From assembly GCA_002269645.1 (NCBI GenBank), contig NIVC01001989.1, positions 1 through 64,000 of the forward strand: a DNA stretch of 64,000 nucleotides, given 5' to 3'. Positions within the stretch are counted from its first letter, which is position 1. The number at the start of each line of letters is the position of its first letter. Below the pieces are notes generated by a model that was not told the origin of the DNA, ran no database searches, and saw only the letters and a program-made list of their open reading frames with translations. The DNA is from Macrostomum lignano (Eukaryota). This document shows, in pieces, positions 1 to 64,000 of the stretch. A program made the position numbers and the translations under genes.

Positions 1-453
1 TGAATACAAACCATTTTCACTTTAATCCTGTTTAGTACTCATAAAAAGTTTTACACCAACAAACTGGGATGGGTTGGTTACCAAAATGGCAAACAAACAT
101 AAAAGGATTATGTACGTCGTAGGTTAAAAGCGTAAAATTCAAAATTATAACGTAAAAAGGAAACACAAAGCCCTAACAGAATAAGGCAAACAAGTTGAAC
201 AGATCCGATGGAACAACGCAGACACAAAAATGTCAATAATTAGTAATACTAAACACCTTTGAATGCTTTGAAAACAATCTATAGCTCGCAGATTGAATAT
301 TATTATTAACAAAAAAGAGCATAACAGATGTCAACTTGAAATAAAAAATCATAGCATGAACTTATGCTACTACTGCTGCGCATCATTTCTTTCGTATTTA
401 AGTAGTATGGAAATGCAAATACAAAGTAATGACTTCATTTATCCGATTATCAT

Positions 454-723
454 CAGGCAGACAGGCTACCAAAGGACCACCAGGGAAACAGCAGGCAGAC
501 AGGCTACCAAAGGACACCAGGGAAACAGCAGGCAGACAGGCTACCAAAGGACCACCAGGGAAACAGCAGGCAGACAGGCTACCAAAGGACCACCAGGGAA
601 ACAGCAGGCAGACAGGCTACCAAAGGACCACCAGGGAAACAGCAGGCAGACAGGCTACCAAAGGACCACCAGGGAAACAGCAGGCAGACAGGCTACAAAG
701 GACGCACCAGGGAAACAGCAGAC
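454..723. repeat. 38-bp minisatellite just downstream of XYLT stop
   Basis: CACCAGGGAAACAGCAGGCAGACAGGCTACCAAAGGAC, about 7 copies. Confidence 0.95.
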
Positions 724-738
724 ATACAGCAGCACTCC

Positions 739-1452
739 CTAATTCCGCAGGTGGCCGTGAGCGGGTCGAGGCCGCCCAGGCGGTACCGCTGATCCGCATA
801 CCGGTGCTCCAGTCCGAACCAGAGCACGAATCAGTCAGGCCAACAATGCCGGGGACAAGCGGCTGAAGAGGCGGCCGCACTGTCCGAGTGGCGGCAGACG
901 GTCTCCAATCTGTAGCGCCTGGACAGCAGCCGGACAGCCAGCGGTGTCCGGATTGGCCGCGGCGGATTCGGCCGGATTTCTATTAGCTAATCGAAGCTGA
1001 GCAATGGACGCGGCGGGTACGGCTTTGAACAGGGCCAGGTATTGTGGCGAATTAGGATCCGGCTTCACTAGCTGGTTGCTATGGGCATCGGAACGCGTGT
1101 TGGCAACAGGATGAACTCGGACTCAGCTACGGCGGATCCGACCGAAAGCGGCTGCTGTTCATCAAGAAGCAGCAGGCGCCAGACGCCGGGCTCCAGACTG
1201 CCGGGTGCCTGCAGATCGGTGCAGCCGACCTCCTTGGCTGTTGAATCCTCAGCCAGTAGCAGTTCCGGGACGCTGAGCTGGAAAGCCGATCGGATAGCGC
1301 CGTCCGGGTCCAGCAGCAGGAAGGTGGTCGTCACGGCCGGCCGGGCCCCAGGCGTAGCGCAGCTGCAGGCCGGAGTCGGCGGCCCGGCCGGCGGCCAGCA
1401 GGGACAAGCGGTCCCGGAAGAGGTCCTCTTTCCAATCATATTGGCGGCCAAC
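739..1452 (-). CDS. XYLT: Xylosyltransferase last exon (C-terminal Xylo_C domain), broken by several 1-2 bp indels
   Basis: VGRQYDWKEDLFRDRLSLL, WG(PG)PAVTTTFLLLDPDG, PGVWRLLLL..VAESEFILLP, SCSGSDWST(G) and LGGLDPLT(G)HLRN* match the XYLT C-terminus but lie in alternating frames. The stop position is inferred. Confidence 0.75.
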
Positions 1453-1854
1453 CTGTCGAATAAGAATCATGCGAGACTCAAGAAAAGTTTTGAAGGCCAA
1501 TTTTCCCTCAAAAGAACTAAAACTACAATAGATTACGAATGTGAATAGAGGCCAAGATATTGTGGTCTATGCAAACTTAAGACAGGTGTTTCGAAGGCCG
1601 ATCATAGATGCTCAACAGTTCAATTAAGCGCATTTAGAATGGTTAGCAACCATTTTGCACCAGGAACAATAAGTCTTAAAGATTCCCTGCATGGTCTGCA
1701 TCAATAAACAGAGAAGTTTATTGTGAGCATTCCCCCAAGCTTTACAGCAAAAACTATTTTGGTCTCTGGTTGAGAACTTGCTCCAACTAAAGAATGCCTT
1801 TCAAGTAGCTGGTCACTCACTATACTCATACGGTCTATTAAAACGCACAATTTA

Positions 1855-2227
1855 TCCCGTTGAAAACGTCACCGAGACAAGAATCGCTAAAGAGTGATTG
1901 CAAACAACTCACTCAGTGACTCTAGCGACTCTTGGGGCGACTCTTGTGACTTTTTAACGACTCAAACGACTGCAATGCGACGGAGAGGCGACTGTTGAAT
2001 CACGAGCGCATCGCGTGATTTGCAGAGTCGTAATTAAAGAGTCGCGAAAGAAGTCGTTCAAGAGCCGTTGTGTTGGCGCTTAACTTTCTACTAACATAAG
2101 TAGACTAAATAGAGTTGTGTTATAAATGCGAAATGCGATTCTAATTCATTAAGTGACGCAGATGTGCTTTAGACGCAACTCAGTGATTCTGCAGCGGCTC
2201 TGGCACGCCTCAGATACGCCTCTACGG
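1855..2227. repeat. About 370-bp interspersed repeat, copy 1 (XYLT intron 3)
   Basis: Near-identical reverse complement of 14373-14744; rich in GACTC/GAGTC motifs. Confidence 0.9.
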
Positions 2228-2459
2228 CCCCAGGGTCATTATAGAGGCCCCCCAGAGTTGTTATATAGTTTCAGACAATACAACGCCTCAAAATGAGACT
2301 TTTAGGCGACACTTTGACAAGTTTTTGGCAATTTGTAACAGTGAACTCCCGTTTTAGAGTCATCTTGAGTCTCTTCTAACGACTCTGCGGTGACGCAAGT
2401 GACTCTGGGACGCTTCTTGACCTAGGAAGCATTTTCATCGGGCATTCGCTGCAATTCAC

Positions 2460-3199
2460 CTCGAACTCCATAAACCTGGCGGCAATCACAGACTGGTAGG
2501 CCGACGTCAAAGATGACGCGTTGCCATGCGGTTGCTGCTTGGGGTGGACAATCCGGACAGCTTGGCCGGACCCGATGCCAGACCGCAGGCTGAAGTGCGC
2601 GTCTAGCAGCATCGCCGCGTTGGTGCCGCCGCCGCCGCCGACACCGCCGCCAATCGAGGCGGTCAGCAAGGGACCCTGAAACGCGTCCTCCAGGTAGAAC
2701 TCGGTCACTTCAACAGCGCGCACACTGTCGGGATCGAAGCCAGCCGGACACGTGCCGGACAGCAGTTCGGCGCAAAGCAGCCGAGTCAACAGTCGGCCAA
2801 AGGCGCTCTGCACCGGCGTCAGGCCTGGCGCCCCAGCTGTGAACGCGCTGAGCCAGTAGCGCGGCCGGCCGAGCTTGGCGCGCATTTCCCGGCCAGCGGC
2901 TCCACCGTGCCGCTGCTTCATCAATTCGGCGTAGGCGGCATCGACAGCCGACACGCTGATTGTTGGGTCGAATTTTCTGGCAAAGAAAGCGCCGTGACCA
3001 CCGCTGCCGCTGCTGCTGGCGTAGGCGGCAGCCTCGGCGCCCCGGTAGACCATGGGACTGCAGCCGCACCAGTCAGCCACCGGCAGGTGCTGGCACCGGC
3101 AGCCGCGCTTCCGGTCCCAATTAACCAAGCGGAGGTTGGCGTTGGCAACCCGGCCGCATAGCTCAGTGTTCTGGGCGATGGTGTGGAACACAGACTCCA
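2460..3199 (-). CDS. XYLT: Xylosyltransferase exon 3
   Basis: VESVFHTIAQN..NANLRLVNWDRKRGCRCQHLPVADWCGCSP..FFARKFDP. Acceptor cccgcAG, donor GAG|GTGAAT. Confidence 0.93.
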
Positions 3200-3377
3200 C
3201 TGCGGGTTTGGATTGGTTGGGCCGTGCTGCTGTACTGCTGGAACTTGAGGATCTTGATCCCAAATCCAAGGATTTTGGTTATGAAATACAGGCCCTTAGG
3301 GATCGCAGAATGGGATTTCGATTTGAAGATACCGGGACATGGGATCTCGACTACTCATATACATGTGAGGGTTTCGG

Positions 3378-3590
3378 TTCTAAAATCCCTGGAATTGGGA
3401 TCTCAAACTGGGTGAGGATTTTAGCTCTAAAATCCCTGGATTTGGGATCTCAAACTGGGAGGGGATTTCGGCTCTAAAATCCCTGGATTTGGGATCTCAA
3501 ACTGATTGGGGATTTCGGCACTAAAATCCCGGGATTTGGGATCTCAAACTAAGTGAGGATTTTTCAGTTAAAAAATTCTAGGATTTGGGA
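3378..3590. repeat. Degenerate about 41-bp tandem repeat, XYLT intron 2
   Basis: CTAAAATCCCTGGATTTGGGATCTCAAACT repeated about 5 times. Confidence 0.8.
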
Positions 3591-3762
3591 TTTCGATCCC
3601 TAACTTTAGAATTTTTCTGTCCTGAAACACAGGTACTTAGGGATATTTACCCCTATAAGTTGGGGCCTTTAAAGGATCAGAGGATTTATCCCAGCAACTT
3701 CAGAATACTATAAATACAAAACATCGCACAAAGAGATTGATAACAGAAACAGTTTTACAAAC

Positions 3763-4223
3763 CTGGTAGCAGGCCGTATTTAAAATACTCCACAATATTG
3801 GTCACAATAGTGTGGTTATTATCCAGTCCGCTGATAACAAACTGTACAAATTCTCTATTTAACGTCAGCCAATCAGAGCCGCCGTCGAACAGCAGGCCTT
3901 CTATTGGCTGCCGGCTGCCCAGAAAGTACATATGATTGTCGCACTGTACAAAGTAGCGCTCAATAGCTTGCTTGCGCATGAAATCGCTGTAGTTTCCTGA
4001 GTGCGAGGCCAAGAAGCTGAGATGCCTCATCTCGGTCAGGTAGGCGGTCAACTGCCGATCCGGCCTAATAGGGAAATCCGACTCGCTCAGGTTGATTACG
4101 AAATCCCAGTGCCAATCGGTGCAGTTGAGCAGGTCGCGAAATGCTGCCAGCATCAGATCCAGGAGGCCTGTGCCGCCCCAGATGGTGGGGAAGCGGCGGC
4201 GCATTAGGCGCACGTTTGGGAAT
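3763..4223 (-). CDS. XYLT: Xylosyltransferase exon 2
   Basis: FPNVRL..TIWGGTGLL..WDFVINLSESDFPIR..LLFDGGSDWLTLNREFV are hallmark XYLT motifs. Acceptor ctgccAG, donor G|GTTTG, phases 2/1 consistent. Confidence 0.93.
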
Positions 4224-4317
4224 CTGGCAGCGGAGGCAGATTGAGGCGGGAGCGCGATTAATGTACCTAATGAGCTAATGGGAGCTAGATGAAGGTACCT
4301 AATGAGCCAATGAGAGC

Positions 4318-4995
4318 TAGATTAGTGTACCTAACTAGCTAATGGGGGTCATTTCAGCTAGATTAGTGTACTTAACTAGCTAATGGGGTCATTTCAGCTA
4401 GATTAGTGTACTTAACTAGCTAATGGGGTCATTTCAGCTAGATTAGTGTACCTAACTAGCTAATGGGGGTCATTTCAGCTAGATTAGTGTACTTAACTAG
4501 CTAATGGGGTCATTTCAGCTAGATTAGTGTACCTAACTAGCTAATGGGGGTCATTTCAGCTAGATTAGTGTACCTAACTAGCTAATGGGGGTCATTTCAG
4601 CTAGATTAGTGTACTTAACTAGCTAATGGGGTCATTTCAGCTAGATTAGTGTACCTAACTAGCTAATGGGGTCATTTCAGCTAGATTAGTGTACCTAACT
4701 AGCTAATGGGGTCATTTCAGCTAGATTAGTGTACCTAACTAGCCAATGGGGTCATTTCAGCTAGATTAGTGTACCTAACTAGCTAATGGGGTCATTTCAG
4801 CTAGATTAGTGTGCCTAACTAGCTAATGGGGTCATTTCAGCTAGATTAGTGTACCTAACTAGCCAATGGGGTCATTTCAGCTAGATTAGTGTACCTAACT
4901 AGCTAATGGGGTCATTTCAGCTAGATTAGTGTACCTAACTAGCTAATGGGGTCATTTCAGCTAGATTAGTGTACCTAACTAGCCAATGGGGTCAT
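4318..4995. repeat. 40-bp minisatellite, XYLT intron 1
   Basis: CTAGATTAGTGTACCTAACTAGCTAATGGGGTCATTTCAG. Confidence 0.97.
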
Positions 4996-5103
4996 GGGAG
5001 CTCGTAAATTAATGTACCTAATGAGCTACTGGGGTAGGTAGGTTCCGATGATACCTTATTACCTACCTACCTAGAACCCTAAGATCAATCAAATAGTTCT
5101 CAC

Positions 5104-5965
5104 CTGGCTTCCAGCGGCATCAGCGACTCGTACAGGAAATCGTCTCTAGAGTCCACATGTATATAGTAATAATGATTAACATAGTACACAGCCGATAACA
5201 GCCGCATTACCTGTCGCACACCCTACCGCTGAGCGTCATCAGGTAGACTAATCGAACTCGATCGTTCTCCCAGCTATAGGATTCGAACTCGGGACCGTAG
5301 GCAGGTGCGGTATGAGACACAAACAAAGAGCTAGCATTGAGCCCGGTTTGGCTAACCAGATAGTAACCATCTCTAATCGAAGCACCTGTGCAATTATAGC
5401 CAATAGCAGGTCGGCTGCAACCGTTGCCTAGCAACTGAAGACAGACGCAGTCCCGGTTGCTAATGCTAGCCAGCCGATAGCCGGCCGAGCGACATCTGGC
5501 CAAGCATTCGCCTCGCCGGCTCTCTGCCGGCATATTGTTCGTCCAACTGGCCGACGGAATCACTTCGCGCGGATACGGACAACTGTCCGACTGTAGCAGG
5601 CTGTGACAGGAAGTGGCCGGGCCAGAGCCGGACAGTAGTCTAGCCGGACAGGCCTGTCCGACATGCCGCAGCCGGTATGGCAGCCGGCCAGACTCGAAGG
5701 CGCAAGCGACGCGCAGCAGCCGACGCCGGCACTCGGGCTGAGCTGCCCTGTCAACGGCATAGCGCGCCCGCTCGGAGCGGAGCCTGCAGCCATCGTCTGG
5801 CGACTCCGGTCCATCCGGCAGGCGCTCCCATTCGGCCAGCGGCTGTCCGGCGGCTCTGTCCGAATTAAATAACCAGTTTAAATGGCCGAGTAAGCAGAGA
5901 CAGACGACAGACGCTAGTGCTGCTACTAATAGTAGGCCAAGATGCCTGCGTTTTGAGCCGCTCAT
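5104..5965 (-). CDS. XYLT: Peptide O-xylosyltransferase, coding exon 1 (TM anchor, WSC-like Cys domain, start of GT14/Branch domain); 1-bp frameshift near 5211
   Basis: MSGSKRRH-hydrophobic anchor; ECLARC..CVC WSC-like motif. RLVYLMTLSGR, then after a -1 shift VMRLLSAVYYVNHYYYIHVDSR, matches the XYLT RIAF..HGR..AIYHKDHFYYIHVDKR block. Donor AG|GTGAGA at 5103. Confidence 0.9.
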
Positions 5966-6094
5966 AGTTCAAGCAGCGAGCAGGCATTAAATTAGATCAT
6001 TGAGCGTGCCATGAGATGCAGCAAATGAATCTGAGACTGTTTATTGATTGTTAGAGATATTATAACAATTTGATGAGTTCATAGAAGGCTAGGA

Positions 6095-6940
6095 GCGATT
6101 CTTGACGATCTAGGGGCGATTCTTGACGATCTAGGGGCGATTCTTGATGATCTAGGGGCGATCCCTGACGACCTAGGGGCGATTCTCGGTGATTTAAGGG
6201 CGATTCTTGATGATCTAGGGGCGATTCTTGACGATCTAGGGGCGATTCTTGATGATCTAGGGGCGATCCCTGACGACCTAGGGGCGATTCTCGGTGATTT
6301 AAGGGCGATTCTTGATGACCTAGGGGCGATTCTTGATGATCTAGGGGCGATCCCTGACGACCTAGGGGCGATTCTCGGTGATTTAAGGGCGATTCTTGAT
6401 GACCTAGGGGCGATTCTTGATGATCTAGGGGCGATTCTTGACGACCTAGGGGCGATACTTGATGATCTAGGGGCGATTCCTGACGACCTAGGGGCGATTC
6501 TCGGTGATTTAAGGGCGATTCTTGATGACCTAGGGGCGATTCTTGATGATCTAGGGGCGATTCTTGACGACCTAGGGGCGATACTTGATGATCTAGGGGC
6601 GATTCCTGACGACCTAGGGGCGATTCTCGGTGATTTAAGGGCGATTCTTGATGATTTAGGGGCGATTCCTGACGACCTAGGGGCGATTCTCGGTTATTTA
6701 AGGGCGATTCTTGATGACCTAGGGGTGATTCTTGATGATTTAGGGGCGATTTTTGAGGATCTAAGGGCGATTTTTTATTTAGGAGCGATTCTTGATGATT
6801 TAAGGGCGATTCTTGAGGATCTAAGGGCGATTTTTTACTTAGGAGCGATTCTTGAGGATCTAGGGGCGATTCTCGATGATTTAAGGGCGATTATCAATGA
6901 TTTAGAGGCGATTCTAGGTGATTTAGGGGCGATTTTATCA
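6095..6940. repeat. 21-bp minisatellite between JOSD and XYLT
   Basis: CTAGGGGCGATTCTTGATGAT with higher-order variants. Confidence 0.97.
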
Positions 6941-7509
6941 TTTAGAGGTGATTATTAACATAGATTAACCGATTTTTGAGCGATCAGTGGCGATTCCAGC
7001 GGAGGTCAGAGGCAATTTTCATAGGGATCAGGGGCGATTTTTAATGGGGTTAATCTTGCGATTCTAGACTAAAGATAACTCGAATTCTAAAAGTCCTAAC
7101 TGAATTACTAGCAAAGGGGTAATTAATAAACATTTGAGTCTATCTTGTTCTATTTTTATAGCTGCGTAGTTGAGATAAAAGTACAAATTACACAATCTGC
7201 TGACTCAAAACTTAATTACAGTTAAAAAATTTATTTAACACATTTAGGATTAAGATAAGCACTGGAAGATGCAATGATGCGGCAATAAAGTTACACTATC
7301 CGAAAAAGGAATTTAATTCGGCGCACGAGAACACGGTATGTTATAAGAAAGACATAAGCACAGAAGCATGCGTGCGAGCAGTTGATAAATGAAAATTAGG
7401 CATAAACTATTGAATTATTAGTTAACAGAACTAATTGGCTATCTCATGCATCTGAGGTAGACAAAGCTTGAGCTCATCTGCCATCACATTTTTCCAAGAG
7501 TTTGAATTC

Positions 7510-7961
7510 AGCTGAAATGACCCCCATTAGCTAGTTAGGTACACTAATCTAGCTGAAATGACCCCCATTAGCTAGTTAGGTACACTAATCTAGCTGAAAT
7601 GACCCCATTAGCTAGTTAGGTACACTAATCTAGCTGAAATGACCCCCATTAGCTAGTTAGGTATACTAATCTAGCTGAAATGACCCCCATTAGCTAGTTA
7701 GGTAAACTAATCTAGCTGAAATGACCCCCATTAGCTAGTTAGGTACACTAATCAAACTGAAATGACCCCCATTAGCTAGTTACATGTAGGTACACTAATC
7801 TAGCTGAAATGACCTCCATTAGCTAGTTAAGTACACTAATCTATCTCCCATTGGCTCATTAGGTACCTTCATCTAGCTCCCATTAGCTCATTAGGTACAT
7901 TAATCGCGCTCCCGCCTCAATCTGCCTCCGCTGCCAGATTCCCAAACGTGCGCCTAATGCG
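7510..7961 (+). repeat. Inverted duplicate of XYLT intron 1 3' end, acceptor and first 24 nt of exon 2
   Basis: Reverse complement of about 4200-4650, including CTGCCAG|ATTCCCAAACGTGCGCCTAATGCG. Confidence 0.92.
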
Positions 7962-7994
7962 TATTACAAAGATGATTGACAGCTTATTTAAACC

Positions 7995-8465
7995 CTTCAC
8001 AATCTACTCAACAATCTTACCTGCAATCTACTCAACAATCTTCGCTACAATCTACTCAACAATATCCCTACAATCTACTCAACAATATCCCTACAATCTA
8101 CTCAACAATCTCCCTACAATCTACTCAACAATCTCCGTACAATCTATTCAACAATCTACCTGCAATCTACTCAACAATCTACCTGCAATCTACTCAACAA
8201 TCTCCGTACAATCTATTCAACAATCTCCGTACAATCTACTCAACAATCTCCGTACAATCTACTCAACAATCTCCGTACAATCTATTCAACAATCTCTACA
8301 ATCTACTCAACAATCTTACCTGCAATCTACTCAACAATCTCCGTACAATCTATTCAACAATCTCCGTACAATCTACTCAACAATCTCCGTACAATCTACT
8401 CAACAATCTCCGTACAATCTATTCAACAATCTCTACAATCTACTCAACAATATTTTTACAATCTA
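7995..8465. repeat. 11+12 (23-bp) tandem repeat downstream of JOSD
   Basis: ACAATCTACTCA / ACAATCTCCGT units. Confidence 0.95.
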
Positions 8466-8572
8466 CTTAAGGAAATATTAAGGAAAATACTGGCCATACC
8501 ACTGATCCTTAGCTATGTAGTAGAGAGCAGCAAGAGGTAAACATCGCATATAAATTAATTAATCAACCTCTA

Positions 8573-9007
8573 TCATTCATCAGACGCCGGTTGCGCCAGC
8601 TGCCAGTCGCCAGAGTCGGCCACCTCGGGCAGTACAACCGGGAGAATCTGCAGACTGGCGTCGGCATCCAGCCTGGCCTGCAGATAGTGCAGCAGATCGG
8701 CAGGCTGTCCTGAACCAATGAGGCTGGGCTCGGCCATTTTGGAATCCAGATTATGATACTCATTGTTCGGGCCGCAGCGCCGGAGCGCCACCCAATGGCG
8801 GGAGCGGATTATCGGCAGCACGGAGCAGGCAGCCGATTGGTAATTGATTAGGAAGCCTTCGATTCTGTCGGGCAGCAGGCAGGCGACCGGTTTGCGCCGG
8901 TCGAACCAGACTAGGCGAAGGCCGCGGCTCTGCAAGGCGGCGTCCAACACGTTAGCGTCGTAGTTGCCAAGGCCGAGGGGATTCCGATGAGGATTTAGCA
9001 GCCAGGT
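8573..9007 (-). CDS. JOSD: Josephin-domain deubiquitinase, exon 2
   Basis: NPHRNPLGLGNYDANVL..LVWFDRRK..RHWVALR..YHNLDSK (catalytic His/Asp). Phase-0 acceptor ccgacAG. Spliced product about 194 aa. Confidence 0.92.
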   Translation of the reverse strand, partial: TWLLNPHRNPLGLGNYDANVLDAALQSRGLRLVWFDRRKPVACLLPDRIEGFLINYQSAACSVLPIIRSRHWVALRRCGPNNEYHNLDSKMAEPSLIGSGQPADLLHYLQARLDADASLQILPVVLPEVADSGDWQLAQPASDE

Positions 9008-9178
9008 CTGTCGGGAGAGATAGCGGGCCCGGCGACGGGTGTACTTTTAATAATGATATTATATTAAAGGATATTGAATGAGCATAGGTTAGTGACCCAT
9101 GTAGGCATAGATAGGTATCTAAGCAGTGCACACGGTAACCTGAGTCAGTAAGGGCGATAAGCAAGCTAATAACCTGAC

Positions 9179-9328
9179 CTGTTGCGGCGACAAAGACTGG
9201 CACAGCTGGTCAAACTGGCTCTGAGTGAACTCTGGCCGTTGCAGAAGATTATTAGCCGCGTGCACCGCGCATAATAATAGTCGCTGGCGCTCGTGATAGG
9301 GCGCCGCCTGCTGGGCGTGCGAATTCAT
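9179..9328 (-). CDS. JOSD: Josephin-domain deubiquitinase, exon 1
   Basis: YHERQRLLLCAVHAANNLLQ contains the catalytic Cys motif of JOSD1/2. Donor CAG|GTCAGG. Confidence 0.92.
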
Positions 9329-9452
9329 TGCGCTATCTACGGCTGCAGCTGAAGCTGTTAGAGGGCGGCTTGCAGGCTAATGCTTTCTGCTTGACCAGGA
9401 AAAGCAACAGCTGATGTAAGTGATTGAAAATCTAGCGTAGCTCGAACATGTC

Positions 9453-9809
<357 letters not shown>

Positions 9810-10624
9810 TGTATGTATGTATCCATTGACACCTAGTTTGATACAAAAATAACAGAAATACCAAAACAAAGGAAAAATATATATATATATCTTTGCAAAT
9901 TTATTTGCTATCAAGTTTATAAAATATCTGCTCTGCGCTGTGGAAATACAAAAAGCGCGCACACTGAAAGCCGGTCTGTAAAATCAGTGATGAAGTAGAA
10001 TAATTCGCATGTCGCGCGTATATGTGATTAACTGAAAATTTCCACAGTAAATTGGACTCCTACTAACAGTAGGATACATCGATTCTTTTGAACAGTTAAA
10101 TATACACGCAGTCATAAAGCACTGCGCTTTGCGGGGGGGGAGAATTTGCTGAAAGACGCAGCAATACGTAGAAAGAAAAATGTCCGCATTCTATAAATCT
10201 GAGGACACATAAAGCGCAATGAAAACTGCAAGCTAACAATGAGTGCAGCAGCCAGCTACAGCAGATATAAGCTGTATTTAAAATGGCTAAAAAATGTATA
10301 AATAAAGTGACTTTAGAATTAAGAAAAATTAAATGTAATCTTTGTAGACGAGCAGTAGGCTGTAGTACACGCGCTTAAGCAGGTTCAAAATCTTAACAGT
10401 AGTAGCATAGTAAGTACTAAATATCGATTATAAATATTTTTTGGCGGGAATTTCAATAATAAATAAGAAACAAATTATGTATAAAACAATTTCGCACCTA
10501 ACTAGGTCTTGAATAATCCATCTAATTTATAATTGACATATTGATATTGAACTTCATATGCGCGAGGTAAGATAGAATCAAAAAGTTATCGGCAAGTGGG
10601 GGTTTTTGGGGGCTATGAGCGGTT

Positions 10625-11342
10625 CGCTGAAGGACCAATGGGTAGCAGCACCACCCGCTGAAGGACCAATGGCTAGCAGCAACCACCCGCTGAAGGACCA
10701 ATGGCTAGCAGAAACCACCCGCTGAAGGACCAGTGGCTAGCAGCAACCACCCGCTGAAGGACCAATGGCTAGCAGCAACCACCCGCTGAAGGACCAATGG
10801 CTAGCAGCAACCACCCGCTGAAGGACCAATGGCTAGCAGCAACCACCCGCTGAAGGACCAATGGCTAGCAGAAACCACCCGCTGAAGGACCAATGGCTAG
10901 CAGCAACCACCCGCTGAAGGACCAATGGCTAGCAGCAACCACCCGCTGAAGGACCAATGGCTAGCAGAAACCACCCGCTGAAGGACCAATGGCTAGCAGA
11001 AACCACCCGCTGAAGGACCAATGGCTAGCAGAAACCACCCGCTGAAGGACCAATGGCTAGCAGCAACCACCCGCTGAAGGACCAATGGCTAGCAGCAACC
11101 ACCCGCTGAAGGACCAATGGCTAGCAGCAACCACCCGCTGAAGGACCAATGGCTAGCAGCAACCACCCGCTGAAGGACCAATGGCTAGCAGCAACCACCC
11201 GCTGAAGGACCAATGGCTAGCAGCAACCACCCGCTGAAGGACCAATGGCTAGCAGCAACCACCCGCTGAAGGACCAATGGCTAGCAGCAACCACCCGCTG
11301 AAGGACCAATGGCTAGCAGCAACCACCCGCTGAAGGACCAGT
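10625..11342. repeat. 32-bp minisatellite downstream of FLCN stop
   Basis: CCACCCGCTGAAGGACCAATGGCTAGCAGCAA. Confidence 0.97.
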
Positions 11343-11548
11343 GTACGCATTTAGCGCAATGTGTACAAGATTTGCATAAGCAAAGGAGACGCAGATTTCT
11401 AATTCACAACAATAGAACTAATTCCTAAATGTTTGATATTATTTACTCTAAAGAGTAACGAGCCAGTATTTAAACAACTGAAACAAAACTAAAAAACGTC
11501 AATGGACAAAACATATAAAACCAACTGCCAAGCATAGGGCAGCAATTT

Positions 11549-11698
11549 CTATTGCCTGCACGATTTGATAATCTCTCTACGGGTTAATCCGCTGATACCG
11601 CGAGTCCAGAATTTCAGTACAATCTCGTCGGCTCGTTGACAGCCTAGAGAGGACAGAAAGGCGGTCACTTGGCCATCGGAGAACTGCCGCCTGTGCGC
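11549..11698 (-). CDS. FLCN: Folliculin last exon
   Basis: FLSSLGC..DEIVLKFWTRGIS..* matches FLCN LLKFWMTGLS. Acceptor ttcgcAG. Confidence 0.88.
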   Translation of the reverse strand, partial: AHRRQFSDGQVTAFLSSLGCQRADEIVLKFWTRGISGLTRREIIKSCRQ

Positions 11699-11869
11699 CT
11701 GCGAATTGCATTTTTGACACAATTTATGAACAAATTACCTTTAGATTAAACTACTAATAGTAGTGTCAGCAAGGCTTAAGGCCGTTTCAAATTACGGCTT
11801 TACAATCGGTTTGATCAATCTAAAAACTGATTTGAACAATTTTTGACCCGCTGAGCTACTGGTGGTACT

Positions 11870-12655
11870 GCTATTGGCGCCCCTTGTACTGATATTGGCG
11901 CCCCTTGTACTGATATTGGCGCCCCTTGTACTGATATTGGCGCCCCTTGTACTGATATTAGCGCTCCTGTAGTGATATGGGCGCCCCTTGTACTGATATT
12001 GGCGCCCTTTGTACTAATATTGGCGCCCCTTGTACTGATATTGGCGCCCCTTGTACTGATATTGGCGCCCCTTGTACTGATATTGGCGCCCCTTGTACTG
12101 ATATTAGCGCTCCTGTAGTGATATGGGCGCCCCTTGTACTGATATTGGCGCCCCTTGTACTGATATTAGCGCTCCTGTAGTGATATGGGCGCCCCTTGTA
12201 CTGATATTGGCGCCCCTTGTACTGCTATTGGCGCCCCTTGTACTGATATTGGCGCCCCTTGTACTGATATTGGCGCCCCTTGTACTGATATTGGCGCCCC
12301 TTGTACTAATATTGGCGCCCCTTGTACTGATATTGGCGCCCCTTGTACTGATATTGGCGCCCCTTGTACTGATATTAGCGCTCCTGTAGTGATATGGGCG
12401 CCCCTTGTACTGATATTGGCGCCCCTTGTACTGATATTGGCGCTAATTTTACTGATATTGACGCCCCTACTGTTGATATTGGCGCTCCTTGTTCTGATAT
12501 CGGCGCTCCTTTGTACTGACATTGGCGCTCCTTGTTCTGATATCGGCGCTCCTTTGTACTGATATTGGCGCTCCTTGCACTGATATTGGCGCTCCTTGCA
12601 CTGATATTGGCGCTCCTTACACTTATATTGGCGCTCCTTACACTGATATTGGCGC
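11870..12655. repeat. 21-bp minisatellite, FLCN intron 4
   Basis: TTGGCGCCCCTTGTACTGATA. Confidence 0.97.
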
Positions 12656-12751
12656 GCTTTATAGCGACAATCAATAAATTTAACTTGAAGTAGCCACTGC
12701 CAATTATCAGATTAGGCAGACACCAAAGTACACAATCAAACAAATATTCAC

Positions 12752-12946
12752 CTGCATAAAAGCGTAGGTTTGTCTAGCCCGTTCTAGCCAATCCTCTTTA
12801 GCATTGGCCAGAAGTAGATCGAGAGACTCTTCAGGCAGCACCGGATCGCCCAGCAGGGAGTCAATTTGGCCAATCAGCTGAGCGGCCGGCCGGGCAGGCC
12901 TATTGGTTGTCACTACTAGATCCAGATCGTCTACGGGTATGAAAGC
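12752..12946 (-). CDS. FLCN: Folliculin exon 4
   Basis: LIGQIDSLL..LDLLLANAKEDWLERAR matches FLCN ILNKIEAAL..LKEEWMNKVK. Donor CAG|GTGAAT. The acceptor choice is slightly uncertain. Confidence 0.83.
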
Positions 12947-14132
12947 CTGTTGCAATGTTTGTTGCGTATTTTGGGGTTGGTAAATGCATACTACTAACAA
13001 AGTAGGAACTTTTATTTGTTATACATTAATAAAACAATAAATAAGCCGCCGGAAGTGTGTATGATACGCTGATAAGTCAAGACTTCAAACGAAGTACGAA
13101 AATGCACGGCTACAGATTCTATATTAGACTTAGCTGTCGCTCCAGCATTCGCTAATGTATTTAGCGGCCCTCTCCGAGGTCACGGAAACCCCAGGGTTTG
13201 GGCCACAGACACCAGCTGCTGCTGGTAATGCTTGACCGCAAAAGAAGCTACAGTCTATGGCTTGAACCCCGGGGTTTTCGCACTGCGGCCTTGAGTGGCC
13301 CATCTAGGGGTGAATTGAATCTGTGTGCACGGCAGCCATGGATGAAGGAATAGAAAGGATCGCTCATCTGAAAGCGAGTCTATGGCCAAGACTTCCTAAA
13401 AATAGGGATATCCCTTCCATGAATTTCATTGGCTGCTTGAATTTAATAATAGCCCCCCCCTAATTTCTTAATGGCTGAAGCTTGTACGCGGGGGAAATTC
13501 ACGATTAACGCGCATGCTAGGCTGTAGTATTAACATAGATAACCTTTTCTCTTGTTTCATGTTTCCTCCATGACGGCAGCTTGTCCGCTGGTAATGTCTA
13601 TGGAAAATCCTCACTTGGCGCTATGTTAACTAAAAACAACACTAATGGATAGGTTGTTTATCTCTTTTAAAGTTTCTTGCCAAACTGTCACTGCATCACG
13701 GACTTCAAAGCATGTACACTCTCTGTGCCTTGAGGTTGGCCCTAATGGTCGTGAATCACACGACAATGCCAGCTTGTCCCCAAATTAATGTAGCATTTTT
13801 CGAAGCCAATTGAGCCTTAGTAGCAGTCAATTCAACCCTCACTGGGAGAATCCAGCTATTAAAGACTTGTTTTTCATTGTCCATGGTCCAAAAGATGGTT
13901 CAATGGAGCAACCACAGATTTCATCAGAAAAACCCGGATATGGCAGACGAGGAATTTAGTGAGGAGAGCTTTATCTTTAGTTTTATCAATAGCTTGATTC
14001 TCCATCGAAAGGATTGAATTGCTTGCTCCCAGCTTCAGTTAGTGCTATATCACCCAGGTACTGGTACATAAGCGCCAGGGAGCACTCATCAACCAACACT
14101 CACGCACACGCACAAGCCCAGCCAGAGCTTAC

Positions 14133-14253
14133 CTGTGCAGCAAGCGCTGACGCGTCAGGCCGACAGTCCAGCAGTAGCATTGGATGGCCCTCGCCGTCGG
14201 CGGCGATCCAATCTGGTAGGCGAGTATCGGCAGTCAGGCCTAACAGGTTGCAC
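14133..14253 (-). CDS. FLCN: Folliculin exon 3
   Basis: R|CNLLGL continues YEEPYR (FLCN YRCNFLGL). Acceptor aaaccAG, donor CAG|GTAAGC. Confidence 0.85.
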
Positions 14254-14372
14254 CTGGTTTGATGATGCAGCATGATAGAAACTGACCGTTAAATAACCCA
14301 TTGCAGCCAGACACTTTCAATAAGGTCCATTCGTATAATAAAATGCTAACTAGGACGGACTATTAGGAAGTC

Positions 14373-14744
14373 CGTAGAGTCGTATCTGAGGCGTGCCAGA
14401 GCCGCTGCAGAATCACTGAGTTGCGTCTAAAGCGCATCTGGTCACTTAATGAATTAGAATCGCATTTCGCATTTATAACACAACTCTATTTAGTCTACTT
14501 ATGTTAGTAGAAAGTTAAGCGCAAACACAACGGCTCTTGAACGACTTCTTTCGCGACTCTTTAATTACGACTCTGCAACTCACGCGATGCGCTCGTGACT
14601 CAACAGTCGCCTCTCCGTCGCATTGCAGTTGTTTGAGTCGTTAAAAAGCCACAAGAGTCGCCCCAAGAGACGCTAGAGTCACTGAGTGAGTTGTTTGCAA
14701 TCACTCTTTAGCGATTCTTGTCTCGGTGACGTTTTCAGCGGGAT
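14373..14744. repeat. About 370-bp interspersed repeat, copy 2 (FLCN intron 2), inverted
   Basis: Reverse complement of 1855-2227 with a few substitutions. Confidence 0.9.
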
Positions 14745-14866
14745 TGAACATTCAGCCACAAAGACACAGAGAGTACACATGCCTGACGATTAGACAGTCA
14801 GGCCTGATAATGTCACAGCGATCAAAGACCTCCTACACAATCTAAACTGACAAGAATCCCACTCAC

Positions 14867-15228
14867 CTATAGGGTTCCTCATATCGTTGCCAGTTGAGCA
14901 GCTCCTGAGAACAGTTGCTAGGCAGTAGGCAACGCAGCAAAGTGAAAAATGATTTAGCCAGTTCAGGCAGCGAAGTTCGAAACACGATCTGATTGCCTGT
15001 GAGCAGGTGATGCAGCAGCAGGCTAAAATTATCAATCGACTGACAAGCTGGCGGCGCCTGGTGCAAACGCTCGCGCAGGTGGCGCAGAGAGTGAAATACT
15101 GCGCTCAGAACCGGGAGCTGGACGCCTTCCCCACCTAGACCGCTGCTGCCGCCACCGTCGCCGCCTCCGACAAGTTTTGTGGGTGTGGGAACCACAGTGC
15201 GAATGCCGTCATCTGCGGAGTCTTCGTC
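14867..15228 (-). CDS. FLCN: Folliculin exon 2
   Basis: FHSLRHL..HLLTGNQIVFR..LRCLLPSNC..YEEPYR matches FLCN FKSLRHM..HVLMGNQVIW..YEEAYR. GT-AG phases fit. Confidence 0.9.
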
Positions 15229-15364
15229 CTGACATTTTGAGACGGTTGTTTTTATTAACTTCGATTAATTCTTCTTAGTGTGTGAAAACCAGCTTTAGAT
15301 GCTTTATAAAAAACGATTTTAAAGAGTCATTTTTTGGGGCGGCTTAAGAACAATCCTTAGGGGA

Positions 15365-15720
15365 GAGTCGAGGATGGTATTAGAGACTCGAAGATGGTGT
15401 TAGAGACTCAAGGAAGGTGTTAGAGACTCGAAGATGGTGTTAGAGACTCAAGGATTGTGTTAGAGACTCCTCGAAAATAGTGTTAGAGACTCAAGGATTG
15501 TGTTAGAGACTCGAAGATGGTGTTAGAGACTCAAGGATTGTGTTAGAGACTCGAAAATAGTGTTAGAGATTCAAGGATTGTGTTAGAGACTCGAAGATGG
15601 TGTTAGAGACTCAAGGATTGTGTTAGAGACTCGAAGATGGTGTTAGAGACTCAAGGATTGTGTTAGAGACTCAGGGATGGTGTTAAAGAGACTCAGGAGA
15701 CTCAAGGATGTGAGAGAGAC
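15365..15720. repeat. 20-bp alternating minisatellite, FLCN intron 1
   Basis: GTGTTAGAGACTCAAGGATT / GTGTTAGAGACTCGAAGATG. Confidence 0.95.
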
Positions 15721-15899
15721 TCAAGAATGGTTTTAAAGTCAGAGACGATTATTAAAAAGCCTTAGATCAGAGAATATTCCTGTATTGAGATTCAATAACA
15801 AATTTGTTTTTTAGGGAGACTCAACGTCGATTCTTTTTGACAGCTCAGAGGCGATTCTTTAGGACAGGTGGCCTCACGAGCACTCTCACACACTCTCAC

Positions 15900-16715
15900 C
15901 TCCTCAGCCAGGCACAGCACCGAGTTTAAAGCCAGCTGATCCTCGGTGGGCCTGCCAGGCGCCAGCTCTTCCCGTTGCCAGCCGCGCAGCAGTCGGGCAA
16001 AGCAGGCGTGCAACCGCCTGTAGACGCTTGGATCGCTAGTCAGCTGGGCCAGCGACCTGGCCGGCACGTCAGACCGGCGCATTCGAACCCAGCCGGACCC
16101 GTTGATTCGCGCAGCCCTAGCCGAACAGCCGGCCGATTGCTCAGCTGAGAACTGGGCTGCGGCGGCGTCGCGCAGGCCGGCGATGATCTCGGCCGAGCGG
16201 TTGACCAGCCAAGGCCAGGATTGCAGCAGCATTCGACCGTCGCGCGACAGCGCCAGCACAGAGAACTGGCTAGACAGGCCGCGAGCTTTCACGTCGTCTA
16301 GCTGGAACGGACTGGCGAACACGTGGCAGCCGCCGCCGCCGCCGCCGGCATCGTCGCCAAAGTACATAGCTCCGGTTGGACAGACTTCGCACGAGTGCAC
16401 ACGAAGGCAGGCCTGACGCAGCTGGCTATATAACTGATTGGGAGCGGCTGGGTGCTGGCTGGACACAAGTAGCAAGTCGCCCTGCCAGTCGGCTGTGTAC
16501 ATTGCCAAGGTGTTGGGCGGCATCGAGCGGCAAGCCGGGCATTTCGTTGAAGTCAGACTGGCCGGACCGCCTGGCAGCGCCGAACTGATTGTTGTGCCGT
16601 CCAAGCAGCTGCCGCCTTTGGCTACCGGCAAGCCGGACAGCCTCACCGCCTGGGTGCACATCACCACCGAGGGCCCGTGGTCCTCGCAGAAGTGGGTCAG
16701 CGCCACTAGGCAGTT
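15900..16715 (-). CDS. FLCN: Folliculin exon 1 (no genomic ATG; begins at splice acceptor)
   Basis: NCLVALTHFCEDHGP matches FLCN (M)NAIVALCHFCELHGP. Also RQACLRVHSCEVCP and FQLDDVKARG. Acceptor ccctaaccctctcAG|AAC, donor GAG|GTGAGA. Confidence 0.92.
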
Positions 16716-16735
16716 CTGAGAGGGTTAGGGGTGCG
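16716..16735 (-). promoter_or_regulatory. Branch point, pyrimidine tract and acceptor immediately 5' of FLCN codon 2 (candidate SL trans-splice site)
   Basis: Minus strand reads CCGCACCCCTAACCCTCTCAG|AAC TGC CTA GTG. Confidence 0.7.
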
Positions 16736-16779
16736 GGGGACGCATCGAGGGATGGATTGCAGCTGGGGATAAAGTATCC

Positions 16780-17955
16780 CCAGGCACTAAAATATCCCCA
16801 CAGACTCAATGGGGAAGTGGAGACACTAGAATATCCCTCACGGACTCAATCGGGAACTCGAGGCACTAGAATATCCCCACAGACTCAAGCGGGAACTGGA
16901 GGCACTAGAATATCCCCACAGACTCAAGCGGGAACTCGAGGCACTAGAATATCCCCACAGACTCAATCGGGAACTGGAGGCACTAGAATATCTCCCACAG
17001 ACTCAATCGGGAACTGGAGGCACTAGAATATCCCCCACAGACTCAATCGGGAACTGGAGGCACTAAAATATCCCCACAGACTCAAGCGGGAACTGGAGGC
17101 ACTAAAATATCCCCACAGACTCAAGCGGGAACTCGAGGCACTAGAATATCCCCCACAAACTCAAGCGGGAACTGGAGGCACTAGAATATCCCCCACAGAC
17201 TCAAGCGGGAACTGGAGGCACTAGAATATCCCCACAGACTCAATCGGGAACTGGAGGCACTAGAATATCCCCACAGACTCAAGCGGGAACTCGAGGCACT
17301 AGAATATCTCCCACAGACGCAAGCGGGAACTCGAGGCACTAGAATATCCCCCACAGACTCAAGCGGGAACTCGAGGCACTAGAATATCCCAACGGACTCA
17401 ATCGGGAACTAGAGGCACTAGAATATTCTCACAGATCCAATGGGAAACTGGAGGCACTAGAATATCCCCCACAGACTCAAGCGGGAACTGGAGGCACTAG
17501 AATATCCCAACGGACTCAATCGGGAACTGGAGGCACTAGAATATCCCCACAGACTCAAGCGGGAACTGGAGGCACTAGAATATCCCAACGGACTCAATCG
17601 GGAACTAGAGGCACTAGAATATTCTCACAGATCCAATGGGAAACTGGAGGCACTAGAATATCCCCCACAGACGCAAGCGGGAACTGGAGGCACTAGAATA
17701 TCCCCACAGACTCAAGCGGGAACTGGAGGCACTAGAATATCCCCCACAGACTCAAGCGGGAACTGGAGGCACTAGAATATCCCCCACAGACTCAAGCGGG
17801 AACTGGAGGCACTAGAATATCCCCACAGACTCAAGCGGGAACTGGAGGCACTAGAATATCCCAACGGACTCAATCGGGAACTAGAGGCACTAGAATATTC
17901 TCACAGATCCAATGGGAAACTGGAGGCACTAGAATATCCCCACAGACTCAATGGG
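16780..17955. repeat. 39-40-bp minisatellite upstream of the FLCN acceptor
   Basis: GGCACTAGAATATCCCCACAGACTCAAGCGGGAACTGGA. Confidence 0.97.
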
Positions 17956-19299
17956 GAACTGGGGAAATTCATTTACCTCTAAGTACTAAATAGATGAAAA
18001 TATGCACAAATAAATAATGAAAAGTCTGACATTTTCAGCGCTATTTTTAGTGCCAGGGAAAAATGTATCATGATGTTAGGGTAAGCCTTTTACAATGTGC
18101 TTTAAAGTGTATTAATATATATATATATATGTATATATATTTCAATTATAATGAACAAAATTAGCAAACAAGCGAGCAAAAAGGTGCATATAGCTCATAT
18201 ATAATATTTATTGTAAGCCAACAACCCCTGATGGACACGGCAATTAATAATAATAAAAATGTCTGTCACAAATCACTCGTGACCACTGATAGTGCTCATT
18301 AGCGCAAATATTCTCTAAAAAAATAACAGTATAAGTGTGTGCAATCCTAGGATTAACATACTAAAATGATTACAACACAGACCGATGCGACTACCATACT
18401 GGGCCTAGTCTAACTCAATACGCCAAGCAAATTACAGCATGCATAAATAATTCCGACTATACAGCTTGGTTTTAAAACAGACTCTGACGGCAAGCTTTCA
18501 CAATTTGACAGTGAATGAAGAAGCTCAAAAAGAGACAAAGAAAAGAAAACATACAATTTCATGTCTACAACCTGGGGAAAACATTACTTTTTTAAATTCA
18601 CACGCCAATAACTGCTGGATTTAAACCAATGAAATTCGTTATATTCGTTAGAAACTCGATAATTTCTCAAAAAATAATAACTTCATCCTCGCCGCTCTAC
18701 TTAATACAAGAAGAATCTTAGGAAGCGGAGCTGGAGGAGAATAAAAACTGATTCTGAAATGAAGACAAAAGAGGTTGTAGCAAATATAGCAAGACAATGT
18801 AAATACTAATGGTAGTACCGCCTAAGCCTGTGTGCAACAGGATAGTTGGATAAACTCCAGAGCAAAATTGTCTTGCATTAAAAATAATTATAAAATAGCA
18901 AAATATGACAATTAGCAGCAATAATAATAACAATAATAAATAATATAACAATAATACTCGCACAGGACAACTGATTGTAGGGTTAAGATTGCAACAAAAA
19001 CCACAACAAACTGTATTGCTTGGCAAACCATAACCAGAAAAATGAATACCTGCTGGATGCTTTCACCAGGGAAAGGGGAATAAGCACAAAAAACATAATT
19101 CTTTCTTTCATAATAAAAACGAACGCGGAAGACCCCCTGCTGCGTTAGATAAATAATAACAAATATTAGTGTGGACAATGCAAAACAATAATTTAGTTTC
19201 GCTTCGATATGAAATTTGCGCGTCATGAACTGGGGGTGGGAGGAGGTGGTGCGATTCCACTACTAAATCGAAGCCAATTCTTAACAATAATTGAGCCTC

Positions 19300-19650
19300 A
19301 CATTAGGCGCTAATGGCACCCATATAAGGCGCTAATAGTATCCATATTAGGCTCTAATGACACCCATATTAGACGCTAATGACACCCATATTAGGCGCTA
19401 ATGACACCCATACTAGACGCCAATGGCACCCATATTAGACGCTAATGACACCCATATTAGGCGCTAATGGAATCCATATTAGACGCTAATGACACCCATA
19501 TTAGGCGCTGATGGAATCCATATTAGACGCTAATGACATCCATATTAGGCGCTAATGGTATCAATATTAGACGCTAATGGTATCCATATTAGGCTCTAAT
19601 GACACCCATATTAAACGCTAATTGCACCCATAATAGACGCTAATAACACC
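19300..19650. repeat. 22-bp minisatellite
   Basis: CACCCATATTAGGCGCTAATGA. Confidence 0.93.
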
Positions 19651-20659
19651 CGTTTAACGCTAATAAGGCCGCTTTGGGTGCTAATAACAACCATACTTGG
19701 CGCCACTGACACACCAATTGTGGTGCGCTACTGACACACCCATTGTGGCGCCCCTACAAGCAATTATATAATCGTAACTATTTGCACAAGTCTTACACGT
19801 CAAAAACTGGCTTCAATGAAAAAGCATGGAAAAGCAAACATGAAATGTTTAGCAATACATAAGCAGCAAACCATGATAGAAATAACACAATAAAATTAGC
19901 TGAATACTCATAAGCCATCAATCTATAGTGTGCATGGTTGCTTATTATCAAATCTGCATATACGGAGAAGCGTCTGTATAAACTGTCAAGCGTAAATGAG
20001 AAGAAAACAACAATGCAGATAAATGAATAGATGTGTATATATCTGTAAATAAATACAAGAATATAAAACAGACAGAGACAGAGCGACCAGATGGGCAAGT
20101 ATTTTTAATTATTTCAGCGAAAAATGACTGTATTTAATGGTATATATTATATAGACATGATAATTGTATGCTTAAATTAATAAACAGATTGCACCGCAGC
20201 TATGAAGCGTGCGAAATGGAGCAATACCAATAAGACTTACGAAACTATTATATTTAATTAATAAGATTATAAACCGATTGCCAAGCAAAGCCTAGAATAA
20301 ACTAGAATACAATGGGCCACAAAATGCATAATTATTAGAGACACGGCGAGAGAGAGAGAGAGAGATTAATATGATGCATTGCATAGATAGTTGCTATGCA
20401 TTAGATTACTCATAGTAACAACTGAAGACTATAGCTTGTATTAAACACACTGTTTTTAGTAATGATTTATTTACATGACTGACTGAGCTCTGAATACAAT
20501 AGTTTCATTGGTATGCACAATGATGACTTGAACTGAGCTAACTTATTACTTATTAGAAACAGCTGAGTTCCTTCTCGCATAGCAACAGAATTACTGCTTA
20601 CGATTTCTACATGGCGATGAGCCCATTTCTACATTGTACGAGCAATGGCCTGGTTTCTA

Positions 20660-21222
20660 CACGGTAATATGCCGGTTTCTACACGGTAATATACCGGTTT
20701 CTACACGGTAATATGCCGGTTTCTACACGGTAATATGCCGGTTTCTACACGGTAATATACCGGTTTCTACACGGTAATATGCCGGTTTCTACACGGTAAT
20801 ATGCCGGTTTCTGCACGGTAATATGCCGGTTTCTACACTGTACACTGTATTTCTACACTGTATTGGGCCGGTTTCTACATTGTGATAGGCCCGGTTTCTA
20901 CACGGTAATATGCCGGTTTCTACACTGTAATATGCCGGTTTCTGCACTGTATTGGGCCGGTTTCTACATTGTGATAGGCCCGGTTTCTACACGGTAATAT
21001 GCCGGTTTCTGCACTGTATTGGGCCGGTTTCTACATTGTGATAGGCCCGGTTTCTACACGGTAATATGCCGGTTTCTACACTGTAATATGCCGGTTTCTG
21101 CACTGTATTGGGCCGGTTTCTACATTGTGATAGGCCCGGTTTCTACACGGTAATATGCCGGTTTCTGCACTGTATTGGGCCGGTTTCTACATTGTGATAG
21201 GCCCGGTTTCTACACGGTAATA
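20660..21222. repeat. 22-bp minisatellite
   Basis: CCGGTTTCTACACGGTAATATG with a 3-unit higher-order pattern. Confidence 0.95.
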
Positions 21223-21802
21223 ATTTTGCGGATTTTTGGAAAAATAATGGGCTAGAGAGCAATTTGGGAGGGTGGACAAAAAAGTATTTACTGAGAGAGA
21301 ATATCATGTGCAACTACATCAATATTGAACCGAATAAGTCCTGCTGACAGAATAGCTAGCTGAACTGGATAAAAATTGCAATCACACAGAGATTGAATAC
21401 CAGGGCAACTTAATGCGTAATTTAACAATGATAGAAGCGTCAAGAAATTCATAAACTGTTCTCAGTATGCAGCGCTGGGCGCGCACAAAATGGCATATAT
21501 GTAGTACAGATAGAAACAATTGCTTGTAGACGCAAATGAGATGCCTGTCGCGCACATATTACACAGATATACACAATATATTGCTGCAATGTTGTGCGCA
21601 AAAAGAGAAATAACTACTGCCAGAATATATGCTCGCAGCCCCAACAAAAATCCAACGTGGTTTACGCATATACTAACAAGAGAGAAAGGATTCGCTTCTA
21701 AATTAAGACTGCGGGGATTCCCGTGGGCTATTTATAGAAATATACCAGCGTTCGTTCATATTCCATCGTGACAAAGTTAGCGCGTAAGGTTGACGGTCTT
21801 GA

Positions 21803-22244
21803 TCACCGATTGCCAGCCAGTTTAATAATAAAATGAGAGAGCGAGCCGCCAACAGTGGATGCTGGAGCTGCTGGCGCTCCAACAACAGCCGGCATTGAAG
21901 CCGCGGCTAGAAACGGCTGCAACAGCAACTGAGGCTGCGGCTGCAGCAGAGGCTGCTGCTGATGAAGCTTCGGCAGCGAGATCATCGGCTGAAATTGCGA
22001 CGCAGTATTGGCGACAGTCGACTTAGTCGATTGAAGTACCCGGACGCGAGCACCGCCAATTGTACGCGTCTTGGATTCCTGCTGGCCAGCAGCTGCAACT
22101 GGCTGCTGCTGCTGCTCGGCTGAGCCGGGCTCCGAGTTGGTGGGGCTGACCGGGCCGCAGGGTACACGCAGGGCCGACGGATTCAGCGCCAGACGGACCA
22201 GGGCCGAGGAGGACGCCTCCGATTCGTCTCCATCTGCCGAGCTG
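21803..22244 (-). CDS. FOXN2/3: FoxN2/3 last exon
   Basis: Phase-2 NAGNAG acceptor (cccAG/cAG). ESEASSSALVRLA resembles the FoxN EAAGSLLHLA motif. Open to TGA at 21803. Confidence 0.72.
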
Positions 22245-22294
22245 CTGGGATTTTATAACGGTTGGCTATTAATTGTGTGCCAATATGTTAGTCA

Positions 22295-23510
22295 AGGCGG
22301 ACAAATAAACCTGCCAATATGTTGGTGAAGGCGGACAAATAAACCTGCCAATATGTTAGTCAAGGCGGACAAATAAACCTGCCAATATGTTGGTGAAGGC
22401 GGACAAATAAACCTGCCAATATGTTAGTCAAGGCGGACAAATAAACCTAACAATATGTTGGTGAAGGCGGACAAATAAACCTGCCAATATGTTAGTCAAG
22501 GCGGACAAATAAACCTGCCAATATGTTGAAGGCGGACAAATAAACCTGCCAATATGTTAGTCAAGGCGGACAAATAAACCTGCCAATATGTTGGTGAAGG
22601 CGGACAAATAAATCTGCCAATATGTTAGTCAAGGCGGACAAATAAACCTGCCAATATGTTGGTGAAGGCGGACAAATAAACCTGCCAATCTATTAGTGAA
22701 GGCGGACAAATAAACCTGCCAATATGTTGGTGAAGGCGGACAAATAAACCTGCCAATGTGGGGTGAAGGTGACCAAATAAACCTGCCAATGTGGGGTGAA
22801 GGCGGACAAATAAACCTGCCAATATGTTGGTGAAGGCGGACAAATAAACCTGCCAATATGTTAGTCAAGGCGGACAAATAAACCTGCCAATATGTTAGTC
22901 AAGGCGGACAAATAAACCTGCCAATATGTTGGTGAAGGCGGACAAATAAACCTGCCAATATGTTAGTCAAGGCGGACAAATAAACCTGCCAATATGTTGG
23001 TGAAGGCGGACAAATAAACCTGCCAATCTATTAGTGAAGGCGGACAAATAAACCTGCCAATCTATTAGTGAAGGCGGACAAATAAACCTGCCAATATGTT
23101 GGTGAAGGCGGACAAATAAACCTGCCAATATGTTGGTGAAGGCGGACAAATAAACCTGCCAATCTATTAGTGAAGGCGGACAAATAAACCTGCCAATATG
23201 TTGGTGAAGGCGGACAAATAAACCTGCCAATATGTTGGTGAAGGCGGACAAATAAACCTGCCAATATGTTGGTGAAGGCGGACAAATAAACCTGCCAATA
23301 TGTTGGTGAAGGCGGACAAATAAACCTGCCAATATGTTGGTGAAGGCGGACAAATAAACCTGCCAATCTATTAGTGAAGGCGGACAAATAAACCTGCCAA
23401 TATGTTGGTGAAGGCGGACAAATAAACCTGCCAATGTGGGGTGAAGGTGACCAAATAAACCTGCCAATGTGGGGTGAAGGCGGACAAATAAACCTGCCAA
23501 TGTGGGTGAA
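22295..23510. repeat. 34-bp minisatellite, FoxN2/3 intron 3
   Basis: GAAGGCGGACAAATAAACCTGCCAATATGTTGGT. Confidence 0.97.
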
Positions 23511-23564
23511 GGTGGCCGGCCAAGCAAGCGGATCCGAGAGCCCCCAGCCCACCCGACTACTCAC

Positions 23565-24130
23565 GCGGCCGCTGACTCTTGCAAGTCGGCCGCCGCACCC
23601 GAGGCCGCAATCAGCTTGGGCATTTTTGCCTCAGTCGGGCGGCACTGTTCGGCGTCGGCAGCGGAATCGGCGGCAGCGGTGGCGGCGGTTGTGGCAGCGG
23701 CCTCGTCGGCGGCCCGTTTGAACACTAGGCACAGAGCCTGAGCATCCTGCAGCCGAGACGGAGACACTGGCAGCGATGTTGGCGCCGGTGCCGGCTCCAG
23801 TTTTGGCGGCTTCGGCTTACCAGCAGAAGCGGCCGCGACGGCAGCGGTGGCGGCAGCCTCTCGTTTCATCTGAGTCATCTGGGCGGCGGCAACCAGTTCG
23901 TTGACTGACGGCATTCCCGAGGATTTGCCGCCACCAAGTCGACGATTTTTCTTCCTGCGATTGGCCGACTTGGCCAGCGGCAGCGGCCGGTACACCGGGG
24001 CGCTGTCTTTGCGAGGCCGACCGCGCGGCCGCTTGACTGGCTGCTCAACTTCAACGTAGCCGTCTTCCTCTTCGTCGTCGTCGTCGTCGGTGTTGGCGTC
24101 GGCGTGCTGCAGACAGTCGGGGTCGGACGC
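23565..24130 (-). CDS. FOXN2/3: FoxN2/3 exon 3 (acidic tract, AT-hook, NLS-like basic stretch)
   Basis: Open frame bounded by cccgcAG and GC|GTGAGT. Contains KRPRGRPRK and RRKKNRR. Confidence 0.8.
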
Positions 24131-24206
24131 CTGCGGGGCGTTCATTGGAATGGATGCGATGAATGGATTATGAACGAACTGGGGAGGCCTGGGGCACTGC
24201 AGCTAA

Positions 24207-24516
24207 AGGGCCTGTCAACTGAAGCTTATAAAGTGGAGTCCGAGGAACCTATGAACACAAATGATACGTCATTCTGCTCAGTGACACCAAGAAGCTTGTT
24301 TTGGCCAAAAGGGACAAAAAATATAATTAGGATAGGGAAGAACAAGCAATGGGATGATTAGTGACTATTATATCGACTTAAGCTCATAAAGTAGAGTCCC
24401 TAATTATGCTCTTGTTATCCCCCCTGCTTCTTGGCGTCACTGTGAGCAGAATGACGTATCATTTGTGTACATAGGTTACTCGGGCTCCACTTTATGAGCC
24501 CAAGTTGACAGGCCCT
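24207..24516. mobile_element. MITE, about 310 bp, about 95-bp TIRs, (C/T)TAA flanks, Kolobok-like
   Basis: AGGGCCTGTCAACT..CAAGAAGC is inverted as GCTTCTTGG..AGTTGACAGGCCCT. Flanked by CTAA and TTAA. Lies in FoxN2/3 intron 2. Confidence 0.75.
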
Positions 24517-24673
24517 TTAAGACGACAGTCGGACCCGCAGTTATGCCCAATCAGCTGATCCCTGAGCAGGTACGGATAGCCGTGTACAGGCCTGACAGTT
24601 GAAAAGCCAGACCCGCTGGCCGCCGAAATAGCCTCATAAGTCCTTATATAAAACAAGCATCGCTGACTCTCAC

Positions 24674-25396
24674 CTGATCGCCTAACAAGTGCACCAGGCG
24701 TCGCATCTTAGCCGCCAGAAACGGATAGAGATGCGCAGACGGCACCAGGTCCTGCTTGCGCGGAGTTCGACCCGCCTGCTGACGCTCGACGCCACCGTTG
24801 CAGGCGTCCTCGTCAGAGGCCTCCTTGGCGACGCCAGCCGTGCCACCAGCAGCCGAGCTGGCGGGGTCGGACAGCTCCAACTTCACGCGAGGAGTCTGTA
24901 CACCGCGGAAGCTGTTAACATGCGGATGATACTGATGCAGCGTCGGAGTTGGAGTTGCCGCTGCTGATGTTGTAGCCGATGGAGCATCGTCGGGTGCAGC
25001 AGCGGCGGCGGCACTGGCTTCCTGGTGACCGGAACCGGAAGCTCCAGCGTCAGCAGCGGCTGGCGACGAAGCATCGGCGCCAGATGGCGTAGCGCCGGGA
25101 TTGGCAGCTGCCGCGGCGGCGGCTAGCAGTGCGGTTCCCAGCAGGCCGCTGTAGCGCAGGCGGCCCAGCGTAGTGGCCGGGACAGCCGAGGTGGCGGACG
25201 CGACAGAGCCAGCAGCCTGTTGAAGCTGCTGCTGCTGACGCTCGCGGCCACCGCTGGCGCCAGTTTTATAAAGAGTCCCAGCTGTGCAGTACATCTGCAC
25301 CTGAGCAAACGGATGATAAGGCGTCTTCTTTAACGCCTGAAGCATGCCGGCCCTGGCCATGGGATCCACTGTCCACAGGGAGCCTTTGATTGACAC
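24674..25396 (-). CDS. FOXN2/3: FoxN2/3 exon 2 (end of forkhead domain, low-complexity region)
   Basis: KGSLWTVDP..LQALKKTPYHP matches FOXN3 KGSLWCIDP..IQALKKTPYHP. Phase 0/0 GT-AG. Confidence 0.9.
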
Positions 25397-26124
25397 CTGA
25401 TTGTTAATGCGGAATTGATAATGCGCAATTAGTTCTACTATTAGTAGCTTATATAATTAATACCTTCGCAATGAAAGGTTAGGCGGCAAGCTTGAACGGA
25501 GAAAATGTCTATTACATAAAAATGAGCAAATCTACAAAGTGTGAAAAATCTTAACAAACTATAGAATGTTGCGTCATTTTTGAGTACATTAATTTTGCTA
25601 TTCCTATAATATAAAACAGCCGTAAGCAGGTATATAGAAAATACAAGATAGACTAAGTTCAAGTCAACTAAAACCAGAGATAAAGAGAGACACACAGAAG
25701 ACGAGCTGGTTTTCCTTATTTCCGAGCTAGTCCATATACTAAAAATAGAATCGTACGCAATGCTTCGCGTAGCCGCGAGGTCAGTCAGCTGGTATTTCCA
25801 TTTTTTTTAATGAAGCCTAACAAACAAAAGCCAACCTGCGGCTTTTTTGTGAAGAGTTAGCACTAGAAAGTCTAGAATTTGCCAAATATATTTGCAAGAA
25901 CAGTGATTAAAAAATCATAAGCAATTAAATCATTGTTATACGATTCGGTCAGAGGGTCATTGTAACTGGCTGTCAAAGCCAATAATTCTGTTAGAGCAGG
26001 CACTCAATTCGCGTATATCACAGAGTCACGAAGGCGCTACTTAAAGAAATAGGCGCTAAAAGCCATCATAGATGGCACTTTAGGGTCTCAAGTGGCGCCA
26101 CTGCAAGAGTCACCACTTTTATTG

Positions 26125-26552
26125 TGTCAATGGGCGCCAAATTAGGGTGTCAATGGGCGCCAAATTAGGGTGTCAAGGGGCACCAAATTAGGGTGTCAAG
26201 GGGCGCCAAATTAGGATGTCAAGGGGCGCCAAATTAGGGTGTCAAGGAGCGCCAAATTAGGGTGTCAAGGAGCGCCAAATTAGGGTGTCAAGGGGCGCCA
26301 AATTAGGGTGTCAAGGGACTCCAAATTAGGGTTTCAAGGGGCACCAAATTAGGGTTTTAAGCGGCGCCAAATTAGGGTGTCAAGGGACTCCAAATTAGGG
26401 TTTCAAGGGGCACCAAATTAGGGTTTCAAGGGGCACCAAATTAGGGTGTCAAGCGGCGCCAAATTAGGGTGTCAAGCGGCGCCAAATTAGGGTGTCAAGG
26501 GGCGCCAAATTATGATGTCAAGGGGCGCCAAATTAGGATGTCAAGGGGCGCT
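26125..26552. repeat. 23-bp minisatellite, FoxN2/3 intron 1
   Basis: GGGGCGCCAAATTAGGGTGTCAA. Confidence 0.95.
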
Positions 26553-27573
26553 AGCGCTATATAGTACTGAACAGGGGCATAGATTGCACAGAAAAAATAG
26601 GGAATCTCAGAGTTTAGCTCGGTATCAGTGATTGAAAGCTACCAGAGAGGTTTGTAAATATAAAAAGACGCTAAATAGAAAAGCAGCACAAGAGCTGTGT
26701 TAAAATAAGATTAGAAGTAACACAGGGCACAGCACATGAGCTACTGGTGTGCAAGTGCAAACCTCTTCATCCTCGGCTGCAGAATCGCAATCGGCCACCT
26801 GAGCGCAGATGAGCAAATTTCATTGTAGAATTAATAAAAAACAGTTTTCAAAGCGAACGGTTTTATAACACTTCGGACAACACAAATTATTCAACTAAGC
26901 TAAAGCTGTATTTTACCGCGCGTTCATAACAATAACAGAAGCAACACAATAAATTATTTTTTTAAATTCAAGATTTGTTATTATGTTTTGTTCTTCGTAA
27001 TTTCCGGGTTTGATATTAGGTAAGACTTATCTTTACCCATCACAGAACAGAAGAACGTACAACAAGGCTTTGACCTTCAACTCTTTTTCAACGATTTTTC
27101 AGACGAACCAAAAAAATACAGAATTGAGCAGGCAGGCAAAAATCTGAGGCAAAGTCAAAATTGAGCCCAAAACATTCAATCTCGGTTTCTCTAATCCAAT
27201 TCCTTCATTTGAAGCCAAACAGCTCCCGCTATCGTCTATAAAATATGTGATACAAACACCCCATCTTGAGGCTATTTATACCTCCATCAAGGCGGGGAAA
27301 CACAGAGTGCTGGGGTGGGGGGATAACCTACTTGTCAACATTATTAAGAGATAACGTAATGGGGGCATAACATTACATAGTATCATAACTATCGCTTCTA
27401 TTATTCGTGCATTTGAAGCTCCAAATGAAGGTATTGGATTAGAGAAAACGGGACCGAATGCTTCGGGCTCAATTTTGACTCTTTAATTCACACCCCTTTT
27501 CTCACTAACTACTGGAATCATGCCTTGGCAACAAACAACCAAATTCAATTATCGAAGAAAAAAGCATACTCAC

Positions 27574-28440
27574 GTCGCGGAACACCTTGGTGAAACTTTT
27601 ATTCAACGACAAATTGTGCCGAACGGAATTCTTCCAACCGTTGTTGGCGTGCCGGTAGTAGGGAAAATTGTCCTCAATCCATTGGTAGATCTTCTTAACT
27701 GGCAGGCATTTGTCTGGCGAAGCCTCCAGCGCCATAAAGATTAGGCAGGAGAACGAATAGGGCGGCTTCATCAGCCGGTCGGCCTGGGGATCGTAATCGC
27801 CGCTCAGCGCGCGCAGCGTGGCGCACAACGGCGACGGTGCGTCGTTGGAAGCTGCGGCGGCCGCTGCCGCCACCGTTGACGCGCTGTCTTCAGCTGACTG
27901 CTGCTGCTGCTGCAACGGCGGTGGCTCAGCATCGATGGGATCGCAGCACAGCAGGCCAGCTGGCGACGGCTTCAAACTCACCAGCCAGTCGAAGTCGGCC
28001 AGCTCGCTGTCGCCGCTTGGCGAGCCGCGCAAACTGGCGTAGCAGCTTCTGGACAGCACCGGCTGCTGCTGCTGCACAGCCTCCGCTGACGCCAGCGAGA
28101 TCGTTGGCTCCAGCTTGTTGGCTTCGCCAGCTTCGATAGCTTCAGCTCCGGGCACGTCGCGCAGAGCCCGCGACAGCGAGGCCGACGGATAGGAGGCGGC
28201 CAGACTGTCGGCCAGCTGCACTCGCTGGCGACGTCGCCGAAGCTCCTCGGCTGAGGTGTCCGGCCCGGAAGCCGACGAAGATTCCGGCGTGTCCGGCGGA
28301 GAAGCGATGACGGGAGGCGGAGAGCCGGCGTACAGCAGAGAGATCTCCTCGGGCTGCTCCTGGTCGCTTGAGCCATTGTTGGCGGGAAGAGCTAGAGCTG
28401 AGGACTTTCTGCCCACAGAATCTGCAGCTGCCGATGCCAT
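27574..28440 (-). CDS. FOXN2/3: FoxN2/3-type forkhead transcription factor, coding exon 1
   Basis: [47 protein letters not shown] is diagnostic of FoxN2/3. Donor GAC|GTGAGT. Confidence 0.93.
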
Positions 28441-29473
28441 CTCTGCAACTTTTTTAGCAATGATGCTTATTATGTTTAAGGTTTGGTTTCTAGCTTATTT
28501 CTATTAATAGTTAATCCTGACTTTACAACTGGTCAAGATGTCGTTGAGATTCAAGATGAGGTACGACCTTGGTTGGTGAGGTCTAAAATTAGCCCTAACT
28601 AAGTTCTCTCTAGACTCTAGCATATTAGCCAGTGAAGTCAGTGACTCAATGACTAGGACTGATAGCCTTCTACACATATGTAGCTATAATAGCTGCAACT
28701 ACTCAGACTACTTAATAATTGGCACATTTAGTTATACATGCCTAACTTTGAAATTTTACCCAGGCAATGCAACTTAGTTGCCTTTGGCTGCAACATGGTC
28801 TCTGTTTTGCTTCTTTCTCTTTGTTTTCTCCTTCCCTGTCTCTCCTTTTCGCTCCTCTCTTGCCTTTTTTTCTTTCTTCCCCTATTTTTGTCCAATTTTT
28901 GAAGTAGGTCGCCATTTTTGCAACTTACCTTGGCCAGACCTCTTGCCAACTGGACAAATTGGCCATGTGTTGGGCATGTATGCCTTTAGAACTATACTAT
29001 ACTACAGCCAAAATTAGTTACAAGAGGTTGGATTGTAACTAATATCCTAGTTCACATGATATTAGATGCTAGAATTTTGGGATAATAGAAACAGAAACAG
29101 AATATCTAGCATATAAATATTTTGAAATTGGAAAATATTCATTTTTTAATTAAGCAAGATCACATTTCTGCAAGCAAAAAATCAATTTAATACTTAAATA
29201 ACCTAAAATAGTTTTAATTAAACTTGCTTTACAAATTAATTTACTAAGAATACAAGATTACAAAGTCAAATCCAAATGATAAGTTATATAGAAAGCATTT
29301 GATAAATTAACTAAAATAGTCAATATTATAATACTATAGGAAATGCTACTTTAAAAGTTTAAACATTTACATTATAAGGAAACTTTATAACAAAGCATTT
29401 TAATAAATGGATCTAGACATTGTAATATATATATTACAAATTGATCCAGTTTTAATAAAATCATGATTTTGGC

Positions 29474-29643
29474 CAGTGGCATAGCCAGGGAGGGAAGGCA
29501 GGGGCCTGGGCCTCCTCCCAAAAATTCTGAAGAAAAAATTGCCCCTCCCCTGAAATTCCAGTAAAAAAACCCCACTTTCCTATACCCCTTCCTCTGGGTA
29601 CTGAATGGCCCCTCCCAAAAAAAAATTTCTGGCTGTGCCATTG
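29474..29643. mobile_element. Short hAT-like MITE
   Basis: CAGTGGCATAGCCAG ... CTGGCTGTGCCATTG imperfect TIRs with G/C-run subterminal tracts. No TSD recognisable. Confidence 0.55.
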
Positions 29644-30982
29644 AAAAAAATCATATTTGAAATTGTGCACTTTTTTAAACTAGCATTGAGAAAACTTTAT
29701 AAATATTTCAATACAGGCTGCCAACAAGAAAAATTCTCTTTTTCCTCTTTCAAGTTTATAATGTAAAAGGACCAAGCAATATTTCTTCTATCCTGGTTTT
29801 AGAAGATAACAAATCTCCAAAGTTTGGGAGAATTAATATTTAGATTTAGAAACTAAGAAATCACCTTAATAATAAAATATTTAAAAGTAGAACACCTAAT
29901 AAATCAAGAATAATAATTTCTAGATTCAAAATCTAAGAAATCACCTTAAATCAGAACATTTATTAGATAGCAGGAATATATAGATTTAAAATCTAAGAAC
30001 TTTCTTAAAGCAAAATATCTACTAAAGTATAAGCTGCGACCCTTTGATCCTAGATAAGTAAAGAGAGGAAAACAATACCTATGGCTATGCACAACTTGAT
30101 AATAGTAATAGAATATTTTAATATAAAATGGCCCTATTATAACCCAGGATAGAATTCTTGTTTGGGGAAAGGAAAATGTGTGCGTACATGCAAGTGCATG
30201 TCAGCTAGAATTAGACTATAGTATAGATCATGGCAGCCTGGCTAGTAGGGCCATAATGCTAGAATGCCATATTTTTTGTAGAAAATATTCTTTAAAAATT
30301 ATGAGATTTTCACAAAACTTAAAAGTAACTATTTTTTTTTAAAACTATTATTTTGTTTTACTTTTGTTTTAGAATTTTCCAGCATAAAAGCAATCTTCTG
30401 GACCTAAGAATAGGCCTAATAGAAGAACTTAAGCGCACATAACCATGTTGTATATATGTAAAGTCAAAGCCTATATATGATTTTGCAGCAAATAGCTTTT
30501 TATACAAGGGCATATAAGCATACACATACCTTCCTTAAGAGCATGCAAGTGAGCCCTTTTTCAGTGTGCAAGTGCACACAAATTTGACAAGCATGCATAA
30601 ATGTGTAACAACTTTTATGCAAGAATTCTATCTTGGATAACAATCTAGTAGCATTATTAAGATTTGAAATTAGGTCAATACTGTTACATAGGTTATTTAG
30701 TATTATAATAGGTCTTTGCATTTCCAAAAGTAAGAAAATCTAGACCTAATTAAAAAGGCTAAATGTTGTTAGTTCAGCTATAAATTCAAATTAAAAATAA
30801 AATTGCAACAAAAACTATATATTATTAGTGCTAGTATTCTTTTATAATTTTATTACTATTAGGCCTAGGCATGGCACCTAAGAGTCTTTGTTTTAGGCAT
30901 ATTAAAAAAAAATGAATGTTTTTTATACCTAGGCTATATCATATGCCTAGTTTAAAAATTAGTTCAATGTATGGGCAAGGCA

Positions 30983-31370
30983 GCCCTATTGCAGCCAAGG
31001 TCTGAACCGCGCCGGACGCCCCCCTTTCCCGCGCCAGACATCGGCAATCTTCAAGTTTCGTTCGTTTAATTATTTCCGGAATTATTTCGCCCTCTATTCA
31101 AGGGTGGTGGGGGGTGGGTGTTGGAATTAAACTAACGAAACTTGAAGATAACCCAGACATCTACCCATACTGCGCCAGGGCCAGTCCCCAGGATCAGTGA
31201 TTTGGTTCAATTAGTCAGTCAATGGCTCGCCGCGCGCCGCGCGCCGCCGCCACACGCCACGCCACCGCGCGCCGCCGCCACGCGCTCCGCCGCCGCCGCG
31301 CGCTGCGCCGCCGCCAGGCCAATCCGCGCCGGACGCTGTCCACGAAAATGGCCATTGGCTGCAATAGGGC
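30983..31370. mobile_element. MITE-like element, 16-bp perfect TIR, apparent 6-bp TSD AAGGCA
   Basis: GCCCTATTGCAGCCAA ... TTGGCTGCAATAGGGC. AAGGCA at 30977-30982 and 31371-31376. Inner 23-bp inverted repeat near 31050/31125. Confidence 0.62.
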
Positions 31371-32319
31371 AAGGCAAGTCCTTGCCTCAGACTTGGTTTG
31401 ATAAACCTAAGGGAAAACTACTTACTACTGGAAGTGGAACCAACTAAGAATCAACCTCAACCCTTGTCTTACTCAGAGTCATATCCTATTCCTATGCCAT
31501 ACTCATTATGTATAATGCATAACTAATGCATAATTGTTCATGGCACAAATCGCATAAATATTTTGGCAATCCTCTAGTTTGCCAATATTTCATCAACCAT
31601 GCATGCTAAATCCAATTTAAGAGACTATTTATATCATTTTAGACTATAGCTAGCTACTGGTTGTGGTTATGCCTCCGTGCCAAACAACAACAAAAATTTC
31701 AAAAACTAAGTGAGTTAGCTTAATAATATTAATTCGTTTAGGTAGGGGCCTAATGTATAAAAATGGCAAAACTAGAATACACGAAAGGCAGTAAAAACCT
31801 ATAAAAATCCATAAGTAGCTGTAATATTATATAAATGGGCCACTTAATTTAACTTCTATTCTTCTACCAATTTCAGTTTTCTAGTTAAAAACAAAGGCAA
31901 CCTTGGCCCTTGAACGACCTTTCGGTTTTTGTTTGCTATTATTGATCAATATTGAGTCATTAACAACAACGTTTTATTTTGTCTTAAATTTAGCTCAGTT
32001 AAACAAAAGCGTCTCATTTAACTAACTTTTGGCTATAGTAGTTTATTACAATTAAAAAACAAAAAAGCACAAGTATTTCATAAAACTTAAATTTCGTTTT
32101 AACTAACTTTGCATTATGTAAGTAACGCAACCTGCTTAATACAATAAAACGAGCGTACTTACTTACCGTTGAAAAATTATATTATTATATGGATCACGTG
32201 GCCCGCCAGTTAAAGTCACCGCGGCTTAAGATGATGGATTACATATTTGCACGGATTAGTTGTTCGCGAGCCATTATTTTAACGTTACACTTTTCCATAG
32301 TGAACAATACGAAATATCG

Positions 32320-34720
32320 GCCTTTAAAACCCCGAGGATGCGGGTGGCCTGCTCTGCAGGCCATAGCTAATGGTCTATGGCTTGCGAATAATTTGAATGC
32401 TGCTTCGAAAAATAAGTCTGCATAACCGTAGCTTGCGGCTTTGCCTGCTCAGCAGGCCATGACTATTTTTTTATACAGAAAACATTTGTGAGTCACGGTC
32501 AACGAGTTTTTCTATCTGATGAAGTCATTTTTAATAAGAAACAGTAAAAATCAAGAAGATAAATTGCTATAACGTATAAACAATGTTTAACAGCTAAACA
32601 GCAACAATAACACCTGTTTATAACCAGATGGCATATTGGGTATAACGTCGGTTTCTCGCTCTAAATTATTTTCTTGATTTTCAGAAATTAATACTTTAAT
32701 GCTTTTAAACCTGCGTTACTGATTATTTTCCGGCCTTTCCAGATTAGGAATTCAGAAGCCTGCTTCATTTTCCTGCTTTGGAGTTTGGACTATTACATTG
32801 TGTTACTGTTGACTTTTTACCCTGTGACTTTTTACTTGTTTCTTTTACATTTGTAGACTGTAAGTTTAAAAGAATCCGGAAAAGAATTTAGAGCGGGAAA
32901 CCGAAGTTATGCCGCAAATTGTTTGTCAATTAAGTATGAGCTGCCTTTGGCTTTGAAAACTAGAAAAAATTAAGTTACACCTGAGCGGCATGCCAGTCGG
33001 CAAAGCAGGGGCTGCGCACAGTCCAGGGTTGCCTTCACATGATCCGCAACAGAAGACGGTTTTCTTGGCCTGGCCATTTTTGTAGCACTGCCTGCACCGC
33101 TTCGTTGGTCGGGCCTGCGCTTCGGTGGCTTCAATGCGCTTCAGCGAGTGCTGTTGGTGAGCCACTGCATGGGTTGTATGGCTGCAAGGCAGAGTCCAGC
33201 CTGTCGACACCACCCATAAATATGTTGTACGACACAACTGTCTGTTGCTTCTGCTAGATGACCAGTTCGTTTCGCACGATTCGGTGAACAGGATGAAGTT
33301 GGGCTACGCCTTGCGTGTCAAGGAAGTAAACTTTCTTTAGGCCCGAGCTCTTCCTGTCATCGGCGCGAACTGTGCATGTCAGCATGGTGCTCCGCTGCAG
33401 CAGATACATGTACATGTACATCGCAAGACGATAAGATCCGAACCAGCTATCGCAGAAGACGTGATAACCTAAATCCAATACGTACCTAACTGCCTCCACC
33501 AGGACTTTCTCACTCAGAGACAGCCCCCCACACCCGAGACCTTGACCGAATCGCTCATTCTCAGCTCTACTAGAGTGCACTAAGAAGTTGCTCACGTAAC
33601 CGTATCTAGCTTTGCAAAGACAATACAGTTTGATGCCATATCGCGCTTTCTTGGATGGAATATACTGACGAAACATGACGCGACCCCTGAACAGAACAAG
33701 CTCTTCGTCGACACTAATTTCTTTTTCTGGCATGTACGCACTGCGACATATCTCAGCTACACGCGTAATAAATGGTCTTGCCTTTGCTAGCGGGTCGTTT
33801 CCATCGAAGTTGTTGCAGTCATAGAAGCGCAGCTGGCTACTGATCTGTTGGTACCTGTCCCTTGTCAGGCAAGCGAGTTGTTGGAAGAAACGTGTTGCGT
33901 AGAAATCATCTTTGCTCCAATAGTTGGCGATCTCGGGCTTTTTAACTATTCCCGATATGTAAAGCGACATGGCGACAAACTTCTTCATCTCGTCCACGGT
34001 GACGTCTTTCCACGCAGAGAACCTTTGAGGCAGGTTTGGCATCGATGCTTGTAGCTCGTCGAATTTGCGCCACGCCCGCGCATTGGTCCAAGTGCAGAGC
34101 TGTTGCAGCAGGTCAGCAGTCAGAAACAGCTTGAAAAACGCAGCTGGATCGTCATCGGCAGTCTCTGGCCTCGGCAAGTCAGGATCCATACCAGGCATTC
34201 CTAAAGAACTCGGGCTCTGTATCTGGCCGTTGATCCTGCCCAGCTTCCCGTGTCACCCAAGCATCATTTGGCAAGCCTCCGGCGTCTTCATTTGGCTGGA
34301 GATGCAGGTCCCCCTCTTCTTCATCTTCACCCTCATCCGCTGTTAGCCAGCCTTCCTCCTCCTCTAGTTCGGAGTCGGTATCCGGATCAAAATGCACTTG
34401 AGCAGCCATGACAAACACTGTCCGATACTTGGAAATTATTGCACTAAATAAAGCTGCTGATGATTTAATTAATTAATTGGCACTTGACCTTGATCATATA
34501 GCTTCAAGCTTTCTTGATTTGATGAATTCCACAATTTTACTGTGTCATTTATACCCACCCACCCGTCCATCCACCCCACTCCACTTTATTTTTTGCTTTC
34601 ATGTTTATCCTTTATTGCAACGAGTATAAGCTAATCCGCCTGCTATCGCAGGCTAAGGCTTTGTCAAAAATATGCTGAAATAGTCTATGGCCTGCTCTGC
34701 AGGCCATTCCGCAAGCTACG
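32320..34720 (-). mobile_element. Degenerate piggyBac (PGBD/DDE_Tnp_1_7) element with subterminal inverted/palindromic repeats
   Basis: Transposase fragments from about 34409 to 32975: acidic N-terminus, ISVDEELVLFRGR, KKARYGIKLYCLC, VFCDSWF, YNIFMGGVDRLD and C-terminal CRD RCRQC..CGSC..LC..CF..WH. 32426-32470 is inverted relative to 34678-34720. The right TTAA terminus was not found. Confidence 0.88.
32975..34409 (-). pseudogene. piggyBac transposase pseudogene (frameshifts near 34205, 33260, 33015; internal deletions)
   Basis: The three catalytic-Asp motifs fall in different frames. Segments normally found between GTVR and D..V..LST, and after the YN..GGVD motif (the KW.KK block), are missing. 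Confidence 0.82.
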
Positions 34721-36184
34721 TTGGTGAATAGAATCCCAAACAGCAGTTGGCTGACATACTCTCGTATTGTTTTTACTATGTATTTACAAATCATAGTGTA
34801 AAATATACAACAAGATCGACGCAGAGGGCCGATTCGGAGACCTCTTGCTATAATATGTTTGTATATAGAACACGCACATGTATGGTGGGGAATGGAAGGT
34901 TGTGATCATCTGCATTAAGTGTTTTAGTGCTTGCAAGGAATTTATATATATATACTTGCGTATTTAGTCATTCGACTGTACAATTTTAAAATTTCATAAC
35001 CGAAAAGCAGTGCCTGTTTCCGTTTCGCACAAGACACGTACACTAGGGCAAAAACGTATACATGTACAGTATATGTAGCTCACATACCACGTCGACGCAC
35101 ATTTACGTGTACTTTATATTTACATACACACCTTATTTAGAGAATTTAGCTGAAACTTCAGCCCCGCACATAGCCCACATGGCCCAGCTGAATCATGGAT
35201 CGTATTTTTAAAAACGCTATAGCTGTCGTGAAAATCGGTTTTAATCGGTTGAATTGCCGTTTCTTTACAAGATCTGACTTGAGTTTCTGTGAAAGAACAC
35301 ACAAGAACGTAAGGTCTTCACTATTAAAATTAAATTTTCTCGACAAAATTTCTTGCGTCTATGACGATACCCGATTTATGAATGCAACATGCAATTCTCA
35401 GATCATCGTGTAACATATTTCTAATTAAAAAAGGAAAATCATGTTTAATTGCATGATTTTCCCAACACTATAATTTTGGTGTGAAGTTTGTTCAATTTTC
35501 AAGTGGCTGAATTACTTCTACAACCAAGCAAGAACATGCAGTATAGAATTATCAGCTTCCAGAATCTCACCCTGTCAAAATGCAATGCAGCTGCTGGGAA
35601 CTCACGCGAATTTTTACGCCATGCCATCTGTCAACCTTCTGACATATTGTAACATGAGTAGTAGAATTCACGTCGCGGAAGTTATATTAGCTAGCTAGCT
35701 ATCGATTCGCACAGAACTTTAAATTGACAGATTCTTCGCCAGATGCATGGCATTCAAGAGAAGCAGAGTCAATTGTTTGCTATTGGCTGGCAGGCCAGCA
35801 GCCAATCAGATCGACGCCCTGGCTCTTGTTCAGTAGGAATTAAACACTTCAAAACAGCCACAGCAGACGTTTGCTTTCGCACAGCCAGGTAGAAAACTTT
35901 CCCCATGGCATAGCGAGAGACGTGGGGGATGAGTTCCCCATCTAGTTCCAACATCCGCTGGTAAATATTGAAGCTCTCGGCCAGCAGGCTTCGGTGCAAG
36001 GTAAGTGTCAGCAGACATTGGGTATTATCAAGAATGGTGGCAGTTGCGTTCAGGCGATTGATGGAAGAAAATATGAACTGACAGTCAGGCCTTTTGCGGC
36101 TATATGTTAAGCCACAATTCATAGCTACAACAGTATACGACAGTACACCATAGTGTCACGGTAAGCCACGTCTACATGTATGGC

Positions 36185-36840
36185 TACTATAGTGTCACAT
36201 CCTGCCCCACATTCACACAGTGTCCACTATAACAGCCTCACATTCACACAGTGTCCACTATAATAGCCCCACATTCACACAGTGTTCACTATAATGGCCC
36301 CACATTCACACAGTGTTCACTATAATGGCCCCACATTCACACAGTGTCCACTATAACAGCCTCACATTCACACAGTGTCCACTATAATGGCCCCACATTC
36401 ACACAGTGTCCACTATAACAGCCTCACATTCACACAGTGTCCACTATGATAGCCTCACATTTACACATTTTCCACTATAATAGCCCCAAATTCACACAAT
36501 GTCTACTATAATAGCCCCACATTCACACAGTGTTCACTATAATGGCCCGAAATTCACACAGTGTCCACTATAATGGCCCCAAATTCACACAGTATCCACT
36601 ATAATGGCCCCACATTCACACAGTGTCCACTATAATGGCCCCAAATTTACACAGTGTCCCTATAATGGCCCCACATTCATACAGTCTCCACTATAATGGC
36701 CCCAAATTCATACAGTCTCCACTATAATGGCCTCACATTCACACAGTGTCCACTATGATAGCCCCACATTCACACAGTGTCCACTATAATAGCCTCACAT
36801 TCACACAGTGTCCACTATAATGGCCCCAAATTCACACAGT
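36185..36840. repeat. 31-bp minisatellite upstream of the GT32 acceptor/ATG
   Basis: CCACATTCACACAGTGTCCACTATAATGGCC. Confidence 0.95.
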
Positions 36841-36899
36841 GCCCAGCAAGTACACAACAGAATGCAGTTCTCGCATATCCCGCACTCTTCCCCAAGCAG

Positions 36900-37584
36900 A
36901 TGCGATTAACCTGCCTGCAGTGGCGCCGCCGCAACAGCCAACAGCAGCTCCTGTGGGCGCTACTGACCGGCGCCAGCGCCCTCCTAACCCTGGTCGTCCT
37001 GTTCGGCCCGCTCCAGTCGCCATTTCGCTACTGGGGCCGCCCGCCGCCGCTTGTTCACCAGATGTGCTCGGACCTGGGCAGCATCCCCAGGCAGTACCGG
37101 CCCTACGCCGAGTCCTGGCTGACCAGCCACCCCCGCCACCGCTACCTGCTGTGGACGGACAGCGGGCTGCGCCGCCTGCTGGCCAGGCACTACCCGGAGG
37201 CAGCCAACTGGACCCGGCGCCTGCTGCGCTCCCGCCTGGAGTTCTCCGACGTGGCCCGCTACTACCTGCTGCTGCACTACGGCGGCATCTACGCCGACTT
37301 GGACGTGCGCGCGCGGCGCCAACTGCCGGCCTATCTGGACAGTCTGGCCAACCGAAAATCGGCCGCCTGCGGCTGCTACCTCGGCCAGGAGCCCGTCGCA
37401 CACGCTGTGCTGCTGTTCGGCTTGCCCTGGTTGCCTAGCAACGCGCTAATGGCGTGCTCGCCAGGGCACAGCTTCCTGCGATTCGTCACCGACCTGTTGC
37501 CGCTGTACGTCAGCCGGCGGGCCAGCGCCCTGCCCGGCGAGGGCGAGAGCCGCCTGGGCGGCTTCGGGGCCAACAAGTACACGG
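36900..37584 (+). CDS. Glycosyltransferase family 32 (DXD; SUR1/OCH1-like), exon 1
   Basis: TM anchor, PPLVHQM..SWLTSHPRHRYLLWTD..SDVARYYLLLHYGGIYADLDV..SNALMACSPGHSFL. ATG directly follows a cAG acceptor. Donor G|GTGAGC. Confidence 0.88.
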
Positions 37585-37702
37585 GTGAGCTTGGCCGGCT
37601 GCCAGCCTGCGACTGTTAAGGCCTAAATATCGGCCTTCAAATTTGCATTGGCTGATTACTTCTTAGAAGGGAAACCCTTTTCTATGAGTAAGAAATTTTT
37701 CC

Positions 37703-38555
37703 AAGCTTAAACAGAAACCATTGCAAGCTTAAACAGAAACCAATGCAAGCTTAAACAGAAACCATTGCAAGCTTAAACAGAAACCAATGCAAGCTTAAAC
37801 AGAAACCAATGCAAGCTTAAACAGAAACCAATGCAAGCTTAAACAGAAACCAATGCAAGCTTAAACAGAAACCATTGCAAGCTTAAACAGAAACCAATGC
37901 AAGCTTAAACAGAAACCAATGCAAGCTTAAACAGAAACCATTGCAAGCTTAAACAGAAACCAATGCAAGCCTAAACAGAAACCAATGCAAGCTCAAACAG
38001 AAACCATTGCAAGCTTAAACAGAAACCAATGCAAGCTTAAACAGAAACCAATGCAAGCTTAAACAGAAACCATTGCAAGCTTAAACAGAAACCAATGCAA
38101 GCCTAAACAGAAACCAATGCAAGCTTAAACAGAAACCAATGCAAGCTTAAACAGAAACCAATGCAAGCTTAAACAGAAACCATTGCAAGCTTAAACAGAA
38201 ACCAATGCAAGCCTAAACAGAAACCAATGCAAGCTCAAACAGAAACCATTGCAAGCTTAAACAGAAACCAATGCAAGCTTAAACAGAAACCAATGCAAGC
38301 TTAAACAGAAACCATTGCAAGCTTAAACAGAAACCAATGCAAGCCTAAACAGAAACCAATGCAAGCCTAAACAGAAACCATTGCAAGCCTAAACAGAAAC
38401 CAATGCAAGCTCAAACAGAAACCATTGCAAGCTTAAACAGAAACCAATGCAAGCCTAAACAGAAACCAATGCAAGCTCAAACAGAAACCATTGCAAGCTT
38501 AAACAGAAACCAATGCAAGCTTAAACAAAAACCAATGCAAGCTTAAACAGAAACC
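37703..38555. repeat. 22-bp minisatellite, GT32 intron
   Basis: AAGCTTAAACAGAAACCAATGC. Confidence 0.97.
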
Positions 38556-39259
38556 GTCGCAAGCTCCACAAGCCTCCAGCAAAAAGTTTCTTTAAATGGG
38601 CCAAGAATTTCGGTACAGCCGTATAAAATGCGTTGATTTTAAGGCACGCACGCGGGGATTAGACTGGGTTAAAAAAGCTGGCTATAACACAAAAGGGACT
38701 CTAAGGTGGATTTTTTATTTGAATTCAACCGGACAGCACTATGAGACAAAAGCTTCATCATCCTTACTCAGCTGAGTTTTCAATGTAATATCCGGTCTCC
38801 TCGGAGTCTTTTGTTTCACTTTCTATTGTGTGTTTCCAAGCGGAGGGTGAATCAGGTTTCCCCTCGGTCAGCTGGCTGTACTTTAACAATACAATACGCA
38901 CCCAAAATTGTCCACGCCTGCGCAAGAGGGCGATTGGGGATTGAAAAAAATGTTCGACTGTTTGAGTTTAGGCCATAGACAGTGAAAATAAGGCAACAAA
39001 GAATGAACAGCGAAACAAGTCCACGCTGTGTACAGGTCTAAAACACAGTCAGTAACGGGTATCGAGCGTGCAACAGACTCTCACTCGTCGAAGCATTTCC
39101 AGAACAAGGCGAAGCATGTGGTTGAGCTCCAGATCAGCCATTTGGCGGACGATCGTTGTCGTCTGTGTTACACAGATGCCTCCACTTTACTCATGTACAC
39201 TCGATATTGTGACGCTTCTCCCTGTGACGCCAGATATAATCGGACTTTACTTCCCTGCC

Positions 39260-39500
39260 CTCATTTTGGCACTGCAGGCACTCATTTTAGCGCCGTAGGC
39301 ACTCATTTTGGCACCACAGGCACTCATTTTAGCGCCACAGGCACTCATTTTAGCGCCAGAGTCACTCATTTTGGCGCCGCAGGCACTCATTTTAGCGCCA
39401 CAGGCACTCATTTTAGCGCCACAGTCACTCATTTTGGCGCCAGAGTCACTCATTTTGGCGCCGCAGGCATTCATTTTGGCGCCGAAGGCGCTATATTTTG
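39260..39500. repeat. 21-bp minisatellite (left arm of an inverted pair)
   Basis: GGCACTCATTTTAGCGCCACA. Confidence 0.93.
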
Positions 39501-40056
39501 GCGCCCTGAAGAAAAAGTATTCATTACCACAACGGGTCACAAGGTGGGATGTATGCCCCCCATAGCTTTAACTGGGGGGGGGCATGTCCCCCCTGTCCCC
39601 CCGGTGGCGACGCGCCTGTCGCTGAGTGTATTTAGCAGAGGCTGCGATACCTCTCACGGGTGCGAATGACGTCATTAAATATTTATGATTGTTCGAGGAG
39701 CATTCAAAAAATTTGTGGCCTCAAGCACTTTTGCTCGAGCTGCGTCTTTAGGACCACAGACAGAAATGCTGCATTGCTCAGTCAGTGAAACTGTTCCACC
39801 CAGTTTTTCATCGTTGAACATGATAGACTTTGCATGCACCAGCGCATTGCAAAACACCGAAAATCTCATTCTTGCTTCGACCTACTTATGACTGTTGCTA
39901 AACCTCTGTGACATGAGGAGAAAAAAGTTTAAAGTAGGACTTTCATAGTCAGATTGAGAAGCTGAGAGTCAAGAATAGAGATTTCGTAGAGTCAGAATGT
40001 ACATGAAACATGAAAGTCAGAATGAGAAGCTACATGTACGAGAGTCAGGATGAGAA

Positions 40057-40260
40057 GTGGTAGCCTAGTGGTTAGAGCGTCGGACTAACGACAGAACGGT
40101 CGGGAGTTCGATTCTCCACCCACCCGGAACAATTTGTGTCCTTGAGAAAGACACTAAACGGATCTGCATTGCTTCAGTTCACTCAGCTGTAAAATGGGTG
40201 CCAGCATTAGCTGGGGTAATTGAGGGTGTGTGTGCGGCGACCCCACAGTCCTTGGATTGA
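40057..40260 (+). mobile_element. tRNA-derived SINE with conserved central domain
   Basis: A box TAGCCTAGTGG and B box GTTCGATTC (40106-40114), followed by TGTGTCCTTGAGAAAGACACT and CAGCTGTAAAATGGGTGCC, which resemble V/Meta/Deu-SINE domains. No complete tRNA cloverleaf. Confidence 0.62.
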
Positions 40261-40261
40261 A

Positions 40262-40680
40262 CAGCTAAAATGAGTGCCTGTGGCGCTAAAATGAGTGCCT
40301 GCGGCGCTAAAATGAGTGCCTGCGGCGCTAAAATGAGTGCCTGCGGCGCTAAAATGAGTGCCTTCGGCGCCGAAATGAGGGCCTGTGGCGCTAAAATGAG
40401 TGCCTGCGGCGCTAAAATGAGTGCCTGCGGCGCCAAAATGAGTGCCTTCGGCGCTAAAATGAGTACCTGCGGCGCTAAAATGAGTGCCTGCGGCGCTAAA
40501 ATGAGTGCCTGCGGCGCTAAAATGAGTGCCTGCGGCGCCAAAATGAGTGCCTGCGGCGCCAAAATGAGTGCCTGCGGCGCTAAAATGAGTGCCTGCGGCG
40601 CTAAAATGAGTGCCTGCGGCGCCAAAATGAGTGCCTGCGGCGCCAAAATGAGTGCCTGCGGCGCTAAAATGAGTGCCTGT
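40262..40680. repeat. 21-bp minisatellite (right arm, reverse complement of 39260-39500)
   Basis: GGCGCTAAAATGAGTGCCTGC. Confidence 0.95.
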
Positions 40681-41884
40681 CTGAAGGCGCGTCTGAAGGC
40701 TGCCTACGGCTGTTGGTTGCACATCTGCCCATTAGGGCAGGTTTAATCAATTATTATCATTATTATGGAGCATCAATGCTGTCACATGTCCTCATGCAAA
40801 CGCGTATTTTGTGAGAGTCCTTTTAAGTGCAAGTAACTTTATCAAAACTCGAAGCTCCGTCTTTTCCATCATGGGCACATTTTTTTAAGTAAAAAGACGA
40901 ATTACATGCAAGGAAGCGGTTTGTTTGTTAAATTAAATTGAATTCAAATTGGCGCCAAAAGGGACATAGTTAAAATATTCTACAAAACTTTTTAAACTGC
41001 CTTTAAACACCAGAGTGGTTATTAAATCCGGCGAGAATAATTGTACTATTACGCCTAGCTTTTCGGGGCGTTTTATATCGTTAATTTTGGCGCGAATTTG
41101 AATTTTGTTTAACTTAATTATCGAGCAAAAGGAACTCAGCTTGTATTAGGGAGGTATTCACTGTCAACTCATTTTACCCCATCAAAGCTACCATGAACGC
41201 AATAAACTACATTTTGCTCCCTGAGCAGGTGCTTTACTGTATCCCGCGCCAGTAAGTGTTAAAATTGCCTCCTTAATACTCAGCTTGCTTACGTAAATCA
41301 CTCAAATCAATTTATCGAAGTTGTTTTTCCTGCTTAAGAATTAAGACATTTTAGAAAGAGTTGCTCGCGTATAAATTTTTTCTTACTGAATTGAAAGCAT
41401 CAGATTTTCAATTCTATTCATTCTATTGCTACTCGAGCTCAATCATTTCAATGAGGAGCTTAAGCGAATTCCCCCCCCCGAGGCTATAGAATGATAAAAA
41501 TGAATCCTGCAGTCAATTCCCGATTGCAATAGACGAATGGGGATACTATTTATTTGGGAGAATTGATGCAAGGCAATCCGATCCCAATTTTAAAGATTAA
41601 TCCTAGAACAGATTTTAAAATTAGAATATAAAAAATGCGCTGGATTCCTATACTCGTACATTGATTGCCACCCGTTAAAGGCGCAGACTATGATTATTAC
41701 GAGCGCATGTTGCAGAGCATCAACGCAGTGCAAAACATGGAAAGAATCTCATTCTTGCTTCAATAATCTCATTTTTTCTGACATGGTGAGAAGAAATTGA
41801 GAGTGAGACCTTCATAGTACATGTACGTTGAAGTGAGAAGCTGAGAGCCAAGAATATAGTCTTGATAAAGTCAGAATGTAAACA

Positions 41885-42395
41885 TGAGAGTCAGGATGAG
41901 AAGCTCGGGGAGTCAGGATGAGAAGCTTAGGGAGTCAGGAGTGAGAGTCAGGGTGAGAAGCTCGGGGAGTCAGGAGTGAGAGTCAGGATGAGAAGCTCGG
42001 GGAGTCAGGATGAGAAGCTCAGGGAGTCAGGAGTGAGAGTCAGGGTGAGAAGCTCGGGGAGTCAGGATGAGAAGCTCAGGGAGTCAGGAGTGAGAGTCAG
42101 GATGAGAAGCTCGGGGAGTCAGGATAAGAAGCTCAGGGAGTCAGGAGTGAGAGACAGGGTGAGAAGCTCAGGGAGTCAGGAGTGAGAGTCAGGATGAGAA
42201 GCTCGGAGAGTCAAGATGAGAAGCTGAGAGAGTCAGGAGTGAGAGTCAGGATGAGAAGCTCAGGGAGTCAGGAGTGAGAAGCTCGAAGATTCAGGATTGA
42301 GAGTCAGGATGAGAAGGTCGGAGAGTCAGGGTTAAGAGTCGGGATGAGAAGCTCCGAGAGTCAGGATGAGAAGCCCCGAGAGTCAGGATGAGCTG
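41885..42395. repeat. Composite about 22-bp minisatellite, GT32 intron
   Basis: GAGTCAGGATGAGAAGCTCGGG / GAGTCAGGAGTGA units. Confidence 0.92.
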
Positions 42396-42509
42396 ATATT
42401 TAGGACGAGAGGGTGAGCCAGTAGAAAACTGGGGGTTTTAGAGTCAGGGTGAGAAAATGATAGTCAGAATGAAAGCAGAGTCAATGCCAGACCGAACTGA
42501 CTCCCACAG

Positions 42510-42925
42510 GCCCGCTGATGCTGTACCGGTTTCTAAGAAAGTTTGAACGCCAGCGCCAGTGCAAACCGTCCGATCCCAGCTGCTCAGTGTGCCTGATGGA
42601 GCCGGAGGCCACCATGCCCTACGTGGACCCCTCCCAGCGGGACCTGCTGCGCGAGCGGTGCCGGGCGGCCCTCAGCCGGCGCTCGCTGCTGCCCTCTCTG
42701 ACTAGCAACGCTCTGCGTGCCAATTTCTGCGCCGGACCGGGCGCCGGCGCCATCGACTGGCTGGCTGGTACGCCGCGCAATGGCAACGGCGGCATGGTGT
42801 TCGCCGAGCACGACTTCCTGCACCTGGCCTACGGCAACAGGCGGCCCAGCCAAGTGCTCAACGCCAGCCAGCTGTCCGCGGAATATCCCGGCCGGGTAAC
42901 CCTGGTGACAGAGGAGCTGCCCTAG
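42510..42925 (+). CDS. GT32 glycosyltransferase, exon 2
   Basis: Splicing cccacAG|GC restores the conserved T-G-P-L-M-L motif. Also FAEHDFLHLAY near the C-terminus. Phase consistent. Confidence 0.8.
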
Positions 42926-43149
42926 CTTTCTTTCGCTTAAAGTCTTTAATCATTCCTGACTTCTTTAGGCCTGTAAACCGCTTTGAGTTTGGTGATGCAA
43001 TTGGCGACGAAGCTTTCGTTCTGCGATTCTAATAAAGATTGTTTATTATGATTTTGCTGTTCAGCTTTCTACGAGTAGCAAGTTCATTGATTTCAGTCTA
43101 AAACAGTAGCAGCGCTATGCTCACTTGCGAGCAGCATTTGGTCGCTTTA

Positions 43150-44205
43150 ATAAACCCTAATTTTCACGTCGAAAAATTGTGCACAGTATTTTATAATCTC
43201 TAAATTTCACAAGCCCTAAATTTCATAAGCCCTAAATTTCACAAGCCCTAAATTTCATAAGCCCTAAATTTCAAAATGCCTAAAAACACTATGGAGATAC
43301 AGAAGGATTGTACGAGGGGTGTCCCAGAAGTAGTGTCACTTTTGCTTGCTTCCACAAGTACATGTATTGATGTGACGAAAAAATCATATGCCTTAAAAGT
43401 TAGCGGCTTATTTTAGCTTTCATGCCACGAAAGTCCGATTTTTATAAGTGCTTCCTGCTGTAAGCAGCATGCATTAGTTTGCATACCCTCAGCCATAGAA
43501 ATACACACCGCATAGTGCTTCTATGCTCACTCAGAAGAAAGCCACAAGTAGAGCTGATCAAGCACAGAGTTGCAAGACAGCAGCTGCAAGATTTGTTCCA
43601 GTCATAGACCCTAAAATTCACTCTACAGAAGGGCAGAGACATGTCCAATCACATGTCCAATCACTCACTTTGGAGTCTTGGTCAGAAATGCCCTGAAATT
43701 TACGAAAACCGCATTCACGGTCCCGATTCCATCAGTCGACGAACAGTTTACAGGTGGATCGAACAGTTCGAGGCTGGCTGTAGATATCAAAGGCCAACCA
43801 CCTTTGGGTAAGTTGGCAAAACATACTGCCGGCCAGCCTCGAACTGCTGTCTTGCAACTCTGTGCTTGATCAGCTCTACTTGTGGCTTTCTTCTGAGTGA
43901 GCATAGAAGCACTATGCGGTGTGCATTTCTGTGGCTGAGGGTATGCGAACAAATGCGTATAAGGTATCACCCCCATGGACTGATTTATCTGGCCCACATA
44001 CAAGACTGAGGACTGCGTTGATTGGCCGAGGCGAAGCCTCCCTCGTAGAAGAAAGATTGTATCTCCATAGTGTTTTAGGCGTTGTGAAATTTAGGGCTTG
44101 TGAAATCTGCTGCATTGCTTATTTTCCACGTTGTGAAAATTAGGTTTTATGAAATATAGGTCTTATGAAAGGTTCTGGTTTCGAAGTTGTGAAAAGTAGG
44201 GTTTG
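43150..44205. mobile_element. Nested foldback structure containing a mariner-type transposase remnant
   Basis: Outer inverted arms with 16-bp CCCTAAATTTCACAAG units (43150-43300 / 44059-44205). TA-CGAGGG...CCCTCG-TA at 43311/44047. Inner 103-bp inverted pair at 43481-43583 / 43844-43946. EIYENRIHGPDSISRRTVYRWIEQFEAG (43689-43778, +) resembles the mariner HTH. Confidence 0.7.
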
Positions 44206-44269
44206 TGAAACGACCGTTGCATTTACGCTATGTAGCATCTTTTATATGCACTTTTATTTTAGTTAATGG

Positions 44270-44560
44270 GAGAGCGGTGAGAGGGTGAAGAGCGAAGAGA
44301 AGGGGCAGGGGAGAGCGGAGGGTGGGGTGAGGGCGGACGAGAGGGGAGAGAGCGGATAGAGGGCGGATGAGAGAAGGGAGAGGGCGGAGAGAGAGCGGAC
44401 GAGAGAGGGGAGAAGGGCGGAGAGGGGGCAGACGAGAGAGGGGAGAGGGCGGAGAGCGAGTAGAGGGGGGCAGGGGAGAGCGAGGAGACGGCGGAGAAGA
44501 GAGGAGAGAGTGGACAAGAGCAGGAAGAAAGGAGAACAGGGAGATAAGATGAAAGCAAGA
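44270..44560. repeat. Purine-rich (G/A) low-complexity tract
   Basis: GAGAGGGCGGAGAG-type runs, almost no T on the + strand. Confidence 0.9.
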
Positions 44561-44859
44561 GGGCAAAAAAAAACGGCAGACCAGAGTAGGAACCTGGGAA
44601 GAATGCAATGGCGATAAGGAACAAATGAAATGCCAGTGTAGCATGACAGGCGCAAGAACAGAAGAATATAATAGACCAATTATAGAAGTATCAGAATACC
44701 AGACAATAATAGTGTAGGCGCATTGTGCGCACATCAGGCCACTATAATTTAATTTAAATTTAGTCCTTTGTATCGCAATTATTAACTGCTGCTAGCGCAG
44801 ATACTGACACTAGAGAGCCTAGAGCACGAGCTGTACCTGACTGAGGGACGCGTATCTGT

Positions 44860-45420
44860 CTTTTAAAGTACATTGGTGATGGTATCTGGGACCGGGAGTT
44901 TAAGATACATATGGGGAAATTATTACCGTCTTGAGATTTAAAGTTTAAAGTACATCGGAGGTAATGACACCTGGGACCGGGAGCTTAAAGTACATCGGAG
45001 GTAATGACACCTGGGGACTGGGAGTTTAAAATATATCGGAGGTAATGATACCTGGGACTGGAAGTTTAAGATACATCTGGGGAAATAATTACCGTCCTGA
45101 GAGTTTAAAGTACATCGGAGGTAATGACACCTGGGACCGGGAGTTTAAAGTACATCGGAGGTGGGGATACCTAGGACTGGGAGTTTAAAGTACATCGGAG
45201 GTGGGAATACCTAGGACTGGGAGTTTAAGCATCGGAGGTAATGAATGATACCTGGGACTGGGAGTTTAAGCATCGGAAGTAATGATACCTGGGACTGGGA
45301 GTTTAAACATCGGAGGTAATGATACCTGGGACTGGGAGTTTAAAGTACATCAGAGGTGGGGATACCTGGGACTGGGAGTTTAAAGTACATCGGAAGTAAT
45401 GATACCTGGGACTGGCTGAT
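44860..45420. repeat. 37-40-bp degenerate minisatellite
   Basis: TTTAAAGTACATCGGAGGTAATGATACCTGGGACTGGGAG. Confidence 0.9.
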
Positions 45421-46436
45421 TAAAGTACAACGGAGGTCTCGGTTACTTTAAAAAGACTTTATCAAGCGATTGGTCTGGAGATAAAGACTGGCACTTGAAT
45501 TATGAAAACATTAGTAAAAACCCCAGAGATACGAATAATTAAAAAAACAAAAACAAAATAAATGAATTCAGTTTACTTAAAACAATTTATAATTGGCGAG
45601 CGAAGCAGTATATTCCGATGCTTACATGTATATAATAATAATAATAAATAATGCACTATTCAGATAATAAAAAGCTATATTAGTGCATATACTCGTATAA
45701 CCGAATTTATATTAGCCAATACAACAATAAACATATCAACGATTGTTGTTCTAATCAGCAACGAAAAAAACCGCGCGCAAAAAAAAACGAAAATGTTTTT
45801 CCAATCATAATTTTAGCTATAACGAATAGCATATGGCACCAGCTGACACTTAACAGCCATCGTGTAAAATAAAGCAAAAGGCAAGCAGGTTTTTATTTCG
45901 AAGTCTTAGAAAAAAAGGTTTTCTTATTAAACAAAGCACGCGTTAGAAGAAACCTCTGAGTGAAATAGAAATACATGTATGGCTCTAATCTCAATGGGCC
46001 CGGGGGTTGCTTCAGTCGGACAGACAAATATAAACTATATAAACATTGGGAATAAAAGTTGAATAAAAATCTTGGCGTAATCAGGCAGGATAAGAACTAT
46101 ATATACAATATAAGATGAGAAATTGAGCTTTACAATGAATATTGTAACGATTTAGATAGCACATTTCTTAGTAAATTGTATTATTAGCATAATAACTGCA
46201 TGCCATGCCACGCAGCAGAGAAGCAATTTACACTCGTCAGCTAGCGGATGGGGACGCAGTCAAGCGGGAAAAATACATTTAGACCAAGAAATGGCTGTGG
46301 GGTTGCTGACCTAGCAAAGCAGTATCCATATATTGCCATATTGATACTGTGTGAATCCCGCTATCGCATATTGAACACCTACGCGTTATCCATCCACGAA
46401 GTTCTGGCTGAGTTAGACGCATCGCCCATTCTTTTA

Positions 46437-48165
46437 GCACCCTTCACCCCCTTTATATCAGCTGCAACAGCATTCACCCCCTTTGTATCAGCTGCAACAC
46501 CCTTCACCCTTTGTATCAGCTGCAACACCCTTCACCCCTTTGTATCAGCTGCAACAGCATTCACCCCCTTTATATCAGCTGCAACACCCTTCACCCCCTT
46601 TGTATCAGCTGCAACAGCATTCACCCCCTTTGTATCAGCTGCAACACCCTTCACCCTTTGTATCAGCTGCAACACCCTTCACCCCTTTGTATCAGCTGCA
46701 ACAGCATTCACCCCCTTTATATCAGCTGCAACACCCTTCACCCCCTTTATATCAGCTGCAACAGCATTCACCCCCTTTGTATCAGCTGCAACACCCTTCA
46801 CCCCCTTTATATCAGCTGCAACAGCATTCACCCCCTTTGTATCAGCTGCAACACCCTTCAGTCCTTTTGTATCAGCTGCAACGCCCTTCACCCCCTTTGT
46901 ATCAGCTGCAACGCCCTTCACCCCCTTTGTATCAGCTGCAACACCCTTCACCCTTTGTATCAGCTGCAACACCCTTCACCCCTTTGTATCAGCTGCAACA
47001 GCATTCACCCCCTTTATATCAGCTGCAACACCCTTCACCCCCTTTATATCAGCTGCAACAGCATTCACCCCCTTTGTATCAGCTGCAACACCCTTCACCC
47101 CCTTTATATCAGCTGCAACAGCATTCACCACCTTTGTATCAGCTGCAACACCCTTCAGTCCTTTTGTATCAGCTGCAACGCCCTTCACCCCCTTTGTATC
47201 AGCTGCAACACCCTTCACCCCCTTTGTATCAGCTGCAACGCCCTTCACCCCCTTTGTATCAGCTGCAACGCCCTTCACCCCCTTTGTATCAGCTGCAACG
47301 CCCTTCACCCCCTTTGTATCAGCTGCAACGCCCTTCACCCCCTTTGTATCAGCTGCAACACCCTTCACCCCCTTTGTATCAGCTGCAACACCCTTCACCC
47401 CTTTGTATCAGCTGCAACGCCCTTCACCCCCTTTGTATCAGCTGCAACGCCCTTCACCCCCTTTGTATCAGCTGCAACGCCCTTCACCCCCTTTATATCA
47501 GCTGCAACAGCATTCACCCCCTTTGTATCAGCTGCAACACCCTTCACCCCTTTGTATCAGCTGCAACGCCCTTCACCCCCTTTGTATCAGCTGCAACACC
47601 CTTCACCCCCTTTGTATCAGCTGCAACGCCCTTCACCCCCTTTGTATCAGCTGCAACGCCCTTCACCCCCTTTGTATCAGCTGCAACGCCCTTCACCCCC
47701 TTTATATCAGCTGCAACACCCTTCACCCCCTTTGTATCAGCTGCAACACCCTTCACCCCTTTGTATCAGCTGCAACGCCCTTCACCCCCTTTGTATCAGC
47801 TGCAACACCCTTCACCCCCTTTGTATCAGCTGCAACGCCCTTCACCCCCTTTGTATCAGCTGCAACGCCCTTCACCCCCTTTGTATCAGCTGCAACGCCC
47901 TTCACCCCCTTTGTATCAGCTGCAACGCCCTTCACCCCCTTTGTATCAGCTGCAACAGCCTTCACCCCCTTTGTATCAGCTGCAACACCCTTCACCCCTT
48001 TGTATCAGCTGCAACGTCCTTCAGTTCCAATTTCAGGCTCAGCTGCAACACCCTTCAGTTCCAATTTCAGACTCAGCTGCAACACCCTTCAGCCACAATT
48101 TCAGGCTCAGCTGCAACACCCTTCAGCCACAATTTCAGGCTCAGCTGCAACACTCTTCACCAGTT
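46437..48165. repeat. 30-bp minisatellite (about 1.6 kb plus degenerate tail)
   Basis: CCCTTCACCCCCTTTGTATCAGCTGCAACA. The unit is stop-free in all + frames. Confidence 0.98.
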
Positions 48166-48810
48166 TTTAGCACTTTAGATGATGACAGAAAAAGTTATTT
48201 AATCAACTAAAAAACATACTTCTACAGAAGATAAAAACGGGAACTTTAGAAAAGCTGAGTTTAGTACAATAATAAACAGAAAAGTCGCATTTGATTGTTG
48301 TGTTAATACTTAATAAACAATAATTTTAATACAGCAAAGCTTAAATTTGAGTAAGAATAAATCGGCGTTAAAAACGGAGGGCCAAGAAAAGAAGCAGACA
48401 AGGTAATAAAGAACAAGCTAGAAATTGCACCAGCAGAGAAGCAGGCCGCTGCAAAAAAGCTTTCGCCAACTGTTAAGTCATAAAACTCCTGCTAGCTTAA
48501 TTCTGCACTCAACTCGCGGCAGAGAATCTGTTCCCCAAGCAGGATTTGGCCAGTCAAAGCAGGGACTCTGCACACAACAGTCTACCTCTTGTTAACCAAA
48601 TTGGCCCAGTAAAACAATGGCTTCATCAAGAAGCAGGAGAGAATGTGGTAAATTAGATTAGGACTTGATTGAACCTGCTTAGTAATCTTTACCTGCACCA
48701 GCCAACCTCAACTCACTGAGTACAGACTGTTTTGCGTTAGGAGAAGAAAAAATGTTATTAATAAAACAGCAGCACACAGCAGACTGCAGTGGCTGCAGGC
48801 CTCTCACGGC

Positions 48811-48950
48811 TCACACAGCGGCCTCAGCAACGTCCTTCTCGTCCCGTTTAACTAGAAGCGGGTCGTTCTTCTTGCCCAGGATGTCCATCAGCGACTCCGG
48901 CATGAAGTAGGGCTTCTCGGCCGATCCGTCATTGCGCTCCAGATCCTCCA
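48811..48950 (-). CDS. SLC44A: SLC44A last exon
   Basis: LEDLERNDGSAEKPYFM..ILGKKN..* is the conserved CTL C-terminus. Confidence 0.95.
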
Positions 48951-49114
48951 CTGCGATTGAAAAGTACAAAATTTAATATGCGGGAGAGATTGCGTTACAG
49001 TCTGAGAAGCGGAACTGAACTTGGCAGTTAAACCCTGACGACCGGAAGTAGGTAGGCTGATTGTCTAACCAGAGGACCGAATTTGGCTAGGGTAGTGCTT
49101 CAACCTTTTTTATT

Positions 49115-49323
49115 AGAAGCAGGGGGCAGGGGCGCACTTTAAGCGACATTGTCACACAACCGGCGAGAGGCATTGCTGCCCATTCTGCCGACTCACCGTT
49201 CCGCGGATACGTGCGCAGACAGACGCACAGGCACACACTCACACAGGAGTGTACAGCGGCCCAAACTTTATTTATCGTTAGGCATGTACACTTATTTCAC
49301 GGTCTTTGGGGTTGGCCCTTAAG
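49115..49323. repeat. About 200-bp interspersed repeat, copy 1 (SLC44A intron)
   Basis: Shares CACTTTAAGCGACATTGTCACACAACCGGCGAGAGGC and AACTTTATTTATCGTTAGGCATGTACAC with 50943-51174. Confidence 0.85.
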
Positions 49324-49324
49324 G

Positions 49325-49928
49325 AAGTGGGTAGGGTGGTGGTCCAACCAGAGGATCGGAAGTGGGTAGGGTGGTGGTCCAATCAGAGGACTGGAAGTGG
49401 TTAGGGTGGTGGTCCAATCAGAGGACTGGAAGTGGTTAGGGTGGTGGTCCAATCAGAGGACTGGAAGTGGATAGGGTGGTGGTTCAATCAGAGGACTGGA
49501 AGTGGGTAGGGTGGTGGTCCAATCAGAGGACTGGAAGTGGTTAGGGTGGTGGTCCAATCAGAGGACTGGAAGTGGTTAGGGTGGTGGTCCAATCAGAGGA
49601 CTGGAAGTGGGTAGGGTGGTGGTCCAATCAGAGGACTGGAAGTGGGTAGGGTGGTGGTCCAATCAGAGGACTGGAAGTGGGTAGGGTGGTGGTTCAATCA
49701 GAGGACTGGAAGTGGGTAGGGTGGTGGTCCAATCAGAGGACTGGAAGTGGGTAGGGTGGTGGTCCAATCAGAGGACTGGAAGTGGGTAGGGTGGTGGTTC
49801 AATCAGAGGACTGGAAGTGGGTAGGGTGGTGGTCCAATCAGAGGACTGGAAGTGGGTAGGGTGGTGGTCCAATCAGAGGACTGGAAGTGGGTAGGGTGGT
49901 GGTCCAATCAGAGGACTGGAAGTGGGTA
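49325..49928. repeat. 35-bp minisatellite, last SLC44A intron
   Basis: GGAAGTGGGTAGGGTGGTGGTCCAATCAGAGGACT, about 17 copies. Confidence 0.97.
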
Positions 49929-50013
49929 CTTGTGCTACTTCACCAACTATTAGTGTAGCATATTATTATAAATACTAAAAATCTAATAACATAGCATGTG
50001 TAAAAGCACTCAC

Positions 50014-50098
50014 GGAAGCACAGGAACATGGTGTCAACGCCCATATTGTAGACGGACAAGAACAGGCAGGCGCAGAAGTAGGTGAACACCATTATAAG
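50014..50098 (-). CDS. SLC44A: SLC44A exon
   Basis: FTYFCACLFLSVYNMGVDTMFLCF. Donor C|GTGAGT. Confidence 0.92.
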
Positions 50099-50634
50099 CT
50101 GTCAAGTTTAGCAAGTGTGGAAGTATAGGTAAGTTTCTTATTTATACGCTCGTGTTCAGATACTTTTGCACTATAACAATAGATTGAGAAAGTACTCGTA
50201 CACTAGTACAATTCCAAAATTACTCTCAAATGCGAGGCGATTGCAATGGATTAGTTTGATATTAAGAACAATAAAAATTAATGGTATAAAATGAAAAAGC
50301 AATTGATTGGACTAATAAATATGCGGCGCAACTAGCAAAACTGCAGTAGCATCTATGCACTACGCTACATTGCATATAACTGTTTTGCATTTGTCAGTCA
50401 ACTAAGGACAGACAAGATGGTATTCAATTCTTGTCCCGAAGCCCTACTGCGCATAAGAGCAGAACCTCCACTGCACAATGTAACCAAAGTACCTTGTGCA
50501 TGCTAATTAGGAGGTAAAAGTACAGGAAAGATGGAAATTAAACTATTGGGCATCTCACTCTGCAGTCTCATCGGACTGATGACAAAGGCTCTCAGTAGAC
50601 GCTGTTCGATTTCATATGAACTTTAATATGATTT

Positions 50635-50935
50635 AGATGCATGGCGGCTGCATCAAATGGGCTCAAGATATGTCATGTGGATGCATGGCGGCTGCATCAG
50701 GTGGGCTCAAGATATGTCAGGTGGATGCATGGCGACTACACAGGTGAGCTCAAGGTATGTCAGGTGGATGCATGGCGGCTGCACCAGGTGGGCTCAAGGT
50801 ATGTCAGGTGGATGCATGGCGGCTGCACAGGTGAGCTCAAGGTATGTCAGGTGGATGCATGGCGGCTGCACCAGGTGGGCTCAAGGTATGTCAGGTGGAT
50901 GCATGGCGGCTGCACCAGGTGGGCTCAAGGTATGT
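50635..50935. repeat. About 44-bp minisatellite
   Basis: GGATGCATGGCGGCTGCACCAGGTGGGCTCAAGGTATGTCAGGT. Confidence 0.92.
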
Positions 50936-50942
50936 TTTTCAT

Positions 50943-51174
50943 TAGAGGCAGGGGGGTTGTGTGCACCCTGGCCCACTTTAAGCGACATTGTCACACAACC
51001 GGCGAGAGGCATTACTGCCCATTCCACCGACTCCCCTGAGCAGGCACACAAGCGCGCGGATACGTACGCAGTCATACGCACAGGCACACACTCACACAGG
51101 AGTGTACAGTGGCCCTAACTTTATTTATCGTTAGGCATGTACACTTCACTGTGCCTTGGGGGTTGGCCTTCAAG
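50943..51174. repeat. About 200-bp interspersed repeat, copy 2 (direct orientation)
   Basis: Diverged direct copy of 49115-49323. Confidence 0.85.
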
Positions 51175-51726
51175 GGCGTTACGCTCGTAATTGCACGAGC
51201 AGAGCCAAACCGAGATTCCAATTTAGCCCCAAATTAATGTGACTGCACTTGGAATCGAGCCTGGGCCGCTGGCATATCAGAGTGCGGTAGGCTACAGCAA
51301 CTCAGGGCATATTGCAGAATATCCTACGCCACGTGACGACAGTCAAAGGCATTTTTAGAGTTGACTGTTATAATAGTTAGGCATTGTTGGGCTAAGATAA
51401 CGCTGCAAAAATATCAGGTCAAGCCATATATTTTAGTTTTTTAAATTGTTTGAAAAAGTACTTCAGTGATTGTTTCTGTTCAATAAAAATTTAAAACCTA
51501 GTTTTCAAAGCAAAAAAATTGTTTTTAAAACCAAATTAAAAAATCAACAAACTGCTGTAGTAATTTAGAATTCACTTCAAACAAGCTGATTCATTTTTCT
51601 TTGATTAAAACTGATAGCAAAAAAATTTTTAACTGTGTTAAAATCAACCGAGCTACTAAACTCGACAAAAACGTCAGTCGCCGTATAAATATTAGTGAGT
51701 TAGTAGCCAAATCTTAATAAACTTAC

Positions 51727-51830
51727 AAGCAGAGGTACAAGATTATAATTAAGATCTTTCGGCGTCAGACTGTCAATAAAGGCGAGCCTGTTGCCGATTG
51801 TGCCATCAAATGTGAAGAAGAATAGCACTC
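51727..51830 (-). CDS. SLC44A: SLC44A exon
   Basis: GVLFFFTF..PKDLNYNLVPLL, similar to CTL LNYYWVPIL. Donor CTT|GTAAGT. Confidence 0.85.
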
Positions 51831-51949
51831 CTATATTGGGGACGGGTGGTGCCACAGCGGTGCTTTTAGAAGTCTCATTCACCTGAGCAGCTTTTTACAT
51901 AATAGTTAACTAAATACACTTTGTTTAGTACGGTAGGTACTGGTCACAG

Positions 51950-52655
51950 CCTAAGCCTGGGGATCTGGGGAGACGGTGGCGCCCCGGCCTGGGGATATGG
52001 GAAGGGGGTGGCGCCCCAGCCTGGGGATCTGGGGAGATGGTGGCGCGCCCCAGCCTGAGGATCCGGGGAGATGGTGGCGCCCCAGCCTGGGGAGCTGGGG
52101 AGAGGGTGGCGCCCTAGCCTGGGGATCTGGAGAGAGGGTGGCGCCCCAGCCTGGGGATCTGGGGAGATGGTGGCGCGCCCCAGCCTGAGGATCCGGGGAG
52201 ATGGTGGCGCCCCAGCCTGGGGAGCTGGCGAGAGGGTGGCGCCCTAGCCTGGGGATCTGGAGAGAGGGTGGCGCCCCAGCCTGGGGATCTTGGGAGAGGG
52301 TGGCGCCCCAGCCTGGGGAGCTGGAGAGAGGGTGGCGCCCCAGCCTGGGGAGCTGGAGAGAGGGTGGCGCCCTAGCCTGGGGATCTGGGAAGATGGTGGC
52401 GCCCCAGCCTGGGGATCTGGGAAGATGGTGGCGCCCCAGCCTGGGGAGCTGGGGAGAGGGTGGCGCCCTAGCCTGGGGATCTGGAGAGAGGGTGGCGCCC
52501 CAGCCTGGGGATCTTGGGAGAGGGTGGCGCCCCAGCCTGGGGAGCTGGAGAGAGGGTGGCGCCCTAGCCTGGGGATCTGGGAAGATGGTGGCGCCCCAGC
52601 CTGGGGATCTGGGAAGATGGTGGCGCCCCAGCCTGGGGATCTGGGGGAGGGTGGC
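51950..52655. repeat. About 33-bp G-rich minisatellite
   Basis: GGTGGCGCCCCAGCCTGGGGATCTGGGAGAG variants. Confidence 0.95.
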
Positions 52656-53559
52656 GGCTCAAATATTGTCTATCCAAGAAATAAACTAAGGCTGATTGAC
52701 AACAACACGGAGTTGCTATGCAAAAACACTATATATATACATTTTTCAAGCCGCTTGAATTTCTAGTAGATAATATAGAAGTAAAAAAGTATAAATGCTT
52801 TGATAATGCACTGTATTGCGCACTCCAACAAAAAGAAGCACATGACTAGCAAACGAAAAATAAATAAACACAAAGGTGGCACAAAATGTATATTAGTAAT
52901 AGAGACAATAATGCTTAGCAATCATAATAAACGTGTGCGCATATTGATCAACCAAGTCCAACATACCGCCGCATGCATTGCTCGAGCAAACAGAATCCCA
53001 TTACAGCCCCGATAACCTACTAGGAGAGCTTTAAAACATGCAGTGGGTGAAGAGAAATTCTACGCTAGGTGTTAGTAAAAAAGTCAGCAGAGAGGAAAAT
53101 CGAACATGGATTTTCTAGCTGGCACACGACATGAAATAAGCTACAGCTCTGCAGACCCGCGCACACGCCCACACAGATGCAGGAAAGCTAAGCCTAGCAA
53201 ATGGGGCAAGTGCAAATACACACACACATAGCGGTAGAAAAAAGTGCATCCAAGTAGCCATTAATTTCAATGCAGGTCTTACGATAGGCACAGAGTAGCT
53301 GTGAGCGGCTCCGGACTTCGTCATTGGCTCGTCGTGCGGGTGCATGAAGAGATTGAAGATTGCGACTGGCGGGGCCAGAAAAGGAATTTTAGGCGTTCGG
53401 GGATTCGCATTGCGGCTGATTGAAAGCATAGAGGAGCCGACTCTGGTGGCTCTTTTTGTATTGGCATTGCATATGCACTGTCACGCTCTTGATTAGAGAC
53501 AGTGAAAATGAGTCATAGCTCACTTATTGGTTAGAGCAAGGAAACTCGTAGTCTAATCC

Positions 53560-54350
53560 CAGGTTAGAGCCTATGATCTCATAGTCTCACCCCTAGATTA
53601 GGGCCTGGGATCTCATAGTCTCACACCTAGATTAGAGCATGGGATCTAGGATTTCATAGTCTCACCCATAGACTAGAGCATGGGATATGGGATCTCAAAG
53701 TTTCACCCATAGATTAGAGCATGGGATATGGGATCTCAAAGTCTCACCCATAGATTAGAGCATGGGATATGGGATCTCAAAGTCTCACCCATAGATTAGA
53801 GCATGGGATATGGGATCTCAGAGTCTCACCCATAGATTAGAGCATGGGATATGGGATCTCAAAGTCTCGCCTATAGATTAGAGCATGGGATATGGGATCT
53901 CAGAGTCTCACTCATAGATTAGAGCACGGGATATGGGATCTCATAGTCTCACCCATAGATTAGAGTATGGGATCTGGGATCTCTCAAAGTCTCACCTATA
54001 GATTAGAGCTTGGGATCTGGGATCTCAAAGTCTCACCCCTAGAATAAAGCATGGGATCTGGGATCTCATAGTCTCATCCCTAGGCTAGAGCATGAGATTT
54101 CAGTCTCATCTCTTGGTTAGAGCGTTGGATCTCAGTCTCATACCTAGGTTAGAGCATGAGATCTCATAGTCTCATCCCTTGGTTAGGGCATGAGATCTCA
54201 TAGTCTCATCCCTTGGTTAGAGCATGAGATCTCATAGTCTCATCCCTTGGTTAGAGCACGGGATCTCATAGTTTCACCCCTAGGTTAGAGGCTAGGATCT
54301 CATAGTTTTACCCCTAGATTAGAGCGCGAGATCTCATAGTCTCATAGTCT
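53560..54350. repeat. 34-41-bp degenerate minisatellite
   Basis: GATCTCAAAGTCTCACCCATAGATTAGAGCATGGGATATGG. Confidence 0.92.
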
Positions 54351-54559
54351 CTCAGATTAGAGAATGCAATCCGATTCATAGATAAAAGCACAGGATCTCC
54401 TTGGAGTCCTTGGTTTAGTGTTAGATCTCACCATTCGGGCATCGATAGATTATACTTTAAGCTTAAAAGACACACAGGAGATAAACGCTTAATTAAGCAA
54501 CACATATTTAACACACGTCAGAAACTCACTAACAAAAAGTCAATGGTAGCAGGTCTTAC

Positions 54560-54704
54560 CAATAGTGCAAACGATAACCAGTTTGCTAATGAAAAGTACA
54601 AAGTCGGCCACTTTGTCCACAACGGCTACGCGCACAATATTGCGCAATATGAGAAAGAACGAGTCCCTGGCAGCCGAGCAGAAGTTCCTACCGTATATGG
54701 CAAT
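54560..54704 (-). CDS. SLC44A: SLC44A exon
   Basis: IAIYGRNFCSAARDSFFLILRNIVRVAVVDKVADF (read from the reverse strand; not in the ORF track). Confidence 0.93.
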
Positions 54705-54744
54705 CTGGAATACGAGTTATACTAACTGTTGTAATGGCGTCTTG

Positions 54745-55885
54745 TAAAGCTTCTAGTTTGTAAGGTTTCTAGTTTGTCAAGCTTCTAGTTTGTCGAGTTC
54801 TAGTTTGTCAAGCTTCTAGTTTGTCAAGTTCTAGTTTGTCAAGTTCTAGTTTGTCAAGTTTCTAGTTTTTGAGGTTTCTAGTTTGTCAAGTTCTAGTTTG
54901 TCAAGTTCTAGTTTGTCAAGTTTCTAGTTTTTGAGGTTTCTAGTTTGTCAAGTTTCTAGTTTGTGAGGTTTCTAGTTTGTCAAGCTTCTAGTTTGTCGAG
55001 TTCTGGTTTGTCAAGCTTCTAGTTTGTCGAGTTCTAGTTTGTCAAGCTTCTAGTTTGTCAAGTTCTAGTTTGTCAAGTTCTAGTTTGTCAAATTCTAGTT
55101 TATCAAGTTTCTAGTTTTTGAGGTTTCTAGTTTGTCAAGTTCTAGTTTGTCAAGTTCTAGTTTGTCAAGTTTCTAGTTTTTGAGGTTTCTAGTTTGTCAA
55201 GTTCTAGTTTGTCGAGTTCTGGTTTGTCAAGCTTCTAGTTTGTCGAGTTCTAGTTTGTCAAGTTTCTAGTTTTTGAGGTTTCTAGTTTGTCAAGTTCTAG
55301 TTTGTCAAGTTCTAGTTTGTCAAGTTTCTAGTTTGTGAGGTTTCTAGTTTGTCAAGCTTCTAGTTTGTCGAGTTCTGGTTTGTCAAGCTTCTAGTTTGTC
55401 GAGTTCTAGTTTGTCAAGCTTCTAGTTTGTCAAGTTCTAGTTTGTCAAGTTCTAGTTTGTCAAATTCTAGTTTATCAAGTTTCTAGTTTTTGAGGTTTCT
55501 AGTTTGTCAAGTTCTAGTTTGTCAAGTTCTAGTTTGTCAAGTTTCTAGTTTTTGAGGTTTCTAGTTTGTCAAGTTCTAGTTTGTCAAGTTTCTAGTTTTT
55601 GAGTTTCTAGTTTCTCAAGCTTCTAGTTTGTCAAGTTTATAGTTTGTCAAGCTTCTAGTTTGTCAAGTTCTAGTTTGTCAAGTTTCTAGTTTGTCAAGCT
55701 TCTAGTTTATCAAGTTTCTAGTTTTTGAGGTTTCTAGTTTGTCAAGTTCTAGTTTGTCAAGTTCTAGTTTGTCAAGTTTCTAGTTTTTGAGGTTTCTAGT
55801 TTGTCAAGCTTCTAGTTTGTCGAGTTCTAGTTTGTCAAGCTTCTAGTTTGTCGAGTTCTAGTTTGTCAAGCTTCTAGTTTGTGAA
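54745..55885. repeat. 15-16-bp minisatellite
   Basis: TTCTAGTTTGTCAAG(C/T). Confidence 0.97.
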
Positions 55886-55912
55886 AGCGCCCCATTACAA
55901 TTTTAAGCTCAC

Positions 55913-56111
55913 CAGTATGTAAGCGTTGCGATTAAGAAATTTCAGACACTTCTCCAGACACCAGAAGCAGCACTTCAGGCACTTGAGAAAGAATTGACCA
56001 ACTGGATTCTGAGTGTCCTTGAGCTTGTGATCGAGATACTCCAGCATCACCCTGATCAGCTGCACGATGGAAATTATCAGCGAGCCAAACGCGATGGAGC
56101 CCATGTGATAC
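55913..56111 (-). CDS. SLC44A: SLC44A exon
   Basis: [36 protein letters not shown]. Confidence 0.95.
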
Positions 56112-56249
56112 CTGAAATTTTCATACGAAGTACATTTGCGTGGCATTCTACGGACAGTAGAAAAAAACTATTAAAAGTGCAGTAGCTAGTGAAGTACATT
56201 TAAACTCACTGAGATCACTGAAAGACCAATCTGGGTATCTCAGAGACAT

Positions 56250-56540
56250 ATAGGGGTATCACTGAAGCACCTATGGGGTATCACTGAAGCATCTATGGGG
56301 TATCACTGAAGCACCTATGGGGTATCACTGAAGCACCTATGGGGTATCACTGAAGCACCTATGGGGTATCACTGAAGCACCTATGGGGTATCACTGAAGC
56401 ACCTATGGGGTATCACTGAAGCACCTATGGGGTATCACTGAAGCACCTATGGGGTATCACTGAAGCACCTATGGGGTATCACTGAAGCACCTATGGGGTA
56501 TCACTGAAGCACCTATGGGGTATCACTGAAGCACCTATGG
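56250..56540. repeat. 22-bp minisatellite
   Basis: GGGGTATCACTGAAGCACCTAT. Confidence 0.97.
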
Positions 56541-56630
56541 TGTACATAAAGGATAATTGGGGCAGCGGCTCGCTAAAAGAAGCTAAAGGCGGGCCCAAAG
56601 TCAACCAGAATAGGAACTCAGAACACGAAC

Positions 56631-56807
56631 CGAATGCAGCGCCAGAATGAGCTAAGTAGCGGAGTAGCCGGTATGTCGTCAGGCTTCTTAAAAGCAAAGT
56701 AATACGAGGCGAAGGCTCCAGCCAGCGTCATCTCGCACAGAGCGTCAACAAAGTTAAACAGCCAGAAGAACATGAAGATGTTGAACAACTGCATGTAGGG
56801 CCCGAAT
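56631..56807 (-). CDS. SLC44A: SLC44A exon
   Basis: MQLFNIFMFFWLFNFVDALCEMTLAGAFASYYF..KPDDIP. Confidence 0.92.
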
Positions 56808-56901
56808 CTGCGTGTTTTAGTTAGTAATTAGTATACCAAATTTACAAAACAGAACTGCTACATTACATATTACTGAAAGTAGACACACAGTAAAAACTTA
56901 C

Positions 56902-56954
56902 GCGTCATCTCCGTACTTCAAAAAGCGGCACATGGAGCCCGCAACGTTGGTTGA
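56902..56954 (-). CDS. SLC44A: SLC44A 53-nt exon
   Basis: STNVAGSMCRFLKYGDD, flanked by ttacAG and GC|GTAAGT. Phase needed to join its neighbours. Confidence 0.8.
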
Positions 56955-57049
56955 CTGTAATAAAGGATAATGCGTGAATTTAGCTGTTTGCTTGCAAAAT
57001 CGCCTCATCATTGCAAAATTTAAGATATGTAATGATTGGTATTGCTATA

Positions 57050-57540
57050 AGAGCTGTACATTTCTATGCCAGCTGTACATTGCTATGCCAGCTGTACATT
57101 GTTATGCCAACTGTACATTGCTATGCCGACTGTACATTGCTATGCCAGCTTTACATTGCTATGCCGACTGTACATTGCTATGCCAGCTGTACATTGTTAT
57201 GCCAACTGTACATTGCTATGCCAGCTGTACATTGTTATGCCAACTGTACATTGCTATGCCGACTGTACATTGCTATGCCAGCTTTACATTGTTATGCCAA
57301 CTGTACATTGCTATGCCAGCTGTACATTGTTATGCCAACTGTACATTGCTATGCCGACTGTACATTGCTATGCCAGCTTTACATTGCTATGCCGACTGTA
57401 CATTGCTATGCCAGCTTTACATTGTTATGCCAACTGTACATTGCTATGCCGACTGTACATTGCTATGCCAGCTTTACATTGCTATGCCAGCTGTACATTG
57501 CTATGTCAGCTTTACATTGCCATGAGTTGTACATTGCTAT
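57050..57540. repeat. 19-bp minisatellite
   Basis: CTGTACATTGCTATGCCAG. Confidence 0.96.
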
Positions 57541-57709
57541 GCAGATATTGGGATTCTTCAAAAAAAGTTTCACAAAAAGTTCGACAAACTTTCAAGTTCG
57601 TTAGTCGCTAAAATATTTCGAGCAGAAAATGGAGACCTACTCGCAACCAAAACAGTTTCTTAAATATCAAAAGCATATCAATAAAATAAAACGGGCAATC
57701 GGAACTCAC

Positions 57710-58333
57710 ATTAGGATTGCACGGAATCAGATGGGTAAGCAAATCGTTAATCTTCTGCTTGGCTTCCTCGGTGCTTAGCGAAGTAAAATTCAAGTCCGCG
57801 AGAAAAGTCTCATTGTCAATCTGGCGCATCACCGGATCGCCCAAACTGCTAATATGGATAGCCGTGATAATGAAGAACACTAACACGCCAAATTGCAGTA
57901 CAAACGGTAGCAGAGGGAACACCAGACAGGACATCATATGGCCTAGGCAGTGGCTAGTGTGAGAGATCAAAGCTATGGCAATGCAGATTCGCCGGCGCAG
58001 CCAGATCAGCAGGAACAGCACAATGATGAACAGACTACCGGACACGATAGCTAGAAACAGCCAGGTGCGAGACAGGTGCAAATAATAGCCAAAATCGAAA
58101 GTTAGCTTTGTGTTCTTCTCCAACGAATCCGATTGGCCGCGCAAGATAATGTACTTGTACACTGTGAAAGCTGTGGCGGCCGCGAATAGCAGTACAAACA
58201 GTACTATGGATAGGATTACAATTGGCTTGGCCAGGTAGCGGAGCAGAAGCACCCATAGCAGACTGACAGCCACAGCTAGCAGGCAGCCACCGACTATCCA
58301 CTGCCACGACTGCACCACGTCTTCGAATAGCGC
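57710..58333 (-). CDS. SLC44A: SLC44A exon (TM2-5)
   Basis: LFEDVVQSWQWIV..LLLRYLA..LRRRICIAIALI. 624 nt, phase 0/0. Confidence 0.93.
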
Positions 58334-58344
58334 CTACGGGGCCA

Positions 58345-58750
58345 GGGAGATGGCGGTGTGGTTGGGGACTGGCAGGGAGATGGCGGTGTGGTTGGGGACT
58401 GGCAGGGAGATGGCGGTGTGGTTGGGGACTGGCAGGGAGATGGCGGTGTGGCTGGGGACTGGCAGGGAGATGGCGGTGTGGCTGGGGACTGGCAGGGAGA
58501 TGGCGGTGTAGCTGGGGACTGGCAGGGAGATGGCGGTGTGGCTGGGGACTGGCAGGGAGATGGCGGTGTGGCTGGGGACTGGCAGGGAGATGGCGGTGTA
58601 GCTGGGGACTGGCAGGGAGATGGCGGTGTGGCTGGGGACTGGCAGGGAGATGGCGGTGTAGCTGGGGACTGGCAGGGATGGCGGTGGCTGGGGACTGGCA
58701 GGGAGATGGCGGTGTGGCTGGGGACTGGCAGGGAGATGGCGGTGTGGCTG
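58345..58750. repeat. 30-bp minisatellite filling most of an SLC44A intron
   Basis: GGCTGGGGACTGGCAGGGAGATGGCGGTGT. Confidence 0.97.
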
Positions 58751-58795
58751 AATAAGTTCTAGGTTCTCGAACAGCAACGCAGCAAAAGAGCTCAC

Positions 58796-59288
58796 CTGCA
58801 GATAGCTGTACACCTTGATAAACCTAGCCATAGTGTTGGTACCCCTTCGCACGGTGTCCGCCCCGATACTGCGATTGTTAGCGCTGGTAACATTGTTAGG
58901 CAGAGTGGTCATGCTGCTGACAACCCGGCCGCCGACACCCTTCAGCAGTTTTGGCAGGCAGCGGCCAAGCATGCTCACGGACGGCAGGGTGTAGGGTGCG
59001 CACAAGTGATTCTGAACCAGGTCACGGATGCTCAGGGACTGGTACTCAGGTTCCATGGCGTTGCGCCCGCCCAGACAGACCATCTTCTCCCGTTCGGCAG
59101 CAATTGTTGTTTTGACTGGGCCATTCAAATCGCCGCCAGTCTCAGCCAGGTGAGCCGGCAACCAGGCCCACATCCTGGTTGGGCAGCTGGCTACGCACAC
59201 CTGCGGCGTTGGGCAGCCCAGCTGGACTGCGGCCAGGCCCATGCGGGCGCACACGGTCAGATCGAAGAACACCAGGCGGGTCCGGTTT
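58796..59288 (-). CDS. SLC44A: SLC44A exon (extracellular Cys-rich loop)
   Basis: LVFFDLTVC..CPTPQVCVASCP..CAPYTLPS..GRCLP. Donor CAG|GTGAGC. Confidence 0.9.
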
Positions 59289-59319
59289 CTAAGGATGCGG
59301 GAGTGCGGAATGCAAACTG

Positions 59320-60252
59320 GTGCTGTACATTCAGCATGTGAACTGCTGTACATTCAGCATGTGGACTGCTGTACATTCAGCATGTGAACTGCTGTACATT
59401 CAGCATGTGGACTGCTGTACATTCAGCATGTGAACTGCTGTATATTCAGTTTGTGAACTGCTGTACATTCAGCATGTGAACTGCTGTACATTCAGCATGT
59501 GGACTGCTGTACATTCAGCATGTGAACTGCTGTACATTCAGCATGTGGACTGCTGTAGATTCAGCATGTGAACTGCTGTATATTCAGTTTGTGGACTGCT
59601 GTACATTCAGCATGTAGACTGCTGTACATTCAGCATGTGAACTGCTGTATATTCAGCATGTGAACTGCTGTATATTCAGTTTGTGGACTGCTGTACATTC
59701 AGCATGTGGACTGCTGTACATTCAGCATGTGAACTGCTGTATATTCAGCATGTGAACTGCTGTATATTCAGTTTGTGGACTGCTGTACATTCAGCATGTG
59801 GACTGCTGTACATTCAGCATGTGAACTGCTGTATATTCAGTTTGTTGACTGCTGTACATTCAGCATGTGGACTGCTGTACATTCAGCATGTGAACTGCTG
59901 TATATTCAGTTTGTGGACTGCTGTACATTCAGCATGTGGACTGCTGTATATTCAGTATGTGGACTGCTGTACATTCAGCACGTGGACTGCTGTACATTCA
60001 GCATGTAGACTTCTGTACATTCTGCGATCAGACTGCTGTACATTCAGCATGTAGACGGCTGTACATTCTGCGATCAGACTGCTGTACATTCAGCATGTAG
60101 ACTGCTGTACATTCAGCATGTAGACTGCTGTACATTCAGCATGTAGACTGCTGTACATTCAGCATGTGAGCTGCTGTACATTCAGCATGTAGACTGCTGT
60201 ACATTCAGCATGTGAGCTGCTGTACATTCTGCGATCAGACTGCTGTACATTC
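59320..60252. repeat. 23-bp minisatellite
   Basis: CTGCTGTACATTCAGCATGTGGA. Confidence 0.97.
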
Positions 60253-60760
60253 TTAAATGTCTTTATATCAGTAGCTTCAACAGAAGTTGCTATTTTTTTC
60301 TATCGGATAGAGCAAGATAAGTTATCTACAAATCGAGTTAATGGTTAGTATGGATAGAAGGATATATTAGGGGCAAAAGGGTAGAGAGAAACAGCAGGCT
60401 TTTAGTAGAAATAAAGAATACGAGCGCAGCAGTTCGCAAATAGGCTGCGCAATCAGAGAGGATATAGAAGGGAATGATACTATACCATGCGCATATACTA
60501 TTTGCCCAGTGGCAGAGTATGGAAACAAGCATATTATCGTTGCCGCTTGCACTCGCACCAGTTATAGAAGTGGCGCTCCGACACTACTATATTAATGTTA
60601 CACACTGAATAATAATAGGCCAAAGCGGAAATGCAGCCAATGGATTGATAAATTAGACATGGCCTAGCATGAAAATACAGTACAAAATTCCTATCTATAA
60701 AGCTGTTGTATACTAATGTACAAATAAAATCGATGCATATATATGTATGTGCAAGCTTAC

Positions 60761-60836
60761 TGAACATCGCGGCCGCAGATCTGGCCATTAGAATCAGTTG
60801 GATAGATCACGCGCCTGTAGTCGCCTCTGATAAAAG
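60761..60836 (-). CDS. SLC44A: SLC44A exon
   Basis: AFIRGDYRRVIYPTDSNGQICG. Acceptor tttccAG, donor CA|GTAAGC. Confidence 0.9.
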
Positions 60837-60869
60837 CTGGAAATCAAATCAAATTGTCATCAATCATTA

Positions 60870-61625
60870 AGTCCTTCTTCTGCATGCTACTGACCCAATA
60901 AAGTCCTTCTGGGTGCTACTGACCCAATAAAGTCCTTCTGCATGCTACTGACCCAATAAAGTCCTTCTGGGTGCTACTGACCCAATAAAGTCCTTCTGCA
61001 TGCTACTGACCCAATAAAGTCCTTCTGGGTGCTACTGACCCAATAAAGTCTTCTGCATGCTACTGACCCAATAAAGCCCTTCTGCATGCTACTGACCCAA
61101 TAAAGTCCCTCTGGGTGCTACTGACCCAATAAAGTCTTCTGCATGCTACTGACCCAATAAAGCCCTTCTGCATGCTACTGACCCAATAAAGTCCCTCTGG
61201 GTGCTACTGACCCAATAAAGTCCTTCTGGGTGCTACTGACCCAATAAAGTCCTTCTGCATGCTACTGACCCAATAAAGTCCTTCTGGGTGCTACTGACCC
61301 AATAAAGTCTTCTGCATGCTACTGACCCAATAAAGCCCTTCTGCATGCTACTGACCCAATAAAGTCCCTCTGGGTGCTACTGACCCAATAAAGTCTTCTG
61401 CATGCTACTGACCCAATAAAGCCCTTCTGCATGCTACTGACCCAATAAAGTCCTTATGGGTGCTACTGACCCAATAAAGTCTTCTGCATGCTACTGACCC
61501 AATAAAGCCCTTCTGCATGCTACTGACCCAATAAAGCCCTTCTGCATGCTACTGACCCAATAAAGTCCTCCTGGATGCTACTGACCCAATAAAGTCCTCC
61601 TGGATGCTACTGACCCAATAAAGTC
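60870..61625. repeat. 29-bp minisatellite containing AATAAA on the + strand
   Basis: GCTACTGACCCAATAAAGTCCTTCTGGGT. Confidence 0.97.
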
Positions 61626-61687
61626 CTGTTATCTACTAATTAGAACTAAACCTACTAATTAGAACTAAATCTACAGATACTACTCAC

Positions 61688-61810
61688 CAACAGTGGCAAT
61701 CAGCAGTAGCAAGATGACACATGCTACAAAGAGCAGACAACAGACAATGTCAGTGCAGGATCGATTTTCAATTGGTCCTTTGAAGTCTTTGTCGTGGTCT
61801 CTGACTTTGT
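61688..61810 (-). CDS. SLC44A: Choline transporter-like protein (SLC44A2/4/5 type), first visible exon; upstream exon with ATG not found
   Basis: [22 protein letters not shown] matches CTL2 DPTFKGPIYNRGCTDIICC. Confidence 0.9.
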
Positions 61811-63189
61811 CTGCAGAGTAGTAAAACAATTATGAAGTGATGTTTTTCACAAAAACGCAACTTCGAAAAAATATTACAAAGGCTCACTGTATTCAGCTTC
61901 ATCATCCTTGCAGCATCGACCTTTTCCCATAGTCTTATAGGGGACAGATAAAGTGCCAGACAGATAGCATGCAAATAACCAGTATTTTTATTGTTGTATC
62001 AGTCAATAACCATAAAAAGTATACTTTTATTTGCATTTTAATGTAAGAGAAATATCAAAGTGCAAGTACTAAGATATGCTTTATTCATTTTTTATAGATA
62101 AAAAAGATGATTTATTAATGCTACTTTTAACAACACAAAATTTTATGTGCATGTATAAGCCTAAAATAGATCATCATAAACTAAGGCCAAGAACACTAAA
62201 ATAACCTTATTGACCTAAAGTTTTTGTTGTGCATTAGAGCTCAGCCTATAGCTTTAGTGCATTATTGCTTCTCTGTCTATGTTGTATATTATATGACTTA
62301 AGCTTCACTTAACTTTTGTTCTGTTACTGTTTAGTTAGTCTATGGCAGTATACCCTTTTTTGCAGAGCTCCCCTCTCAGTTTCATCCCTTTTCCCATTAA
62401 GACCACATCTAGAGCTACGCATTCAAGATTCCTAATTCAACCATCAAATGCAAACAATAACCTTGCATCATTTATCATTTTAATCTAACATTATCATTCT
62501 GATTTAACACATATCAGTTTTAGACCTAATATAAGCCCACAGACTTATTTTTCCAAATTGTTCAGAATTTAGAACTTGTTTATAATTTTAGATAGCAGCG
62601 TGGCACAGATTTTCATAGGGCTATCTATGCGGGAATTTTCACTAAAAAGGACATCTATGAGACTATAGAATGCTTGAAAGAAATACAACAACAATGACAG
62701 AAATAGTAATGAAACAATTAATTTGATCTGGCTCTTAGTTGGTTCCTATTTATAGTAAAATTTTATTTGTTATTTTAAACAAAACAATATATACAAAATA
62801 TTTAATATTTGCATAGTATAACAAAATAATAGAGTTTTGAAATCAGGCCTACATGTTTCTAAAAAAATTTGCCTACTAAAATTAAAAATAAAAACAAAGT
62901 CTATTATATAAACAAGGACAAATATAATACAAGGTAAATAAAATTATTAAATGTTAAATGTTAAAATTAATCCATGACACTATCCATGACTTGCACCATA
63001 TTGAAGCAACTAGGCCCTAGGCCTATAGTATACGCACTAGCAATCTTTGCCCCCCAATGGGAGATATCTGGATAGAATCCTTGTTCTTTACAAATAACAA
63101 ATAGACAGTGAAATAAAGCCATCATAAATAAACAACAGACATCCTATATACTAAAATTCCCTCTAAAAACAAAACATTCCAAGACAACA

Positions 63190-63975
63190 AGCATCCTTAG
63201 ACAGCATTCAAGCATTGATCCCCAAATAGCAAGCATCCCCAGACTGCAAGCATCTCCCAGATAGCAAGCATCCCCAGACTGCAAGCATCTCCTAGATAGC
63301 AAGCATCCCTAGACTGCAAGCATCTCCCAGATAGCAAGTATCCCCCCGATAGCAAGCATAACCTGGATACAGAGACCTTATAGATATCTAGCAACCCCCT
63401 CTCAGATAGCAAATACCCTCTATCTCCCAAGAGCAAGCATCTCCCAATAGGCAATAGCAAGTTACCCCAGTAGCAAGCATCCTTCCAATAGGAAGCATCC
63501 CCTAATAACAAGCATCCCTCAGATAGCAAATATCCATCCTTAAATAGCAAGCCTCCACCAGAGAACAAGTAGCTAGTGCAATAATTTCCTTAGCTTTATA
63601 GTGGCTCCATTTAGTTTTGCATGACACTTCTTTTTATGTTTGAAATGGTGTCTCTTTATGTTTGAAATGGTGTCTCTTTTATGTTTGAAATAGGGGCTCT
63701 TCTATGTTTGACATGGTAGCACTTTAATGTTTGAGATGGTGGCTCTTCTATGTTTGCCATGGCGGCCCTTTTACATTTGAAATGGTGTTTTTGTTATGTT
63801 TAGTTTGACATGGACATGGTGGCTCAGTTGTTTGACATGGTGGCTCTTATGTTTGACATGGAGTCACATATATGTTTGACATAGTGGTTCCCTTATGTGT
63901 GGCATGGTGTCTCTTTTATGTTTCATGTTTGACATGGAGTCACATATATGTTTGACATGGAGTCACATATGGCTC
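63190..63975. repeat. Two degenerate tandem arrays
   Basis: AGCAAGCATCCCCAGA-type units (63190-63560) and TATGTTTGACATGGTGGCTCT-type units (63620-63975). Confidence 0.8.
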
Positions 63976-64000
63976 TTTTAGACTTTTAGTATCAAAAATA

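What the first reader, a model, noticed from the sequence alone, without database searches (positions are those of the whole stretch)
16690..16740. Folliculin lacks a genomic start codon; its initiator AUG may come from a spliced leader
Seen: the minus strand reads ...CCCTAAC CCTCTCAG|AAC TGC CTA GTG GCG CTG ACC CAC TTC TGC GAG (N-C-L-V-A-L-T-H-F-C-E). This aligns residue-for-residue with FLCN M-N-A-I-V-A-L-C-H-F-C-E except for the Met, which would fall exactly on the acceptor AG. The nearest strong upstream donor (AG|GTAAAT near 17976) would bring an in-frame TAG and no ATG. Established: flatworm spliced leaders end in a conserved AUG, which in Schistosoma can act as the initiator Met. Inference: SL trans-splicing supplies FLCN's only correct start codon, making this mTORC1/Rag regulator strictly dependent on trans-splicing. 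Any cis-spliced isoform would start about 17 residues later and lose the conserved HFCE motif.
Basis: partly seen in the sequence, partly recalled or inferred. Interest (0 to 1): 0.85.

Follow-up and report, generated by a model that had tools for sequence, protein, structure and literature searches.

The report
Folliculin start codon supplied by spliced leader
In the flatworm Macrostomum lignano the folliculin gene has no start codon of its own and almost certainly gets its AUG from the trans-spliced leader RNA. Flatworms are already known to do this for dozens of genes, so this is a new example of a known trick, not a new mechanism.

Summary
On the minus strand a CAG acceptor (16718-16716) is followed at 16715 by AAC TGC CTA GTG..., which aligns with human folliculin from residue 2. 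An in-frame TAA lies four codons upstream. The first genomic in-frame ATG is codon 19, past the conserved HFCE motif.

The window is Macrostomum lignano contig NIVC01001989.1. The deposited protein (PAA61881.1, "partial", 547 aa) starts with that Asn, at the first base after the AG. Two other genomic copies have the same junction and also lack a Met.

M. lignano has a 35-nt spliced leader ending ...TTGCATG, followed by a GTAAG donor. Joined at 16715, it puts its only AUG in frame at the position where 72 of 80 folliculin homologue representatives have their Met. The published annotation trimmed the leader and set 5' ends from leader-containing reads, which explains the Met-less model. No credible upstream cis exon ending in ATG was found.

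I saw no read joining the leader to this exon, so the evidence is convergent but indirect (confidence about 0.8).

The mechanism has been known since Cheng et al. 2006 in Schistosoma, and Macrostomum workers already call the leader's ATG a start codon. This is a new member of a known kind, of modest interest.

The parts
16716..16718 (-). CAG 3' splice acceptor directly before the first folliculin codon; proposed spliced-leader trans-splice site
   Evidence: sequence. It has the same CAG form as the four internal cis acceptors of the gene. It is identical in all three genomic copies. The deposited CDS starts at the next base.
16719..16740 (-). Pyrimidine-rich tract (18 of 22 bases), including CTAAC (16728-16724), a branch-point-like motif
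   Evidence: The branch-point role is inference only; the A is only 9 nt from the AG.
16725..16727 (-). In-frame TAA that closes the reading frame four codons upstream of the first folliculin codon
16743..16745 (-). In-frame genomic ATG followed by five codons and the TAA; cannot start folliculin
15900..16715 (-). Folliculin exon 1 (272 codons), beginning N-C-L-V-A-L-T-H-F-C-E with no start codon
   Evidence: Exon model rebuilt from PAA61881.1.
16659..16661 (-). First in-frame genomic ATG (codon 19), downstream of the conserved HFCE motif; the fallback start if the leader AUG is absent or skipped
14867..15228 (-). Folliculin exon 2
14133..14253 (-). Folliculin exon 3
12752..12946 (-). Folliculin exon 4
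11549..11698 (-). Folliculin exon 5, including the stop codon
16719..21802 (-). Presumed outron or intergenic region between the stop of the upstream same-strand Forkhead gene and the acceptor. It is rich in tandem repeats and has no consensus donor preceded by an open in-frame ATG
16782..17962 (.). 39-bp satellite, 30 copies, ending about 65 nt upstream of the acceptor. The unit contains no ATG
   Evidence: It spans about 650 nt in the other two gene copies.

Best explanation
The folliculin pre-mRNA of Macrostomum lignano is trans-spliced at the CAG acceptor at 16718-16716. The 35-nt spliced leader (CGGTCTCTTACTGCGAAGACTCAATTTATTGCATG) is joined directly to AACTGCCTAGTG.... The leader's 3'-terminal AUG, its only AUG, becomes the first AUG of the mRNA. 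It is in frame and gives a 548-residue folliculin starting M-N-C-L-V-A-L-T-H-F-C-E, the canonical N-terminus of the family.

Shown:
- the junction sequence, the upstream in-frame stop and the lack of a genomic start;
- the species, and its AUG-terminated leader;
- the Met-less deposited gene models that begin at the acceptor;
- the conservation of the Met position in the family.

Inferred:
- that the leader is actually joined at this acceptor;
- that ribosomes start at the leader AUG.
For: 1. Sequence: CAG|AAC at 16715, TAA four codons upstream, first genomic in-frame ATG at codon 19.
2. Homology: N1 aligns with residue 2 of human FLCN. Of 80 homologue representatives carrying the motif, 72 have Met exactly one residue before that position.
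3. Species: the window equals M. lignano NIVC01001989.1.
4. Leader: it ends in ATG followed by a GTAAG donor. About 30% of all genes and 45% of human-conserved genes are trans-spliced, and CAG is the core of the trans-acceptor motif (PMC8629364).
5. Deposited models: PAA61881.1 is 'partial' and starts at N1, the first base after the AG. If the ORF caller (TransDecoder) reports a 5'-partial ORF only when no in-frame stop lies upstream in the transcript (my knowledge of the tool), the supporting transcript cannot reach back to the TAA, and cannot include the P-S-Q codons. Its 5' end is then within 2 nt of the acceptor. PAA74221.1 and PAA63135.1 start 6 and 9 nt further in, and UniRef A0A1I8HPQ5 also starts at N1. 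None has an upstream exon. The pipeline trimmed leader sequences and cut gene 5' ends at peaks of leader-containing reads (PMC5730564).
6. Three genomic copies share an identical junction from -43 onward and have intact ORFs, with 8-14 synonymous against 5-9 non-synonymous codon differences per pair. So this is neither an assembly error nor a pseudogene.
7. No GT[AG]AG donor with an open in-frame ATG lies in the 5,087 nt upstream. The four ATG|GT sites are non-consensus, and one is destroyed in copy L003.
8. Precedent: in S. mansoni the leader AUG is in frame in 28% of trans-spliced transcripts, and more than 40 cDNAs need it (Cheng 2006, as cited in PMC9851317). Macrostomum genome authors call the leader's final ATG the translation start codon (PMC10468722).
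Against: - No read, EST or contig joining the leader to this exon was retrieved. Exact-sequence look-ups of M+protein were negative. The protein word-index searches, a metagenome scan and paper supplements gave nothing.
- The six bases before the junction (TCTCAG) do not match the published [T/C]TNCAG motif exactly. That motif is found at only 44% of sites.
- The annotated 5' ends of the three copies differ by 0, 6 and 9 nt, so the annotation is not perfectly clean.
- The leader AUG has a weak context (U at -3, A at +4), so some ribosomes may skip it.
- Flatworm acceptors are often shared between cis- and trans-splicing (PMC12582326), so a cis isoform may coexist.
Confidence: 0.8

Rival explanations
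1. A cis-spliced upstream exon that ends in ATG (phase 0) supplies the start codon, and the annotation simply missed it.
For: Four ATG|GT sites lie 1.7-3.2 kb upstream, at 18397, 19031, 19694 and 19874. Three are kept in all copies. Flatworm acceptors can serve both cis- and trans-splicing.
Against: None of the four has the GT[G/A]AG donor found at 65% of M. lignano introns or the GTRA form of this gene's own donors. The 18397 site loses its GT in copy L003, which still has an intact ORF. Three genome-guided, RNA-seq-based models and the older UniRef model all lack such an exon and are 5'-partial. About 5 ATGGT are expected by chance in 5 kb, so four sites mean nothing.
Confidence: 0.07
2. Translation does not use a leader AUG. 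It starts at the genomic ATG of codon 19, or at a near-cognate codon (GTG at codon 4, CTG at codon 6), giving a shortened or Met-substituted N-terminus.
For: ATG at 16661-16659 has a better context (G at -3) than the leader AUG. The leader AUG context is weak.
Against: Codons 1-18 match the family consensus residue for residue, for example P0026 begins MDAVVALCHFCEQHGPSVVMCTQ. That is not expected of untranslated sequence. HFC[ED] is close to invariant among the homologue N-termini listed. The leader AUG would be the first AUG, 32 nt from the cap, which should be long enough for recognition (my knowledge).
Confidence: 0.08
3. Artefact: an assembly error removed the ATG, or this copy is a decaying pseudogene.
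For: The assembly is PacBio-based (PMC8629364), and I recall that PacBio errors are mostly indels. A neighbouring gene in this window does carry a 1-bp frameshift relative to the other copies.
Against: Three separately assembled contigs have the identical junction. All three keep ORFs of 547-549 codons, with an excess of synonymous changes once the number of sites is considered.
Confidence: 0.02

Closest known systems
Schistosoma mansoni mRNAs that use the spliced leader's 3'-terminal AUG as initiator Met (Cheng, Cohen, Ndegwa and Davis, J Biol Chem 2006)
   Same: A flatworm leader ending in AUG is joined at an acceptor so that the AUG is in frame, and the recipient ORF has no usable AUG of its own. 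More than 40 such cDNAs are reported.
   Different: The species is different (a free-living macrostomorph, not a trematode), the leader sequence is different, and the gene is different. Here use of the AUG is inferred from sequence and annotation, not shown by translation assays.
slORFs: open reading frames created by leader-borne start codons in nematodes, ascidians and trypanosomes (slORFfinder, PMC9851317)
   Same: The leader provides the start codon for the recipient mRNA.
   Different: Per PMC9851317, slORFs are new ORFs, and outside flatworms the leaders carry mainly non-canonical (NUG) start codons. Here the leader AUG restores the canonical N-terminus of a conserved protein.
Folliculin (FLCN, BHD) of other eukaryotes, e.g. 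human FLCN in PDB 6NZD and 6ULG
   Same: The same two-domain protein (Pfam Folliculin plus Folliculin_C) and the same N-terminal M-N-x-hydrophobic-hydrophobic-A-L-x-H-F-C-E pattern.
   Different: Predicted proteins of other organisms start with Met at this position. For those predicted from genome sequence that Met must be genome-encoded, though I did not inspect their loci. In M. lignano that codon is absent from the genome, and the exon starts at codon 2.

Membership tests
Spliced-leader-AUG-initiated mRNA (flatworm type, Cheng et al. 2006) | The organism has a spliced-leader RNA whose leader ends in AUG immediately before the donor | tested here: met
   Species identified as M. lignano. The leader ends ...TTGCATG, followed by GTAAG (PMC8629364). 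No leader gene lies in the window itself.
Spliced-leader-AUG-initiated mRNA (flatworm type, Cheng et al. 2006) | The leader is actually joined to this gene at the acceptor before the ORF | tested here: inconclusive
   Indirect evidence only: the deposited 5'-partial CDS starts at the first base after the AG, from a pipeline that trims leaders and cuts at leader-read peaks. No junction read was retrieved.
Spliced-leader-AUG-initiated mRNA (flatworm type, Cheng et al. 2006) | The leader AUG is in frame with the ORF, and no genomic in-frame AUG can give the conserved N-terminus | tested here: met
   The acceptor is at a codon boundary, TAA lies four codons upstream, and the first genomic ATG is codon 19. 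The Met position is conserved in 72 of 80 homologues.
Spliced-leader-AUG-initiated mRNA (flatworm type, Cheng et al. 2006) | Ribosomes initiate at the leader AUG | not testable with these tools
   This needs ribosome profiling, N-terminal proteomics or reporter assays.
Folliculin (FLCN) | Folliculin N-terminal (longin-type) and Folliculin_C (DENN-type) domains | tested here: met
   PF11704 E=7e-31 and PF16692 E=4e-27. PDB FLCN chains match at E=4e-38.
Downstream gene of an M. lignano operon (Ustyantsev and Berezikov 2021 criterion) | Same-strand upstream gene within 1 kb after subtracting repeats | tested here: not met
   The Forkhead CDS ends 5,087 nt upstream on the same strand. Tandem repeats account for about 2.2 kb of that, leaving about 2.9 kb. 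Transposon content and the Forkhead 3' UTR were not subtracted, so the true figure is smaller.

The most novel reading that the evidence does not exclude
Full-length folliculin in M. lignano can be made only from trans-spliced mRNA. The balance between trans-spliced and unprocessed or cis-spliced transcripts, or leaky scanning past the weak leader AUG, would then set the ratio of full-length protein to a form lacking the first 19 residues and the HFCE motif. That would tie control of the folliculin/mTORC1 nutrient-sensing pathway (assigned to folliculin from general knowledge) to trans-splicing activity, for instance in stem cells, where 85% of specific genes are trans-spliced.
Probability: 0.07. 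Interest if true: 0.6.

Novelty: new member of a known kind. Interest (0 to 1): 0.25.

Why it matters
There are three practical consequences:
- It corrects a gene model. The deposited M. lignano folliculin proteins are not truncated; each is complete apart from the leader-encoded Met and, in two copies, the first 2-3 residues.
- Any transgene, rescue or knock-in design for this gene must supply an ATG or keep the trans-splice acceptor.
- It shows that genome-only annotation in leader-using flatworms will systematically mark such genes as partial or give them wrong N-termini.

Biologically it adds a conserved gene to the list of mRNAs that depend on the leader AUG, in a free-living flatworm far removed from Schistosoma. 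That supports the view that the conserved 3' AUG of flatworm leaders is functional. It does not reveal a new mechanism.

Tried and rejected
- The protein word-index search returned nothing for exon 1 or for its N-terminal 123 residues, although identical proteins are in the collection. The exhaustive representative search was what identified the species.
- Rfam on the whole window: no hits. The last 16 nt of the leader (up to 2 mismatches) are not in the window.
- Direct junction evidence was sought in several ways, all negative:
  - exact look-ups of M+PAA61881.1, M+A0A1I8HPQ5, the version starting at codon 19, and intron-1-retained products with and without the leader Met;
  - a metagenome scan with the first 38 nt of exon 1.
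- Supplements of Wudarski 2017, Grudniewska 2018 and the 2025 MBE flatworm leader paper hold no entry for these gene ids or for folliculin. Ustyantsev 2021 has no supplement held. Wasik 2015 is not held. No paper contains both 'folliculin' and 'spliced leader'.
- I tried to use gene-name suffixes (Mlig009567.g2) as proof of a polycistronic unit. I dropped this because name prefixes come from clustering of transcriptional units, and the adjacent Josephin gene carries other prefixes.
- Two folliculin transcripts from the Logan public read-archive assemblies, with Cys at position 3 (P0076, P0080), were fetched as possible flatworm relatives. They have 5' untranslated regions of 326 and 777 nt and come from unknown organisms. 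P0076 resembles an acanthocephalan protein. So other flatworm folliculin genes were not checked.
- A tiny intron that would remove the TAA after the 16745 ATG was rejected. ATG is not followed by GT, and the only GT nearby would give a 26-nt intron and the wrong frame.

Full report
**Observation.** On the minus strand the window reads ...tcccccgcacccctaaccctctCAG|AAC TGC CTA GTG GCG CTG ACC CAC TTC TGC GAG.
- The AG is at 16717-16716 and the first exon base is 16715.
- In frame upstream are CCC TCT CAG, preceded by TAA at 16727-16725.
- An in-frame ATG at 16745-16743 is closed by that TAA.
- The first in-frame genomic ATG after the acceptor is codon 19 (16661-16659).

The translated exon is folliculin. 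tblastn with human FLCN puts query residue 2 at 16715 (E=5e-36). phmmer against PDB chains 6ULG_L and 6NZD_H aligns N1 with human N2. Pfam finds Folliculin and Folliculin_C. The only slip is that the fallback ATG is 18 codons downstream of N1, not about 17.

**Where the window comes from.** An exhaustive HMMER search found one 99%-identical protein. Cluster look-up named it as Macrostomum lignano folliculin: PAA74221.1, PAA61881.1 and PAA63135.1, all "partial", plus UniRef A0A1I8HPQ5. The contig carrying PAA61881.1 (NIVC01001989.1, assembly GCA_002269645.1) is 100% identical to the window over 25,167 bases, and window coordinates equal record coordinates.

**The gene.** I rebuilt the deposited model as five exons on the minus strand: 16715-15900, 15228-14867, 14253-14133, 12946-12752 and 11698-11549. 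That is 547 codons plus a stop. All internal acceptors are CAG and the donors are GTGAG, GTAAG or GTGAA.

M. lignano carries a recent genome duplication. Two further copies of the locus (L001, L003) have the same gene order (L001's 10-kb flank does not reach the Forkhead gene) and are identical from 43 nt upstream of the acceptor into the exon. All three ORFs are intact. Between copies there are 8-14 synonymous and 5-9 non-synonymous codon differences. Since non-synonymous sites are about three times as numerous, that indicates purifying selection. Assembly error and pseudogene are therefore unlikely.

**What the deposited models say.**
- None of the four database proteins begins with Met. PAA61881.1 and the UniRef entry start at N1, PAA74221.1 at L3 and PAA63135.1 at V4.
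- In this window the CDS starts at the first base after the AG.
- The models come from a genome-guided, RNA-seq-based assembly. Leader-containing reads were trimmed and mapped, and transcriptional units were cut at the resulting peaks. ORFs were then called with TransDecoder (PMC5730564).
- If TransDecoder reports a 5'-partial ORF only when no in-frame stop lies upstream in the transcript (my knowledge of the tool), a 5'-partial ORF beginning at N1 means the transcript does not reach the TAA 10 nt upstream, and does not even include the P-S-Q codons. Its 5' end is then within 2 nt of the acceptor.
- An mRNA end that coincides with a splice acceptor, with no upstream exon in any of three copies, is the signature of trans-splicing.
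- RNA-seq was mapped end-to-end, so reads carrying the leader would not map. That probably explains why the other two models begin 6 and 9 nt further in. This point is inference.

**The leader.** M. lignano has one 35-nt spliced leader, CGGTCTCTTACTGCGAAGACTCAATTTATTGCATG, followed in its gene by GTAAG. About 30% of genes and 45% of genes conserved with human are trans-spliced. The enriched acceptor motif is [T/C]TNCAG (PMC8629364). Here the six bases are TCTCAG: the CAG core and a pyrimidine-rich tract are present, but the match is not exact.

The leader has a single ATG, at its 3' end. Joined at 16715 it gives ...UUGCAUG|AACUGCCUAGUG. The first AUG of the mRNA is then in frame, and the product starts M-N-C-L-V-A-L-T-H-F-C-E.

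Among 80 homologue representatives (clusters at 50% identity) that carry the N-terminal motif, 72 have Met at exactly that position, 69 of them as the annotated initiator. Codons 1-18 match the family consensus closely, so they must be translated. The genome offers no start for them.

**Alternatives.**
- *Cis-spliced upstream exon ending in ATG.* The 5,087 nt between the upstream same-strand Forkhead gene and the acceptor contain no GT[AG]AG donor preceded by an open in-frame ATG. The four ATG|GT sites have donors GTTTG, GTTGT, GTTTG and GTAGT. The one at 18397 loses its GT in copy L003.
- *The sequence next to the acceptor.* A 39-bp satellite occupies 16782-17962. Its unit has no ATG. In copy L001 the satellite comes within 43 nt of the acceptor.
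- *Operon.* After subtracting tandem repeats the distance to Forkhead is still about 2.9 kb. The published operon criterion (under 1 kb) is therefore not met with what I could subtract. Whether folliculin has its own promoter or is read through from Forkhead stays open.
- *Other starts.* Initiation at codon 19 or at near-cognate codons cannot be excluded as a minor route, because the leader AUG has a weak context.

**What is missing.** I could not obtain a read or cDNA with the leader joined to this exon.
- Exact look-ups of Met-prefixed products were negative, as were one for a product starting at codon 19 and one for the genomic GTG-start ORF.
- The protein word-index tool returned nothing.
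- A metagenome scan found nothing.
- The supplements of the relevant papers do not list the gene.

The conclusion therefore rests on convergent indirect evidence. I put it at about 0.8.

**Comparison with what is known.**
- All reported flatworm leaders end in AUG (PMC12582326).
- In Schistosoma mansoni the leader AUG is in frame with 28% of trans-spliced transcripts, and more than 40 cDNAs need it to start translation (Cheng et al. 2006, as summarised in PMC9851317).
- The authors of the M. cliftonense and M. hystrix genomes state that the leader's final ATG is a translation start codon. They deliberately left it on reads to avoid annotation problems (PMC10468722).
- No paper in the library mentions folliculin together with a spliced leader.

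This is therefore a previously unremarked instance of a known mechanism: a new member of a known kind. Its value is mainly in correct annotation and construct design. It also adds a conserved gene from a distant flatworm lineage to the evidence that the leader AUG is functional. The idea that trans-splicing regulates folliculin output is not excluded, but nothing here supports it.

Noticed in passing
window 16782-17962 (also L001 about 9304-9951 and L003 about 9296-9925): A 39-bp satellite (unit AGGCACTAGAATATCCCCACAGACTCAAGCGGGAACTGG on the + strand) lies directly upstream of the folliculin acceptor. It has 30 copies here but spans only about 650 nt in the two other gene copies. In L001 it comes within 43 nt of the acceptor. 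If the outron is transcribed, the satellite is transcribed with it.
   Followed up: partly
window 5222/5223, minus strand; exon 1 of the xylosyltransferase-like gene (ATG at 5965): Relative to both other genomic copies, this copy lacks one A. The frame shifts (...TLSGRVCDR* instead of ...TLSGRGVRQVMRLLSAVYYVNHYYYIHVD...). The deposited product here is 502 aa, starting at the internal ATG at 5207, against 926-929 aa in the other copies. This is either an assembly indel or a real disabling mutation in one copy.
   Followed up: partly
L001:10001, L002:10001 and L003:10001 (window 16715): The three deposited folliculin models start at different residues (L3, N1, V4) although the DNA is identical there. 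The annotation of 5' ends at trans-splice sites is therefore inconsistent between copies.
   Followed up: partly
window 28440 down to about 5200, minus strand: Four genes lie on the same strand in the same order: Forkhead, folliculin, Josephin (ubiquitinyl hydrolase) and a xylosyltransferase-like gene with a Pfam Branch domain. The order matches wherever the fetched loci reach: L001 does not extend to Forkhead. The spacers of 2-5 kb are full of tandem repeats. Whether any of the genes are co-transcribed is unknown.
   Followed up: partly
window 9453-9809 and 10625-11340: (GTA)119 lies about 125 nt upstream of the Josephin ATG (9328). A 32-bp array of 22 copies lies just downstream of the folliculin stop codon, in the likely 3' UTR or spacer.
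   Followed up: no
window 33254-34198, minus strand: A 314-aa ORF matches the piggyBac-type transposase domain DDE_Tnp_1_7 (E=1e-49). It is probably a transposon remnant or a domesticated copy.
   Followed up: no
window 36777-37619 (+) and 57608-59353 (-): There are ORFs with a DXD glycosyltransferase domain (Gly_transf_sug) and a choline-transporter-like domain. The adjacent ORF at 58334-59353 ends in a run of (PVPS[HY]TAISL)-type repeats.
   Followed up: no
proteins P0112, P0113, P0142, P0144 and P0109: Several folliculin predictions from unidentified organisms begin inside or just after the conserved N-terminal motif (for example MVVMTTQ..., MVFCTQ..., MHGPTS...). Their true first codons may also be missing from the gene models. 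I could not tell whether any come from leader-using taxa.
   Followed up: no
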